Origin: a virus
Lineage: Duplodnaviria > Caudoviricetes
Direction: 5' to 3' (one strand)
DNA length: 64,000 nt
IMG/VR virus record: IMGVR_UViG_3300049004_000016
Coordinates: 1 to 64,000 of that record
Shown: one piece after another, positions 1 to 64,000 of the stretch
Layout: each line of letters begins with the position of its first letter
Position numbering within the stretch: position 1 is the stretch's first letter
The notes under the pieces: generated by a model
Told to the model about the DNA's origin: nothing
Databases searched by the model: none
What the model saw: the letters and a program-made list of their open reading frames with translations, nothing else
Translations under genes and position numbers: made by a program

Positions 1-237
1 AGCGCGCCGCGCTGGAAAGCCGGTACGTGGCCAAGTGCAAGCGGGAAGGGGTCACGCCGTGAGCGTCCTGGTGTCGCTGCGGTGGGCCGCGTACTGGCTG
101 GCGCTGGTGTTCACCTCGATGGGCATCAGCGCGTCAGTGGTCAGCCACCCGGAGAACGCAGCGGTGTGCCTGTGCGTGGGTGTGCCTGCCGGTGTGGTGG
201 CCCTGGTGTTGTTCGGTGTCGAGCGGGGATGGTGGAG

Positions 238-444
238 ATGAGCGGCGCGAACGCGTGTGAGGACCGCAAGGGGCACCGGGAGTACTGGCGGGTCCAGATG
301 CGCCGGTGCAACTACTCGGCGTTCAACGGCTATCACTGGACGCCATCGGACTACTCCCTGGTGAGGTGTACGGCACCGCATTGTCGGGGTGCCTGGCGCA
401 CGAAAGCGGCGTACGTTGACGCACTTCCCGACCTAAAGGGTTGA
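238..444 (+). CDS. hypothetical Cys/His-containing protein
   Basis: ATG overlapping upstream stop; MSGANACEDRKGH...; ends at the promoter at 441. Confidence 0.55.
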   Translation: MSGANACEDRKGHREYWRVQMRRCNYSAFNGYHWTPSDYSLVRCTAPHCRGAWRTKAAYVDALPDLKG

Positions 445-468
445 CACTGACCCGTCAGTGGGTAGGGT
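441..468 (+). promoter_or_regulatory. class I (SigA-like) phage promoter TTGACA-ctGACC...GGG-TAGGGT
   Basis: TTGACA 441-446, TAGGGT 463-468; same architecture repeated at 8 other intergenic sites. Confidence 0.75.
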
Positions 469-516
469 TAAGGGTGTTGGTGCGACGGCCCAACAGAGAC
501 ACGGAGGCACAGGATC

Positions 517-981
517 ATGGAAACCGATTTCCTCACCGAAGCTGAGGCAGCCGAAGTCGGACTGATCACCCTGGGATGCGACCCCTGCCGTCAGGCAGTC
601 GGGCTGGCCCCAATCCACCCGGAACGGATCGCCCCCGGCACCTGGTACTACTGCCCCACCTGCCACACCCAGCGCAAGGTCAACGTGTGGAGCGACCGGC
701 TCCCCCACCCCGTGGACGCGTTCTTCGGTCTGCTGTGGGTCGCCATCATGCTGGCCGCGCTGGTCGGAATCCTGTACCTGGTCACCCTCGACGCCGCGAC
801 CCGCTACGGCCACGATTACCTCAACCAGGGCCACTACCTCGCCACCGTGTTCGTCGGGGCGCTGTGCTGGCTGGTGGTGGCGACCATCGCGACCCGCGTT
901 TACGCCCTGGTGTTGGGTGCGCTCGGCTGGTCCTTGCGCGCGGTGTGGGACGCCGTCCGGCCCGTGGGGAGACCAGCGTGA
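517..981 (+). CDS. membrane protein with N-terminal CxxC...CxxC zinc ribbon
   Basis: ACACGGAGG RBS at 499-507; CDPC/CPTC then two hydrophobic helices. Confidence 0.65.
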   Translation: METDFLTEAEAAEVGLITLGCDPCRQAVGLAPIHPERIAPGTWYYCPTCHTQRKVNVWSDRLPHPVDAFFGLLWVAIMLAALVGILYLVTLDAATRYGHDYLNQGHYLATVFVGALCWLVVATIATRVYALVLGALGWSLRAVWDAVRPVGRPA

Positions 982-1139
982 ACTACTGGAAGTGGCTGGT
1001 TTTCCTGCTGGTGCTGGTGCTCCACCTCGGTGTCATCGCGTTGAGCGTGTTCGCCGGCAAGTGGGAGTCCGTGGCCATGTTCACCGTGGCCGGTGTTTGC
1101 TTCTCAGCGGTCCTGTTCCCCAGGAGGCGACGGGCATGA
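978..1139 (+). CDS. small membrane protein
   Basis: GTGA overlap; MNYWKWLVFLLVLVLHLG..., two TM segments. Confidence 0.55.
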   Translation: MNYWKWLVFLLVLVLHLGVIALSVFAGKWESVAMFTVAGVCFSAVLFPRRRRA

Positions 1140-1519
1140 TCGGTCTGCACGACCAGCACAAGGCACTGAGCAACTACGACTACCTGAACCGCTTCGGCGG
1201 CCGGTACCGGTCCGTGTGCGCCGGTCTGTACCGGGTCGCCAGGACCCTGGTGGTGTCCGTCCTGGACGACCACGGCGACATCCGAAACGACCGCTCCGAC
1301 GCGGAGCTGTTCGCTGCCGTCGCCAAGCACCACCCCGACTACCAACGCCAGATCACGGAGCTGGACTCGCTCCGGCCGTTCCTGGTGCGCGGCGAGGTCG
1401 AACCGTTCGACCCCAAAGGCCCCGATGCGCTACATCGGGTCACACATCTGCGGTCAGCGGCCCACGATCTGCTGCTGCTGGCCATGACAGTCCGAGCGGA
1501 CGCGGAGGCACGACGATGA
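1136..1519 (+). CDS. hypothetical protein
   Basis: ATGA-coupled ORF in operon. Confidence 0.55.
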   Translation: MIGLHDQHKALSNYDYLNRFGGRYRSVCAGLYRVARTLVVSVLDDHGDIRNDRSDAELFAAVAKHHPDYQRQITELDSLRPFLVRGEVEPFDPKGPDALHRVTHLRSAAHDLLLLAMTVRADAEARR

Positions 1520-1938
1520 CCACCAGGCCGATCCAGTCGTACAACCTGGGGCTGATCCGGGTGGTGGTCCATTCCTTCGGGTACCTCCACGAGCCGCCAC
1601 CGGACGCCGATATCACCATCGACCTACGCCAGGTGGCGCGCGACCCCCACACCACCCCGGAGATGCGTGAGCTGACCGGGCTGGAACCCACCATCAAGTG
1701 GCACGTCCTGGACAACCCAGATGTCCTGGGAGTGCTCAGGGCGTTGTATCACCTCACCATGGCCTACCTGCCGTCCAAAGACGCGGCCGGGACAGTGGTG
1801 CGGGTCGCGATCGGGTGTGCGGGTGGCCGGCACCGTTCGGTGGTGGTCGCTAATGAGCTGGTGGACATGCTGACGGTGGTCGGTGTCGGTGCTGATGTTG
1901 AGCATCGGGACATCCTGCGTCCGGTGGTGATCCGGTGA
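1516..1938 (+). CDS. RapZ/YhbJ C-terminal-domain protein (stand-alone)
   Basis: HSFGY...DLR..RDP...RELTG...VAIGCAGGRHRSV motifs typical of the RapZ C-terminal domain. Confidence 0.8.
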   Translation: MTTRPIQSYNLGLIRVVVHSFGYLHEPPPDADITIDLRQVARDPHTTPEMRELTGLEPTIKWHVLDNPDVLGVLRALYHLTMAYLPSKDAAGTVVRVAIGCAGGRHRSVVVANELVDMLTVVGVGADVEHRDILRPVVIR

Positions 1939-2154
1939 CCGCGCCGAGCAAGTCAGCGTTCGAGTACTACCGGGAGGCCCAACGGCTTTACGCGGCGGCA
2001 GAGGAGATGGGGCCGGGTGCGGACCGCACTGATTCCCTCCTGGCCGCGACGGCGCAGGCCGCGTTGGCTACCGCGACGATGGCGATCTATGGGGACTGCC
2101 AGCGGGCTAAGTTTCCACTGAACACACGATGATCACCGACACGGAGGAGTGACC

Positions 2155-2337
2155 ATGGAATGGCGACGTAGGCGCCGGCACAGCAAGGGGCCGGTCTACT
2201 GGAACACCAGTTGGGGTTGGCCAACATCGTGGGGACTCCATGAGGGTCGGTCAACGTACAACGTGACTCGGCATCGGCTGACTGAGCGGTTGCCGTTCCG
2301 TTTGGGGTCGCTGATTTTCGGTGGCCGGAAGAGGTAG
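2155..2337 (+). CDS. small basic protein (DUF4236-like)
   Basis: ACACGGAGG at 2139-2147; MEWRRRRRHSKGPVYWN. Confidence 0.45.
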   Translation: MEWRRRRRHSKGPVYWNTSWGWPTSWGLHEGRSTYNVTRHRLTERLPFRLGSLIFGGRKR

Positions 2338-2360
2338 TGTGGTGGTCTCCCCCTTTCGGG

Positions 2361-2401
2361 CAGGAACCCCGGACCACGTGCTCAACGGTCCGGGGTTCCT
2401 G
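2361..2401. terminator. bidirectional terminator hairpin between convergent gene blocks
   Basis: perfect 15-bp inverted repeat CAGGAACCCCGGACC / GGTCCGGGGTTCCTG. Confidence 0.75.
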
Positions 2402-2632
2402 TCGTCGTGGGTCAGAAGTCGCCGTCGACTCCGACCGGCCAATCCTGTGCAGGTGCGGTAGCGGTGGGTGGGTTGGGGCAGAACCCCGGTGTGTCACCAC
2501 ACGCCAACGCCGGTGCCACCAGGCTCGTTGCTCCACCAGCCACCAGCAACGCGGCCACCGCTGCACCTGTCGCGATTACTCTGTTCATGATTCCTCCACC
2601 GATCTCCGGGCCCCTGACGGGCCTACAACCGG

Positions 2633-2661
2633 TGTATCGCTTCAACCACCGGTGGTGTTAC
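2633..2661 (-). promoter_or_regulatory. class II (SigD-like ECF) promoter GTAAC-N17-CGATACA
   Basis: one of 10 copies with fixed 17-nt spacer. Confidence 0.7.
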
Positions 2662-2669
2662 GGCCGGTG

Positions 2670-2954
2670 TCAGCGCCGGTACCAGCGCCCGTCACGGTCA
2701 TTGTGACGCCAGTGCTCCCACCGGTTGTGCTGCCGATCCCAACGCCACTGGTCATGCCCCTGACATGGGCGTGCCCACTGGTTGCGCTGGTTATCGCAGA
2801 AGTCGCCCCGGACTGGCTGGGCGACGCTGACGGCCCCTGCCTGCGGGGTCAGGGTGTCCGCTGACGCGGAACCAACACCGACCAGGGCGAGAGCCCCCGC
2901 TGCTGTGAGCACTCCAGCACCAAGCCGCGCTGCTGTGCGTGAACGTGCGATCAC
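2670..2954 (-). CDS. small secreted Trp/Arg/His-rich protein
   Basis: signal peptide ending ASA-D; HDQWRWDRQHNRWEHWRH tail. Confidence 0.55.
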   Translation of the reverse strand: MIARSRTAARLGAGVLTAAGALALVGVGSASADTLTPQAGAVSVAQPVRGDFCDNQRNQWARPCQGHDQWRWDRQHNRWEHWRHNDRDGRWYRR

Positions 2955-3062
2955 TAGTCGAACCTCCTGTATTCGTGTCCAGTTGACACCCTCATGGACG
3001 TTCGATTCTTACCGCGCGTTGTTCAAAGGCCCCTGGGTGTTACCTGTGAGGACGCTATCGGT

Positions 3063-3755
3063 CTAGCCAACGGCCCGTGACACCGTGATCCGGGCACCGG
3101 GGTGATCGGGTCCGTCACCGAACCCGGCGTAGTCCTTCACGCCGCGCGCGTCGAGGACCTGGCCGTCATCGAAATACAGTGCCGCGTCCTTCATCGCATC
3201 CAGGACAGCACGAATCAGCTTGTCCACGTCCGGCCTACTCACCGGATACGTCCGGCGCTTCTTCGGCGCGCTGATCGGTCGCTTCATCGAGAAGAACACG
3301 ACGACCACCAGGCCCGACCCGCGAGGGAACCGCCCGGCGTACTGCTCGGCCGCGCTTTTGACCTCCGACCGCCACGCTTTGAGCGGCCCTTCCATGTGCT
3401 TATTGTCGATCACCGTGGCGCGGCCGGTGAACTCCCGGCTGTCACCGCGCCCACGGTAGATCGGCATGGCACGTTTGGAGCCTTGCGGGACGGGTGTGCC
3501 CAAGACGTCGAACGTGATCGGGTCATGCGTCGGCAACACCGCTGCTGCGGTGGGCGTTGGCTTGTGCTTGACCAACTGGCGGATCACGGCTTCTCGCTCC
3601 GAGAGCTCGTTGAGCTCCGCTTGGATCAGCGGGCAGGTCCAGTCGTGGCGTTCGATTCCTTCCCACCATGTGGAGACACAGCAACTGGGGTCCAACGCAA
3701 CCGGTGCCAGTGTTGGATCGTCAGCGAATAGGTCCAACGTGGGTTGGATGGTCAC
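3063..3755 (-). CDS. rusA: RusA-family Holliday junction resolvase
   Basis: GTPVPQGSKR, RPDVDKLIRAVLDAM, DDGQV motifs. Confidence 0.88.
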   Translation of the reverse strand: MTIQPTLDLFADDPTLAPVALDPSCCVSTWWEGIERHDWTCPLIQAELNELSEREAVIRQLVKHKPTPTAAAVLPTHDPITFDVLGTPVPQGSKRAMPIYRGRGDSREFTGRATVIDNKHMEGPLKAWRSEVKSAAEQYAGRFPRGSGLVVVVFFSMKRPISAPKKRRTYPVSRPDVDKLIRAVLDAMKDAALYFDDGQVLDARGVKDYAGFGDGPDHPGARITVSRAVG

Positions 3756-4453
3756 GGTGTTTCACCTATCTCCCCGGCCAGTTCGGCGGCTGCGCTGTTC
3801 AGTGCGTCGGCCACGCCGTTCCGGTAGCTTTCGCTGCCCATCGTTTGGTTGGCCGCCCGGTTGAGCCACCGCAGGCACAGGGCGTTGATCCGGTCGTGCA
3901 GTTCTGTGGCTTCCCGTGCGGTGGGGATTGGGAGTTGTCCCGTCATTCCGTCCACCTCCTGGTGCCGATCTTGACGGCATGTTCGCAGCAAACGCAACCA
4001 TGCTGCGGTATGTCGTGGATACAGCAGTTGTCCATTTGGTCGCAGCAGGTGATTCCGGGGCGGTTCTGGAATGGGTTTTGAATCCAGGTGGCGCCGTCAA
4101 CGGTGCGGTGTGGTGGGGCGTGTCGGGCGTCGACAACGCACCGCAGCACCGGCGGTTCCTCATCACCGACCTTGAGTCCTTGCATGGTTTCCTGGCATAG
4201 GCCACCGCCGGGGGCACCGAGCGCGGTCAGCAAAGAACCAGCCCGGTTGAGGTAGTAGATCTGTTGGCGGCTGTTGAGCTGTGCCCCCACGGCACTGTCG
4301 GTGTAGGCCATGGCTTCGGCCATCACCTCCAGCGTCGGGTACGCCCGCGAAGGCTGGTCGACTGCCGGTTCGGTGTCTGCCGGTGCCCTGGTGGTGCCCA
4401 TACGCACCGACCGGATCACCACGTCGATACCGACCGTGATGGTGTGCTTGGAG

Positions 4454-4984
4454 CTATCCACCGTTGGCCTCCAATAGCGTCGCGTCATAAACCGGCGGTA
4501 CATCGGCCATCAGCTCCGCCCAATCGAACTTCCCGCGCAGCGCCTGGGTGACCGTCACATAACCACCGGACGTGTCGAGTCGTAATAAACGGCCGTCAAA
4601 TATCAGTGCGTACTTCGGCACCGCTTTGATCCGGCGAACGAATTCCTCACCCAGCTCCGTGATCTGCCACCACCCGGCGCGGCCCCCGTCCGGCCGCCGG
4701 ATCGGTTCCTCCTCGATCAGCCCCCAGTACCGCAGCTTGGCGTGGTCACCAGCGATGTGGTTCAGGACGGTGGGCATGTGGAAGGGCTCTCTGCCGGCCT
4801 TGCGATACGCCCGGATCAGGCCGTGGGTCATCGCGGAGTTCAGTGGCCTCCGGTAGACCCTGGTCAGTTGGGTGCAGCACGGGCAGGTCGCGCCACCGTC
4901 TTGGGCTGCTTGGGTCAGCCAGTCTCTGACTTCGCCGAGGAGCGCGTAGTCGGAGAATTTGCGGTCACTCACCGTGGGCTCCAA
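4454..4984 (-). CDS. conserved phage protein (CPCC zinc motif, winged-helix-like)
   Basis: CPCCTQLTRVYRR...KLRYWGLIEE...WQITELG. Confidence 0.6.
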   Translation of the reverse strand: MEPTVSDRKFSDYALLGEVRDWLTQAAQDGGATCPCCTQLTRVYRRPLNSAMTHGLIRAYRKAGREPFHMPTVLNHIAGDHAKLRYWGLIEEEPIRRPDGGRAGWWQITELGEEFVRRIKAVPKYALIFDGRLLRLDTSGGYVTVTQALRGKFDWAELMADVPPVYDATLLEANGG

Positions 4985-5813
4985 GGACTTGGCGTAGGTC
5001 CTCAGCGGCTTGCTCCAGCGTGACCATCTCGGCCGGTGCGGTCCTGGTTTCGGGGCCGATGACCCGGTTGAGCCACCGAGACCGCAGCGCCCAGAGGTTG
5101 TCTAGCAGCGCCTGGTATTGGGCGACGATTTGCGCCAGCGTTGGCCACGGGTCGTCGTCGCTGTCCTGGCCGGTTGGGGGTTCGTGGCCTTTGAGCCACG
5201 CTTCCATGACTAGGTCGTCCAGGCGGGTGCAGTCAGCGGTGTGGATGTTCACTGGTGCCCCGACACCGGGCAGCATCCCGATCCGCATCTGGCAGCACGG
5301 GATGTCGTCTGCCGGCGGCCCGTACTTATCCACGGTGGACACCACCTGGGTGGGTGGAGATGAAATCCACCAGCTCACGCGGTAGCCGCGTCGGGGTTTG
5401 GGCCTCCAGCAGCCGCACGACCGCGATCAGGGCCTGTTCGGTGGCCTGGAGGCGTCGCAGCAGCCCCAGACAGAACAACACCAGGCCGATGGCCAGCGCG
5501 GCACCAGCGATGCTCGCGAGGAACAACAGGACCTCAGTCACGGTGGCGTGCCTCCACCATCCTGGCGATCACGTTCGCGGCTTCCTCCAGGTCGCTAGCG
5601 GTGGGCAGCAGCAGCGGGTCAACACCGATCAGCACCGCCGTCGCCAACCGCCGGGCGTCGTGGTCTGACCCTTCGATCAGGACCACGGCTTTGGTGGGTG
5701 CGGTCTCGCACGCGGCCGACACGATCAACCGAGCCCGTTCCTCCATCTCCTCCGTTGTCCGGCCATCGCCGAGGCCGTGGGCGTGCATGGCCAGCAGCAG
5801 TGATCTGGTCACC

Positions 5814-6083
5814 TCATCGCGCACCGTGTCTAGTTGGGCTTTCTGGGCCACCGTTGGGCTGGTGTTGTTCGTCGTCATCGTTTGTCCTCCGTGTCTTGTC
5901 TCGGTCCATGCCGTCCTTGATCCAGTCCCGGATCGCGTCCGCGCGGGTCATTCCCCTGGCGATCGCCGCTTGGGTGACAGCCTCGAAGAACCCTGGGGTA
6001 ACTCTGGCCACCAGTAGGGAGGTGCGTTTCGGTTGTCCTGGATCACGGCCGACCAGCGGTTCTAGATCATTCTCATCAGCCAT
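5814..6083 (-). CDS. ribbon-helix-helix DNA-binding protein
   Basis: LLVARVTPGFFEAVTQAAIARGMTRADAIRDWI pattern. Confidence 0.6.
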   Translation of the reverse strand: MADENDLEPLVGRDPGQPKRTSLLVARVTPGFFEAVTQAAIARGMTRADAIRDWIKDGMDRDKTRRTNDDDEQHQPNGGPESPTRHGAR

Positions 6084-6115
6084 GCCCGGACCGTATCACC
6101 CGTGTGTAACTTACG

Positions 6116-6361
6116 TTATACGGGCTCGGGCTCCACCAGTACAGGATCTGGCTCCACCAACACCTTGATCATGCGCGGGCCGACCCCACGATGGATCGCA
6201 CCGTCGCACTCCAAGCTCTGCAACTGGTTGACCACCGAACTGGTCGACACCAACCCCACCTCGGCACCGATCTCCCGCACCGAGGGAGGGAACCCCTCGC
6301 TGTCCCGATACGCCACGATGAACCGCAAGATCCGGGTCTTCATCGGCTCCTTGGCGGTCAC
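6116..6361 (-). CDS. LexA-type N-terminal DNA-binding domain (no protease domain)
   Basis: ILRFI...GFPPSVREIGAEVGLVSTSSVVNQLQSLE.DGAI.R. Confidence 0.88.
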   Translation of the reverse strand: MTAKEPMKTRILRFIVAYRDSEGFPPSVREIGAEVGLVSTSSVVNQLQSLECDGAIHRGVGPRMIKVLVEPDPVLVEPEPV

Positions 6362-7437
6362 GCCACCGCCAACGCGGCCAGCAGGTTCAGGGTGTCACCC
6401 AACGCCGCGACGTCCCGACCGTTACCGCAACTGGTCGACACCCCCAGGCGACGGCCCAGGGTGTCCTCAGCGATACGCAGCGACCCCTTGAGGTAGTTCA
6501 GTGGGCGACCAACCCGCGCCAGCCCAGCGGACAGGTGCACGCTGGCTGGCAGCGCCATGTCATCACCGGGGAACCAGAACGACTCCCGCGCCGGTGGCGG
6601 TGTCTTGGAATCCCCGACCGGCCAGTGGACCGCGTCGAGGACCTGACCCTCCGGCCAGTACCGGATCAGTGCATCAGTGGACACCACCAGCGGGGAGCAG
6701 TCACGGGGGGAGATCAACGCTTCCCCGTTCTTGTTCCCGTAACACAGGTGGATGATCCACACCGTGCCGGCGGGTGCCATGGCGATGAACTCACCGACCT
6801 GACGGAACAACCAGTCAGCGGCCTTGTCTCGCGCCCGGCCTTTCAACCGCGCGACCGCGTACGTCTCCGCCGGTAGCTCCAGGTGAATCACCGGGATGGT
6901 CCGGGACGCCTCGTGCAGTGCACGGATAGCGCGGATCTCCCGCAGCGCGGCGTCGCGCTCAGCGGGGTAGTGCTTCAACGGGTTGAGCCACCGGAACCCG
7001 CCGACATCGAACGGGCCAGCGACACAGCATTGCGGCCGCATGGTGGGCAGGTCGTAGGTGTGGGTGACCTGCTGGAAGATCGGCAGCGCGATCCGTGCCT
7101 CGGTGGCGTAGGGCAGGGGAATGTCATCTGCGGTGATGGTGTGGCCTGGTTTGGCGATCAACCGTGGCGGGTCCAGGACCGGTCGCAGCGCGCGGGGTTC
7201 GCTCATCCGGGACCGGCGCAACACGGTCACCACGGGGGACGTGGCAGCGAAGTCCTCAATGAACTCGATGACCCAGTTGGGGTGCCGTGGCTGCCCGTTG
7301 GGCAGCGTCACCAGGTAGGGGCCGACCGTCGCGGCTGCCAGTTCCATGTACTGCCGGTCATCAGTGCCACCGGAACCCACGAGGTGGACCCGCCGGTGTG
7401 CGCTCACCTGTTCGATCACGGGCGGTAGCGTACTCAC
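6358..7437 (-). CDS. MetE/UROD-superfamily (core methionine synthase-like) protein
   Basis: HLVGS N-terminal motif, HLCYGN zinc motif, STSCGNGR C-terminal Cys; start placed at GTG 7437. Confidence 0.65.
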   Translation of the reverse strand: MSTLPPVIEQVSAHRRVHLVGSGGTDDRQYMELAAATVGPYLVTLPNGQPRHPNWVIEFIEDFAATSPVVTVLRRSRMSEPRALRPVLDPPRLIAKPGHTITADDIPLPYATEARIALPIFQQVTHTYDLPTMRPQCCVAGPFDVGGFRWLNPLKHYPAERDAALREIRAIRALHEASRTIPVIHLELPAETYAVARLKGRARDKAADWLFRQVGEFIAMAPAGTVWIIHLCYGNKNGEALISPRDCSPLVVSTDALIRYWPEGQVLDAVHWPVGDSKTPPPARESFWFPGDDMALPASVHLSAGLARVGRPLNYLKGSLRIAEDTLGRRLGVSTSCGNGRDVAALGDTLNLLAALAVA

Positions 7438-7592
7438 CTCACAAACCAGAGGGAGGCTGACGTGACCAGTGAGGATCGTGACCGCGCCATGGCTGAGTTG
7501 AAAGCCGCTGCCAGCGCGCGGGTTGCCGGTTTCCACGGTGGCCTTGACTCCACCGAGGACCTGCTTCCGGCGTGCTCCACCTGCGGGTGGTG

Positions 7593-8189
7593 TCACACCA
7601 CCGGATCACCAGCGGGTGCGGTGCTCGTGGTGGTGCCCGGTGAGCTGGCCGCGACCGTGTCGTGTAGCTGGTATCCCGCTCCCACCGCGCCTGGTGTGTA
7701 GGGCTCCAGGGTCGCTGTCAACGGCAGGTACAGGGGGTGACGTGGCGCCCCGGCCAGGGTGGTGCCCAGGCACAGCAGCGGCATCTCCGGGTACATGCGT
7801 TGGATCGCGCGGGTGACGACACCAGCGCGGTCGGTGGCGATGACGTTGGCGCCCCACGCGCACACCACCGCTGACACTTCCCGCAGGATGTCCTCGATGT
7901 AGTCCCAGTACCGGGGGCCGACGTTGTCGAGGGTGTCGTCCACCAGCTCGTAGGGGTCGGTGGCACGCCGGGCGTAGAGGTTGAACGCGGTCATCCCGTC
8001 GTACCCGGCGGCGCGGGTGTACCCCACACACCGGATCACGGTGGGATCGTTGATTTCCCGCCCGGTCTTCGACGGGTTCAACGTGCACCACCCCAGGCGC
8101 TCACCGGGGCCCCACACGCGGTCCAGGCGGTAGCGGTAGGTCTTGCAGTCGGAGATCACCGCGTCGCTGTGCGTCAACGGCTGGATCAT
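7593..8189 (-). CDS. DUF1643 family protein
   Basis: YRYRLDRVW, LNPS, DPTV.RC, NLYA.RATDP, VCAWG, PRHPLY. Confidence 0.88.
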   Translation of the reverse strand: MIQPLTHSDAVISDCKTYRYRLDRVWGPGERLGWCTLNPSKTGREINDPTVIRCVGYTRAAGYDGMTAFNLYARRATDPYELVDDTLDNVGPRYWDYIEDILREVSAVVCAWGANVIATDRAGVVTRAIQRMYPEMPLLCLGTTLAGAPRHPLYLPLTATLEPYTPGAVGAGYQLHDTVAASSPGTTTSTAPAGDPVV

Positions 8190-8851
8190 CAGTTCCCCCC
8201 AGGTGGCATGTACGGGGCGATCACGACTTCGACTTTGGTCCAGTCGATCGTGAACTCAGCCACCGCCGTCGCCCACATCTTGTCCCGACCGGTCACGGGG
8301 TGGCGGCAGATCGCGGTGTGGACCCGGGTTTCGACTTCGTCTTTGGTGTTGTGGACGCCTTTACCTGGCTGGTCGGACACCTCCGGCCACAAGTTCGCCG
8401 CGTCGCTGGCACCACCCATGGCTTCCGGGACCTCGTGGTCCAGCTCTGTGTCCGGCCGCTCCGACGCTGGTATCCCGTAGGCGATCATCGCTGCGGTCTT
8501 CATGCGGTTCGTTTCGGTGGTCGGTGGCCGGATACTGGCCGACCAGTCCGGTTTGCACACCGTCAGCTCTAGGTGCTGGGGGTCGACATCGGATCTGATC
8601 GCGCCCGGTGTGCACGCCCTGGCCGGTAGCCACGGGTCTTCCCCGGCAGCGCGCCGGCAGGTGGTGGGGTACACACCGGTGACGTGGCTGCTGGCGGGAA
8701 CCACCAGGATGCCCGGTGGCGATGACACGGTCTGCTGGAGTGTCTGCGGGGGCACCACGATGTGTGGCACCGGTCCCGCCGCGCACCCCACCACTGTGGC
8801 CACCGCAACCAACACCGCACCACCACGCCACCACATCACTGCTTCCCCCAA
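8189..8851 (-). CDS. secreted lipoprotein with HNH-like motif
   Basis: lipobox VVGC; ELDHEVP..MGG....NLWPE...K..VE. Confidence 0.65.
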   Translation of the reverse strand: MGEAVMWWRGGAVLVAVATVVGCAAGPVPHIVVPPQTLQQTVSSPPGILVVPASSHVTGVYPTTCRRAAGEDPWLPARACTPGAIRSDVDPQHLELTVCKPDWSASIRPPTTETNRMKTAAMIAYGIPASERPDTELDHEVPEAMGGASDAANLWPEVSDQPGKGVHNTKDEVETRVHTAICRHPVTGRDKMWATAVAEFTIDWTKVEVVIAPYMPPGGN

Positions 8852-9280
8852 ATCAGCCGGACCATCAGGTGAGCAAACGCGATCGCCGCTACCGGCGGCA
8901 CCAGTGTCAGGACCACCATGAACTCAAACCACGTCACAGGTCCTCCCCGTTCGCGGTCTTAGCGGCTAGCTCCGCGTCGGCTTGCGCGTCGAGCAGCCTC
9001 ATGCTGTCGCCCACCGGCACATCAACGAAATGATCATCTGTCTCGGTGATCCACCTGTCTGTGCCCAGCCGGGCGACCCGAACCAACTGCACGCGCGCCT
9101 TGCCGTGCCCAATGATGGTCCGGGCCTCCCAGCGGGCCTCCTCGATCGCCACACGCCGCGCATCGTGGCGGGCCTCCCGGCGCCTCGCAGCGCGGGAACC
9201 AGACACCACCACAGTGGCGACACCGAGCCCGGACAACCCGAACCCGGAGACCAGGTACAGAAGCACTGTGGTGGGGTCCA

Positions 9281-9880
9281 TCAGTTACACACCGGCACGT
9301 TGCCCTGCATGGTGCACTTGGTGGAGAAGTGGGAACTGGGCGCACCAATCGGCACGACTGCTGTGCCGTTCCACTGGGCGCCACCGGACTCGGTCTCCAC
9401 GAACCCCTCCCAGTACGTTGCCCGCGCCTGCCCGTCCGGCCCGACGCACATCACGTACGTCCCCGACGTTGACGGCGACTGATAGATCCCGTTGGGGTCC
9501 ATCTGCTCCAAGACCTGGTTAGTCCAGGAGCCGTTATTGCTGGCGTTCACGACCTGCTGTGGGTTCGATATAGAAGCGTTGGCTGGGATGGGATAACCGA
9601 TGCTGGCGCACTGCCGGATCGGGGCCGGTGAGCCCTGCTGGAACATGAACGTGGTGGTCTGCCCCGCGCCGATGGCTTGGGCCTTCTCGATCTCCATCAG
9701 GTTCTGCCGGTAAAGGCTGTACGGGAAAGCCGGGACAGGTTGCGCCGCGATAATGTCACCAGTCGCTGCTTGCTGGCCCGCGTTTTCCTTGTCCTGGGCA
9801 GACGGGGTGAAGGAACACCCGGTGGCAGCGGCCAGCGTGACCGCCACCGCCACCGCACCAATAGCGAAACGTCGTCTCAT
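9281..9880 (-). CDS. lipoprotein
   Basis: signal peptide with ATGC lipobox; SIGYPIP, MDPNGIY, TYVMC motifs. Confidence 0.7.
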   Translation of the reverse strand: MRRRFAIGAVAVAVTLAAATGCSFTPSAQDKENAGQQAATGDIIAAQPVPAFPYSLYRQNLMEIEKAQAIGAGQTTTFMFQQGSPAPIRQCASIGYPIPANASISNPQQVVNASNNGSWTNQVLEQMDPNGIYQSPSTSGTYVMCVGPDGQARATYWEGFVETESGGAQWNGTAVVPIGAPSSHFSTKCTMQGNVPVCN

Positions 9881-9920
9881 TGTCTTGCTCTCCTCCGTGG
9901 TATCCGTTTGGTTGGAATGA

Positions 9921-10352
9921 CTAGTTGTACGGCGAGCCCGGCGCGATTGTCCCAGCGAAACAGTTCTGTCCTACGAACGCTGCCTGGTCACCTTGCAGCG
10001 GGATCGCTTGGTTGACCTGCGTTGCCTGCCGACAGATCTTGACCACGATGTCCTTGCGCGTCGCGGAGTCAGGGCCAACCAGATTCGGGTTATCCATCTC
10101 CCCGGCCAGTGACCTGTTCAGTTGGAGAACCTGACCGATCTCGTCACCGATCTGATCCTGGAGTGGCTTCTGGAACCCGTACCCGTTCCTGTCGAGTTGC
10201 GCCTGACGGTTGGTGTTTTCGGTGTTGAACCACCACCCTGCCTGCCACCCACCCACGATGATGACACCGATCACGAACACCACGGCGAAGAACGCGAACA
10301 CCGCGCCGAGCCCATCCCTGACCACGGAATCACCGGGTCGATAACTTGGCAT
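9921..10352 (-). CDS. membrane-anchored hypothetical protein
   Basis: single TM helix, adjacent to lipoprotein gene. Confidence 0.6.
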   Translation of the reverse strand: MPSYRPGDSVVRDGLGAVFAFFAVVFVIGVIIVGGWQAGWWFNTENTNRQAQLDRNGYGFQKPLQDQIGDEIGQVLQLNRSLAGEMDNPNLVGPDSATRKDIVVKICRQATQVNQAIPLQGDQAAFVGQNCFAGTIAPGSPYN

Positions 10353-11203
10353 GACTTCCCTCCATTCCAGCCCGGCTAGTCGCGGGGCATTCCTTTATTC
10401 AGTAGGACGAACATGGTCCAGTACATTTGAAAAACGGCAGTGAAGATCAGGACCACCGCTGTGACTGTCCAACCGAGGTGTCCGAGCACCAGCCCTGCGA
10501 TGGTGAGCGCCGCTGCGCTGCTGACCGACACCGGTATTTTGTGGCCAGTGCCGGGGTAGCTGGCGACGCACAACAGCACCAGCGCCAGGAACAACGCGGT
10601 GGAAAACCACTCCACCTGTGGCACTGACGCATCGGGGTCGAAAGGGCTGAGGCTGTGCGCCACCACGAATAGCCCCATGATGCTCGCTCCCATCGCGCCA
10701 CCCATGCGAGCCGTGGCAACACCTTGTTCCACCATCGGTTCCACCTCCTCCGTGTTTTCCTAGTGCCAGTCGTCAGCGGCGTCAGGACTCAACACCGGGT
10801 CCGGGTAATTCACACCATCGGCCTGGCAACCCATCTGCCTGATCGTCTCCGGGTCACCACCACCGGCCATGAGCGTCCTCAGCCTCTGCCGGTGGCACCA
10901 CGACGCACCGGACTCCCCCGGTAGCTGCCCGGCTGGCCCGTACTTGGTGTTGATCTCCGCGATCAACTCGTCCTCACCGGGCACCGGCGTGGACAGTGCC
11001 TTCATGACCCTGGCCAGCTCGCACTGGTCATCGTTGTCCGGGCACTCCGGTAGCGGCGTGATCGTGGAGGTGGTGTCTACGGCCGGAACGGGTGCCGCTG
11101 GCCCAGCGGGTGCCGTGGCCGGACCACCGTTGACTGACGCGAACGCCAGCACTGCAACGAGGAACAACACCCACAGCACCCACTTGGCCAGCTTGCCCAT
11201 GAG

Positions 11204-12181
11204 TCAGCCCTTCCCGTCCTGGTCGCCGTCCACGATGTCCTGGGGGAACGCGACCAGGAACCACTCCTCCGGTGTCAGGCCGTCGAGGTCGTCTTTCTTG
11301 GGCTTCGGGATCTCCATCCAGTTCGTGGCCAGCTCGCACGGGCTGTCACCGATCAGCACAACCAGGTCATCCCAGGTCATCGGGTCGGCGTGCTTACCGG
11401 AGAGGTACCAGGCACCGTTGACGTGCAACGCCACGTAGGTGTAGCCCTGCTCGGGGTTCCGTTTGAACGTCTTGACCCACTTGAGGACCGAGCCCTCTGG
11501 GGGTTCGCTGGGGAACCGTGACTTCTCCTGCCCGAATCCCATCGCGGCCTTGGCCAGAACATCGAGGATCAACAGCGGGTTCACCGGGAACCCAACCGAC
11601 ATGGCCTTACCTGTCCGTGCCTCGCCGGGCTGCCACCCACCGTGGCCCTGCCGGCGTGCCCGCTCAACGTTGGTGCGCGCGTACTCGTCTGCTCCTGCCC
11701 AACCCATATTCCTGCTCCTTAGCTTCCTTGTCGTCCCTATCGGGAGACCGTGGAATGCGTCCATGATTTCGTCTAGCGCTGTCATCGCCTCCGGGTCGTC
11801 CGGGACCGGCTGGGTGTCTTCTCGCGTCGCGTTGTTCCTTTCCTCGGCTGCTACTTGTGAGAGGACCAGGTCGATTTGCTGCGCGCCCCAACCATCCTGG
11901 GTGAGCGCACGGACCCGCGCCGAGATCTTCCGACCACGCTCAGTGGTCTCCCGGCGTTCCTGGTCCACTCGGGTTTCGCTGTACAGGCGCCCGCTGTAGT
12001 CACCCAGGAGGGCCTGGTCTGGTTCCTGTTCATCGCGCGCCTCCGCTCTTTCCGCCGCGTGGCGTTCATCGGCCCGCCACGGGTCTTCGTCGGTGTCTGG
12101 GGTGTAATCGGAATCGTCAAATGGCCAGTTCGGTCCATGCATCCAGTAGGCGTCCTCCGCGCGTTCGGCTTCCCATCCCAC
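11204..12181 (-). CDS. hypothetical protein
   Basis: 325-aa ORF, ACCGAAAGGG RBS upstream. Confidence 0.6.
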   Translation of the reverse strand: MGWEAERAEDAYWMHGPNWPFDDSDYTPDTDEDPWRADERHAAERAEARDEQEPDQALLGDYSGRLYSETRVDQERRETTERGRKISARVRALTQDGWGAQQIDLVLSQVAAEERNNATREDTQPVPDDPEAMTALDEIMDAFHGLPIGTTRKLRSRNMGWAGADEYARTNVERARRQGHGGWQPGEARTGKAMSVGFPVNPLLILDVLAKAAMGFGQEKSRFPSEPPEGSVLKWVKTFKRNPEQGYTYVALHVNGAWYLSGKHADPMTWDDLVVLIGDSPCELATNWMEIPKPKKDDLDGLTPEEWFLVAFPQDIVDGDQDGKG

Positions 12182-12517
12182 GGCTATCGCCCTTTCGGTA
12201 TTAGTTAGAGGTGCCGGGCCACGGGGGAGGCCGGGCCCGGCGGCCCGTCAGGATTGACGGGCGGTGATGGCGTCAACGATGGATGCCCAGTAAGCAGCGG
12301 CGCAGATGTCTAGGTTGCGAAGCGACGTGCAGCGATCGGCTAGGTGCCGGTAATAGGAGACCTGGTCCTTGGCGCTGTCGAGGTCACCCTCGATCACGAT
12401 GGCGCGGTATTCACTGGCCCCGAACGGGAGCGACCTGGCGCCGATACGCACCGCTGAGTCGATCATCACTGCCTCCGTGTTCCGTGTCTGCCGGTGCTCC
12501 GTCGACCACCTACAATG

Positions 12518-12546
12518 AACCTAACCCCTGTGGCGGTCAGTGTCAA
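12518..12546 (-). promoter_or_regulatory. class I SigA-like promoter
   Basis: TTGACA-ctGACC...GGGGT-TAGGTT on minus strand, 17-nt spacer. Confidence 0.75.
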
Positions 12547-12764
12547 CACCGGTGGGGCGGTTAGTCGCGAAGAATTCCTTCCCCGCCGCTACCGCCTCCG
12601 CCACCAACTCCGGCAGGTGATCCCACGACTTCCACATCAAGATCCGAATCCGGGGCGGCAACCGAAACCAGCAAGACTGGCAACAGAACTCCCGCGCATC
12701 AACCGACTTACCGCACAACCCAGGACAGGAATGAGGGCCCAGGCACACGACCTCGGGCTCCGGG

Positions 12765-13823
12765 TCACCGTTCACTGTTCACCTCCGCCGGGAACTCATC
12801 CCACGTCCGGCCGTCGAGCAACCGCCCCGCTCTGGTCTTGCCGACCCGGCCCATGGGGGTGAACCCGGTGTCACCACCGATCGACCACTGCCCCGCCGGC
12901 AACGCGCTCATCGGTGGGCGCTCGACGTAGTTGCACTGGGCACCGAAGTAGCCCCGGACGTCCATGCCTTGGGCCTTGGGGTGGTCGGTGGGTACGGGTG
13001 CCCACTCGCCCCACTGTTTGAAGAAGTACGGCACCCCAGCGGCCTGGCACTGGTCGCGGAGGGTCTGTGCCCAGCCTGGGTGCATGGGGCGTGCCCCAGG
13101 TCCTGACTCACCACCGGCGATGACCCACTGCAACCCGGTCGCGGTGGGGTCACACGCCATGTCCGCGTGGACCGTCCCACACGCCTCGGTGGTGATGTCC
13201 TGGCCGCATTCCGGGCAGTCCCCTGACACGTACCGGGACAGGTCCACCGGCCCTAGCAGCGGCTCGCAGGACAGGAACCTCACTGCCGCTGGTGTGGCCA
13301 GCAGCGCGGGGATACGCAGGTCTGCCCGCTTCTGGTCTTCGACGCTGACGCCGAGCCACACGTTCGGCAGCGGCCACACCCAGCTCATGTCACCGGGCAG
13401 CGGCAGCTTCATCTCGTAGTACATCTTTCGCGCCGCACCGACCATCAGATCGTGGAACACCTCAGACGCAAACAGCGACCGCATCCGGCCGTGGCGCTTG
13501 GTCAGAACCTGGAACGTGTGACTAGGCGACCCAGCCATCACCGCGAACACCGCAGCGATGAACCCGTTCGGGATGCTGTCGTGGAAGAGATCCGACATGG
13601 AATTGACGAACACCATCCGTGGCCGACGCCACCGCAGCGGCGCGTCCAGCTTGTCCTCGTGCAGCTTGACCTCAGCGAACGAACCCGGCCCGTGGAACCT
13701 CTCCGTCAGCCGCTCCGCATAGCAGTTATCACACCCTGGGCTGACCTTGGTGCACCCCGTCACGGGGTTCCACACCTCATCAGTCCACTCGATTTTCGTT
13801 TTCGTCACGACTGAACTACCCAC
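12765..13823 (-). CDS. DUF5131 / Gp37Gp68 family radical-SAM-like protein
   Basis: KIEWTDEVWNPVTGCTKVSPGCDNCYA, FVNSMSDLFH, FLSCEPLLG, GGESG, FFKQWG. Confidence 0.92.
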   Translation of the reverse strand: MGSSVVTKTKIEWTDEVWNPVTGCTKVSPGCDNCYAERLTERFHGPGSFAEVKLHEDKLDAPLRWRRPRMVFVNSMSDLFHDSIPNGFIAAVFAVMAGSPSHTFQVLTKRHGRMRSLFASEVFHDLMVGAARKMYYEMKLPLPGDMSWVWPLPNVWLGVSVEDQKRADLRIPALLATPAAVRFLSCEPLLGPVDLSRYVSGDCPECGQDITTEACGTVHADMACDPTATGLQWVIAGGESGPGARPMHPGWAQTLRDQCQAAGVPYFFKQWGEWAPVPTDHPKAQGMDVRGYFGAQCNYVERPPMSALPAGQWSIGGDTGFTPMGRVGKTRAGRLLDGRTWDEFPAEVNSER

Positions 13824-14845
13824 CTCTCCGCGTCTTGCAGCGTCAACCCGGTCCCGTCGCAGCCCTTCCCCGGCACCCGTGGACCTAGCCTGTCCCGGTC
13901 GCCTTGGCGGTCGGTCGGTGTCGTGGCGTGATACCGCATCTGCCCGTTGTTCCTCAGGCTGATGCGGTCACGGCCACACACCGGGCAGGTCACCCTTCCG
14001 GGCACGTCATCTCCGGTCTCTGACGGTTACTGCATCGCAGTGCTGCCATGAGACGGCATGCGCGCCAAGGCCGCTCCAATAGCACCCCGGACCAAGGGGT
14101 TCCGCTGTCGCGTCTTTGGGCAAGGTCAGGCTGACAAGGAACGCCAGTAACACGAGCGCTCCCAGGCACTTACCTACCATGCGATCGATCTTTATGATCG
14201 AATACTCTGCTCCGGGCACGTCATCTCCCTGGTGGTGTTGAAGGGTGAACGGGGCACTCATACCCAGGATCGGTATTGCAGGTGCATCCGTTAAGCATTT
14301 TCCGTCACCTTCATGTATTCCTTGATCGAACCCTTATACAGAGGATCTGCGTATTCGTCGGCCATCTTTTCGTCGAAGTCATCGGGGAGGGTGAGCACAC
14401 CGGTCAGCTTGTTATGGTTAGCCATGTACCCGGTGTCGGCGTGCTTCACCAGAATGTCCACCTCCACCTCGGGGATCGGCGTCATGTCCAGCGAATGCTC
14501 CTCATCCACGTCTTGGTCCAGCAGGGCTATCGCCTCGAACAATTGCCCTATGGCTTCCTCATTGCCCTCATAAGGGATGTAGAAGTGCCAGGTCTCGCCC
14601 TCGTGTTCGTTGTTCTCCGTCAGCTTCACGAATGTTCTCACGTCGTTTTCCCTTTCCTTGGGTTGTTGGAGTACCACACTTGGCCCTCATCCATCGCGGC
14701 GAGATGACGGGCAGTGTCATCACCGAGATAGGACGCCCATATCTCATCCCGGATCGCTTTCGGCAACCGGAACCAATCCGACTTGCACGCGTACATGCGT
14801 TGGGCCACCTGGGCGCCGCATCCGGCTGGGCAGGGGTGGGTGCTG

Positions 14846-15376
14846 TTAGGCATCGCGGGTCACCACTTCCATCGGCAACACACACCGAAGCTGCCGGGCG
14901 ACACCGCACTCCGAGGCGCCACCGATGATCGCGATGAATTCCCAGCAGTCCTCTTCGTCGTCGCGTTCCATGGTCCCGGCGCAGTTGTCGGGGTCAGGGC
15001 CGCCCCAGAAGATGAACCAGTGCTCATGGACGTGGGTGAACGTGAGCCCGCTCAGTGCGTCCACCGGGCCCAGCGACAGGGCCACGTACCCGTCCTGGAG
15101 ACCGAACTGGCCGCCGGCAAGGACGTGGGTGACGGTGCAGATACAGACCTTGCCGGTGTAGTCACCCAGCACCGTGACGTCCGTGTCGGGGTCGGTGAGA
15201 CGCTTGCCGGGGTCGAACTCCCGTTGGATCAGCACGTCACCGACCCGGTACTCCCGGTCGGCCGGTCGGATGTCGACCAGCTTGCGGCCGGACGCGATCT
15301 CCTCGAAGTGCGGTGGCCAGCAGCGGATCTCATGGACTTTGCTGGCCGGTCCCCGCTCCCGGACGGTGGTGGTCAT
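14846..15376 (-). CDS. DUF3850/ASCH-domain protein
   Basis: HEIRCWPPHFEEIASGRK..DIR..DR.YRVGD.L..REFD. Confidence 0.8.
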   Translation of the reverse strand: MTTTVRERGPASKVHEIRCWPPHFEEIASGRKLVDIRPADREYRVGDVLIQREFDPGKRLTDPDTDVTVLGDYTGKVCICTVTHVLAGGQFGLQDGYVALSLGPVDALSGLTFTHVHEHWFIFWGGPDPDNCAGTMERDDEEDCWEFIAIIGGASECGVARQLRCVLPMEVVTRDA

Positions 15377-15936
15377 TGCAGGGCCACCCCCAGCTTCGCC
15401 CCGGCGCGCTCCGCCAGCGCGATGAAGCACAGGCCGGTGGCGGTGACGTCACCGTGGGCGGTGTGGTCGGGCGCGAACCCGATGTCGAGCATCCGGCAGA
15501 TCTCTACCAGACCAGGTACGTAGTTCAGGCCCAGGACGGCAGCGGCATAAGCCTCGATGTCCCACAACCGGTAATGCCATTGAGGCAGGAAAGTCACGGT
15601 CGCTGCCTCATACATCGAGTACATCTTGGTCAAAACCCACGCGTCGAATCCTGGGTTAGCTGCGACCAGGGTGTTGCTTTGGAGCAGTTCGGCCAGCTCC
15701 CACGCCTTCTTGCCGTCTCTGTCCTGTGCCTGGTCGGCGATGCGGTCGATGTACCGGTTGAGCTGCAACGCCTTGATGTCGGCGTTTGCTAGCGTCTCGC
15801 TGACGTCGTGGGTGGGGATGAACTCGCCGCGTTTGCCGGTGGACAGGTCCCACCAGCCGACTTCCACGGCGTGGTGGCGGTTGGGGTCCAGGCCGTTCGT
15901 TTCCGTGTCGACAATGATCAGGTTCCTGGTCGTCAT
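15373..15936 (-). CDS. DEDDh 3'-5' exonuclease (DnaQ-like)
   Basis: IVDTETNGLD, NPGFD, HTAHGDV. Confidence 0.85.
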   Translation of the reverse strand: MTTRNLIIVDTETNGLDPNRHHAVEVGWWDLSTGKRGEFIPTHDVSETLANADIKALQLNRYIDRIADQAQDRDGKKAWELAELLQSNTLVAANPGFDAWVLTKMYSMYEAATVTFLPQWHYRLWDIEAYAAAVLGLNYVPGLVEICRMLDIGFAPDHTAHGDVTATGLCFIALAERAGAKLGVALQ

Positions 15937-17093
15937 GCCTTCCGCTCCTCGGCCTTGATCAGGCTGTTGATGGTTGTGGACGCCTGGTCGCACAGCGTCG
16001 CGTTGGACTCGGCGGTGTGGCACAGGGCTGCGTTGAACCCGCGCTTCTGCCGGTATGCCTGGCCCACGCGGTTCAGGGTGGTGTGGGCTGCGTCAAGGAC
16101 AGCGGCAGCGTCACCCAGGACGGTCAGGTACGCGGCAGTGGCCTTCTGATCCGGCGCGGGTGGTTCCTCGGTCGGCCGCTTATCGGCGGTGGAGGTGCCG
16201 ACCCCGTTGAACCAGTGGCCCACCGGGTCGTAGTGCCACGTTTCCTGCTGGTCGGTGTGGACACGGTGGCCTTTGACCCGGCAGCAACTGAACCCGTACT
16301 CGGGGTGGTAGGCGTCGCACCGGGCTGGTGTCTCCACCCACACGTTTTCGCACGCGGCACAGACCGCTTCGTGGGTGAACTCGTCCACGGTGTGGGGACC
16401 GTTGTCGGAGCACTTCGGGCACCATTCCTGGGTCTTTCGCCTCACCGGCGCTGGGCGCTCATCAGCGGTGGAGCGCCACTCGTTGTCGAAGGAATGGCCC
16501 ACCGAGCTGTCGTAGTGCCACGTGCGCTTCCCCTCCGGCCCGTTGCTGAGGTAGTGGCCCCGGACGCGGTCACACACGAACCCATACGTCGGGTGCTCGA
16601 TGCGGCACTGCTCGCCGTGCCTGACCCAGATGTGGTCACAAGCGCAACACAGGAGCACCACGTCGGCCAGTTTGTGTGGCCCGGTGTCACCACACTTCGG
16701 GCACTCCTCCTCGACGTGCGTGGGCTGGGTCTTACGTTCCGGGGCGTGCGTTCGGTTGGTCCGGGACCGGGTTGCCTGCTCGATCGGGCGCTCGTACACC
16801 GTGCCCACGTAGCCCTGTAGCTCGGGAACCCGCAACATCGCTGCCCACACCTCGACGTCGCTTTCCTCGTGGTGCCCCCGCTCCCATTTGACCTTCCGGC
16901 TGTCATAGACGGCCATCTGAGTATCGGGAATGGTCTCTCCCACATCCCACTCCTCCGGTCCTTCCACCTCGGTCGCCGCGATCATCGCCATCTGCCTCAG
17001 CGTGTCCTGGTCGGGTCCGAAGTACATGCCCTGCCATTCCTGGCGTGCCTTCCAGCCGCGAATGATGCGCTCTATCTTCTTGTCCCTGTCCAT
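15933..17093 (-). CDS. Cys/His-rich protein with two tandem ~88-aa repeats
   Basis: CPKC..GPH...C.AC..W...C...HP.YGF.C.RV.GH...TWHYD repeated twice. Confidence 0.7.
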   Translation of the reverse strand: MDRDKKIERIIRGWKARQEWQGMYFGPDQDTLRQMAMIAATEVEGPEEWDVGETIPDTQMAVYDSRKVKWERGHHEESDVEVWAAMLRVPELQGYVGTVYERPIEQATRSRTNRTHAPERKTQPTHVEEECPKCGDTGPHKLADVVLLCCACDHIWVRHGEQCRIEHPTYGFVCDRVRGHYLSNGPEGKRTWHYDSSVGHSFDNEWRSTADERPAPVRRKTQEWCPKCSDNGPHTVDEFTHEAVCAACENVWVETPARCDAYHPEYGFSCCRVKGHRVHTDQQETWHYDPVGHWFNGVGTSTADKRPTEEPPAPDQKATAAYLTVLGDAAAVLDAAHTTLNRVGQAYRQKRGFNAALCHTAESNATLCDQASTTINSLIKAEERKA

Positions 17094-17375
17094 CGCTGCC
17101 TCCGTGTTCTTTGCTTCACAAAACTTCGGTGATCTTCCGGGCGGTCGGTGGCTGGTCCATCCACTTCGCCGCCTCGGTCAACGCCGCTGCCAAGTCCCGC
17201 AGCTTCTGTGCCTCGGTGAACAACACCGACCCGACACGGACCTCCCGGCCGGAGATGTTGTGCTCGAACCTCTGGACGGCCATGGATTTGCCCCACCCGG
17301 TGGGGCCCCGGCTTTCGCGGTTGACCCCGTTGTCGGTGATGGTGATCTCGTGCACCGGGTTGGTGTTGTAGGCGT

Positions 17376-17768
17376 TCATTCCTGGTCGGCTTCCACGGCC
17401 TGCAACGCCTCGATCGCGTTCGCCAGGTGCTCCCTGCTCCGGCCGCCGGTCGCTGACCAACGCTCGAACGCCACGCGCGCATAGGAGACCAGCCCATTCC
17501 GGCGGTCAGCCGCTAGGAGCTTCTTGGCCTGGTCGCTGTCGGGGTGGAGAACCCGCGTCCACCGTGACCACGCGCCGCCACTGTGATGGTCCTGGGTGGC
17601 GACACGGAACCGTAGGTCGCTGCCGACGACGGTGAATGAGTGGTCTGAGACCTTCTTGACCGTGGTGCTCTCCACCTGGGCGTGGACACCGTAGCCACTG
17701 GCGGCCACCACTACCGGTGCACCGTCGACTAGCCAGTCTGGCCGTTGGGGTAATTCCCTCTTCGCCAT
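17376..17768 (-). CDS. hypothetical (SH3-like beta-barrel) protein
   Basis: ACACGGAGG RBS 17777-17785, class I promoter upstream. Confidence 0.6.
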   Translation of the reverse strand: MAKRELPQRPDWLVDGAPVVVAASGYGVHAQVESTTVKKVSDHSFTVVGSDLRFRVATQDHHSGGAWSRWTRVLHPDSDQAKKLLAADRRNGLVSYARVAFERWSATGGRSREHLANAIEALQAVEADQE

Positions 17769-17813
17769 TGTCTTTGCCTCCGTGTCTGGTGACCCCGCCG
17801 GGCCACAACCATG

Positions 17814-17841
17814 ACCCTACCCTATCTAGGGTCGGTGTCAA
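17814..17841 (-). promoter_or_regulatory. class I SigA-like promoter
   Basis: TTGACA-ccGACC...GGG-TAGGGT, 16-nt spacer. Confidence 0.75.
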
Positions 17842-18101
17842 CGCCTTGTGGTGGTTGAAAGGCGCACGCGCCGCCACCATCGCACCAACCTGCTGGGCCT
17901 CCGCCCCACCCGGAAAGCCGCCATCGCATCCTCAACGGTGACCAGGTCCCTGACCGGTGGCGCCAGCAGCTCCCGACGCCACCCCACCAGCAACGCCTCC
18001 ACCGGGTCGGGGTCCTTCGGCATCGCGCCCTGGCCCAGCGCGTCCAGCAGCGCGTCATCCCTACGGACCGCTGCCAGGTCATCGTCACGCTGGCCCATCA
18101 C
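17838..18101 (-). CDS. RsdA-like anti-SigD sigma-binding domain protein (no TM segment)
   Basis: DLAAVRRDDALLDALG...EALLVGWRRELLAPP..LVTVEDAMAAFRVG aligns by eye with the N-terminal SigD-binding region of actinobacterial RsdA. Confidence 0.75.
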   Translation of the reverse strand: MMGQRDDDLAAVRRDDALLDALGQGAMPKDPDPVEALLVGWRRELLAPPVRDLVTVEDAMAAFRVGRRPSRLVRWWRRVRLSTTTRR

Positions 18102-18286
18102 TGGCCCCTTCCCTGCTTGGACTGGGTGACCTTGATCTGGAACTCGGACCCGTCAGCCATGGTGATGGTGAACCCCTCGCTGGCGGTCATGATGCCGTCC
18201 TCCGCGAACGTGGCCATGTCCCTCCACTCCACCTCGCTTTCCTGGACTGCTGCGGTCAAGGTCTGCGCCATCTGCTGCTCGGTCAT
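18098..18286 (-). CDS. small hypothetical protein
   Basis: ACAGGAG RBS; ...GIMTASEGFTITMADGSEFQIKVTQS. Confidence 0.6.
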   Translation of the reverse strand: MTEQQMAQTLTAAVQESEVEWRDMATFAEDGIMTASEGFTITMADGSEFQIKVTQSKQGRGQ

Positions 18287-18331
18287 CGCTGTCTCCTGTG
18301 GCTCGGGGCCTCCGTTGTGGCCGTCACCTAC

Positions 18332-18360
18332 TACATCGCTGACCGCCAGCCCGGCGTTAC
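18332..18360 (-). promoter_or_regulatory. class II SigD-like promoter upstream of rsdA-like unit
   Basis: GTAAC-N17-CGATGTA on minus strand. Confidence 0.65.
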
Positions 18361-18638
18361 TCCTCACCCAGCAGCAGCCGGATCTCCCCCGCTGCCTGGG
18401 CGTACGTGCGCGCCGTGCCCCGCTGGTACTCGTTCTTTCCCTCGTACTGGCCCATCGCGTCCCATACCTCGGCCAGCGCGCGCAACCTGATGCCGAGGTC
18501 TGTGCACCGCGCGCGAACCTCGGCGAGGGCCTTGTGCAGCTCATCCCAGCTAGGCTGCTTCGGCAGTAGCTGTCCAGTCATCAATGCCTCCGTTCCGTTG
18601 TGGTGTGGGGCCAGCGGCACCACCGGCCCCGTCACCTG

Positions 18639-19529
18639 TCAGTCCTGACGTCGGTCTGGCCACGAATCCGCGTTGCGGTCCATTTCCTTCTCGATCTCCT
18701 GCGATGTGGTGAATGTGTCGCCCATTCCGGTCACCTCCCCTCGGGTCGCTTCCACGATCAAGGTGTGGACACCGGTCCCCGACGACTGGAACGCCCCCGG
18801 CCCGGCCTTGCGCCACGTCCCCCCGGCCTGGGTGATCAGGTTCCGGGCCGCTGCGATCGGGCGTTGCCGCCCGTACTCCAGTGACGTCGGCACGATCGCC
18901 CGTAGCTGCCCACCGGGCTTGAGCCGGTCCCACGCCAACACCAGGTGCTCCGCCCACGCGTACCGGTGACCTGGGAGGGTGAACGGGGGGTTCATGACCA
19001 CCGCGTCGAAGCGCAGCGATGCCACGTCGGCGTAGTCCTCGAACGTGCCCTGCCAGATATGCAACCACCACTCGGTGGCGTTCATGCGCAACACCGTGCG
19101 CCTGGCCTGGTCTGGTTCCACCGCTGTGATCTGGGTGTCTGGGTATGCCTCCCGGACCGCGCGCACCAGCGCACCGTCCCCCGCTGAGGGCTCCAGCACG
19201 CGCGACTCCGGCCCGAGGTCCAGGCCGTGGACCAGTTCTTTAGCCAGCTCCGGTGGCGTCGTCCAGTACGACAGTTCCTTGTCCCGCGTCGCGCACGGCG
19301 CGGGGATCACCGTCGACCCGGTCAGGGCCTCCAGCTCTGGGCGCGGGTCCCGGTCGTAGACATGGGCCCGTTCCCTGGAGTCCCACCGGCCGCCCCCGGC
19401 GAGCCGCGACAGCGCGCGGTCCACCTGGGCGTACACGCTGCGGTCGGTGATGATGGGGCACTTGATGCTGCGGTAGTCGGCGACCGCGTACCGCAGCGCC
19501 TCCACGGCCTCCGCTGTCAGTGTGGTCAC
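18639..19529 (-). CDS. SAM-dependent amino (N6-adenine-type) DNA methyltransferase
   Basis: YWTTPPELA, VLEPSAGDG (motif I), MNPPF (motif IV). Confidence 0.85.
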   Translation of the reverse strand: MTTLTAEAVEALRYAVADYRSIKCPIITDRSVYAQVDRALSRLAGGGRWDSRERAHVYDRDPRPELEALTGSTVIPAPCATRDKELSYWTTPPELAKELVHGLDLGPESRVLEPSAGDGALVRAVREAYPDTQITAVEPDQARRTVLRMNATEWWLHIWQGTFEDYADVASLRFDAVVMNPPFTLPGHRYAWAEHLVLAWDRLKPGGQLRAIVPTSLEYGRQRPIAAARNLITQAGGTWRKAGPGAFQSSGTGVHTLIVEATRGEVTGMGDTFTTSQEIEKEMDRNADSWPDRRQD

Positions 19530-20548
19530 GGGGTCACGTCCTGGACAGCGTCGAGGTCCAACGCCTCGGCGGCTGGTTGCGCTGGCCGGTGCCCGGTGAT
19601 CTCATCGATCTTCACCAGGTGCCGGCCGCCCCACTCGGATTCGACGCTCACCGTCTTGGCGTTGACGCGCAACACCTTGCGCCACCCAGCCCAAGACCCG
19701 ATCTCGTCGCCCTTCTTGATGGTGCTGACGTCCAGGGGGTTGTACCGGCCCGCTGCGATCTCCTCATCGAGGAACGCTTTCCAGTAACGGATCTTCTCGT
19801 CCAGATCCGCTGCCAAGACCAGTTGCTGTTCACGCCACCGGCCCTCAGCGGGCTTGTGCTCCTCGACGTAGTACAGCTCCCCGCGACCGTTCCTGAAATT
19901 GCGCACGTAGCCGTCGAGGTTGCGCTGCACACCCCGTCGCTCCGCCTCCAAGGTCTCCACCCGGCGCGCTACCCGGCGCGGGTTCTCCCGGCGCTGCATG
20001 TGCTTCTCAGCGCTGGCCGCGCGGTCGGCTGCGTTGGCGGCTTCCTCCTCCAGTGCGATCGCGGCGCGCATCCCGGTGTCGATCCGGCGCATGTCCGCGC
20101 GGTGACGCTTCTCGGAGTGGTGGCCCACCAGGATCGGCTGACCCATGGGGATGCCGTCAGCGATGCGCTTGGCTCCCTCGTGGCGCGCGTCGGCCGCTGC
20201 GGTCTTCCGGTGTGCCTTGTCGTGGAGCGCTTCGGCGCGGTCGTCCATGCGTTCCGCGCGGTCGGCTTCGGCTTCCTCCATCGCCCTGGGTGTGGCATCG
20301 ACGGCCACCTCCACCTCGAACCCGGCGTCGCGGAGGACGCCAGCGGTGACGTCGATCAAACCGAGTTGCGGTGCGCGGTCCCTGGAGTGCGACACCCCGA
20401 TCATTCCGATCGAGGGGAAGTACTTCCACCCCCGGATGCGGTACGTCTTCTGGGCTGCCTTGATCGCGTCCCACGCCCCGTCGCCCTTGCTGCTGCCCTC
20501 CAGCAGCGTCCCGTCCACAGCGGTATGGGTGATCCGTAGCGCGCTCAT
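19526..20548 (-). CDS. DUF3560 family protein
   Basis: IPMGQPILVGHHSEKRHR signature; C-terminal V.RVNAKTVSV. Confidence 0.88.
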   Translation of the reverse strand: MSALRITHTAVDGTLLEGSSKGDGAWDAIKAAQKTYRIRGWKYFPSIGMIGVSHSRDRAPQLGLIDVTAGVLRDAGFEVEVAVDATPRAMEEAEADRAERMDDRAEALHDKAHRKTAAADARHEGAKRIADGIPMGQPILVGHHSEKRHRADMRRIDTGMRAAIALEEEAANAADRAASAEKHMQRRENPRRVARRVETLEAERRGVQRNLDGYVRNFRNGRGELYYVEEHKPAEGRWREQQLVLAADLDEKIRYWKAFLDEEIAAGRYNPLDVSTIKKGDEIGSWAGWRKVLRVNAKTVSVESEWGGRHLVKIDEITGHRPAQPAAEALDLDAVQDVTP

Positions 20549-20854
20549 CGGGTCACGTCCACGCTGATGTAGGAACCGGCCACCAAGGTCTGGGTCAGGT
20601 ACTGGATCGCGCAATCCGGGCACAACCCGTCCACGTCAGGAACCATGTAGCAGGTCCCCCGGCCGTGGGCGGTGTCGTTGGCGCAGCCCTCGTGCTCCTC
20701 GACGTCCAGGCCGTCCGCGTCAACGGTCCAGTCCAGGCTGGTCAGTGCGTTGAGGCGCTTGACCGTCTCGGCCTGCTCATCCGCCATGCCGTCGTGGCTC
20801 ATTGCTCTGTCCTCCGTGTCTCGTTGGCCGGTACGTCACCAGCCTTACAACCTG

Positions 20855-20883
20855 TATATCGGTGACCCCCGACAGTTCGTTAC
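20855..20883 (-). promoter_or_regulatory. class II SigD-like promoter
   Basis: GTAAC-N17-CGATATA. Confidence 0.7.
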
Positions 20884-21671
20884 ACCCCAGTTCCACACCC
20901 TCCGTGAGCTGCGTCCTCAGCGTCGCCCAGCGAATCGATCACAGCGCCGAGGCGTTCCCGTGACAAGGAACCAGGCTTGGTGTTGTGGTGGTCCTCAACG
21001 GCCTGGACCAGCAGGTCGTGGATCTTCGTGCACAGCTCGGTGTGCTCGATGTCTTCGCTGGCCATCACGCGCTGCCGAAGCGGAACGAGGAGAACGTGCC
21101 GTCATCCGGCCCGGCATCGAAACCCAACTCGGCGAGCCGCGACAGCTCCTCCTCCGTGAACTCATCAGGGTCGGACATCACCGTCAGCACATCGTGCTCG
21201 CAGTGGAACGGTGAGCTGTCGTTGCACTGGCCCCGCGCCAGCAACGTCAGGGCCTCGATCAGGTCGGTCCATTCTTTCTGTGTCCCCGCCATGCTTATGC
21301 TCCGTTCGGTGTGATGGTGATCAACGGCAAACCGTGCTCGCACCCGATGTCACGGGCGTCCCACTCCATGCCGGCGTCCTCGTAGTCCTGGCGGCTGTAG
21401 CCGTCTGCCTCGACAGCGTCGGTCACGATCTGCTCGTACTCCTCCTCAGTGACCACCGTGATCAGCTTGCCGTCATCGCGGAGTGCCGCGACCTCGAACT
21501 CTGCTGGCACGTCGAACACCATCCCGTGGCAGCGACCCACCTGGCGGCCCGGCAGTGGCCTCGGTGCCACGAACAACCGACCGGTGTGTGCCGGCGCGCT
21601 GGTGGTGTAAAGCGTGATCTCCATGGCTGCCTCCGTGTCTCGGTGCGGTTCCGTCAACCGCCTACACCCGG

Positions 21672-21700
21672 TGTATCGCTGCCCCGGCGTCTGGCGTTAC
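21672..21700 (-). promoter_or_regulatory. class II SigD-like promoter
   Basis: GTAAC-N17-CGATACA. Confidence 0.7.
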
Positions 21701-21712
21701 TCCCGTCGTCGC

Positions 21713-22186
21713 CTACTTCTGATACACCTGACCGATGATCACGATCGCGTCCAGAGCTTCGGCAACCGTGTCGTAAACCCTCAAATGAGGGCGACGCACG
21801 CTGACCCTGCTGCGCAGATAGGCACGGGGCCGGTTCAGGTCCTCCAGCTCCGCGCCGGTGACACGCTGCCCACGGATGATCTGACCGTCCGGGATGTCAT
21901 CGATCACCAGGTGGATGAAGCTGCCATAACAGACGTACTCCATGGCCTCCAGCAGCGACGCACCGCCACGGGTCGTGCCGTCGATGACGATGAGTAGCTG
22001 TGGGGCGTTCTCCTTCGCCATGGCCTCCAGCGGGATCAGCCCTGGGTGCCACTGCCCCTCCTCCACCTGGGGGTTGTAGTAGGTGAGCCCGGCAGCTTCC
22101 AGCCGGGGAATGGCCTCATCCCGGCGCCAGGTGCTGGCACCGCAGGTGCCGCCGAGGAACACGTGCGGCATGGCGAACCCGTTCAT
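21713..22186 (-). CDS. nucleoside 2-deoxyribosyltransferase-like (NDT/TIR-like) protein
   Basis: VFLGGTC..STWR...L...G.TYYNPQV..W...E..AKE...S..E. Confidence 0.75.
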   Translation of the reverse strand: MNGFAMPHVFLGGTCGASTWRRDEAIPRLEAAGLTYYNPQVEEGQWHPGLIPLEAMAKENAPQLLIVIDGTTRGGASLLEAMEYVCYGSFIHLVIDDIPDGQIIRGQRVTGAELEDLNRPRAYLRSRVSVRRPHLRVYDTVAEALDAIVIIGQVYQK

Positions 22187-22724
22187 GATGTCCCCTCTCC
22201 AGGGATCAGTTCGGCCAGACGTGACGCCATGGCCTCTTCGGTCTTGCAGGTGGGGTCAGCGAACGTCGGTGTCCACTCCACACGGGTGACGTCACCCCAG
22301 TGGGCTCCGCAAACCAGAAGATTCCGGCCCTGGTTGTTCCAGTGGTTCCACGCGGTCCCGTACGCGGCGACCGGCCCGTACGCGGCCCACACATCGGAGT
22401 AGCACTGCCCGTTGTCATCGAAGATGCCGCACACCGTCCAGGTGCCCAGCTCCCACCGTTGGTCCTGACCGTCAGGGACTTCCATGTCGGCGTGGGTGAT
22501 CAACCGGCTGTAGTCGATGTGCCCGGCGTGGATGGTGCCGACCAGCAGGTCCGTGTCGGTCTCCCCGATGGCCAGCCCTTCGATGTCGATTTCGCGTTCG
22601 ATGAGTTCGGCGGCGACCATGGCGTCAGGTTCGGCGACCTCGATCTGTGAGAACCGGGTCGGCCACGCGGAGCGTTCCAGGCGTGGGCAGGCGAGCAGAC
22701 CGCACACGCTGATCGGGATGGCCA

Positions 22725-23510
22725 TCAGTGGTGCCCGCTGCTATGGCTGGTGCTGCTGTGGCTGGTGCTGGGTTTGCTGGGAGTGACCGGCCTGGGTGCG
22801 GCTGGTTTGGTGTAGCTACTGCCGGGACTGGTGTTGGTGCTGGGTTTGGTTGGTTTCGCCGGTGCCGCTGGGGTGTTCCCTGTCCGTGCGCTGCCCGCCG
22901 GACCGGACACCGGCACGTTGGACGACTTGAAAGCCTGCTTAGGCACGGTCTTGCCGTTGTACTTCTTGCCGGCGGCAGAGTGGTAACCGCTGGTCTTGGG
23001 GTCAGCGGCGGCTTTCTTCTCATCGGCCGCGTACGTCTTGTTTACGTTGACGATGGTGGTGTTGTAGGTACGCGCATCAACGCGGGTGATCGGCTGGTGA
23101 CCCCACCCGTACCCGGAGTAGCCGGGGTGACGGTTCCACGCCGGTCCGATGTACATGGGGTAGTAGTTGGGTCCGTAGTAAAAATCGGAGTGGCCCATGG
23201 CGGTGCCCCACAGGGCTCCCATGAGGAACCAGTCAGCATCAGACATGCCGGGATCGCGCACGGGTCGGCTCTGGGGGATGGGCTCGTTGCACGCGGGATA
23301 GCCGGACCCGTCAGCTTCACCGGGCTGGTTCATCCACGGGGTGCACAGTTCCCCGCTAGCGGTGCGGATGGGGTCGGGTCGGATGGTGGACTCATCGGCT
23401 GCGGTGTTCACGGCGTTGTCGCTGCCGCACGCGGCGAGTGCCGGGGCAGCGAACGCGAAAACCATCAGGGCCAGCAGTAAGGCCCGTAACCATCTGGGGA
23501 TCTTGTGCAT
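22725..23510 (-). CDS. lipoprotein with low-complexity Pro/Ser/Thr tail
   Basis: LAAC lipobox; ACACGGAGG RBS 23519-23527. Confidence 0.65.
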   Translation of the reverse strand: MHKIPRWLRALLLALMVFAFAAPALAACGSDNAVNTAADESTIRPDPIRTASGELCTPWMNQPGEADGSGYPACNEPIPQSRPVRDPGMSDADWFLMGALWGTAMGHSDFYYGPNYYPMYIGPAWNRHPGYSGYGWGHQPITRVDARTYNTTIVNVNKTYAADEKKAAADPKTSGYHSAAGKKYNGKTVPKQAFKSSNVPVSGPAGSARTGNTPAAPAKPTKPSTNTSPGSSYTKPAAPRPVTPSKPSTSHSSTSHSSGHH

Positions 23511-23534
23511 GGTTCCTTCCTCCGTGTGTCGGTG

Positions 23535-23984
23535 TTACGCAGTCTCTGCGGTCTCCTCGTATGACAGCCTGCACCGCGACAACGCCGGGTCGCGCGGGTT
23601 AAGGCCGTTGGCTACGGCCATGGTCACGTACCCGGCGTGCAGGTCGTGGCCACCATCGGTGACCTGGGACATGTCGATCGCACCCGACATCAGCTTCAAC
23701 CGGACGGCCATGTTGTGCTCGGCGCCGCGTAGCAGGAACCCCGCGCACGTCACAGGGTTCTCGGTGCCGGACTCGTGGCACCCGAACGCACGCCCGGACA
23801 TGTCGGCAGCGGTGTCAGCGGAGTGGGCGAACGCGCCAGCGGGGAAGTCCCCGGAGTTGTCGACCCTCCACGGGCACCCACCGCACGGTTGGCGCCGGTA
23901 CTGGCCGCTGCCACCGGACAGGCTGACGACCTGGCTGGTGTGGTCCACGGGGTGCACAGCGGTGACCTCAGCTGGTTCCCTCAT
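23535..23984 (-). CDS. DUF6283-like protein
   Basis: PCGGCPWR...FGCHES...CAGFL...HNMAVR. Confidence 0.75.
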   Translation of the reverse strand: MREPAEVTAVHPVDHTSQVVSLSGGSGQYRRQPCGGCPWRVDNSGDFPAGAFAHSADTAADMSGRAFGCHESGTENPVTCAGFLLRGAEHNMAVRLKLMSGAIDMSQVTDGGHDLHAGYVTMAVANGLNPRDPALSRCRLSYEETAETA

Positions 23985-24245
23985 CACGATCCCCGGTGTC
24001 AGATCGAGTCGGACAGGCTCTGGAGGCACGCCGGGCACGCCATGATGAGCTGCCCAGGGTTGTTGTGGACGTCCGACTCGTAGGGATCTTCGACCAGTTC
24101 CACGCCGGTGTTGGTGCACACCGAGTGGCCCAGTTCGCAGTCACCCGAGACGATCTCGCCGTCGATTACTTCCTCGACTGGCACCAGTTCGTTCATGTCA
24201 ACCTCCGCCGTGTCTGGTCGGTCCCCGTCAGAACCAACACCACCG

Positions 24246-24274
24246 AACCTACCCCCCGGTTGGGTCGGTGTCAA
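24246..24274 (-). promoter_or_regulatory. class I SigA-like promoter
   Basis: TTGACA-ccGACC...GGGG-TAGGTT, 17-nt spacer. Confidence 0.75.
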
Positions 24275-24280
24275 CGAAAT

Positions 24281-24321
24281 GGGCCCGGCTGGTGTGGTTG
24301 GAACTCCCACCAGCCGGGCCC
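24281..24321 (-). terminator. intrinsic terminator
   Basis: 14-bp stem GGGCCCGGCTGGTG / CACCAGCCGGGCCC followed by ATTTCGTT on minus strand. Confidence 0.7.
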
Positions 24322-24336
24322 GGCCCGCTGCGTCCG

Positions 24337-25131
24337 TCAGGCGTCGATCAACGCGGGCTGGTCCTTCTTCGCCCGCTTCGGCAACTTCGGCTGAAACACC
24401 GGAACCTGCGGAGTCACATGCTCATCGGTCTCAGTGTTCAACGGCCACGGCGCCATCGTCATCCGGTACTGCGACCCGATCGTCACCACCACCGACCGCG
24501 CCTGATGACTGCGGTACACGATCGGTTCCATCGCCCGACGCTTGGAGATCGCACCGACCACTCCCAGATCATCACCACGGACCCCGGTGCCGTAACTCGG
24601 TGGGATCACGATCTGATCCTTACCGACCACCTCAAAATTGGGGTCCGGTGCCAGCGCCCACTCCAGGTTCCGGGGGAAGTCGTCCACCACTTCCTCGCCC
24701 AACACCTGCAAGGACAACTCGAAGCCGCCCTCCACGACCTCCTCATCCTCCGACACCGTCAGCGTGTTCCCGGTCAGCTCCAACTGTGTGCGGTGGGTGA
24801 CGGTTTTCTTGTCAACCAGCTTCATCAGCGAAGTGAAAACCTGGGAGATCGACTTGGCATCAGTCGAGGACACCAACACCGGCCGGTGCAACTGGCCGTT
24901 GCACGGCGCGTGGCCCTGCCCGATCATCCTGCCCGTGGTCGACGTCACGACCAGGACCTCCGACTCCATCAGCTCCTCACCGCCATCACCGTCATCCACT
25001 GCTGCGATGGCGTTGTCGGTGTGGAGCAACACCGCGTTGAGATGCGGAAACAACGGGTCCTTGTGCGCTGTCTTGACCAGGTCCGTCATCAACCCCACCA
25101 GGTGCCTGGTGTCAATCGCTATCGTGCTCAT
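24337..25131 (-). CDS. hypothetical protein, possible sliding-clamp (beta subunit)-like fold
   Basis: TAHKDPLFPHLNAVLL...LVVTSTTGRMIG resembles beta-clamp domain II; located in replication region. Confidence 0.45.
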   Translation of the reverse strand: MSTIAIDTRHLVGLMTDLVKTAHKDPLFPHLNAVLLHTDNAIAAVDDGDGGEELMESEVLVVTSTTGRMIGQGHAPCNGQLHRPVLVSSTDAKSISQVFTSLMKLVDKKTVTHRTQLELTGNTLTVSEDEEVVEGGFELSLQVLGEEVVDDFPRNLEWALAPDPNFEVVGKDQIVIPPSYGTGVRGDDLGVVGAISKRRAMEPIVYRSHQARSVVVTIGSQYRMTMAPWPLNTETDEHVTPQVPVFQPKLPKRAKKDQPALIDA

Positions 25132-25134
25132 CGG

Positions 25135-25608
25135 TCATACCTCCGTGTCGTTTACTGCTGCGAACAAAACGTTGTGCCGGCCAGCGACCGTGCCATCTGG
25201 TAGCCATATGGCGTGCCCGGCCAGCTCAAGCCACGCCACCTGATCGGAGTCCAGCCACTCCCGGCGGATCTTCAACAGCCCCGCTGTTTTGCGGTCATGG
25301 CACGCCTTGGCGAACGGGCCACACAGCGGCAATCCGTTCTCGAGAACGGATGGCCCGCCCTGCCCCCGGCCGATCATGTGGTCCATCTGGACGTTCATCG
25401 TGGTTCCACAGGACCTGCACCGCTCACCCCTGGCCTCTAAACAATCGTTACGCCACTGGGTGTCGTTACGCCGGTTCCGGTGGCTACCCAAATGCCGGGG
25501 TGGTCGCCCGTTGCGCGCGGCGTTCTCGTTCGCCAGATCCTCGGACACCTGCTCCAGCGGCCGACGCCGCATCGGCTTCTTGCGCACCAGCGGTGCCCCG
25601 CGCTTCAC
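25135..25608 (-). CDS. HNH endonuclease
   Basis: CRSCG...DHMIGRGQGG...NGLPLC...CHDRKT. Confidence 0.85.
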   Translation of the reverse strand: MKRGAPLVRKKPMRRRPLEQVSEDLANENAARNGRPPRHLGSHRNRRNDTQWRNDCLEARGERCRSCGTTMNVQMDHMIGRGQGGPSVLENGLPLCGPFAKACHDRKTAGLLKIRREWLDSDQVAWLELAGHAIWLPDGTVAGRHNVLFAAVNDTEV

Positions 25609-26099
25609 CCCGCACCCCTGACGTAGGTGTCGAACTGCTGGTCTTCCCTGGAGCACCAGCCGTCGAAGTCACCCTGTGGACTGGACTGGGCGTCCTGGAT
25701 GGCATCGAGGTCCACCGGCGCCACCGTCTCCGGTTTGGTCTCCTTCCGCTTACCCATGGTCGACCACCAGCGGGTCAGGGTCCCGAACGTTGATCTTCAC
25801 TGTGCGCCGGTCGCTGCCGACTTCCCATTTCCTCAACACGATCACCCCTCGCTTCCACACGAAAAACACCCACGCCGGGCGCTTATCCACCGTCCTCATC
25901 ACCGCGAACCGAGACAGCGCACGCGGGTCCAGCGGCACCGCCCCGATGTCCAACCGGCCCAGCAGCCATACCACCGGCAGCAGCGGCAGCGCGGCAGCCG
26001 CACACAGCACGATGTGCAGCGACGTCCACACCTCGTTGTCGCGGAGCGCCGCGATCACCACCAGCGGTATCCACACGGCCAGCAACCACCACCACGCGA

Positions 26100-27407
26100 T
26101 CATTTCGCCCCCTTCTTGACCTTCGTTTTCTTGACCTTCTGACCGGCCTTGACCGTGGACACGCACCCCTGCACCTGCAACGCCAAATCCGGTGGCAGGC
26201 CCTGAGCTGCCTTCTCCACCGACGTCTTCGACGCGCTCACCGCCACCTGGAAAGCAGCCTGATAGCCGGGTAGCAGCAGGTCCACCAGGCTGATCACATC
26301 AGCGACGGTCTTGGTGCCGATGTCCGACGTCCAGTCCTGGTCACCGACCCTCAACGTCCCCACCTGGTGGGTTTCGGCTTCCAGCGCGGCCTGGTGGTCT
26401 TTGACCCGGACGGCCAGCAGCTTGAGGACCAACGCTGACTCGGTGTACCGGTCGCCCAACTGCTCGGGGGTCGCCGCTTGCAGCCGTGCCAGCACCGTCG
26501 CTCCCTCACCCGGCAGCGCCTGCCACGCCGGGCACTGGGCGCGCACCGGGCACCACGTGCACCCGTCGTTCAATATCGGGCGCGGCTGGGTGTCCCGCAG
26601 CATCGTGCGAACCATCGCAGCCGCCCACGCCTCCCACAGGTCCAACTCCGCAGCGGTGTACTCGATCGCCACATCGCCGTACCGCAGCAAATCGAGGTGG
26701 GCGATGATCCGGTCCGGTGCCTGCCCGTGCTGGGTGATCCACCATTTCCTGACCAGCCACGCGTACCCCATCAACTGGACGTCGCCGCGCAAACTCTCTT
26801 TCGACACCGGCCGCGCCGCGCTCTTGTAGTCGATGACCCGCAGGACACCGGGGTCCTCTGTGTCCACTGACAGGTTGTCGATGATGCCCCGGAAATCCAC
26901 CGGCCCGTAGATGGCATCGACGTACAGCTCAGCGGTGATGTCCAGCTCCACCGCCAGCGTCGCGTACCTGGTTAGCGGCCCGCCACGCTCCAGGTAACCG
27001 GTCAGGATGCGTTCCGCGTCGCCGTAGTCCAAGACACCCAACGTCGGGGGCCACACCGCACCCAGGGCCTCCTCCGGTCCGCACGCGTGCTCCTCCATCC
27101 AATGCAAGGCCCGGTGCAGCAGCGTGCCCATCTCCGCTGGTCGCCCCGGTAGCTCCGGTACCTGCCCGTGCCCGTAGGTCAACGCGTACGCCCGTGGGCA
27201 ACCTCGCACGATCTCCGTGGCGTCCTCCGCGCCGGAGGCGAGGTCCACGGCCCCGTACCTGCGGAGCTGGGAGATCGACACCTGGGGGTGCCCGGCCGCG
27301 TTCCGGGGCACGATCAGTGTGGGCGGTGCAGGGTCGTGGTAGCCACGAGAGTGGCGCGGCAGCACGCACGGCCCACTTGGTGTCTCGGCACCGCATATCT
27401 GGGTCAT
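26100..27407 (-). CDS. PD-(D/E)XK Cas4/RecB-like exonuclease (RecE-type)
   Basis: GTLLHRAL, GIID, IDYKS, QLMGYA, CTWCPVRAQC. Confidence 0.88.
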   Translation of the reverse strand: MTQICGAETPSGPCVLPRHSRGYHDPAPPTLIVPRNAAGHPQVSISQLRRYGAVDLASGAEDATEIVRGCPRAYALTYGHGQVPELPGRPAEMGTLLHRALHWMEEHACGPEEALGAVWPPTLGVLDYGDAERILTGYLERGGPLTRYATLAVELDITAELYVDAIYGPVDFRGIIDNLSVDTEDPGVLRVIDYKSAARPVSKESLRGDVQLMGYAWLVRKWWITQHGQAPDRIIAHLDLLRYGDVAIEYTAAELDLWEAWAAAMVRTMLRDTQPRPILNDGCTWCPVRAQCPAWQALPGEGATVLARLQAATPEQLGDRYTESALVLKLLAVRVKDHQAALEAETHQVGTLRVGDQDWTSDIGTKTVADVISLVDLLLPGYQAAFQVAVSASKTSVEKAAQGLPPDLALQVQGCVSTVKAGQKVKKTKVKKGAK

Positions 27408-27654
27408 CAGTTCCCCTCAGCGCAGCACTCGGCGAGCCAGCCCTTTATGTTGTCCTTACGGATCGGGGTATCGGTGGCGAACCACTCACCGCACCGCGCG
27501 CACACCCCTGGGTACGTCGCCTCGAACCATTCCCTTCGCCTCAGCAGCTCAGCGCGGCGCGCCTTGACCTCCGCCAGTTGTTTGGCCTCCGCTGCCTTCC
27601 CTCACGACGCCACCGGCAGCCAACAGCACTCACATCGCTTCACGCGGATGGTCA

Positions 27655-28392
27655 TCACGCACCGGCCACGGCCCGCGCGCGCATAGGCCACGCCCGACCA
27701 ATCTTGATGCCCGCGATGTCCTCCGCCGACGCGTTCCGGTCCTTGCGCTTCTCCCGACGTAGGTACTGCTCGAACTCCTCCGCCCACTCCTGGTGCCACT
27801 CCACCTGCGACCGGTACATCTCCCCGATCGACAGCCGGTGCAGCGCCCGGTACTTCGCGACGATCGCGCGCATCACCCCAACAGCGGCCAACGCATCCGA
27901 CGCCGAAGCGTGGGCCTTACCTGGGTCGATCCGGTAGTGCTTGCACATGGCCTCCAGGTTGTGGCCACCCTTGCGGTACTTGTCGAACTTGCGGTCACAC
28001 ACGATGGGGTCCAGCACACCACCGGAGAACGTCACCGGCCGGTTGTGGTGGCGCATCAACTCCGCGCTGAGCAGGCTCAAGTCATACGGGGCGTTCGCCA
28101 CGACCAGCGGAGTGTTCCTGTCCCACCGCCGGTCCAACGCCTCCTCGATCTCAGCGACCACCTGCCCTGCCGGCAACCCATCGCGTTGGGCCTCCTCGGT
28201 GGACACCCCATGGACGCCTTCGGCTTCCAGCGGGATCGGCACACCAGGGTCAGCCAGCCACTCCCCAGCCCACGCGACCGAGCCGTCCGGCTCCACCAGC
28301 AGCAGCGACGCCGTCACGATCCGGTCAGTGTCGGTGTCGACGCCGGTTGTTTCGGTGTCCAGTGACAGCCACGCGCTATCGATCCAGTTCAA
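27655..28392 (-). CDS. DnaQ-like (Pol III epsilon) DEDDh exonuclease
   Basis: LDTETTG, HGVS, NAPYDL, AHASASDA; TTG start after ACACGGAGG. Confidence 0.88.
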   Translation of the reverse strand: MNWIDSAWLSLDTETTGVDTDTDRIVTASLLLVEPDGSVAWAGEWLADPGVPIPLEAEGVHGVSTEEAQRDGLPAGQVVAEIEEALDRRWDRNTPLVVANAPYDLSLLSAELMRHHNRPVTFSGGVLDPIVCDRKFDKYRKGGHNLEAMCKHYRIDPGKAHASASDALAAVGVMRAIVAKYRALHRLSIGEMYRSQVEWHQEWAEEFEQYLRREKRKDRNASAEDIAGIKIGRAWPMRARAVAGA

Positions 28393-28415
28393 CGTTCGTC
28401 CTCCGTGTCTTTGGG

Positions 28416-28757
28416 TTAGAACCCGTCCCCGTACGGGGTACGGATCAGACTGACCACCAGCGCCCGAACCTTGGTCTTGCGTTCCTTCTTGCCATCCGGG
28501 GTGGTGATCTCCTGCTGCGTCAACTGCCCCCGCACGTGCACAGCGGTTCCCTTGATCCACTGGAACATGCTCTCGGCTACGTCTTCCCACGCGATGCACG
28601 AGATGAAGACCTGCTCCATGACGTCGCACCCGGCCGCGCGGTCCCACCGGACGCCCTTGATTGCCACGGTGAACGGCGCCAACACCGCCCCACCGTGGGT
28701 TTTCTCCAGCTCGATGTCCTTGACCAGCGTCCCGGCGATCTCCACGGTGTTGATCAC
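28416..28757 (-). CDS. ssb: single-stranded DNA-binding protein
   Basis: NTVEIAGTLVKDIEL...FISCIAW...KGTAVHVRGQL OB-fold pattern. Confidence 0.88.
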   Translation of the reverse strand: MINTVEIAGTLVKDIELEKTHGGAVLAPFTVAIKGVRWDRAAGCDVMEQVFISCIAWEDVAESMFQWIKGTAVHVRGQLTQQEITTPDGKKERKTKVRALVVSLIRTPYGDGF

Positions 28758-29057
28758 GGCCCGCCTCCCCCCGGTGGTGGCGCTCCACTCCGTGCTGATC
28801 TACCCTGTCGAACGAGTGGCCGGTATGGACCAGCCCAGCGCAGCGCAAGCCGCGCGCCTCGACGGGGGTCAAAGACTCGGGCATATCGGCGCTTAGGGTC
28901 ACCAGCGGTACGGCAGTGGGCGGTCGGACCCCCAGTGGTTTGGCTGCTTCTCTTTCCGTGTCGGAGGCTGTGCCGCTGGTGAACCGCAATCCTCAGTCGA
29001 TCAAGTACGCTGGTGGAACCCGCCAGCTTCACCTCCGTGTGCTGGCGGGGCCCAACA

Positions 29058-29480
29058 TCACCCACAGCGCGCCGCCATCGCCAACGCAGCGATCAGTAGG
29101 CACCCGTGGTGCAAAGCCTGATCAGCCTGGTACATCCCGAAGATCGGTGAGCGCATCTCCGCGAACCCCGGCGACCTGGTGGCGCGTAGCACTTTGCGCA
29201 CCGGCCAGCGGCGGTCAATGAACGCGTGCGTACCGGCGGAGAGCACAGTCCCTGCCGCTACCGCCCACGGGTTGGGTCGCAGTCCCGTCAGCGCCAGCAC
29301 AGCCCCCACAGCTACAGCCTGGGTCGCTTGGTAGCCCACGATGTGACCGGCCATCGCCCGCCAGTCGTGGGCCTTGCTTATGGCCTGGTGGTCGGACTGG
29401 ACCACGTGGTCCCCGACGTTGTGCGCTGCCCACATGGTGGGGAGCAGCACGGCCAACTTCAACGGATCAACCATCATCAC
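29058..29480 (-). CDS. DUF3307 family membrane protein
   Basis: HNVGDHVVQS, H, HAFIDRRW, DQALH. Confidence 0.8.
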   Translation of the reverse strand: MMMVDPLKLAVLLPTMWAAHNVGDHVVQSDHQAISKAHDWRAMAGHIVGYQATQAVAVGAVLALTGLRPNPWAVAAGTVLSAGTHAFIDRRWPVRKVLRATRSPGFAEMRSPIFGMYQADQALHHGCLLIAALAMAARCG

Positions 29481-30310
29481 ACCACCTGTCCAGCGGAACG
29501 CAGGTCCCGCAACGCCTTGGTCATCACGTTCAACAACAGCAGCAACTGAGCGTCCTTGAGCTTCGTCAAGTCGATCTCCTCAACCGCCCCGTCCTCGTTC
29601 TGGGACTTGATCACGTTCACGCCCAGCTTGTCCTGGCAGTACTTGACCAACTTGTCCGCAGCCACGTACTCCGACTCGCCACGGAGCTGCCGGACCTGCT
29701 CTGACACCGTCAACACGTTGGCCAGCAACGTCTCCCGGCTTGGCTGGTCAGCTTCGCGTTGCGCCGCGCTACCGCTGACGCTGCGACCGCGCTGCGGTGC
29801 CTCACTGTCGGGGTCCGGGTGGAGGTCCTTCGTCGGCAGCATCAGCACCTGAATCAACGCGATCCGCAAGGCCACGCTCATCGCCTTCGCGGTGCCCTTG
29901 TCACTGGAGTCCATCGACTCCCCCGGCACCACAGCCTCCAGACAGTCACCGCGTGGCCCGTAGAACGCGAACACCACCTGGACAGTGACTTCCCGCTGGG
30001 GGTTGCCCTTGACCGTCATCACGTCGCGGTACGTCGCCGTCCGCACCCGTGGGATCGTCAGGATGCCCAGCGTCTTAAACACCGGGTTGGCGGCGTTGAC
30101 CACGTCATCGATGCCACGGAAGTTGTACTTCTGCTGATCATTGCGTTGGGTCTTGCCGACCGGCTTGACCTTCTGCATCGCCTTGATCAGCAACTCGATC
30201 ACGGTGGGCCCGTCAGTCCCGGCCGGTGGTGGTGTGTAGGTGAGCTGCACTTCCTCCTGGGGTGGTGCGGTGCCGTTGGTGGCTGCTGTGTCGGTGACAG
30301 CGGTAGTCAC
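29477..30310 (-). CDS. erf: ERF-family single-strand annealing recombinase
   Basis: KYNFRGIDDV, GESMDSSDKGTAKAMSVA.R.AL. Confidence 0.88.
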   Translation of the reverse strand: MTTAVTDTAATNGTAPPQEEVQLTYTPPPAGTDGPTVIELLIKAMQKVKPVGKTQRNDQQKYNFRGIDDVVNAANPVFKTLGILTIPRVRTATYRDVMTVKGNPQREVTVQVVFAFYGPRGDCLEAVVPGESMDSSDKGTAKAMSVALRIALIQVLMLPTKDLHPDPDSEAPQRGRSVSGSAAQREADQPSRETLLANVLTVSEQVRQLRGESEYVAADKLVKYCQDKLGVNVIKSQNEDGAVEEIDLTKLKDAQLLLLLNVMTKALRDLRSAGQVV

Positions 30311-30933
30311 TTATCCCCCTCGATCACGTTCTCATCCAAGATCGCCTCTACCCCGACAGCGCAAGCGATCATCATGGTCATTTCCCGGACATGCCGGCCG
30401 ACACCGGCCAACCTCAACGCCCTGGTGTCGGACTCTTTCCACGGCTCCCGCAGCGGCACCAGAATCGCCCGCTCCGTCTCGCGTTCCAGGTCCGCGATCA
30501 CAACAGCCCGGTGCTCCGGCAGCGCGTCCTTGGGTCCTTTCCCGTCAGGACGGCGCATCGGTATCCCCTGGACCGACCACGACTGCCACAGCACCAACCT
30601 GATCGGTGGGACCTCCTGGTCGCGTTGGACCTCCTGGGGGAACGCCAGGCGCAACCTGGCCCCCGCCGGTAGCTCCACCCGCTCCACCACCGGCACATCA
30701 GTGGGCTCCCACGCGTACTCCTCGGTGACCTTGGAGTACTTCGGGACGTCGTCGCGCCTGCGGATGACACCCCTGTCTCTGAGCTGGCCCCGGTACTTCG
30801 CTAGGCGTTGGCGGCTCAACGGGCGCCCCCCGGTACCCATCGACTTGGCCAGCTCAGCCATAGGGACCTTGTCCACGATGGCTCGGTAGACCTGGTACTC
30901 CCGTGGTGGCAGCTCAACGGTCTGCTGGCTCAT
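30307..30933 (-). CDS. hypothetical protein with N-terminal HTH-like region
   Basis: LPPREYQVY...MAELAKSM...LSRQRLAKY. Confidence 0.5.
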   Translation of the reverse strand: MSQQTVELPPREYQVYRAIVDKVPMAELAKSMGTGGRPLSRQRLAKYRGQLRDRGVIRRRDDVPKYSKVTEEYAWEPTDVPVVERVELPAGARLRLAFPQEVQRDQEVPPIRLVLWQSWSVQGIPMRRPDGKGPKDALPEHRAVVIADLERETERAILVPLREPWKESDTRALRLAGVGRHVREMTMMIACAVGVEAILDENVIEGDK

Positions 30934-31134
30934 CACTGTCTCCCCCTTTCCATTTGCACTCCCGTTCCGCGACCGCTTGCGCGTCGCATATCGCCATGCG
31001 GACGCGGCCCAATGCCACGAACTTGTCCGACCCGAACGCCTCCGGTCGTTGGAGGTCACCGGTGAGGTCCATCAGCGCTTCCAGCTCATCGCACAACGTG
31101 GTGTGCGCCCACGAGCGCTGGTTGTAGTCGGTCC

Positions 31135-31665
31135 TCATACCGGCCCACCGACACGCGGGTGGAACGTGCGCAACGTCAACCCGGCGCCCCGGTGGACACG
31201 GAGCTGCCCGGTGATGTCCTGGCCCAGTGGGGTCAGCGCGTAGGTCGCGCGGGTCATCAGCTCGGCTTCCACCAGCCCTGTCACCAGCGTCCCGGCCGGT
31301 GCCGGCGGCATGGTGACGGTGACCAGACCGGCCGCGATCATGTCGTCTATGCAGTCGTAATCGTCGTGGTCTGGTAGCTCACCGTCGCGCAGCTTGGTGG
31401 GGTACTGGCTGCCGTCTCCGGTGCCAAACAACAGTCCACGGCGCTTCGCGTGGAGCATGGCCGGGTGTCGCCCGGCGTGGCAGCGCATGTGGTCGTGAGC
31501 GACCCGGCCCCGGTTGTCCACGATGCGGCACTCCAGGTACATCAGCGTGGACCAGTGGTCTTTGCCCCACCGCTCCATGGGCACTCGATCGTCGCCGACC
31601 GGTTCGTATTGTGGGGTCGGATTGTCGTGACCGAGCGTGTTCAGCAGGTCAACAGGGTTGTTCAT
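31135..31665 (-). CDS. conserved phage hypothetical protein
   Basis: WGKDHWST..Y.E, HMRC, YPT.L, HDDYDC motifs. Confidence 0.6.
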   Translation of the reverse strand: MNNPVDLLNTLGHDNPTPQYEPVGDDRVPMERWGKDHWSTLMYLECRIVDNRGRVAHDHMRCHAGRHPAMLHAKRRGLLFGTGDGSQYPTKLRDGELPDHDDYDCIDDMIAAGLVTVTMPPAPAGTLVTGLVEAELMTRATYALTPLGQDITGQLRVHRGAGLTLRTFHPRVGGPV

Positions 31666-32009
31666 GGTGTGCCCGCCCGGTGGGCCAGCGCGGCAGTGAT
31701 ACCCGCGTGCCACTGGCTGTAGTGGCCACCGCTCTTAGCGCGGACCACGTCGCGTGCCTTGAGCGCGGCGACGACCATGTCCTCCGTTACCTCTGGCGCC
31801 GGGTCCGGTTCCTGGGCGTGGAGCACAGCAGCGGCCATGTCCCGGTAGTCCTGACGGGACAGCTCACGGCCCAACTGGTGTTCGGTTTCCACGCTGACCG
31901 CCCGGCTTAGCACCCCAGCCAGGGCCTCGATCACGGCGTCGGTTACCTCAGTCATCTGCGTTACCTCCGTGTCTGGTCGGTGCCGTCGCCCCGAACCCTG
32001 TTGACAATG

Positions 32010-32038
32010 ACCCTACACCCAACGCGGGTCGCCGTCAC
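32010..32038 (-). promoter_or_regulatory. class I promoter variant
   Basis: GTGACG-gcGACC...GGGTG-TAGGGT. Confidence 0.55.
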
Positions 32039-32044
32039 TACCGG

Positions 32045-33409
32045 TCAATCCCCGATCCGCGCCTGGTGACCCCGCCACCGCAACTCCACCTCACCGCACC
32101 GCCCGAACCGATTCTTAGCGATGATCATGGTGATCATCCCAGTCGGCCGGTCCTCCTCATCCGTCTCGTGATGCAACATCAACACCACATCAGCGTCCTG
32201 CTCCGTCGAACCCGACTCCCGCAAATCCGACAACCCCGGCTTACGCCCAGCCTTGGAGTTATCCCGGTTGAGCTGCGCAGCCGTCACTATCGGGATGCCC
32301 AACTCTTTGGCCAGCAACTTGATCGACTTGGAGATGTGCGCGACCTGCTGTTCCCGCACCACCTTGCGTGACGTCGGCTCCACCAACTGCAAATAATCGA
32401 GGAACGCCAACGCCAACCCGCTATTGCGCACCAGCGACCGGCACACCTGGGCGATGTACTCGATCGTCAACCCAGCCCGATCAATCACCCACAACGGCAT
32501 GTCCCGAAAGGACTCCCCGTACTCCGTGACCCTCCGGTGAGTCTCATCCGACATCGCGTACTTGACGATTTCGGTGTACTCCGCCGCGCCACCAGCCGCC
32601 AGGATCTTCCCCGTCACCTCAAACGAGCTCATCTCAGCGCTGACCACCAACGCCGGAAACCCCGCCTCAGCCGCCCCCGCCGCGATGTTCAACCCACCCG
32701 TGGTCTTGCCGGCGCCCGGCCGCGCCGCGATCAGATACGACCTACCGGGGTGGAACCCACCACCCAACAGAACGTTGATCTCCGGCCACGGCGTCGGCAC
32801 CACCTCCCCGACCTCGATGCCCCCGGCCATCTGCTTGGTCCAGGCGTCGTACAGATCCCCGAACTGGACCACGTCACCGTCATGGTCACCGGTGGTCGTG
32901 GCCGCCTCCACTTCCTTGCGGACGAACGCCAGCACGTCAGCCATCGACGCACCCCGGTTGCCGTGCTCGGCGAGCTGCCTGATCCGCAGGCCCGCTTCCC
33001 GGACTCGGCGTAGCACCGCCTTGTCGGCCACGATCCCCGAGTAGTACGTGACGTTGCTCGCCGTGGGCACCACCTGGGTCAGGGTGTGCAGGTACGGGGC
33101 GCCACCACACCGGGTCAACTGGCCGCGTGCCTCCAGCTCGTTGGCCACGGTCACCGGGTCCACCGCCTCGCCCTTGGCCCACAGCTCGGTGATCACTTCC
33201 CAGATTTGGCCGTGCGTCGGGCGGTAGAAGTCCTTGACGGTCAACCCGCCCGCGATCTCATCCAACGCCCGGTGGGAGATCATCACACTGCCCAGAACCG
33301 CTTGCTCCGCGCGCAAATCCTGGGGTGGTTGGGTGTCCTCGGTTGGTTCCGGGTCCAGGTCCTCCTCCGGTGGTGGCTCCGGTGGTAGGTACTCCTCGGT
33401 GATGGTCAC
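32045..33409 (-). CDS. dnaB: DnaB-like replicative helicase
   Basis: PPQDLRAEQAVLG, AARPGAGKT, SAEMS, DYLQL, AQLNR, DLRESGSTEQDAD, KNRFG. Confidence 0.97.
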   Translation of the reverse strand: MTITEEYLPPEPPPEEDLDPEPTEDTQPPQDLRAEQAVLGSVMISHRALDEIAGGLTVKDFYRPTHGQIWEVITELWAKGEAVDPVTVANELEARGQLTRCGGAPYLHTLTQVVPTASNVTYYSGIVADKAVLRRVREAGLRIRQLAEHGNRGASMADVLAFVRKEVEAATTTGDHDGDVVQFGDLYDAWTKQMAGGIEVGEVVPTPWPEINVLLGGGFHPGRSYLIAARPGAGKTTGGLNIAAGAAEAGFPALVVSAEMSSFEVTGKILAAGGAAEYTEIVKYAMSDETHRRVTEYGESFRDMPLWVIDRAGLTIEYIAQVCRSLVRNSGLALAFLDYLQLVEPTSRKVVREQQVAHISKSIKLLAKELGIPIVTAAQLNRDNSKAGRKPGLSDLRESGSTEQDADVVLMLHHETDEEDRPTGMITMIIAKNRFGRCGEVELRWRGHQARIGD

Positions 33410-34050
33410 GACCGGCGCCGGTCTGCGCCTTTGAAGCTCACCGTCGTTGTCATCGCACGCAACCGTGACGCCACCCGCTCACCCAGCGTCGGCTCCAGCT
33501 CACGCGGCAGCAGGTTGCTGGTGATGATCGTCGGCTTGTTCCACGCATACCGGTGATCCAGCAGCCGGTAGTTCTGCTCAGCCGCCCACTCCGTGTCCTT
33601 CGACGCACCCATGTCGTCAATGACCAACACCGCGACCTTGGAGTACCGCTCGAACTCCTCCTCAGAGTCGATACGCGGTCGCGGTCGCAGCTTCGCGACG
33701 AACCCAGCCTCAGTGATGCACTCCCACCGGCACCGCGCACCCGACTGGACCAGCGCCTGGATCGCGCCGTACGCGGCGTAGGTCTTGCCCGTGCCCACCG
33801 GACCCAGGAACAACAGCGACGGGCCGCGCACGATCGCCGGGCACGGGCTGCGGTCATCTTCCCTCGCCAACCGCACCAGCGCCTGCATCCACCCCAGGAT
33901 CAAGGGGTGCTCCACGGTCGCGCCCACGTACAGCGGGGGCACCCGCGTCCGCACCGACGCCGCACCCTCGGTCAGGTTCTCCTCGATCAGGTGCCGATCG
34001 AAAACCGGGTTGTCGTCCCCGGTGACCGACCCGAGTTCATCGGTGCTCAC
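33406..34050 (-). CDS. DnaC/IstB-like helicase loader ATPase
   Basis: GPVGTGKT, LVIDDMG, RY...PTIITSN, RVASRL. Confidence 0.92.
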   Translation of the reverse strand: MSTDELGSVTGDDNPVFDRHLIEENLTEGAASVRTRVPPLYVGATVEHPLILGWMQALVRLAREDDRSPCPAIVRGPSLLFLGPVGTGKTYAAYGAIQALVQSGARCRWECITEAGFVAKLRPRPRIDSEEEFERYSKVAVLVIDDMGASKDTEWAAEQNYRLLDHRYAWNKPTIITSNLLPRELEPTLGERVASRLRAMTTTVSFKGADRRRS

Positions 34051-34325
34051 AGGGCCACCGCCCCAAGCTCGACGCGCCGGGCGCCTTCACTCGCAGCCCT
34101 GTACCTGGTGCTGAACGCCAACCCCGGCACGTCGGGGTGGGCGTAGAAGTAGCTCCCCACAGACGTGCGTTGACGGTGCCCAGCCCGGTGGGACGCTGCA
34201 AGGCTGGCCCGCTGCTCGCTGGTGTACCGCTGGAAGTACCGCACCACCCGCTTGGCCTCGATCTTCACCGCTTCGTCATCCATCACTGCCTCCGTGTCGT
34301 CGCCGGGACGTCCCCGGTCATCGGG

Positions 34326-34354
34326 TGTATCGCTGCTGGTAGGCACGGTGTTAC
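34326..34354 (-). promoter_or_regulatory. class II SigD-like promoter upstream of loader/helicase genes
   Basis: GTAAC-N17-CGATACA. Confidence 0.7.
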
Positions 34355-35404
34355 TCACCACGCCTCGTCGTAGACGCCCTGGTCGGCCAGCGCTGGGCTC
34401 TTGAAATCCCTGATCCGGTTCGGCTGCGCCTGCCGATACCCCGCGACCCGCGCCGCTGCCGTCAACTCCCGCTCCAACGACCACCAACCCTGCCGGCCAG
34501 CGGTCTTCGCCGACTCGATCAGCCGCTCCACCGAGTTCCCTGCCGCTAGGAGCGCCTTCGCTTCCTTGCCGACCTGCCCACACCGGTAGCCGGGTGGCTC
34601 CGCACCGGTCGTGCGGTAGGCATCGACCCACGCCGCCACAACGTCACCGGCGTTCTTCGCGCGGGCCTCAGCGTCAGGATCGGGCGCCTTGCCGCGCTTA
34701 CGGGACTTCCCGGCCGGAGGCTGACCGCCGAAGAGGTCGGTGACCGTCGCCCCCTCCCCGCCCATGATCGACTCGGCGGGACTTTGGGTACCAACCTCCG
34801 GTGGTGCCGTCCGGCTGGTGCGCCTAGCCGTTGCCGTTGAACCCCCGGCCTCGACGGTGGGATCAACTCCGCCCGCATCGGCGCGAGCCGTTGCGGAAGG
34901 TTTTGAGGTTCTTGGTTGTACTTGTTGTGTTTCAACTTGTAATCCTTCTGACCCCCCTGAGGGGGGTGACCGGTCACCCCTGATTTCGGGGTATCCCCCC
35001 CCCGAACGGGTGACCCCTGATTTCGGGGTACCCCCCTGACGTGCTGCGTAGTAGGAGGTCCGGTCTCGCGGCCCCCGGTCGTAGTCGGGCGGTGGCGACA
35101 GGTGGACCACATAGCGGTTGTGCCGGCCGTGTTGAGCGGCGACGGTTTGGACGTCAACGGCGCCGATCTCGACCAGTTCCTTGATCGCGTTCTGGATGGT
35201 TTCGGCCTTCTTGACTCCGAGCATGGACGCCAGCGTTCGTTGCGATGGCCATGCTTCGTCGTCGTTGAGTCCGTCGCAGTGCATCCGCAGGAGGCCGTAG
35301 ACGCGTACGGCGCGGTCAGAGATCGGCGCTAGGAGGACCCAGTCGCCTACGGAGGTGTAGCCGCTGGGTCGTCCGGTGCGGACCTCGAACTGGGTAGTGC
35401 TCAT
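34355..35404 (-). CDS. phage replication initiator (N-terminal HTH)
   Basis: VYGLL...AWPSQRTLASMLG...IQNAIKELVEIGAV; upstream of loader and DnaB. Confidence 0.8.
   Translation of the reverse strand: MSTTQFEVRTGRPSGYTSVGDWVLLAPISDRAVRVYGLLRMHCDGLNDDEAWPSQRTLASMLGVKKAETIQNAIKELVEIGAVDVQTVAAQHGRHNRYVVHLSPPPDYDRGPRDRTSYYAARQGGTPKSGVTRSGGGYPEIRGDRSPPSGGSEGLQVETQQVQPRTSKPSATARADAGGVDPTVEAGGSTATARRTSRTAPPEVGTQSPAESIMGGEGATVTDLFGGQPPAGKSRKRGKAPDPDAEARAKNAGDVVAAWVDAYRTTGAEPPGYRCGQVGKEAKALLAAGNSVERLIESAKTAGRQGWWSLERELTAAARVAGYRQAQPNRIRDFKSPALADQGVYDEAW
34900..35037. repeat. candidate replication origin: 18-bp direct repeats plus AT-rich tract inside initiator gene
   Basis: ACCCCTGATTTCGGGGTA at 34976-34993 and 35013-35030; T-rich tract at ~34900-34948. 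Confidence 0.6.
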
Positions 35405-35679
35405 CTGTCCACCGCCATGGCTGGGATGTTGAAGATCAGGTACTCCCCGTTGATTTGGCGGGGGTCGACCTCGATCTCTCGGATGTCGATCAGGCTGTTG
35501 ATGGCGCGGCCCACCGCTGAGACGCTGGGTAGCGCGCACATCTGGGCGATCGTGGGGTAATTGGGGACGACGCCTTCGCCGTTGGTGTCTGCGTTGTGGG
35601 CGAGGGCGAGGAACACCAGCCGGTTGGTGCCGCGTGTCTTGGAGTTCAGCCAGACCCACGCGGTGGCTTCCTGGCTCAT
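35401..35679 (-). CDS. HTH protein (initiator-type N-terminal domain)
   Basis: MSQEATAWVW...RLVFLALAHNAD..G...PNYPTIAQMC. Confidence 0.75.
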   Translation of the reverse strand: MSQEATAWVWLNSKTRGTNRLVFLALAHNADTNGEGVVPNYPTIAQMCALPSVSAVGRAINSLIDIREIEVDPRQINGEYLIFNIPAMAVDR

Positions 35680-35883
35680 CGGGTCACCTCACCGTCTGCG
35701 GTGAGAGCCCCGGCATAGACAAGCTCAGCGTCGGGCGATGGGTGTCCGCAGAAGGGGCATTGCTGTTCCCGCATGCGGTTCAGGGTTTGGGTGTAGCTGT
35801 CGGTGCAGTTCCCGCAGGTGACTTCGCGGGTTGCTACGGCGGCGCTCATCGGGTCCACCGCCCGCTACCAGCGTCGGTGCCCA

Positions 35884-35929
35884 GGAAAGAAAACGGCCCC
35901 AGAGCACGCTGTCCAGGCGGCTCTGGGGC
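35884..35929 (-). terminator. intrinsic terminator in leader of replication operon
   Basis: GCCCCAGAGC / GCTCTGGGGC stem followed by CGTTTTCTTTCC on minus strand. Confidence 0.7.
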
Positions 35930-36120
35930 AACTGCTTCGTTGCACCCGCTGAGAGGTGACGGTGGCAGTGTAATGGATACAGGAAAATCGGTGCACGTCA
36001 TGGGCGTTCCTCTCAGCGGTGGCCTGACCTCTCGCCCGGTCGGCCTAGTTGGTCGCCTTACCGGCCTGGACACCCGGTAACGCGCGGTTGGTAACACTAC
36101 CTCGGATCAACTCCACTGAT

Positions 36121-36149
36121 GGTGTCGTTCCGTGGTCCCGCTACGTTAC
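36121..36149 (-). promoter_or_regulatory. class II promoter variant driving leftward operon
   Basis: GTAAC-N17-CGACACC. Confidence 0.55.
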
Positions 36150-36185
36150 GCCTAGTGGTCGACTGTCACGCCAACCACTAGACTG

Positions 36186-36214
36186 TTGACACTGACCCGG
36201 CAGGGGGTTAGGTT
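36186..36214 (+). promoter_or_regulatory. class I SigA-like promoter driving rightward operon
   Basis: TTGACA-ctGACC...GGGGGT-TAGGTT. Confidence 0.78.
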
Positions 36215-36258
36215 GGTGTTGGTGGTTGACGGACCACCCCAAAGACACGGAGGCCCTG

Positions 36259-36591
36259 ATGGGAACCACATGGCACGCCAAATACCCTGGCCAGCCCGAC
36301 GATGAGCCCGGCTTGCACATCGGCAAATTCTCTGGTGGGTGGGAGTTCTTGTTCCGCGCGCACACCGAGTTGGGATTGACGTCGAGCACCGCGTGGCGCC
36401 GGTTCTTAGACCACCCGTGGGTGACGATCGTCGCTGAGACTGGCGTGGAGGTCACCGCCAGTGAGTTCTGGGAAGACGTGGCCCGCCGGTCCGGTCACCG
36501 CCAGCACGAGGAAGACGCCCAGGCCCAGTTGGGTGACCGGATGTGGCGCGACTCCGCTGGTCATGTGTTCTTCAACGTCGAGTTCTGCTGA
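36259..36591 (+). CDS. conserved phage hypothetical protein
   Basis: MGT...LHIGKFSGGWEFLF...EF; ACACGGAGG RBS. Confidence 0.65.
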   Translation: MGTTWHAKYPGQPDDEPGLHIGKFSGGWEFLFRAHTELGLTSSTAWRRFLDHPWVTIVAETGVEVTASEFWEDVARRSGHRQHEEDAQAQLGDRMWRDSAGHVFFNVEFC

Positions 36592-36670
36592 TCTACCCGG
36601 TGGGCAAGTCCTGTGCGAGAGGGCCTGGACCGCTGCCCACCGGGGTTACACCGACACGGATGGAGAGGCA

Positions 36671-37126
36671 ATGATCGACATCACCAGCAGGCCGGAGTAC
36701 AACCCGCTCGGCACCGTCAGGGGCAGCATCGGTGGCGGCTCCTGGGTCCTGACCGGTGTGTTCCTGCCAACCCCGGCACCCAACATGTGGGTATCGGTGC
36801 TCACCGGTGAGCATGTGACGCACCTGATGATCTCCCTGTCAGGGATGCCCGTGATCGGTGCAGTGCCAGGCACACCAGCGTGGGAGCTGTGGAAGAACTA
36901 CCGGATGTCCGTCGACACACAGTGCACGGCAGAGACGGATCTGGCTGACGGGCCAACCCGGTGCACGTTCGACGCCGACCACCGAGGGCAGCACTCATTC
37001 CAAGACCAGGTCATCAGACTGTGCGCCATCCAGCGCAGCGGCAGCTACTGCCGGCGGTTACGCGGCCACGACGGCCCCTGCGCCTGGCCGCCAGACGATG
37101 GCGACCACGAAGACACCTACCAGTAA
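36671..37126 (+). CDS. hypothetical protein with two C-x-C-x-H-x-G-x-H/C modules
   Basis: GGAGAGG RBS; Cys/His modules at C-terminus. Confidence 0.55.
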   Translation: MIDITSRPEYNPLGTVRGSIGGGSWVLTGVFLPTPAPNMWVSVLTGEHVTHLMISLSGMPVIGAVPGTPAWELWKNYRMSVDTQCTAETDLADGPTRCTFDADHRGQHSFQDQVIRLCAIQRSGSYCRRLRGHDGPCAWPPDDGDHEDTYQ

Positions 37127-37139
37127 CGGAGCGTGCGTT

Positions 37140-38366
37140 GTGAAGATCTATGACCTGCTGGACATGGAAATGCTGGTCCACGCGCTGATCCCTGGCGGGT
37201 ACATCAGGGCACAGACCCACCCCGCGTGGCCTGACCTGGTGATCCTGAACTACACCGAGAAGTGCGCGTTCGAGCGCGCGTGGAACAAGATCACCAGCAC
37301 CTGCCGTGGCTTGATCTACAACGTGGCCACGGGGGAGGTCCTGGCGCGCCCGTTCCCGAAGTTCTTCAACTACGGCGAGCCCGGCGCACCGGAGATCCCC
37401 TTGGACACGCGGGTGGAGGTCACGGACAAACTGGACGGGTCACTCGGGATTCTGTACCCCACCCCGGATGGTGAGTGGGCGGTCGCGACTCGGGGCAGCT
37501 TTGATTCCGAGCAGGCACGCCACGCAACCAAGGTGTGGCAGCGCCGGTACGCGGACCAGTGCGGTCGGCTGGGGATTCCCTTCGCTGGTATGACGCTGCT
37601 GTTCGAGATCATCTACCCCGCCAACCGGATCGTGGTCGACTACAGCGACCTCGATGACCTGGTGCTGCTGGGTGCGGTGGAAATTGAGCACGGGTACTCG
37701 TTCAGCCCGTATGAGGATGAGGCAGTCGGCGACTGGCCCGGCCCGCGTGCGGTGTCCTTCGGGCATCCGACGCTGGCTGATGCGTTGGCGATGAAACCCC
37801 GTCCCGGTGCGGAGGGTGTGGTGGTGCGCCGGTGGCACTCCGAGGACAGGATCAAGCTCAAGCAGGACGAGTACGTGACCTTGCACCGTTTGATCACAGG
37901 GTGCACGGCGCGTCGGTTGTGGGAGAGCCTGGCGGTCAACGCGTGCGCGCCGCTGGGTGACACCAAGTCCCTGACCCGGCGGTTGTTCCTGGCACCGGAC
38001 CGTATCAACGGGATTCTGGAGATCGGCCCCGGCTGGTTGGAGCCGTTCACCACGCAGGTACCGGAGGAGTTCCGGGACTGGGTGATCCAACGGGTCCAGG
38101 AGATGACTGACGCGATCGAGCGCCGCCGGATGATGCTGGAGTTCAGCTTCGGGTTCCTCCTGTCCCAGGCTGGCCTCCCGATCAACGCGCCACGGGACCG
38201 GGAGACCAGCAAGCGGTTCGTGGAGGTCGCCCGCGCACAGGCAGGGGATGACTTCAACCTGATGATGTCGTTCTGGCGCGGCCACGAGATCGAGTCCACG
38301 TTGTGGCGGGAGATCCGCCCGGAACACGAGCTGCCCTACCGGGCAGTGGATGAGTCGGTGGCGTGA
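37140..38366 (+). CDS. T4 Rnl1-family RNA ligase
   Basis: CRGLI, ARPFPKFFN, KLDGSLG (motif I), TRGSF, FEII, EGVVV, IKLK. Confidence 0.92.
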   Translation: MKIYDLLDMEMLVHALIPGGYIRAQTHPAWPDLVILNYTEKCAFERAWNKITSTCRGLIYNVATGEVLARPFPKFFNYGEPGAPEIPLDTRVEVTDKLDGSLGILYPTPDGEWAVATRGSFDSEQARHATKVWQRRYADQCGRLGIPFAGMTLLFEIIYPANRIVVDYSDLDDLVLLGAVEIEHGYSFSPYEDEAVGDWPGPRAVSFGHPTLADALAMKPRPGAEGVVVRRWHSEDRIKLKQDEYVTLHRLITGCTARRLWESLAVNACAPLGDTKSLTRRLFLAPDRINGILEIGPGWLEPFTTQVPEEFRDWVIQRVQEMTDAIERRRMMLEFSFGFLLSQAGLPINAPRDRETSKRFVEVARAQAGDDFNLMMSFWRGHEIESTLWREIRPEHELPYRAVDESVA

Positions 38367-39025
38367 TGCCGGCGCGGCGCGGGACTTGGCACCCGCCTCG
38401 CCCGGCGAGGAAACGCAAAGGCATCAGGCCGGGCATGTTGGTGATCTGCCCGTGGTGTGAGCGGTCGGGTGTGCACGTCACCAAGAAGGGTTTGATCGAG
38501 CATCCCGGTAGGGACCTCGACACCGGTGCGCCACCGTGTGTGGGGTCGGGTCAGCGGGTCGCTATCGGGGCGTTCGGTCGGATCATCAAGGAATCGGAGG
38601 CACGCAATGAGCAGGCACAGGCACAACCGGGATCACTACCCCAGGAGGCCACGGCCGGTGAACCGGCCACCGGAACGGAAACCGGAGCTGGCCGCGACGA
38701 CTCCCAAGACGCGGAGGAGCCGACCCCCGGTGATCCGGTACGTGCCGGTGGTCAGGCACCTGCGTCGGCCCAAGCCCACACCGGTGGACCCACCCACTGA
38801 CCCACCGACGTTTGAGGTGGAGATCGAGTACCGGCACCGGCAGGTTGTGTGGTTGGAGGTCGCGTTGCTGATGGCGGTCACCGCATGGATGGGCTACTAC
38901 GTATACGTCCAGCACTCGACCTCGGTGTTCTTCCCCGGCGACGCTAAGTGGGTGTTCTGGGTGATGGTGGGAGCCACAGTGTGGACCACGATCGACAAAC
39001 TCGTGGATGAAAGGGAGTAGGAGCG

Positions 39026-39724
39026 ATGGACGTTCTGCTACTGGGGGTGGTCGGTTCCCACGCCTACGGCATGGCCCGCCCAGACTCCGACGTCGACACG
39101 TTGGGGGTGTACGCCGAGGAAACGATCAAGTTCCATGGGCTGAACCCACCGACCCGCGACCAGGCCACCAAACACACCACCAACCCGGACCTGACCATGC
39201 ACGAGGCCGGCAAGTTCGCGCGCCTCGCCCTGGCGGCCAACCCCACGGTGATGGAGCTGCTGTGGCTGCCGAAGTACACCGAGGCCAGCGCACTGGGGTA
39301 TCGGCTCGTGGGGTTGCGTCGCCAGTTCCTGTCCCAGCGGCTGGTCAAAGATTCCTACCTGGGGTACGCGACCCAGCAGTTCGTCAAGTTGAAGCAGGCC
39401 GGGAGGTTCCCGGACGTGCCGGTCGCGCGGGTCGCCAAGCACGCCCGTCACTTGCTGCGTCTGGTGGAGCAGGGCACCCATTTGTGGGTCACCGGTGAGC
39501 TGGTTCTCAAGGTCCCCGACGCCAAGCGCGTGTTCGACTTCGGTGACCGGGTCGCTGATGGTGATGTCGAGGCAGCGAAGTGGGTCATGAAGCGCGCTGA
39601 GGAGACTTTCGCCCACTCGCCCACGGTGCTGGCGACCGCACCGGACGCCGCTGCGGTGGAGTCGTGGCTGTTGGATGTCCGCGCGGCGTATTACCCGAGG
39701 GCCACAGCCTCCGCCAGCGGTTGA
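39026..39724 (+). CDS. RlaP-like Pol-beta superfamily nucleotidyltransferase
   Basis: GSHAYG...DSDVD.LGVY, ANPTVMELL, YLGYA..Q, K..RH..RL. Confidence 0.85.
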   Translation: MDVLLLGVVGSHAYGMARPDSDVDTLGVYAEETIKFHGLNPPTRDQATKHTTNPDLTMHEAGKFARLALAANPTVMELLWLPKYTEASALGYRLVGLRRQFLSQRLVKDSYLGYATQQFVKLKQAGRFPDVPVARVAKHARHLLRLVEQGTHLWVTGELVLKVPDAKRVFDFGDRVADGDVEAAKWVMKRAEETFAHSPTVLATAPDAAAVESWLLDVRAAYYPRATASASG

Positions 39725-39749
39725 CCTTGACCCCCCATGGGGGTAGGTT
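39721..39749 (+). promoter_or_regulatory. class I promoter
   Basis: TTGACC-ttGACC...GGGGG-TAGGTT. Confidence 0.65.
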
Positions 39750-39796
39750 CATGGCTGTTGGCGACGGTCAACGACACGATACGGAGGGACAACGCA

Positions 39797-40756
39797 GTGA
39801 CCAAACTGATCATCACACGTGGGTTGCCCGGCAGCGGCAAAACCACCTGGGCACGGGAGTACCTGGCCAGCCAGCCACGCGGGTCAGTGATGCGCCTGAA
39901 CCGAGACGACCTCCGGCGCATGGGCATAGACGCCGGGTACGGCAAGCCGGAACGCGCCGTCGAGCAACGCATCAGCGTCGCCCGTGACGCAGCCCTACGG
40001 GACCTGCTGCGATCTGGGTGCGACGTCATCGTGGACGACACCAACCTGCGATCTAAGTACGTGCGCGACATGATGATCGTCGCCCAGGCCGCCGGTGCCG
40101 ATGTGCAGATCATGAACTTCACCTACGTCTCGCTGGAGGAGTGCATCCGCCGGGATTCCTGCCGGGAGTGGCCTGAGTGCGTCGGTGAGGAAGTGATCCG
40201 TGGGATGCACCTGCGGTACCTGGCCCAACACCACGGCAAGCCACCACCGGTGCCCGTGGTCGGGCCGCCCACCGCCACACCAGCGGCACCGGTGAAGGCG
40301 TACGTCCCACCGGCCCGGCCCGCGCCCCACGCTTTCCTGGTCGATCTGGACGGCACGCTGGCGTTGATGAACGGCCGGGGCCCCTACGACGAGACCTGTG
40401 TGATCGATGACCTGCCCAACACTCCAGTCATCGAAACGGTGCGTGCGTTGATCGGAAGGAGCTGGGACCCGATCTTCATGTCCGGTCGCACCGATGGGTG
40501 CCGGGCCGACACCGAGGTGTGGCTACTCAAGCACGTATTCGGGTCGGAAATGATCACCCCACGGCTGTACGCGCCGCTGCTGATGCGCGCTGCCGGTGAC
40601 ACGCGGCCGGACTCGGTGGTCAAGCTGGAACTGTTCAACGCCCACGTCCGCGACCAGTACAACGTGCGCCTAGTCCTCGATGACCGCGCGAGTGTAATAA
40701 AAATGTGGAGATCACTTGGCTTAACCGTGTTCCAAGTTGCGGAGGGGGACTTTTAG
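39797..40756 (+). CDS. pseT: polynucleotide 5'-kinase/3'-phosphatase (T4 PseT-like Pnkp)
   Basis: GLPGSGKTT, NRDDLR, DDTN; HAD domain DLDGTL, SGR, R.D..VK, DDR. Confidence 0.93.
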   Translation: MTKLIITRGLPGSGKTTWAREYLASQPRGSVMRLNRDDLRRMGIDAGYGKPERAVEQRISVARDAALRDLLRSGCDVIVDDTNLRSKYVRDMMIVAQAAGADVQIMNFTYVSLEECIRRDSCREWPECVGEEVIRGMHLRYLAQHHGKPPPVPVVGPPTATPAAPVKAYVPPARPAPHAFLVDLDGTLALMNGRGPYDETCVIDDLPNTPVIETVRALIGRSWDPIFMSGRTDGCRADTEVWLLKHVFGSEMITPRLYAPLLMRAAGDTRPDSVVKLELFNAHVRDQYNVRLVLDDRASVIKMWRSLGLTVFQVAEGDF

Positions 40757-40794
40757 TCGTGCATTCTGATCAATACACGGAGGATCAACCGATC

Positions 40795-41451
40795 ATGAAC
40801 ACCGAGTACCAGAAGGTCAACACAGTGTGGAAACGCGACCCGCGCGGCCGGGTCCTGGCCGGTGAGTACTCCTGCCCGGAGTTCGGGTACCTCGCCGAGC
40901 TGGATTGGTTGTGGACGGAGAAGGTCGACGGCACCAACATCCGGCTGCGCTACGACGGCACCGAGAACTTCCGCGCCAACACCCACACCTACGTCGCGGG
41001 CCGGACCGACAACGCCCAACTACCACCGAAACTGCTCAATGTCCTGATGGCGATCATGGAAGACGCCCCGTTTGAGGTGCTGTTCGGTGACGGCCGAAAC
41101 GACGTGACCCTCTACGGGGAGGGGTACGGCGCCAACATCCAGAAAGGTGGCGGCAAGTACAAACCGGACGGCTGCGACTTCGTCCTGTTCGACGTCAAGA
41201 TCGGCAACTGGTGGCTGATGCGCTCCGACGTCGAGGAGATCGCCACCAAACTCGGGCTCGACGTCGTCCCGATCATCGGCACCGGCCCCCTGCAAGCCGC
41301 GATCGAACTGGTCGCCGAGGGGTTCCCGTCCGCGCGGTGGCCCGGAGTCGACATCGCCGAGGGCCTGGTATGCCGGCCACAGGTGGAACTGATCGACCGT
41401 GGCGGCCACCGCATCCTCACCAAGATCAAGCACAAGGATTTTCGCCGGTGA
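40795..41451 (+). CDS. second RNA ligase-family nucleotidyltransferase (Rnl2-like adenylyltransferase domain)
   Basis: TEKVDGTN, GR, LYGE, FVLFDV, EGLV, TKIK. Confidence 0.82.
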   Translation: MNTEYQKVNTVWKRDPRGRVLAGEYSCPEFGYLAELDWLWTEKVDGTNIRLRYDGTENFRANTHTYVAGRTDNAQLPPKLLNVLMAIMEDAPFEVLFGDGRNDVTLYGEGYGANIQKGGGKYKPDGCDFVLFDVKIGNWWLMRSDVEEIATKLGLDVVPIIGTGPLQAAIELVAEGFPSARWPGVDIAEGLVCRPQVELIDRGGHRILTKIKHKDFRR

Positions 41452-41981
41452 CCACCACCGAGCCGGACGGCGCATCCTGGCGGGAATGGTCAGAGTGGTG
41501 GGCACACCAACGGCCATGGACCTGGATCGCGCTGTTCGGCATCGGCATCGCCACGATCCTGCTGCACATCCAAACCTGGATGTGGTCGGCGTTCTCCCTC
41601 GCAGCCGTCCTGGCCATCGTCATCAACGGGTGGCGCCACGACGCCACACTGTGCGCCAGGTGCGCCGCGAAGACACCCCTGAACCCACAGCCAGTGGTGG
41701 CGCGCGCCAGGTGGGCGCTGTGGCTGCACCACCAGAACAACTGGGCAGCGGTGATCGCCATCGCGCTGATCATCTCCCGCGACTACGTACCCAAACCGGT
41801 CGACGCTGCCATTGTGGTCGCGCTGTTCGTGGGTGTGTCGCTGTTCAACGCGGTGGCGTTGCGGCACCGGCCGCTGCAACGGTGGTGCCCGTACTGCCCC
41901 AGGTGGGGTGGTGGGGATGACGGGCCACGAGAGACCACCCCGGTGGGACCACCCCAACCGTCTGGGGTGAAGCAGGCATGA
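41448..41981 (+). CDS. membrane protein with Cys/His motifs
   Basis: 4 TM helices; H...LCARC, HRPLQRWCPYC. Confidence 0.6.
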   Translation: MTTTEPDGASWREWSEWWAHQRPWTWIALFGIGIATILLHIQTWMWSAFSLAAVLAIVINGWRHDATLCARCAAKTPLNPQPVVARARWALWLHHQNNWAAVIAIALIISRDYVPKPVDAAIVVALFVGVSLFNAVALRHRPLQRWCPYCPRWGGGDDGPRETTPVGPPQPSGVKQA

Positions 41982-43050
41982 CCCAGTACATCCAACGGGC
42001 TGACCCACCACTGCCCCACCTCGCGAAGGGCAGGGTGGACGCGACCCAGTGGACGGGCACCAACATTGACCAGCTCCGCGCGGACTTCCCCGAGGCCGGC
42101 ATCAGGATGCACAGCGACGGGCGCCCGAACCACCTGATAGCCACCGTGACCGGCGGCGAATTGTTCCTCCGGGTCGGCCAGTGGCTGATCCGCACCGAGG
42201 GCGGCAGCGTCCACGCCATGTTCCGTGCCGCGTTCGCCCACCAGTACGAGCTAGCGGAGGAACCATCGTGACTCGCCCGTACTGGTTCATCACCGACCTC
42301 CAGCGGTGCGGGAACAAGCTGTGCGACCACCAGGTGCGCGGCGCGCTCTACTGCTGCTGGGCGTGCGGCAACGCCGATGAGCACCACTATGAGATCCACG
42401 AGGACGGGCCGCTCGGTCACTCCCCCGACTGCATGGAGCGGCACACCGAGCGTGGTCCCAGTGGACGGTGATTTCCTACGGCTCCGTGACCAGACCCACC
42501 ACTGCCCCACCCCACGGGGGTCGGGTACTGGGCCGGGCACGGTGTGGCGGTGCCGCTGCAAACGCCGGTGGACGCTCGGCACGCACCGGGGTGAGCTGGT
42601 GTGGCGCCGCCGGTACTGGCCGTGGCCACGATGAGAGGGTGACCCGATGGAGACACCGCAGGCGCTAAGCAAATTCATTCCCAGATACAGGAACGGCAAG
42701 ACCGCGCTCGGTGTCCTGCTGGCATTCGGGCTGATCTTGGCGATCAACCTGGCGTTGTTCGCTCTGCTGGCCAAAGCCAACCCACGCGCGCTGGGTGATG
42801 CTGTCCAGGGAGCGTTCTACCTCGGCGCGCTGTTGGGATTCATCAACCTCAGTGGCCGGGTCGCGAAGCTGGAGAAGGCGCGCAAGGCGGCCGATCCTGG
42901 TCCGCTGGTCAACATGATCGCTGACGCGAAAGCCGCCGCGCGCCTAGCCGGGTACGACGAAACCCAGGTCGATGCGGTCGCCAAGGAAGTCTTGACTACG
43001 TGCGTTAAGGCGTCTGGTGGGTGGAAGGCGTAACGGCCTCGAGCCCGCTA

Positions 43051-43078
43051 TTGACAACGACCGGGCAGAGGGTAGGGT
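43051..43078 (+). promoter_or_regulatory. class I SigA-like promoter
   Basis: TTGACA-acGACC...GGG-TAGGGT. Confidence 0.75.
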
Positions 43079-43543
43079 CATGGGTGTGGGGCCGCCGGGC
43101 ACCACGGACACGGGAGACAGAAGCTATGAGCGCACCACTGAGTCAGACATTCCCTTGCAGTTGGCTGGTCGACACTCGCCAGTACGACGAGGACGGGGCG
43201 TCGATCATCGTGGAATGCGACGCGCAAGCCACCGAAACCGAACGCGGCTGGACCTGCACCAATGGACACAGCCACGTTCACTCCGAGTACCGCACCGCTG
43301 AGGGTTGGGACTACGCGTCAGACCCAGGTGAGGCAGCCCAGTTGACCAAGTACGGCACGTTCCCCGTCCTGATGGACGGCACCGGACCGTTCTGATGGAC
43401 ACCGCCACGGCTGGCCGGGTGCGGATCGAGTGGGTGCCGTGCCCCCGGTGTGGCCAGCCGGTGTGTGACTACGGAGATTTCGTGGTCGACACCGACCGGG
43501 CCGGACAGGCACTAGACGTCGAGCACGAGTGCAGTAACCAATA

Positions 43544-43748
43544 GGGCCGCCGGGCTCACTGGGGCAAGGTGCCCACGGCGGAGGGAAGCCGGAGGAAGCG
43601 ATGCCAGACCCGAAACTCAAGCGATGTGGCGCCGAGAAAGGAACTAGCTGCCCCTGCAAGGGGATACAAATCGGAGGTCAGCAGGAAGGCCGAGACCCAC
43701 TCGGGGGAATCCCCCCAGCGCAACCATGGACTCCCCCGACACGTCGGG
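43544..43748 (+). ncRNA. candidate structured RNA / long 5' leader
   Basis: no credible ORF; several short hairpins; begins with the GGGCCGCCGGG leader motif. Confidence 0.3.
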
Positions 43749-43812
43749 ACACGGAGGAGTAACTAGACATGCCACAGGGCCGTCGGGCCCACCGACACGA
43801 CAAGGACAAAGA

Positions 43813-44088
43813 ATGATCAAGAACCTGGTCCAACCGACCGCGACCGCCGCGTACTTCACCAACCGCGACCGTGGCCGCCACCCGATGATCGTCAGCGTGT
43901 TCGCCCCCGACACAGGCTGGGTGTCCGTGCCGATCAGCAAGGGAGCCGACCCCGCCAAAGACAGTCGCGTCACAGCAGCCAGTTGCCGCGCTATGGCACG
44001 CATGGGGGTCACCGCTGTGCAGGTCCTGGGCTGGCACCACGGTGACCGCGCCGCGCTGGCCGACTTCCAAATCACTGAGCTGATCTGA
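43813..44088 (+). CDS. hypothetical protein
   Basis: ORF flanked by duplicated leader repeats. Confidence 0.55.
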   Translation: MIKNLVQPTATAAYFTNRDRGRHPMIVSVFAPDTGWVSVPISKGADPAKDSRVTAASCRAMARMGVTAVQVLGWHHGDRAALADFQITELI

Positions 44089-44128
44089 CCGGCCCACACG
44101 GGGCCACCGACACGGAGGAGTACTAGAC

Positions 44129-44518
44129 ATGCCATCGAAGCCTCAGCTCCTGGCGCTGCTACGCCGCTTCCACATCGTGGACAACACCACCACGGTGGGC
44201 CTGGAAGACGTCACCTTGCGCGGCAACGTCACACAGGAGGAGTTCACCGAGCTGGGCGAGGTCCTAGCCCAGCCAGAGACCCCACCGGACCCCCCGCTGG
44301 ACGCGGCAGCGATCGAAGCCATCGCCGGCAACCTCCGCCAGTACTCGGATATGGGCGTAATCGACTACTACCTGCCCACCATCCCGGAGGGTGAGGAGTT
44401 CGTGGTCGGCCTGAAAGGCCAAATCCTGAAACTGGACCAGGACAACGTGGTCGCGTTCCTGGCCGGGTGCACAGCGGTCGCGGAGTTCTCCGCCCGCCGA
44501 TTGGGAATGAAGATCTAA
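44129..44518 (+). CDS. hypothetical protein
   Basis: ACACGGAGG RBS 44110-44118. Confidence 0.6.
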   Translation: MPSKPQLLALLRRFHIVDNTTTVGLEDVTLRGNVTQEEFTELGEVLAQPETPPDPPLDAAAIEAIAGNLRQYSDMGVIDYYLPTIPEGEEFVVGLKGQILKLDQDNVVAFLAGCTAVAEFSARRLGMKI

Positions 44519-44682
44519 CAATCGCCATTAACGCGCTGGCCGGTTAGCCTCCCCACTATGAGCGCAACACGGAGACTGGCAGCGATAGCCCTGACGGTGG
44601 TGTCGGTGGCGTTGTTCGGGGTGATGGCGGTGGCGAGCGCGACTGATCCACCACCGTGCTCGGAGTTCACCTGCGGAGGGTT

Positions 44683-44711
44683 GTAACACCGGGAGGTGGC
44701 CCGGCGATATA
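44683..44711 (+). promoter_or_regulatory. class II SigD-like promoter
   Basis: GTAAC-N17-CGATATA. Confidence 0.7.
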
Positions 44712-45078
44712 GCGGGTAGAAGATCCCGCCGGGGCCACCAACCGAAAGGGAGCCAGCCATGGCTACTGCCAGGAAGACTTCCAAAGCCCGTACGACTGTG
44801 CTGCGCTTGCGGGTTCGCGAGTTCAGCACCTCCCAGGCCGCGTACCCCCTGCACGAGGTGGTGTGGCTCCACGCCGGCACCGAATCGGCCACTGGCGGTT
44901 ACGTCACCAAGCGCGACACGGCCGGTGTGGCAACCGGTGGGCCGGGTCAGTGGTGGGTGGGGATCTGCTGGTCTACCGATCAGGAACACGGCCCGTACCT
45001 GACTCTGGCCTCGGCGAGGAAAGCGGTCCAGACGGCCCAGGTGATCACGCCCACCCTGGTTGCTCAGGGGTTCAAACC

Positions 45079-45549
45079 ATGACCGGCTACGTCCAGCAGG
45101 ACCTCTTCGGTGAGGTCGACGCCGCTGAGGCCCGGCAAGCCCGGATCGACGCGTACTTCGCCGAACTCAAGTTGGACTGCTGCACCGGTGAGCTGCCCGT
45201 ACCGGGGTGGGTCGATGACAACTACGGCGACGGTCGCGGCCACGAGTACGCCCAGCAGCGGTGCCCCCGGTGCGGTGAGCTGGACAGCATCGGCAGCTTG
45301 ATGGTCAACCACGACCGTGGGTGGTGTGGCTGCCCCAAGGATGACGCCACCAAGGTGGTGACCGAGGGCAGCGCGCCGAACCCCGCGTTCCGTCACCTCA
45401 CGGACGCACAGATGCGGGACCGTCACGACCGTGTCCACCACCGGGATTGTGTGTGCGGTGACCCGTGGGGTCTCCACGATGATGGTCACTTGCCGGAGGA
45501 GTCGCGGTGCTCGATGCACTGTGGTTGCCGGGGGTACCGGTCGGTGTAA
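45079..45549 (+). CDS. Cys/His-rich hypothetical protein
   Basis: CPRC, C.C...WGLH...C..HCGC. Confidence 0.55.
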   Translation: MTGYVQQDLFGEVDAAEARQARIDAYFAELKLDCCTGELPVPGWVDDNYGDGRGHEYAQQRCPRCGELDSIGSLMVNHDRGWCGCPKDDATKVVTEGSAPNPAFRHLTDAQMRDRHDRVHHRDCVCGDPWGLHDDGHLPEESRCSMHCGCRGYRSV

Positions 45550-45615
45550 CGAACCGGGTGCCGGCACCGATACACCAGTTGTAAGCGTTGACATTGACCG
45601 GCAGCGGGGTAGGTT
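45546..45615 (+). promoter_or_regulatory. tandem class II + class I promoters
   Basis: GTAAC-N17-CGATACA (45546-45574) followed by TTGACA-ttGACC...GGGG-TAGGTT (45588-45615). Confidence 0.75.
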
Positions 45616-46077
45616 AGGTAGTGGGCCGCCGGGCCCCGCAGACACGGAGGACAGCAGCCATGAAGACCTTCCAGTTCGCAAGCGACAGCAGCATCACCGG
45701 CCTGGTCATCGAGGAACACCCCGTGGTTTGCAGGGTGCAGTTCGACGGCGTCGATGGCCACAACTGGGCCGCCACCGCATCACTGATCATCACCGAGCAG
45801 GTGCGTTGACTATGGGACTCAAGCGCCCTTTCAAAGTCACCTACCACTACGACCCCAGCCCAGCACGGGCACAAACAATCGACGGCACCGAGTCATCCCA
45901 CGACCTGAGCAAGGTCCGGGAACTGGCACGGACAGTGAGCCGGGCCGGTGGCTGGGCACGCGTGTGGACCTGCGACCCGACGAACGGTGAGGAGTACACG
46001 CTGCGCAGCTACGCGCCGTACGAGTCCGCGCTGAATGACCTGGTCGACGGCATTGTTCACGATCTGATGTATGGGCT

Positions 46078-46106
46078 GTAACACCAGCGCCCCGGCGAGC
46101 GATATA
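46078..46106 (+). promoter_or_regulatory. class II SigD-like promoter
   Basis: GTAAC-N17-CGATATA. Confidence 0.7.
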
Positions 46107-46487
46107 CCAGTTGAGAGGGCCGCCGGGGCCAACGAACACGGAGGCAGCCATGTGGGGAATCGACGTTATCCACCCGATCACCGGGGTAGCAGCCCGAATC
46201 CACTGGATAGGCCACGCCTACGACAAAGACGGGAACGTTCAGATGGTCCGCGTTGAGGGGTTCTGTGTTGGGCTGGCGCGCAGCCTCAGCGGGTGCAGAC
46301 ACCCCAAGCGCCTGGACGTGGCCATTGCCCGCGCCCGTCAGTTGGTCGGTGACTACGACTGCCAGGGATGCGGTCGACCGATCCACTGGATCGCCGAGCC
46401 GCGCCGGGTGTACGTCCACAACGACACCATGGACGTGGCGTGCCCGGCTGGTGGCGTGGCCGGCATCGAGGAAAGGGTCTGACCGTC

Positions 46488-47012
46488 ATGGGCATGGGTG
46501 TCGAAGCGGAGCTGGTCGCAGCAGCGACCCGTATCTACGCAACCAAGACCGAAACCGGCGACATCCAACGGTGCGACGACAACGGCAAGGTCTGCTACCG
46601 CGACATGGCTACAGCGGACGCTTGCGCCGTGGAACTCAGAGCGGCACAGATAGAGCAGGTGCCGTACCCATGCCGTGGACACGACCACTTCCACCTAGCG
46701 ACCGCACGTCGCCGACCGAACAAAGACGAAAGACAGCAGTGGACCGCCAAGTTCGCCCAAGTCCTCCTGGCCCTCGGCACGCGGGGTTCAACAAGGGATG
46801 ATCTACGCAAGGCGCTGGGCTGGGACGTGAACCAGCCAAAGAAGTTCCGGCAAATGCTGGCCGCTTTCGAGCGAGCCCGGTTGGTCGACTGCGAAGGGCA
46901 GCAGGTCTTGGTGCGGGAAAGGCGTCGCCCGGTTCTGGTGCAGGTGGCCCTTACCGGTCGCCAGCCTCAGTCATGTCAGGCGCTTGACTCTGCCCCAGGG
47001 TTTGGCGACTGA
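46488..47012 (+). CDS. zinc-finger plus winged-helix hypothetical protein
   Basis: GKVCY...A...PYPC...HFHLA; TRDDLRKALG. Confidence 0.55.
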   Translation: MGMGVEAELVAAATRIYATKTETGDIQRCDDNGKVCYRDMATADACAVELRAAQIEQVPYPCRGHDHFHLATARRRPNKDERQQWTAKFAQVLLALGTRGSTRDDLRKALGWDVNQPKKFRQMLAAFERARLVDCEGQQVLVRERRRPVLVQVALTGRQPQSCQALDSAPGFGD

Positions 47013-47438
47013 CACCGCCACCAACGCGACCAACGCGACCAGGGCGCAAGACCGCGCGACCAGCACCGAACGCGGGTCAAGCAGGCCCGCGAGGTTGACC
47101 AACCCCACCACGGTGAGCATCGCCGAGATCTGCAACTTGCAGATGATCCACCGCCACCGCAGCAACCCCCACGGGCTGCCCACCGCCAGCACCACACCGG
47201 TGGCCAACCCGGTAACAGCCATCGGGGTCAGCACCCACGTCCCGACCAGGTCCAAGATTGGGTTCGGTTTGGACCTGGTTTGGAGCTGGCCCACTGCGAC
47301 CTGAAACACCACCAGCGCGCCGGTCACCCCGAACATGCCCACTGATGTGATCACATGAATGGTCACCACCACCAGGCGCGCCCGTTGGGTCAGCCGGGGG
47401 CCAACACCAGCTCGACGTGTGGCAAGAGCATGGGCCAC
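46971..47438 (-). CDS. DUF2269-like membrane protein
   Basis: HVITSVG..G, LATGVVL....WGL.RW.W...KL, KPWG. Confidence 0.7.
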   Translation of the reverse strand: MAHALATRRAGVGPRLTQRARLVVVTIHVITSVGMFGVTGALVVFQVAVGQLQTRSKPNPILDLVGTWVLTPMAVTGLATGVVLAVGSPWGLLRWRWIICKLQISAMLTVVGLVNLAGLLDPRSVLVARSCALVALVALVAVSVAKPWGRVKRLT

Positions 47439-47515
47439 CTGACCACCCTCCTCGGCAAGCTAACAGGCAACTCACGGCAACCACCAGTAACTCTCACGCG
47501 TCAACCTGATCAAAC

Positions 47516-48403
47516 ATGTGGGTGGTTGAAAGGCGGACGGTCTTGGGTAAATGCGTCCGCTGTACAGCCACATCAGGTGACCTAGCCCTGTGCAATGGGT
47601 GCATCGTCGGCCTCCGCATGGAACTGGCCGACGTCGCCGGCATCCTGCCCGACGCCCACGGCAAGGGCTACACACTGACGTCGCTACCCGAAGACCTCGA
47701 CACCAGCCTGTCCCGTCAAGACCAACTGACCGACCCCAACGCACCGCACCACGGTGGCGGGGAAACACCGCTGGTGTTCCGGCCGCACATCGGGGAAGCA
47801 GTGTGGGTGCTCCACCAGGTGCTCCGCATCTGGGCTCGAGAAATTGGGTTCGACCCCTCCGGTAAGTCCCCGGCTGGGTTGGCGCGGTGGCTGTTGGTGA
47901 ATCTTGACCGGGTGCAGAAATCACCGGACGCCGCCGATCTGGCCGATGAGGTCACCGACGCGATCCACCAAGCACGCCGGGCCCTCGACCGCCAAGACGA
48001 TGACCGGATCTACCTCGGCCCGTGTGGTAATCAGGTGATAAATAACAGCGCCTATGCAACACGCCCCCCGGTGACCTGCGAAGAGGAGTTGTACGGGGTG
48101 CCGTGGCTCGATCGAGCGCAGTGCCTTGCGTGCGGCGCGGAGTACCGCATCACCGACCGGCGGGAGTGGTTGACGGCCCGTGTGTCCCACTACTCCGGGA
48201 CAGCACCGGAGATCGCGGGGTTCCTGACGTTGACTGGAGTGAAGTGCACACCGTCAATGATCCGGGGGTACGCCTACCGGCATCCCGATGAGCTACCGGC
48301 GGTGTGGGCCAACTCCCGACGCCATCCCGAGTACCTGATCAGTGATGTCCTGGACGCACTCCGGGATCGTTACACACGGCGAAAGGCTGATAGCAGCCTG
48401 TGA
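47516..48403 (+). CDS. zinc-binding, C-terminal HTH phage regulator (candidate late-gene activator)
   Basis: C..C...LC..C, YLGPC, C..CG, TPSMIRGYAYR...Y.ISDV; located before late region. Confidence 0.6.
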   Translation: MWVVERRTVLGKCVRCTATSGDLALCNGCIVGLRMELADVAGILPDAHGKGYTLTSLPEDLDTSLSRQDQLTDPNAPHHGGGETPLVFRPHIGEAVWVLHQVLRIWAREIGFDPSGKSPAGLARWLLVNLDRVQKSPDAADLADEVTDAIHQARRALDRQDDDRIYLGPCGNQVINNSAYATRPPVTCEEELYGVPWLDRAQCLACGAEYRITDRREWLTARVSHYSGTAPEIAGFLTLTGVKCTPSMIRGYAYRHPDELPAVWANSRRHPEYLISDVLDALRDRYTRRKADSSL

Positions 48404-48565
48404 GGTCACGGTGTGTCGCGGTGGCCGGTGTTGCTACCTCCACAACCGAACGGTACCTTCGCCGAAACTGGTAGCGGTGGGTGATTAACCAGCCCGATCC
48501 AGCAAGTGGCCCCGGCGGTGTGCAACCACCCCAGGGCCTGGCCAACCTGATGAGAGCAGGTCGAC

Positions 48566-49165
48566 ATGGCCCATCTTAGGGCACCGTTCGTGACGTCAGG
48601 GATCTCCCCGGAAGCTGCTGCGACTGCGGTCCGCCAGTTGTCTACCTGCACAGCGCAGCTAGGTGACGGCGCCTTGTGCGGCAAAGGAAGCATGAAGGGC
48701 GCGCCGTTCCCGATCTGTGCTGAACACGCGATTCTGGTCTACAGGCATCTCGAAACAGTGATCAACGAACACGCCGTGAACTCGGTTGGAAGAGTGAACG
48801 ATGTCGCGACGGTAGACCTGAGGCCGGGTCGGCGAGGTAGGCCACGTGCTGGGCACGCACCGGGCGGTCTCACGGCTGAGATTATGAACGGCTGGCCGTC
48901 CGTCGTTTACTATGCTCGCATTGGTGATCACATCAAGATCGGCTGGACCAAGCAACTGCACCACCGGATGCGCTGGTACCCACCATGCTCCCGCTTACTC
49001 GCCGTTGAGCCAGGTGATGAAGGCACAGAACGAATCCGGCACAGACAGTTCGCCCATTTGCTTGCAGCCCGCACGGAGTGGTTCGCGCCGGGAGCTGACC
49101 TAATGAAGCACATCAGGGAGCTGGCGCGGACTGGCCTGCCTCATTCACCCTCCGGTGCGATCTAG
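48566..49165 (+). CDS. GIY-YIG/T5orf172-like nuclease-domain protein
   Basis: VVYY...IKIGWT...R..., E...H.QF.....EWF. Confidence 0.75.
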   Translation: MAHLRAPFVTSGISPEAAATAVRQLSTCTAQLGDGALCGKGSMKGAPFPICAEHAILVYRHLETVINEHAVNSVGRVNDVATVDLRPGRRGRPRAGHAPGGLTAEIMNGWPSVVYYARIGDHIKIGWTKQLHHRMRWYPPCSRLLAVEPGDEGTERIRHRQFAHLLAARTEWFAPGADLMKHIRELARTGLPHSPSGAI

Positions 49166-49237
49166 GTACAGTGGCGGTTCCTGGGAGATCAATCGCCGCG
49201 CAACCCCGATCGCGGCGACCCCCCACCTCCTGGGGTT

Positions 49238-49291
49238 GAGCGATCCGTCCCGACACACCCGCCCCCGAGCCGGGGCGGATCGCTCGTTTCG
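49238..49291 (+). terminator. terminator-like hairpin
   Basis: GAGCGATCCG / CGGATCGCTC followed by GTTTCG. Confidence 0.55.
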
Positions 49292-49387
49292 TGCCTGTGT
49301 AACTGACCGGGTGCACCGGGGAACGTCACAGTCCGTGAGGCGTCGTTATCTGGTAGTGGGGCAACGACGCCCCGGACCGGAAGGACT

Positions 49388-50212
49388 GTGATGGTGTCTC
49401 CACGCAGACTGCTAGGCGGAGCTGCTGTCGGCTCCGCTGTTGTGATCTTGTCCGCGATGCTGTCCGGCTCGGCTGTCGCCGCCGCTGACCCGCCAGGTTG
49501 CAGCAACGAGAACGCCGGTGCTGCCGGTCAGACCCTGACCAACTGCGGTAGTGGCCTGCTGCACCTGGGTGTCCACCTGCCGCCGGTGCATGTCGGTGCC
49601 AACGTGAACGTGCCGAGCTGCCCGGACGCCACTGCCGCGCTGGTCGAGGCGCACGTGATCGTCGGTGGGACCAACGGCAAGGCTGGGACGTCGCGGCGCC
49701 TGGCTGATGCTGAGGCAGCGAACGCGGCAGCGATGAAGAACCTCGACGTGATCGCGAAGCAGTACTACCCGGTGCGCGACGCGGCGACCGCAGCGACCGA
49801 CGCTCTGACCAAGTACGACGCCACCCACGGCGCCAAGGGCCAAGACCCGGTGGACCCGATCGCCCACGCATCTCTGGTCACGGAGCGTGATCACGCAGCG
49901 GCGACGCTCAAGACCGTGGGGCAGCAGTTCTTCGACGCCACCTCAGCGGTCTACGGCCCCAACGGCACCAAGGCCAACCTGGAGACGTGCCGCAAAGCTG
50001 AGGGCACCGCAGAGCAAGGTGTCGTAGACGCCGAGGTCGTCATCGGACAGGCGTGCAAGACACACCCCGTCCCCCCACCGGCCGCCGCGCCACCAGCACC
50101 AGAGGCACCACCCGAGCAGGGCCCATCGGTGATCATCTATCCGGGAACGCCCGGCCAGCCACCGACCGCCGATAGCCAGACCGTGGTAACTCACCTCCCG
50201 GTGACCGGCTAG
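49388..50212 (+). CDS. secreted protein ending in LPVTG
   Basis: N-terminal SPRRLL (Tat-like) signal, coiled coil, Pro-rich linker, terminal HLPVTG. Confidence 0.65.
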   Translation: MMVSPRRLLGGAAVGSAVVILSAMLSGSAVAAADPPGCSNENAGAAGQTLTNCGSGLLHLGVHLPPVHVGANVNVPSCPDATAALVEAHVIVGGTNGKAGTSRRLADAEAANAAAMKNLDVIAKQYYPVRDAATAATDALTKYDATHGAKGQDPVDPIAHASLVTERDHAAATLKTVGQQFFDATSAVYGPNGTKANLETCRKAEGTAEQGVVDAEVVIGQACKTHPVPPPAAAPPAPEAPPEQGPSVIIYPGTPGQPPTADSQTVVTHLPVTG

Positions 50213-50936
50213 GCCGTTTGCTCCCCGCCCGGTGGCCCCTACTTCCGAGGGGGGTCACCGGGTCTCGGGATACCGGCCTGATGGACCGGGTCACACCCCA
50301 GACAGCACACGCACCGGCAGCCGGAGCGGAACCCCCAGAGCGTCCCGTGGGCGACACCAGCAACGAACCCTGATAGCGGCTGCACGTGCATCTACGATCT
50401 CGCCTCCGTGGTGGGGGCACGAGAATACGTTCCAAGCACTGCCGGCGCCGCCGCAAGCGCGGACTGTGGCGTGTCGTCCAGGTCCTGGGGCTAGCCGCTG
50501 GACTCGCAGTGTGCGCGCTGCTGGTGGCCATGATCGTGGCCGGTCTGCTGATCGGGTTGTTCGCTCTAGCGTTCGGTTAAGGACCCACTAAGGTGCCCCG
50601 GTGCATGAATCACCGTCCGGTGATCTTGAGGCGCGGGTCGAAGAATTGGAGCGCAAGGTGGCGGAGCTGATCGCAACGTTGGAGCAGGCACAGGCAGCGG
50701 TTGATGAGCTGGAGTCGCTGGTCGACGCGAAGGACGCGGCCACGATCAGCGTCACAGCCGCGTTGACGGAGCGGGTCAAGGCCCTCACGGAGCGGGTCAA
50801 GGACACCACCCCCGGTAACGGTGCCGGTCCGGCTGTCTCCGACAACCCCACCACCACGAGCTCTGATGGTGCCGCACTCGACACCGGCACACCGTGGAGA
50901 AGTGGATCTATCCTGTAGCAACCGAGGAGGCACCCG

Positions 50937-51092
50937 ATGATCGTTCTAGGTTTGATCCTGCTGGTGGTCGGATGGCTGTTGCCGATCTCACTCCTGGTCA
51001 CACTGGGCATTATCTTGATCGTCGTCGGGGTAATCCTGGAGATCATGGGAACCATGGGGCGTCCCGTTGGCGGTCGCCGCCACTACTACTGA
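50937..51092 (+). CDS. DUF6131-like small membrane protein
   Basis: MIVLGLILLVVG...GRPVGGRRHYY; GAGGAGG RBS (not in ORF track). Confidence 0.75.
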   Translation: MIVLGLILLVVGWLLPISLLVTLGIILIVVGVILEIMGTMGRPVGGRRHYY

Positions 51093-51891
51093 GGACGGCC
51101 TGAATGAGTGATCTGCCACCGGGATGGGACAAGACGTTGACCGCAGCGAAACGCAAAATGACCGGCCAGCAGGAACCGACTGTCGGCCGGGCGGTCCACT
51201 ACGTCGCCCACGGCACCACGGACTGCGTCGCAGCGATCATCACGAAGGTCTTCCCCGATCCCACCGATGGGCCACCGATCGGGCGGTGTGAACTGGTGGT
51301 GTTCAGCAGTGACCGGCCGTCGCCGCTGTACCGAAACGCCGACCTGGTGGCCACCGGGTCGGTTGACTCCTGGCACTGGCCGACCATCACGTAAGCGAGA
51401 GGATTTCGGGGCAAGTGGGGCAGGTAGCGACGTTCGCGTGTGCAGTGATCTTGTTTGTGCTGGCTGGGATGGCGGTGCTGGCGTGGACCGACCCCGACCG
51501 CAAGCGCCGGCACCGACCTGGGGTCACGCTCGACACCGAGTACAACATCCGCCCGGTGGCCCAAATGCCACGGCAACCGGCCACCCCGAGCCACGCCACC
51601 CAGGTGATCCGTAGCCGAGGGCTGCCAGCCGGGTACGACCCGCCGACCACCATGCTCCGTCCCGCGCCGCGCGGTTACGTCGCATCGGACGGCCGACCGG
51701 AACCGCTGACCCCACCGCGCGCACCGTCCGGGGTGTCCCGCCCCTACGTCGCGCCGGTGCCGTCCCAGGCGAGCCGGGTCCACGACCGGTTCCACTGCCC
51801 CGGCTGCATGTGCGGACACCGCACCTAACACGCCTGTCGCGGAATGCCACCGATCGGTCACACGTAGTCATTCGTGCCGTTCGTCCCGTAA

Positions 51892-52655
<764 letters not shown>

Positions 52656-52656
<1 letters not shown>

Positions 52657-53354
52657 TGGCCGGTAAGCACCGCGCACCGTCCCCGTTCCGACCTAAGGTG
52701 CCCCGGTTCGCTGTCGGTGCCGTCGCCGCGTCGGTGGCGTTGACCGCAGTGTCATCCACGGTGATGCCGATGGCGACCATGGAGCCGATACCGCAACCGA
52801 CCGTCCCCGCACCCGCGCCGGTGCTGCTGTTGGAGATGCCACCGTGGACCACGTCGCTGGCCGCGCTGTACCTGCCCCACCTCGACACCCCACCCGTGGT
52901 GCACCCAGTGACCCTGGCCGCTGACACCCATCCCACCGACGCGCCCCACCAGACCAAGCACCCCGAGCCGGTCACCGTCAAGGCCGCTGGTGTCGCTGGT
53001 GGGCTCGCCGCCCGCGCCATCACCGCAGCCATGGGCCAGCAAGGTGTCCCCTACGTCTACGGCGGCAACACACCCGGTGGTGGCCTGGACTGCTCATCGC
53101 TGGTCCAGTACGCCTACCGCACCGCCGGCATCACCCTGCCGCGCACCGCCGGTGCCCAAGCCTCGATGGGTCGCACCGTCAGCCTGGCCGACATCCAGCC
53201 CGGTGATCTCCTGTACTTCTACAGCCCGATCACGCACGTCGCGATGGCACTCGGAGGCGGCAAGATCATCGAAGCCAGCCAGCCCGGCCACCCCATCGCG
53301 GTCCGGTCGCTGTACACCAACGGCCTGGCACTGATCAAACGCCTCATCGGGTGA
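52656..53354 (+). CDS. secreted NlpC/P60 peptidoglycan endopeptidase
   Basis: GVPYVYGG...LDCSSLV..AY...LPRT...PGDLLYF...HVAM. Confidence 0.92.
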
Positions 53355-53359
53355 CAGCG

Positions 53360-53596
53360 TCAGAACGCCACCACCAGGCCGGTTTCCCTCCTGATGTCAG
53401 CCAGCGCCTTATGCCTGACCCGACCGCAGCTCTCACCGCCGGAGACGAAGGCGACTCGGCTGGGACTCCTGGGGTTGGTCACCCTGAAATGCCCGTTAGC
53501 TGTCAAGGTGTACTGCCCGCCAGCGTCGGTGATGGCTCTCGCCAACTTCCTGGAGTAGCTGTTCTGGAACTTCCGGCCTGCTCGACGTTTGCCCAT
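53360..53596 (-). CDS. HicA-like toxin-fold protein
   Basis: KLARAI..AGG...T.NGHFRV..P...V..S...ADIRR. Confidence 0.6.
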   Translation of the reverse strand: MGKRRAGRKFQNSYSRKLARAITDAGGQYTLTANGHFRVTNPRSPSRVAFVSGGESCGRVRHKALADIRRETGLVVAF

Positions 53597-54304
53597 GCAC
53601 AGCATGATCCCACGAGAAACACAGGTCAGTAACAGTGACGAAGGAACAACACTGGGGTCTGCGTATCACTGATCGGCTCCTGCACACCAGCCACGTCATC
53701 GACTACGGACCCAACCAGGCCGACGCCGTCAACGACACCCACATCCCACGCCGCGACTTCATGTCCGTCGAGCTGATGGCACGCACCGCGACCTACACAG
53801 AGTGGGAAACCGCCCCTTCCCAGGAGCGGCCACCACTCAACGGCTGACCAACACCACCAGCGCCATCGCAACCATCACCAGCGGAACCACACTGACCACC
53901 ACAATCCTGTTCAACAACCTGCGTCCCATGATCGTTTCCTCCTGGCCTGTCAGTTGGGGTAGCTGGTGAAGTTCACCGCGTTGGCCGGTGCGCCGGTCAC
54001 GTCGCCACAAATCTTCTCGGTCGGCAAGCTGGCCTTGACCTCATCCCAGCACCCCAACCCACTCACCGGCCGGTGCTGCCCAATCGCGAACAAGTGCCCC
54101 ACCGTGGCCACGATCCCGTCCCACAGTCCCCGCACCAGCTCCGTCGCGAAGCTCACCACCGCCGGACCGTAAGCCAAGATCAACGCCCCCGCGATGGTGG
54201 TCACAACCACAGGCAGTACGTAGGTGGTGGCGTTCCGGCGAATGGTGTTGGCGTTCATGACTGGCTCCCTAGTTCGTGTCGGCCGGTGTTGGCCTCTCAC
54301 TCCC

Positions 54305-54333
54305 TATATCGCCCGCCCGACCTGCGGTGTTAC
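54305..54333 (-). promoter_or_regulatory. class II SigD-like promoter
   Basis: GTAAC-N17-CGATATA. Confidence 0.7.
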
Positions 54334-54697
54334 ACATCCCCGAAAACGGTCCGGCCCGGTGACCGCAACGCCGCCAACCGCACCGCCAACGCGTGCTTCT
54401 CCACCCGCGTCAACGCATCCACCGGGTCCTCCAGAGACCCCCACACCACATCCCGCATCACCCGCTCCGCCCGCCACACATCCACACCCTGCACCAGCAA
54501 CGACACCTCCAACCGCCCCAACATCCCCCGCGCCCACTTCACCTGGGTGTGAAACAACGGGTCACGCATATAAGCCTCACCCGCCCCAAACACCGTCACC
54601 AAGTACTCCTCGATCAACCTCTCCGCGATCACCCGAACCTCCTCGCGTCAACAGCACCGACACCACAGCTCACCACGGCATGACCAGGAGGTTCGCC

Positions 54698-55321
54698 ATG
54701 AGCACCACGCGCGTGAAAAACGGGCACCGGTTGTGCGCCGCGAAGGCCAAACACGGGCGTGGTTTGTGCGGTGGCTGGGCCCTCAAAGGGTCGGATTATT
54801 GCGATGACCATTTGATCAACCCCGAGGCTAGGAGGAGGGCTGCTGTGCGCGCTGAGTTGGAGCGGTGGGGTCTCGGTGACACCACCATTGATCCTGGTGA
54901 GGTGCTGTTGCGCCTGGTCAGCCAGTCAGCGAACCGCGCGGAGTTCTTGTCGGGGTTGCTGGAGGAGCAGTACCGGCGTGTGGAGTCCGGTGAGTCGACT
55001 ACGACGTTGCCGGCGCGCCTGTCGGTGTTCGTTGGTCGGACGTTCGCCCTGAACCGCAATGGTGAGCCGGTGCCGGTCGCGGAGGCGATCCGTGCCCTGG
55101 TGCAGCTTGAGGGTGAGGAGCGGGATCGGTGCGCGAACTTCGCCGCTAAGGCCGTGGCCGCTGGTTTGGCTGAGCGTCAGGTGCGTCTCGCCGAGCGGCA
55201 GGGGGAGATGATGGCTGAGGTCCTTCGGGCAGTGCTCGGCGATGAGGCGCTGGGTTTGTCTGAGGCGCAGGTCGCGATGGTGCCGGTGTTGCTGAGGGAG
55301 CACCTGGCGATCGCGTCTTGA
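54698..55321 (+). CDS. putative terminase small subunit
   Basis: C.AK...C...A..G..YC..H N-terminus; ERDRCA.FA..A..AGLAERQVRLAE helix typical of actinophage TerS-like proteins. Confidence 0.6.
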   Translation: MSTTRVKNGHRLCAAKAKHGRGLCGGWALKGSDYCDDHLINPEARRRAAVRAELERWGLGDTTIDPGEVLLRLVSQSANRAEFLSGLLEEQYRRVESGESTTTLPARLSVFVGRTFALNRNGEPVPVAEAIRALVQLEGEERDRCANFAAKAVAAGLAERQVRLAERQGEMMAEVLRAVLGDEALGLSEAQVAMVPVLLREHLAIAS

Positions 55322-55358
55322 TGGTTGCCCACCGGGGCTAGCCGTTAGAACGGGCCAC

Positions 55359-58300
55359 CTAGCTGCTGGTGGACAGTTGCACCGCACCGTGGGTCTTGAT
55401 CAGGTCGATCAGTTCCTTGGTCTGGTCGTACAACGGCCCGGACGCCGCCACGGCGAGGACACCACGCAAGAACGGCAGCATGGTCTTGTCGATGCTGATC
55501 CAGTCGGAGCTCAACGACCCGTCGTGGTTGAACACTTCACGGGCGATCACGTACTTGAGTTGGTCGCCGAGCCGGTTGCCTTCCGGGACGTTGGGCACTG
55601 GCCGCCAGTACAGGTTGGTGCTCATCGGTGGTTCTCCCCGGCCACGCACCTAGCGTTGGTGCACACCCCGGTGTCGGGCAGCGGTTGTCGGCACACGCAG
55701 CAGTCCACACCGAGTAGCCCCGGCAACCCCAGGGACGTCAGGTACCGGTGGCGTTCGGTCGCGTAGGAGTTGAGCCGCCGGGCGGTGCCAGCGGTGCCTT
55801 CGGTGCTGGTGTCGTTCACAGTGCCTGCCCCGTCTGCCGTCCGAATCCAACCCGGCGGTGCCGGCCAAGGTGGTCCAGGCCAACCCGTAGCGCACCGGGC
55901 TGCCCACCGGGGGACCAGTCGTTGGCGCCGCACAACGGCACCCGGCATGACCAGTACCAGGTGCCGGAGCTTGGGTCTTTGTACACGGTCAGTGGCCGCA
56001 CGGTGGTCGTTCCTCTTCCTGGCCGGTGCCGAAGTCCACGGGGCCCATGATGATGCTGTCGGGGTCCACGCCATACAACTCGGCGAGACGCCGCGTGCAC
56101 AGTGTCATCAGCGCCGCCAGGTTGCGTTGCGCCCCGGCGTCAACGTTGACGGTGCACACGGTCTCACCGCCCCGGTCGTTCACCGATGATGCACTCACAG
56201 CCACGGCAGTCCCAGATCAGCAGCCCACCGAACACCCACCGGATGTGGCCTAGCCACGGGTGCCCACAGGTGCAGTGGAGCGGTTGGCTGGTCATCGTTG
56301 ACGCCCTGCTGGTCGTAGGCATATGTCGAGGATGGCGAACGAGTCGCGCCGGACTAGGACACCGTCGCCATCATCGTTGATAGCCACCAGCGCCCACTGG
56401 TCACGGCCGACCAGACACGGCACCTTGACCCGGAATGCCTCTCTGGTGGCGTCGTCCGCGAACGTGGTTGTGATGTGGAAAGACCCGGAGAACCCCAGGT
56501 CAGCGAACGCCTTGGGCACCTCAATGGTCACGACAACCCGCTCCCCGTCCACACCCTGGGTAGCGGTTCCGGCCCGTCATAGCTCAGGCACGGGCACGGC
56601 ACCCACTCATGACCGTTGCGGCTGCCGTTCGACCAGTAGTGGGGGCGCTCGATTTGCGCCGCGCACTTCTTCCCTTCCTCGTGGATGCCATACCCGTGGG
56701 TGCAGGAACACACTGCGACCTCTGGGGTTACTGATGTCTGCGTCCTCCTGGTCTGACGGCCGGTGACCCATCCCGCTAGGGCTAGGGCGCCACCTACACC
56801 GAGGGTGATCGGATCGAACATGGTCAGCCCTTCCCCACCCGCTCAGCCAGCCGGGCAGCGAACTGGTCGAACGTCTCACCGTCGCTGTGCCGGTCATCAT
56901 CGGTGACCACGATCCGCAGGAAGCTGGTTTCCTTGCCCGTGGTCCACCCGATGCCGTAGAACTGCTCCGCCAACACCAGCAGCACATCAGCCGTGCCCGG
57001 TGTGGCCTCGGTCGCTGGCACGTACCGGACACCATCGATGACCACCACCGGCCGCTTCACTGCCATGGCCGTTTCCTTCGCTCTAGCCAAGGTCGCGGCG
57101 TCGCGCTCAGCGTCGGCCTGTGGTTGCATGGCGCGGTCCAGGTCGCGTAACTCTTCCGGGACCTGATGGTCTGTCACTGGTCAGCCCTCCGTTGGTTGGT
57201 GGCCTAGAACAGCGGTGCCTTGACGTACTCATTACCGTCGCGCACCAAACGGTCACGACTGGTCGCGATCCGCCCGTTGCGCCGCTCAAACGCCGCCAAC
57301 GCAGCGACGGTCCCACCGGGGTCTTCCTCATAGTCCCTGGCAGGGTCGGTGGGGAGGAGGAAGTTAAGCAGTCTCATGATCGAAGTCTCCTTAGAATAGT
57401 GGTGTCTTCTCATCCGGGGGTGCGAAGACGCCCGGTCAAGGTGAGGGGGCTGCGGCCATCTTTTGTTTCCACCCCTGGGGCGGAGGGGCGGCACGACTGA
57501 TTCCCGCTACATTCGGGCTCTCCGCAGTACCCGCAACTGGAATTGGAATTGCTGCCCCCGGATGGCGTAAACGGCCACATGGTCATTCCCTTCCTTCGGT
57601 TTGGGTTCGTAGTTCCTGACAACGTGCCTGGTCATGGACCCTGACAACGATGTTGCAGACCCCGTCCTCAACGTCACCGGATACGACCTCCACCCACCGC
57701 TTCCACGTATCAGCCGGGTCGCCATCACGGGTGGATTCCAGGACCACGATCCGGGTACCGCAGCACTCACACTGCTGGTGGAGGCCGTCTGACCACGACC
57801 CCCACACCAGCAGTGACCGGCCGCGCGCGTCTGCCCCCGCCCATCTGTCTTGGAGGAACTGCCACGCGGCTGCGGTGATCATTAGTCCTTCATCAAGTCC
57901 GCGTCGGACGTCCTGGACATCAAATCGTGGACGCCTTCCAGGGCTGCCCGGTTTTCGTCGGTCACCACGATTTCCTGCTCATCTGCCATTGCCTTCTCCT
58001 TTCCTGTCATCCATCTCTGGGCCTGCTCACACCGGGTGCACCGGTTGCAGGTGTCTATGCCGGTCGGTTCGTTCTCCAGGTGGTCATCGATGGTGATGAA
58101 CGACCCGCACACGGTCCGTCCCACCTCGGTGTTCTCCTGGTTACGTGGCCGGTGCCGGTCGTCACGGAGTAGGTGGCTGGTCAGCCATCGTTGCTTCTTC
58201 ACCCACCGCCCGCCCATCACCGGCCGCCGGATTCTGGTCGCGGGTGGACACGGTCAACGGACACCAGGCACGGCTCGAACTGGATCTCCACCAGCGGGTT

Positions 58301-58638
58301 GGTCGGTGTCGAGACCTTGGTGACGGTGGCGAACCCGAAAGGCGCGGTGTCGTCGTAGCGGTCTTCCGAGATCCACACCCGGTCGCCGGGCTTGAGCTGG
58401 CTCATGATCGGTTGCCGATCGACTGGACCAGCTTGACGTGGCTGACGCTCATACCGACGCGCCTGGCTACAGCGGTAGGCCCGTCGTCGGCTAGCAGCTT
58501 GAGGATCGCAGCGTCGCGTATGCGGTGTGCCTCGGTCCGCTTCTCGGCGATCTGTTCGTCGTACTGCTTGACTGCGGCCACCAGCTCCGCTGGATCGTCC
58601 AGTTCCCTGATCTTGTCAAGGGTCCACGGTGCGGTCAT
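55359..58638 (-). other. block of ~12 small minus-strand hypothetical genes, led by an HTH gene (58402-58638)
   Basis: tightly packed short ORFs; GPTAVARRVGMSVSHV HTH motif. Confidence 0.55.
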
Positions 58639-58788
58639 CCGCTAACCATATACCCGATAGTCGGCTAACTCAACAACCGCCAGTGAGCTGGGCAAACGCC
58701 TCTTACCGGTGCCGGTCTCCCACGGGCCGGTGACCGCACGACGTAACGTGCACGCCGACACCGTCCATGCCCAACTTTGGAGGCCACA

Positions 58789-58944
58789 ATGCCTGGACTG
58801 ATCATCGGACTGCTGATCCTGTGGGCGATCGTCGCGATCATCGGTTTCGCGATCAAGGCCCTGCTGTGGCTGGCCATCGTCGGCTTGGTCTTCTTCGCCG
58901 TGACCATGATCGCCGGACTGATCGCCCACGCACGGAAGCGGTAA
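58789..58944 (+). CDS. small two-TM membrane protein
   Basis: GGAGG RBS; MPGLIIGLLILWAIVAIIGFAIKALLWLA. Confidence 0.6.
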   Translation: MPGLIIGLLILWAIVAIIGFAIKALLWLAIVGLVFFAVTMIAGLIAHARKR

Positions 58945-58964
58945 CCCCGAGGAGTTGAGCGCGC

Positions 58965-59576
58965 ATGCCAGCACCACCAACACTGGAGATCACCTACTAC
59001 CCGGTGACCGATCTCCGCCCGTACTACCGCAACGCCCACAAGGGCAACACCGGCCGCATCCGTGGATCGTTGCGTGACCACCGCCAGTACAAAACGATCA
59101 CCGTCAATAAAGGAACCCACACCGGGCGCCCCAACGAGGTCCTGTGCGGCAACCACACCCTGGACGCCGCCGCCGCTGAGGGCTGGCCGACGCTGGGCGC
59201 GGTCACCATCGACGTCAGTGACGACGAAGCCGCCCAGATCAACCTGATCGACAACCCCCGCGCCGGCAACCCCCAGGACCTCGACTACGACGAACGCCTG
59301 CTGCTGGAGTTGCTGACCGGGCTGCCCAGTTTGGACGGCACCGGGTATGACCCCCACGACATCGCGAACCTGGCCGCGCTGCTCGACGAACCAGCGTGGG
59401 GCACCGGTGGTGGCGGGTCCGGTGGTGACCACGGTGAACCGGACGACACCCAGTTCTGGCCCCAGATCAAAATGCGTGTCCCCCCGGTGGTGTTCGACCA
59501 GTGGCGGACCCTGATCGACGGCTACGACGGCAAAGACGACATCGAGAAGCTGACCGCGATGCTGGCCGACCGGTGA
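58965..59576 (+). CDS. ParB-like N-terminal domain protein
   Basis: LRPYYRNA...I..SL...Q...I.V...VLCGNHT..AA. Confidence 0.8.
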   Translation: MPAPPTLEITYYPVTDLRPYYRNAHKGNTGRIRGSLRDHRQYKTITVNKGTHTGRPNEVLCGNHTLDAAAAEGWPTLGAVTIDVSDDEAAQINLIDNPRAGNPQDLDYDERLLLELLTGLPSLDGTGYDPHDIANLAALLDEPAWGTGGGGSGGDHGEPDDTQFWPQIKMRVPPVVFDQWRTLIDGYDGKDDIEKLTAMLADR

Positions 59577-60646
59577 CGACACCCGTCCTGCCGGTGATGA
59601 ACATGCTGTGGTCCTACGTCTACGCCCGCAAGACCACACACCTGGACACGTTCCTCGGTGGGTTAGCGCCGCAACGGATGCGCGTGTTCGCTGACTCCGG
59701 TGCCCACTCCGCCCGCACCCTCGGTTTGCACCTCGACATTGACGACTACGGGCAGTGGCTGACCAAATGGCATGAGTGGTTCACGATCTACTGCAACCTC
59801 GACGTCATCGGTGGCCCCGAAGGCACCTGGCGTAACCAAATGCACCTGGAGCAACGCTTCAACCTCCACCCCATGCCGGTATTCCACACCGGTGAGGACT
59901 TCGACGTCTTGGAGCGCTACATCGACGCCGGGTACACCTACATCGCACTCGGGAAGCTGCTGGGCAACAGCGTCAAGGCCCTGCAACCGTGGCTGGCGAA
60001 AGCGTTCCGGGTCGCTGACGGGCGCGCGGTGTTCCACGGGTTCGGGATGACGGTGTGGCGGCTGCTGCTGGAGTTCCCGTTCTACTCCGTGGACTCCAGC
60101 TCCTGGGGTGCCGGCGTCAGGTACGGCAACATGCGGTTGTTCCACCGTGGCCGCTGGGTCCACATCCGGTTGCGTGACCTCGATGACGTCAAAGCCAACC
60201 GTGGTGTCCTCGACGCCTACCAGATCCCTTACCGGTCGTTGACTGGTGACGGGTATGACCGGGACATGGTCGCCGGTGCCTGTGCTGCCGCTATGTACCG
60301 CGCGGCGCGGTGGGTCGCGGACGTCCACGGGCATGTGGAGCTGCCACCCGGTAAGGGGTACCCGCCACCGAACCAGACGGAGAAGGTCCTGCCGGCCCAG
60401 GGTGACCCCGGTTTGCACACCTACCTCGCCGACACCGCCACCAAGGGCCACCAGCTCAACGCCGCCGGTGCTACGGGGTTCCACACCTACCTCGCGGACA
60501 CGCTGGCGATCGGGCATCAGCGCAACGCCCTGGGCGCTACGGGGTTCCACACGTATTTGGCGACGACTGGGGTGGTGGAGCACACCAGGCATTCCAGTGG
60601 GATGCCCCGCGCGGCCGACCCTGATGAGGTGGTGGCCCCGTGCTGA
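59573..60646 (+). CDS. dpdA: DpdA-family (TGT-like) 7-deazaguanine DNA transglycosylase
   Basis: DSGAHS, LDVIG, PVFH, IALG, HGFG, SVDSSSW; clustered with queD/queE/folE. Confidence 0.8.
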   Translation: MTTPVLPVMNMLWSYVYARKTTHLDTFLGGLAPQRMRVFADSGAHSARTLGLHLDIDDYGQWLTKWHEWFTIYCNLDVIGGPEGTWRNQMHLEQRFNLHPMPVFHTGEDFDVLERYIDAGYTYIALGKLLGNSVKALQPWLAKAFRVADGRAVFHGFGMTVWRLLLEFPFYSVDSSSWGAGVRYGNMRLFHRGRWVHIRLRDLDDVKANRGVLDAYQIPYRSLTGDGYDRDMVAGACAAAMYRAARWVADVHGHVELPPGKGYPPPNQTEKVLPAQGDPGLHTYLADTATKGHQLNAAGATGFHTYLADTLAIGHQRNALGATGFHTYLATTGVVEHTRHSSGMPRAADPDEVVAPC

Positions 60647-61035
60647 TCCGCACTATCACGGTGGGACCTTTCCGGGTGTATTTCGGCAACGTCAACGTCC
60701 CGATGGGCATCCGGGGCCATTACCACACCGCTGACGTGTCGCTGGTGTATTCGGTGGGCCCATCCCGCCACGGGTACCCCTCGTTCAAAACCACGAACGA
60801 CGCCATCCGTGACCAGTTGCAGAAGCTGACCAAAGGCATATTCCGGGACGCCACCAACGAGGACGTCGCTGACCGTTTATTCCATGCGTTCGATGGGTGG
60901 GTGGCACCGGAATGGGAACCGTGGGGTGGTGACTACAAACTGGCCGCTGTCCACCTCGACGTGATGGGTGTGTTGGATGACATCGGCCATGACGATTCCA
61001 CCACCAGGTACACCACGGCGAGAGGCCCCGAGTGA
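60640..61035 (+). CDS. QueD-paralog / T-fold-like unknown protein
   Basis: HYH motif and ATNEDVA echo QueD HGH and PTxENIA; embedded in dpd cluster. Confidence 0.5.
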   Translation: MLIRTITVGPFRVYFGNVNVPMGIRGHYHTADVSLVYSVGPSRHGYPSFKTTNDAIRDQLQKLTKGIFRDATNEDVADRLFHAFDGWVAPEWEPWGGDYKLAAVHLDVMGVLDDIGHDDSTTRYTTARGPE

Positions 61036-61445
61036 GCGCGTTCATAGCGGTACGGCACAACATTGAGGTAGCACACCGGCTGCACCGGCTACCAGGGAAG
61101 TGCGAGAACATCCACGGCCACTCGATGTGGGTCCAGTTGGAGCTCACCGGGCAGCTCGATCACCGTGGCCTGCTCGATGGCCTGGACTTCGGTGCGGTCA
61201 AACGCGAATACCGCAAGCACCTGGACACCAAGTACGACCACCGGCTGCTGCTGGATGTGGATGACCCGCTGACCTCGGTGGGTGCGGTGAAGCTACCGGG
61301 GTTGCGGCCCACGGCCGGGCAGCCGACCACGGAGAACATCGCCCGGTGGGTCGGTGAGTGGGCGGTGGAGAACTTCCCGTCCGCTACCGGTGGCACGGTC
61401 ACGGTCCATGAGACCCACGTCAACCAGGCCGGGTGGTTGTGGTGA
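61032..61445 (+). CDS. queD: 6-carboxytetrahydropterin synthase
   Basis: AHRL...KCENIHGHS, LDFG, DHRLL, PTTENIA, ET. Confidence 0.93.
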   Translation: MSAFIAVRHNIEVAHRLHRLPGKCENIHGHSMWVQLELTGQLDHRGLLDGLDFGAVKREYRKHLDTKYDHRLLLDVDDPLTSVGAVKLPGLRPTAGQPTTENIARWVGEWAVENFPSATGGTVTVHETHVNQAGWLW

Positions 61446-62161
61446 CCGACGACCGGCTGCCGATCTCGGAGATCTTCGGACCGACGATCCAGGGTGAAGG
61501 ACCGGCCGCCGGGCAGTGCGCGACGTTCGTTCGGTTTATGGGCTGCAACCTGTCCTGCTCGTGGTGCGACACCGCATACACCTGGGACGGTGACCGGTTC
61601 GGTTTACGCGTCACCACCAATTGGTGGACACCAACCCAGATCCTGACCGAGGTAGCCAACAGATCAGACACCGGCATCGTTGTCGTCACCGGTGGTGAGC
61701 CACTGCTACGCCAAGACCACCCCGCATGGTCGGAGCTGCTGGCCGGGTTGATGGATGGCGGGTGGCGCCTGCACATCGAAACCAACGGCACCCTGGTCCC
61801 CACTGCGGAGACCTTGGCCGCCGCTGAGTTGATCTGCGTATCCCCGAAACTGGCCAACGCCGGGGAGCACCGGGGCCACCAGAACCCCACACCGCGCGCG
61901 GAGTTCGTGGACCTCGCCCACGCCCACCAATGCCTGCACCTCAAGGTCGTGTGCCAGGACGAGGGTGATGTGGAGCGCGCCGCACGCATGGCTCTGGCCC
62001 TGCGTTGGCCCTGGGGCCGTGTGTGGGTCATGCCGGAAGGCACAACCACGGAGGTCCTGAACCGCCGCTGGCCGGTGATCGCCAGTGCAGCCGCCCGACT
62101 GGGCATCAACGCAACCCACCGACTGCACGTCCTGGCGTGGGGTGACGAAAGGGGCCACTAG
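61442..62161 (+). CDS. queE: 7-carboxy-7-deazaguanine synthase (radical SAM)
   Basis: EIFGPTIQGEG, RFMGCNLSCSWCDT, TGGEP, IETNG, SPKL. Confidence 0.95.
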   Translation: MTDDRLPISEIFGPTIQGEGPAAGQCATFVRFMGCNLSCSWCDTAYTWDGDRFGLRVTTNWWTPTQILTEVANRSDTGIVVVTGGEPLLRQDHPAWSELLAGLMDGGWRLHIETNGTLVPTAETLAAAELICVSPKLANAGEHRGHQNPTPRAEFVDLAHAHQCLHLKVVCQDEGDVERAARMALALRWPWGRVWVMPEGTTTEVLNRRWPVIASAAARLGINATHRLHVLAWGDERGH

Positions 62162-62721
62162 TGGACGCCGAGCACTACGCGCGGAAGCTGATCGAGGCCC
62201 TGGACATCCCGGAAACGGAATCCACCAAGGACACACCCCGACGCCTGGTGGCTGCGCTCGAGGAAATGACCGCCGGTGTCCGCTTGGACCCCGCCCGGCA
62301 CCTGGCGGTGACGTTCCCCGCTGAGTCCCCCGATCCCGGCATGATCGTGGTGACCGGTATCCCGTTCATCAGCCTGTGTGAGCACCACATGCTCCCGTTC
62401 ACCGGGACCGCGACCGTGGGGTACCTGCCGGCGCCCGCTGCCCGCATCGTGGGGTTGTCGAAGCTGGCGCGGGTGGTCCAGGAGTACGCCGCCCGCCCGC
62501 AGGTCCAGGAACGCTTGGGTGACCTGATCACCACAGCGATCACCACCAACCTGGAGACGCTGGGTGCCGCGTGCGTGATCCGCGCCCACCACTCCTGCCT
62601 GACGTTGCGTGGTGCCCGTGCGACTGGCGCGAGCATGGTCACGTCCCACCTGTCGGGGCGGTTCCGTGATGAGCCGACTGTGCGCGCGGAGTTCCTGGCG
62701 CTGGCGGTGAACACCAACTAG
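62161..62721 (+). CDS. folE: GTP cyclohydrolase I
   Basis: DTPRR, SLCEHHMLPF, GLSKLAR, QVQERL, H.CLTLRG. Confidence 0.96.
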   Translation: MDAEHYARKLIEALDIPETESTKDTPRRLVAALEEMTAGVRLDPARHLAVTFPAESPDPGMIVVTGIPFISLCEHHMLPFTGTATVGYLPAPAARIVGLSKLARVVQEYAARPQVQERLGDLITTAITTNLETLGAACVIRAHHSCLTLRGARATGASMVTSHLSGRFRDEPTVRAEFLALAVNTN

Positions 62722-62735
62722 CTGGGGGTAGGCCG

Positions 62736-64000
62736 GTGACAGCGACGATTACCGGCCTTGACCTCGCCGCGTGGTCCAGTGCCTTGGACCGTTTGGACCC
62801 ACCACAGATCGATGTGTTCGGGAAGCTGGAATACGTCCCGACACCCAAACAGCAAATGTTCCATGACGCTACTGAGTTCGATGTGCTGTTCGGTGGGTCC
62901 CTCGGTGGTGGCAAGACCCGCGCGTTGACCATGGAAGCGATTAGGGCGTGCATCCGGTATCCCGGTATCCGGGTCGGGGCGTTTCGGAGAACCTACGGTG
63001 AGCTGAAAGAGTCGCTGCTGGCTGAGCTGATGCAAATCAACTACGCGGCAGCGGTGCGCGCGAAGTGGAACGGGTCGGATTACGAGCTGCGGTTCCCCAA
63101 CGGCTCGGTGATCATGTTCCGGTATGCGGAGTCCATGCAAGACGCCACCCGGCGTCAAGGTGGCCAGTACCAGTTGCTGATCTTCGATGAGCGGACGTTG
63201 ACACCCCCGGATGTAGTGTCCTTCCTGGAGTCCCGGCTGCGATCCGGCCGCAAGTCCATCCCGGTGCTCGGTATCAGATCCAGCGCGAACCCCGGTGGAC
63301 CTGGGCACGGCCGGGTGCGCGTGAAGTACGTCGATGCCACCAACTACGGCACCAAAGTCGTCCACGACGAACGCGGCCGGACCATCCGGTTCATCCCGTC
63401 ACGCATGGAAGACAACCCCCACCTGAACCCCGAGTACGAGAACGACCTCCTGGCGCTGCCTGAGGTGTTGCGGCGTGCCCTGCGTGAGGGCGACTGGGGT
63501 GTGTTCTCCGGTCAGGTGTTCTCCGAGTTGTCCCGTGACCGCCATGTGGTGGCACCGATCAACCTGCCGTTGTCGTGGCTGCGGTACAACGGCGTGGACT
63601 GGGGTTACGCCAAACCGTGGGCTGTGCTGTGGGCTGCCGTTGATGAGGACGGCCGGGTGTGGATCTACCGGGAGCTGTACGCCACCGGTGTGGGGGAAGC
63701 GGAGCAGGCCAGACGCATCCTGGCCGCTGAGGCCGACGATGAGAAAGTCACGGTCAGGTACGCCGACGACGCCATGTGGGCGACCCGTGGTGACGCCAAA
63801 CCGATCTCCGACATTTACGCCGAGAACGGTGTCCACCTCACGGAGGCCGGCAAGGGCGCCGGGTCGCGGATCATCGGCTGGCAACGCATCCACTCCTACC
63901 TGGACAACGGGCCCGCGTGCCCCCACCACCGTGCCCTGGGGTGGACCGAGTGCCCGATGCTCCACATTTTCGACACGGTGGAGAACCTGTGGCGGGAGCT
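62736..64000 (+). CDS. terL: terminase large subunit (truncated at window end)
   Basis: PTPKQ..F...LFGGSLGGGKT, FDE, SANPGG.GH, DNPHL, GVDWGY, YRELY (not in ORF track because it has no stop). Confidence 0.92.
   Translation, partial: MTATITGLDLAAWSSALDRLDPPQIDVFGKLEYVPTPKQQMFHDATEFDVLFGGSLGGGKTRALTMEAIRACIRYPGIRVGAFRRTYGELKESLLAELMQINYAAAVRAKWNGSDYELRFPNGSVIMFRYAESMQDATRRQGGQYQLLIFDERTLTPPDVVSFLESRLRSGRKSIPVLGIRSSANPGGPGHGRVRVKYVDATNYGTKVVHDERGRTIRFIPSRMEDNPHLNPEYENDLLALPEVLRRALREGDWGVFSGQVFSELSRDRHVVAPINLPLSWLRYNGVDWGYAKPWAVLWAAVDEDGRVWIYRELYATGVGEAEQARRILAAEADDEKVTVRYADDAMWATRGDAKPISDIYAENGVHLTEAGKGAGSRIIGWQRIHSYLDNGPACPHHRALGWTECPMLHIFDTVENLWRE

Follow-up and report, generated by a model that had tools for sequence, protein, structure and literature searches.

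Does this phage place a class of its own genes under an envelope-stress sigma factor of its host, and does it carry a soluble inhibitor of that same sigma factor? The question is raised by an 87-aa open reading frame (ORF), which a first-pass annotation read as an RsdA-like anti-SigD protein made without a membrane anchor and encoded downstream of a SigD-type promoter. The window analyzed here, a stretch of 64,000 nucleotides (64 kb), is the first part of IMG/VR record IMGVR_UViG_3300049004_000016, which has a length of 115,285 bp and 65% G+C. Its 127-bp terminal repeat resembles an assembly overlap, which makes a circularly closed assembly probable. The portal protein is only ~25% identical to the portals of Streptomyces and Arthrobacter phages, and the lineage is therefore considered to be uncultured. 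The structural gene block lies at about 58.8-96.8 kb, and a search of the phage genome for tRNA genes found none. The predicted host is a high-GC actinobacterium; the best guess is a member of the Pseudonocardiaceae because of the similarity of the RsdA domain. The features of the window are collected in Table 1.

Table 1. Predicted genes and promoters in the 64-kb window, with the evidence for each.
Feature	Position	Strand	Basis
SigA-type promoter TTGACA-N16-TAGGGT	17814-17841	-	pattern match; conserved in L003 and L006
RsdA-like soluble anti-sigma-D gene (predicted)	17838-18101	-	PF16751, 3VEP_X, dN/dS, AF2, hydropathy
Gene for 62-aa protein, function not assigned	18098-18286	-	first in operon; stop overlaps RsdA-like start
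SigD/ECF40-type promoter GTAACG-N16-CGAT, ahead of the 62-aa and RsdA-like genes	18335-18360	-	motif
SigD-type promoter copy	2636-2661	-	motif and matrix score
SigD-type promoter, ahead of 20545-20802(-), a DUF3560-like gene and a methyltransferase gene	20858-20883	-	motif, matrix
SigD-type promoter, ahead of 21295-21624(-)	21675-21700	-	motif, matrix, gene start
Core match without the conserved downstream block; weakest member	25444-25469	-	matrix 20.1, compared with 30-48 for the others
SigD-type promoter, ahead of 34047-34286(-)	34329-34354	-	motif, matrix, gene start
SigD-type promoter, ahead of 44759-45082(+)	44683-44708	+	motif, matrix, gene start
SigD-type promoter, immediately before the SigA-type promoter at 45588	45546-45571	+	motif patterns
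SigD-type promoter, ahead of 46150-46482(+)	46078-46103	+	motif, matrix, gene start
SigD-type promoter, ahead of 53950-54258(-)	54308-54333	-	motif, matrix, gene start

An RsdA domain without its membrane parts and degron

The reading frame is open and gives 87 aa from a GTG at 18101 or 86 aa from an ATG at 18098. Residues 8-67 constitute the sigma-binding domain and are followed by a basic amphipathic tail rich in Trp (residues 68-87). The Pfam profile RsdA_SigD_bd (PF16751) matched the ORF over profile positions 1-46 of 46 with 37.9 bits, above the curated cut-off of 26.7 and alongside the 37.1 bits scored by a genuine bacterial RsdA (L013). When the sequence was searched against the entire PDB, the sole match was M. 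tuberculosis RsdA (3VEP chain X, E 3e-4), with phage residues 9-67 aligned to RsdA 14-76. Both the assignment of the ORF to the RsdA type and the profile check that the first-pass annotation had proposed were thus borne out. Pfam, PHROG and PDB matches were to RsdA only, and kinship of the ORF with the phage proteins AsiA, ORF67 or gp39 was not found.

The residues of M. tuberculosis RsdA that contact SigD are L24, L43, L46, L47 and W50, and the W50A substitution lowers the affinity for SigD 10-fold (PMC3597663). The HMMER alignment places phage L19, V34, L37, L38 and W41 at these positions, four of the five being identical and the other a conservative replacement. Residues D15, D16, L38, W41 and R42 of the phage protein are invariant among 21 short homologues. 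The dN/dS ratio of the gene, calculated with two relatives of 92% and 72% identity, was 0.33-0.42, indicating that it is under purifying selection.

The AF2 monomer of the protein consists of four helices with a mean pLDDT of 83. A Foldseek comparison of this monomer with the PDB gave no match at E 0.001 or better, probably because the isolated helical anti-sigma domain was modelled in a conformation other than the sigma-bound form. A complex model with SigD had also been suggested at the outset. The phage protein was paired with the SigD from L050, the bacterial locus closest to it, and both were supplied as alignments. The pair reached an ipSAE of 0.79 in three runs compared with 0.00 for the best of 3 controls. 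Among solved complexes, 58 of 80 attain this mark, and among mismatched pairs 2 of 110 do. At least 85% of the contacts agreed between the runs, and the pLDDT of the partner was at least 68. In the model, residues 11-67 of the phage protein contact region 2 (residues 12-66) and region 4 (residues 123-182) of SigD. Since 3VEP is already a solved structure, the model demonstrates likeness to a known complex and not binding by the phage copy, and its pass may reflect memory of 3VEP.

Bacterial RsdA tethers SigD at the membrane of the host. All 80 bacterial homologues have 179-401 aa and one transmembrane (TM) helix each, in contrast to the 87 aa of the phage protein. Both the TM helix and the extracytoplasmic domain that follow the anti-sigma domain are absent from the phage protein. 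Its highest 19-residue Kyte-Doolittle mean is 0.89, compared with at least 1.8 in all bacterial RsdA examined and at least 1.9 in the 80 homologues; therefore, it has no TM helix, as had been noted from the start. Envelope defects lead to cleavage of host RsdA by MarP and Rip1 (PMC11175481). The cytoplasmic piece, once freed, is degraded by ClpXP via a VAA degron, and RsdA lacking this degron resists ClpXP in vitro (PMC3597663). The VAA-type ClpX degron is missing from the phage protein, the tail of which contains neither VAA nor AAA. This tail (the last 20 residues) reads RRPSRLVRWWRRVRLSTTTRR and is predicted to be a helix with a net charge of +10 and two Trp. The protein retains the basic juxtamembrane stretch of RsdA but offers no target for the cleavage.

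The phage gene is not located downstream of sigD; its upstream neighbor is the 62-aa gene. Because the stop of the 62-aa gene overlaps the start of the RsdA-like gene, the two are, judging by this arrangement, translationally coupled. The 62-aa protein had no family match in profile searches. Homologues of its gene lie upstream of the RsdA-like gene in L003, L004 and L007. The 62-aa gene was also considered as a constant partner of the RsdA-like gene, a proposal that was rejected since it is missing in L006.

SigD-type promoters and their probable reader

The motif GTAAC-N17-CGAT, which had been counted ten times in the window, occurs there exactly 10 times, compared with 1.03 copies expected and a maximum of 4 in 100 shuffles. 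The whole 115,285-bp genome has 17 copies; there is no copy with N16 spacing and one with N18. In all 17 sites both boxes and the 17-nt gap fit, and GTAAC is followed by A or G. A gene starts 42-89 nt downstream of 13 of the 17 sites, behind a ACACGGAGG-like ribosome-binding site. The phage promoter set has, in addition to the boxes, a conserved block CGATAyA..gGTG.aGG, a stem-loop and the ACACGGAGG ribosome-binding site. All 17 sites are situated in the two non-structural arms of the genome and none in the structural block. A search downstream of the weakest member of the set (25444-25469) revealed no gene start preceded by a ribosome-binding site, and this member may be a chance match.

The promoter ahead of the RsdA-like gene had been placed at 18332-18360. 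The site is indeed present, but these coordinates, on the minus strand, include three bases beyond CGAT and the core is 18335-18360. The first gene starts 48 nt downstream of it, behind AGGAG. A search of the minus strand between the promoter and the RsdA-like ORF found no terminator-like sites, and with the 62-aa gene in between, the ORF is the second gene after the motif, as originally described. The -35 hexamer of the SigA-type promoter at 17814-17841 contains the TGA with which the RsdA-like gene stops, and this promoter is predicted to restart transcription into 17376-17768(-). It has the pattern TTGACA-N16/17-TAGG(G/T)T, for which there are 12 matches in the genome compared with 2.1 in shuffles. 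About 11 of the 12 share an extended consensus, and the family looks like housekeeping-sigma promoters.

ChIP-seq of M. abscessus SigD gave the motif GTAACA/G-N16-CGAT (PMC13537577). The C. glutamicum SigD promoter, backed by in vitro transcription, has a -35 element GTAACA/G and a -10 element GAT (PMC6338062), and the consensus of ECF40 SigD has been quoted as GTAAC-N17-18-CGAT (PMC12019637). By comparison of the sequences, the phage motif equals the published SigD (ECF40) consensus.

As a bacterial control, one genome per species was scanned for relatives of the phage protein, which gave 80 loci, nearly all of them from Pseudonocardiaceae. In 77 of the 80 sigD-rsdA loci the gene strand has a single GTAAC-N17-CGAT, located 630-730 nt before the RsdA domain, and 476 kb contained no further copy. 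Wherever an ORF could be called, the bacterial motif was directly before sigD. When sigD is read from its full-length GTG, the start lies 7 nt after CGAT, suggesting a leaderless mRNA. The sigD ORFs sampled from metagenomes have Sigma70_r2 and r4_2, and metagenome loci with long RsdA genes likewise have the motif before sigD. The published consensus and the 77 bacterial loci uphold the initial reading of the motif as a SigD-type promoter. With the bacterial result, both the consensus of SigD promoters and the autoregulation of sigD can be extended to the Pseudonocardiaceae.

Whole genomes of the host type (Pseudonocardiaceae) have 10-23 exact copies of the motif per 4.5-10.7 Mb, compared with 17 per 0.115 Mb in the phage. 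The phage equals a whole bacterial genome in copy number, and its motif density is roughly 60-80 times higher. In Streptomyces, ShbA drives hrdB (PMC12019637). The possibility was considered that, in the family to which the host probably belongs, the principal sigma gene is likewise under SigD control; it was rejected on the basis of two Amycolatopsis genomes, in which no motif was found near group-1 or group-2 sigma genes.

The complete 115-kb genome was searched for a sigma factor of the phage itself. The profiles Sigma70_r4, r4_2, Sigma70_ECF and TIGR02937 gave no match, and neither tblastn nor an HMM of five SigD sequences yielded a hit with an E much below 1. An ORF at 100,243-100,518(-), 78-91 aa, resembles Sigma70_r2 with 22 bits, below the cut-off of 24. 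It is conserved in relatives as a stand-alone protein of 72-78 aa beside a WhiB gene, and a search for longer relatives found none. The r2-like ORF was rejected as a SigD-like sigma factor since its match is sub-threshold, it has no region 4 and the hhalign probability against SigD is 0.1%. Any sigma factor able to read precisely the ECF40 consensus would be expected to be related to ECF40 and, therefore, should have been found. Given that the phage has no ECF sigma factor, host SigD is taken as the reader, and we infer from these sequence comparisons that it recognizes the phage GTAAC-N17-CGAT promoters.

Related genes and the proposed circuit

An exhaustive HMMER search for relatives of the RsdA-like protein gave 74 clusters, of which 44 have a length below 150 aa. 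Among the short clusters, some represent pieces of bacterial genes and many are complete proteins whose C-terminus is either a basic, Trp-rich tail or a short tail-anchor. Synteny with this phage is seen in L003 and L006, and the position of the RsdA-like gene is kept across the relatives. In L003, L006 and L007, a SigD-type promoter immediately precedes either the RsdA-like gene or the partner gene upstream of it. L005 has two copies of the motif further upstream of the gene and shares an exonuclease-like neighbor. In a different, unrelated phage contig (L012), a 109-aa RsdA-like gene adjoins the large terminase and has the motif directly upstream; its product scores 25.1 bits with PF16751, slightly below the cut-off. 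In the short contig L018, too, a short RsdA-like gene directly follows the motif. Furthermore, the motif is carried by the portal relatives (74-98% identity) and by a 109-kb relative (ENA ERZ27248522 k141_6482). Gene and promoter therefore occur together in several phage fragments, a pairing whose examination had been proposed along with the original reading.

No relative was found when the region and four family members were compared by megablast and tblastn with 50,697 GenBank phage records, nor did IMG/VR pattern scans for the RsdA-like protein find one. In the literature searched, neither an RsdA-like protein of a phage nor ECF promoters of actinophages are described. These results agree with the earlier statement that no phage with such a pairing has been described. 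The domain tree is poorly resolved. The short forms cluster beyond chance yet do not form one clade; the starred branches force at least two origins, and no donor was drawn. We rate it at somewhat less than an even chance that several actinophage lineages, probably repeatedly, captured the RsdA domain, removed its sensor, anchor and degron, and combined it with a genome-wide SigD promoter set as a stress-triggered, self-timed gene class. Envelope stress caused by infection would free host SigD and switch the class on, and the anti-sigma factor made from the class would set the time of its shut-off and disable envelope repair by the host. If true, no earlier example would exist of a temporal class in a phage that depends on a host ECF stress sigma factor and has a built-in timer.

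The best explanation for this phage, to which we assign a probability of roughly 0.6, is that host SigD drives a class of phage genes, and that the captured soluble RsdA domain feeds back on this class and blocks the host regulon. Since the RsdA-like gene lies behind a SigD-type promoter, negative feedback combined with a block of the host regulon is the simplest circuit. The phage would have captured the cytoplasmic sigma-binding domain of a host RsdA. The parts that make bacterial RsdA releasable would have been dropped in the capture, namely its TM helix, its outer sensor domain and its ClpX degron. The 17 promoters, serving non-structural genes in both genome arms, would be read by host ECF40 SigD freed on envelope damage, and damage to the envelope on infection is the obvious candidate for freeing SigD at the start. 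One of these promoters would drive the two-gene operon that has the soluble RsdA-like protein as its second product. Like RsdA, this protein would clamp SigD regions 2 and 4, and with region 4 clamped, SigD could neither read the GTAAC -35 element nor bind core polymerase. There would be no signal-triggered cleavage or degradation, and the protein would therefore accumulate as a signal-blind inhibitor. Its first effect would be to end expression of the SigD-dependent phage class by negative feedback, and its second a block on the host SigD envelope regulon. Three elements of this circuit are inferred: the actual use of host SigD, its binding and inhibition in vivo by the RsdA-like protein, and the timing of the steps. 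That a phage should depend on SigD at 17 promoters and yet express the SigD inhibitor from one of these is paradoxical, unless timing or stoichiometry separates the two.

The M. tuberculosis RsdA-SigD complex has a Kd of 2.6 µM (PMC3597663). With a Kd in the micromolar range, the soluble copy may be a weak inhibitor. The same weak affinity makes exchange of SigD to core polymerase conceivable and would suit an opposite proposal, which we consider unlikely, that the protein is an activator. The soluble RsdA-like protein would compete with membrane RsdA or shield SigD from turnover, moving SigD into the cytoplasm, raising the available pool and turning the class on. This proposal extends the decoy alternative of the first-pass annotation, in which the ORF changes RsdA turnover and toward which the present evidence is neutral. 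The phage needs free SigD and an unstressed host keeps SigD at the membrane, while no other function for freeing SigD was identified among those of the phage. Expression from a class II (GTAAC-N17-CGAT) promoter would then constitute positive feedback, as for sigD. However, the contact residues and the modelled interface cover regions 4 and 2, which are used for the -35 element and for core. The invariant GTAAC -35 element of the class II promoters argues that a free region 4 is needed, and mobilization of SigD fits poorly with a modelled interface that buries this region. Moreover, we know of no RsdA-type domain that activates a sigma factor.

A comparably small likelihood is given to the proposal that the protein blocks the host SigD regulon for envelope stress or defence only, with the sites being read by another host ECF sigma factor of overlapping specificity or by a phage factor. 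The r2-like protein together with WhiB, a pair conserved in the phage clade, is a candidate for such a factor. C. glutamicum SigD promoters are also weakly read by SigH, so that specificity can overlap (PMC6338062), and a B. subtilis preprint provides at least an indication that host ECF responses can limit phage spread (bioRxiv 10.1101/2021.02.16.428622). However, all 17 phage sites have the SigD boxes and the 17-nt gap, as found before sigD in 77 of 80 loci, and the r2-like ORF has neither region 4 nor likeness to SigD (hhalign 0.1%). In addition, the anti-sigma gene lies behind such a promoter in several lineages, like host rsdA.

Divergent phage sigma factors can evade profile searches, as they often do, and a sub-threshold Sigma70_r2 match is present. 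The sites could, in principle, be read by an undetected divergent phage sigma factor with the RsdA-like protein as its cognate anti-sigma factor. We regard this as very unlikely, because a reader of the ECF40 consensus should be a detectable ECF40 relative and the profile and sequence searches were empty. The r2-like protein is, furthermore, a stand-alone protein of 72-78 aa without longer relatives. The least probable reading, a functionless, decaying fragment of a host gene beside a chance motif, would suit a short protein with no relatives in cultured phages but is disfavoured by the dN/dS of 0.33-0.42, by contact residues kept down to about 40% identity, by the conserved gene position and by a gene-oriented motif that is tenfold over shuffles.

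Comparison with known systems

The closest known system is RsdA itself (Rv3413c; Mycobacterium and Corynebacterium; PF16751; 3VEP). The phage protein is homologous to it over the whole sigma-binding domain, with W41 corresponding to W50. As with RsdA, the phage gene lies behind a SigD-type promoter and its product is modelled as a clamp on SigD regions 2 and 4. Unlike RsdA, the phage protein has no TM helix, extracytoplasmic domain or VAA degron, and its gene is phage-borne and away from any sigD. Where RsdA has its membrane span, the phage protein has a basic, Trp-rich amphipathic end helix. The cytoplasmic anti-sigma domain alone suffices for sigma binding, as illustrated by fragments of the RseA(1-108) type and by the degron-less RsdA(1-94). 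However, these are proteolytic intermediates or laboratory constructs, whereas the phage version is a natural stand-alone gene.

The promoters can be compared in a similar way. The phage sites share the -35 element, the -10 element and the 17-nt gap with the SigD promoters of M. abscessus and the sigD promoters of the Pseudonocardiaceae, and the -35 and -10 boxes with the SigD promoters of C. glutamicum (GTAACA/G-N17-18-GAT). The Streptomyces ShbA promoter, CGTAAC-N16-CGATGA, has a gap one base shorter than that of the phage sites. Unlike the bacterial SigD/ECF40 promoter sets, the phage set comprises 17 copies within 115 kb and has a downstream conserved block and a stem-loop.

When a phage requires a different promoter specificity, it usually supplies a sigma factor or polymerase of its own. 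Here, the phage appears to borrow an envelope-stress ECF sigma factor of its host and to carry a non-releasable copy of the inhibitor of that sigma factor. If this is true, the timing of phage genes would be tied to the envelope-damage signal of the host, and phages would have a new route to blunt the stress response. The protein would also be a natural, minimal, proteolysis-resistant anti-sigma-D tool, which is of value because, in mycobacteria and corynebacteria, both the composition of the envelope and the susceptibility to antibiotics are under SigD control.

To our knowledge, the phage anti-sigma factors described so far all target housekeeping sigma factors. T4 AsiA, S. aureus phage G1 ORF67 and Thermus gp39 bind the host sigma factor, region 4 included, and reprogram transcription during infection (PMC3950348). 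Like them, the RsdA-like protein is a small phage protein predicted to bind a host sigma factor, a likeness that is functional only. Their target is the housekeeping sigma factor and they are not homologues of host anti-sigma factors, whereas the target predicted here is an ECF stress sigma factor and the protein is a captured domain. In contrast to these phages, the present one also appears to use the target sigma factor for its own genes. A phage anti-sigma factor is thus of a known kind; it is the target, the origin of the protein and the pairing with a borrowed ECF promoter set that are new.

Promoter families and late transcription

Together with its 5' leader, the class II (SigD-type) promoter makes up a recurring module some 85 nt long, in which CGATAyA is followed by a conserved gGTG.aGG block, a G+C-rich stem-loop and ACACGGAGG. 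A second family, with the consensus cgTTGACAcTGACC..gGGGTAGGTT, gave 12 pattern matches vs. 2.1 in shuffles and looks to be of the housekeeping-sigma type. In tandem pairs at 45546/45588 and 114284/114327, the SigD-type promoter lies immediately ahead of the housekeeping-type one.

The structural and lysis block includes portal, a 1056-aa gene of tape-measure size and an Rv2525c-like glycoside hydrolase. Neither promoter family has a single copy in this block (about 58.8-96.8 kb), which argues that the late genes must be transcribed by a third mechanism. Elsewhere in the phage genome, a Sigma70_r2-like ORF, from which region 4 is absent, is directly followed by a WhiB-family gene. The two are kept together in relatives, a 109-kb contig among them, at 68-96% identity, and may act as a pair of phage-encoded transcription factors for the late genes.

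Features of the phage genome (G000, whole-genome coordinates; L002, L008 and L009, pieces of this genome with local coordinates)
Feature	Coordinates	Strand	Remark
Class II leader examples	window 20800-20857, 54258-54307	-	downstream of class II promoters
Housekeeping-type promoters	window 441, 36186, 39721, 43051, 45588	+	pattern match
Housekeeping-type promoters	window 12546, 17841, 24274	-	pattern match
Housekeeping-type promoters	G000 106842(-), 112707(+), 114327(+)		pattern match
Structural and lysis block	G000 about 58.8-96.8 kb; window 58789 onward, L008, L009
TROVE (Ro60-like) domain protein, 554 aa	G000 96861-98525 = L009:12861-14525	-	29.9 bits
WhiB-family gene	G000 99625-100122 = L002:850-1347	-	outside window
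Sigma70_r2-like ORF	G000 100243-100518 = L002:1468-1743	-	outside window; 78-91 aa
DUF397 protein gene	G000 101104-101331 = L002:2329-2556	+	58.6 bits
Cation-efflux (CDF) family membrane protein gene	G000 101985-102653 = L009:17985-18653	-	Pfam 95.6 bits

Cargo genes and genome ends

The CDF-family gene, an uncommon cargo in phage, is the first gene downstream of the SigD-type promoter at G000 102730. DUF397 proteins typically occur in Streptomyces and its mycelial actinomycete relatives; the gene may serve as a weak clue to the host. The "direct terminal repeat" (window 1-127 and G000 115159-115285) is exactly 127 bp long, a common k-mer size of assemblers. It probably reflects a circular assembly and not genuine ends of the virion DNA.

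Bacterial sigD-rsdA loci

Among the 80 Pseudonocardiaceae loci (L050-L129), those in which the sigD ORF is taken at full length have a GTG start codon 7 nt past the CGAT box, an arrangement that suggests a leaderless, autoregulated sigD-rsdA mRNA throughout the family.
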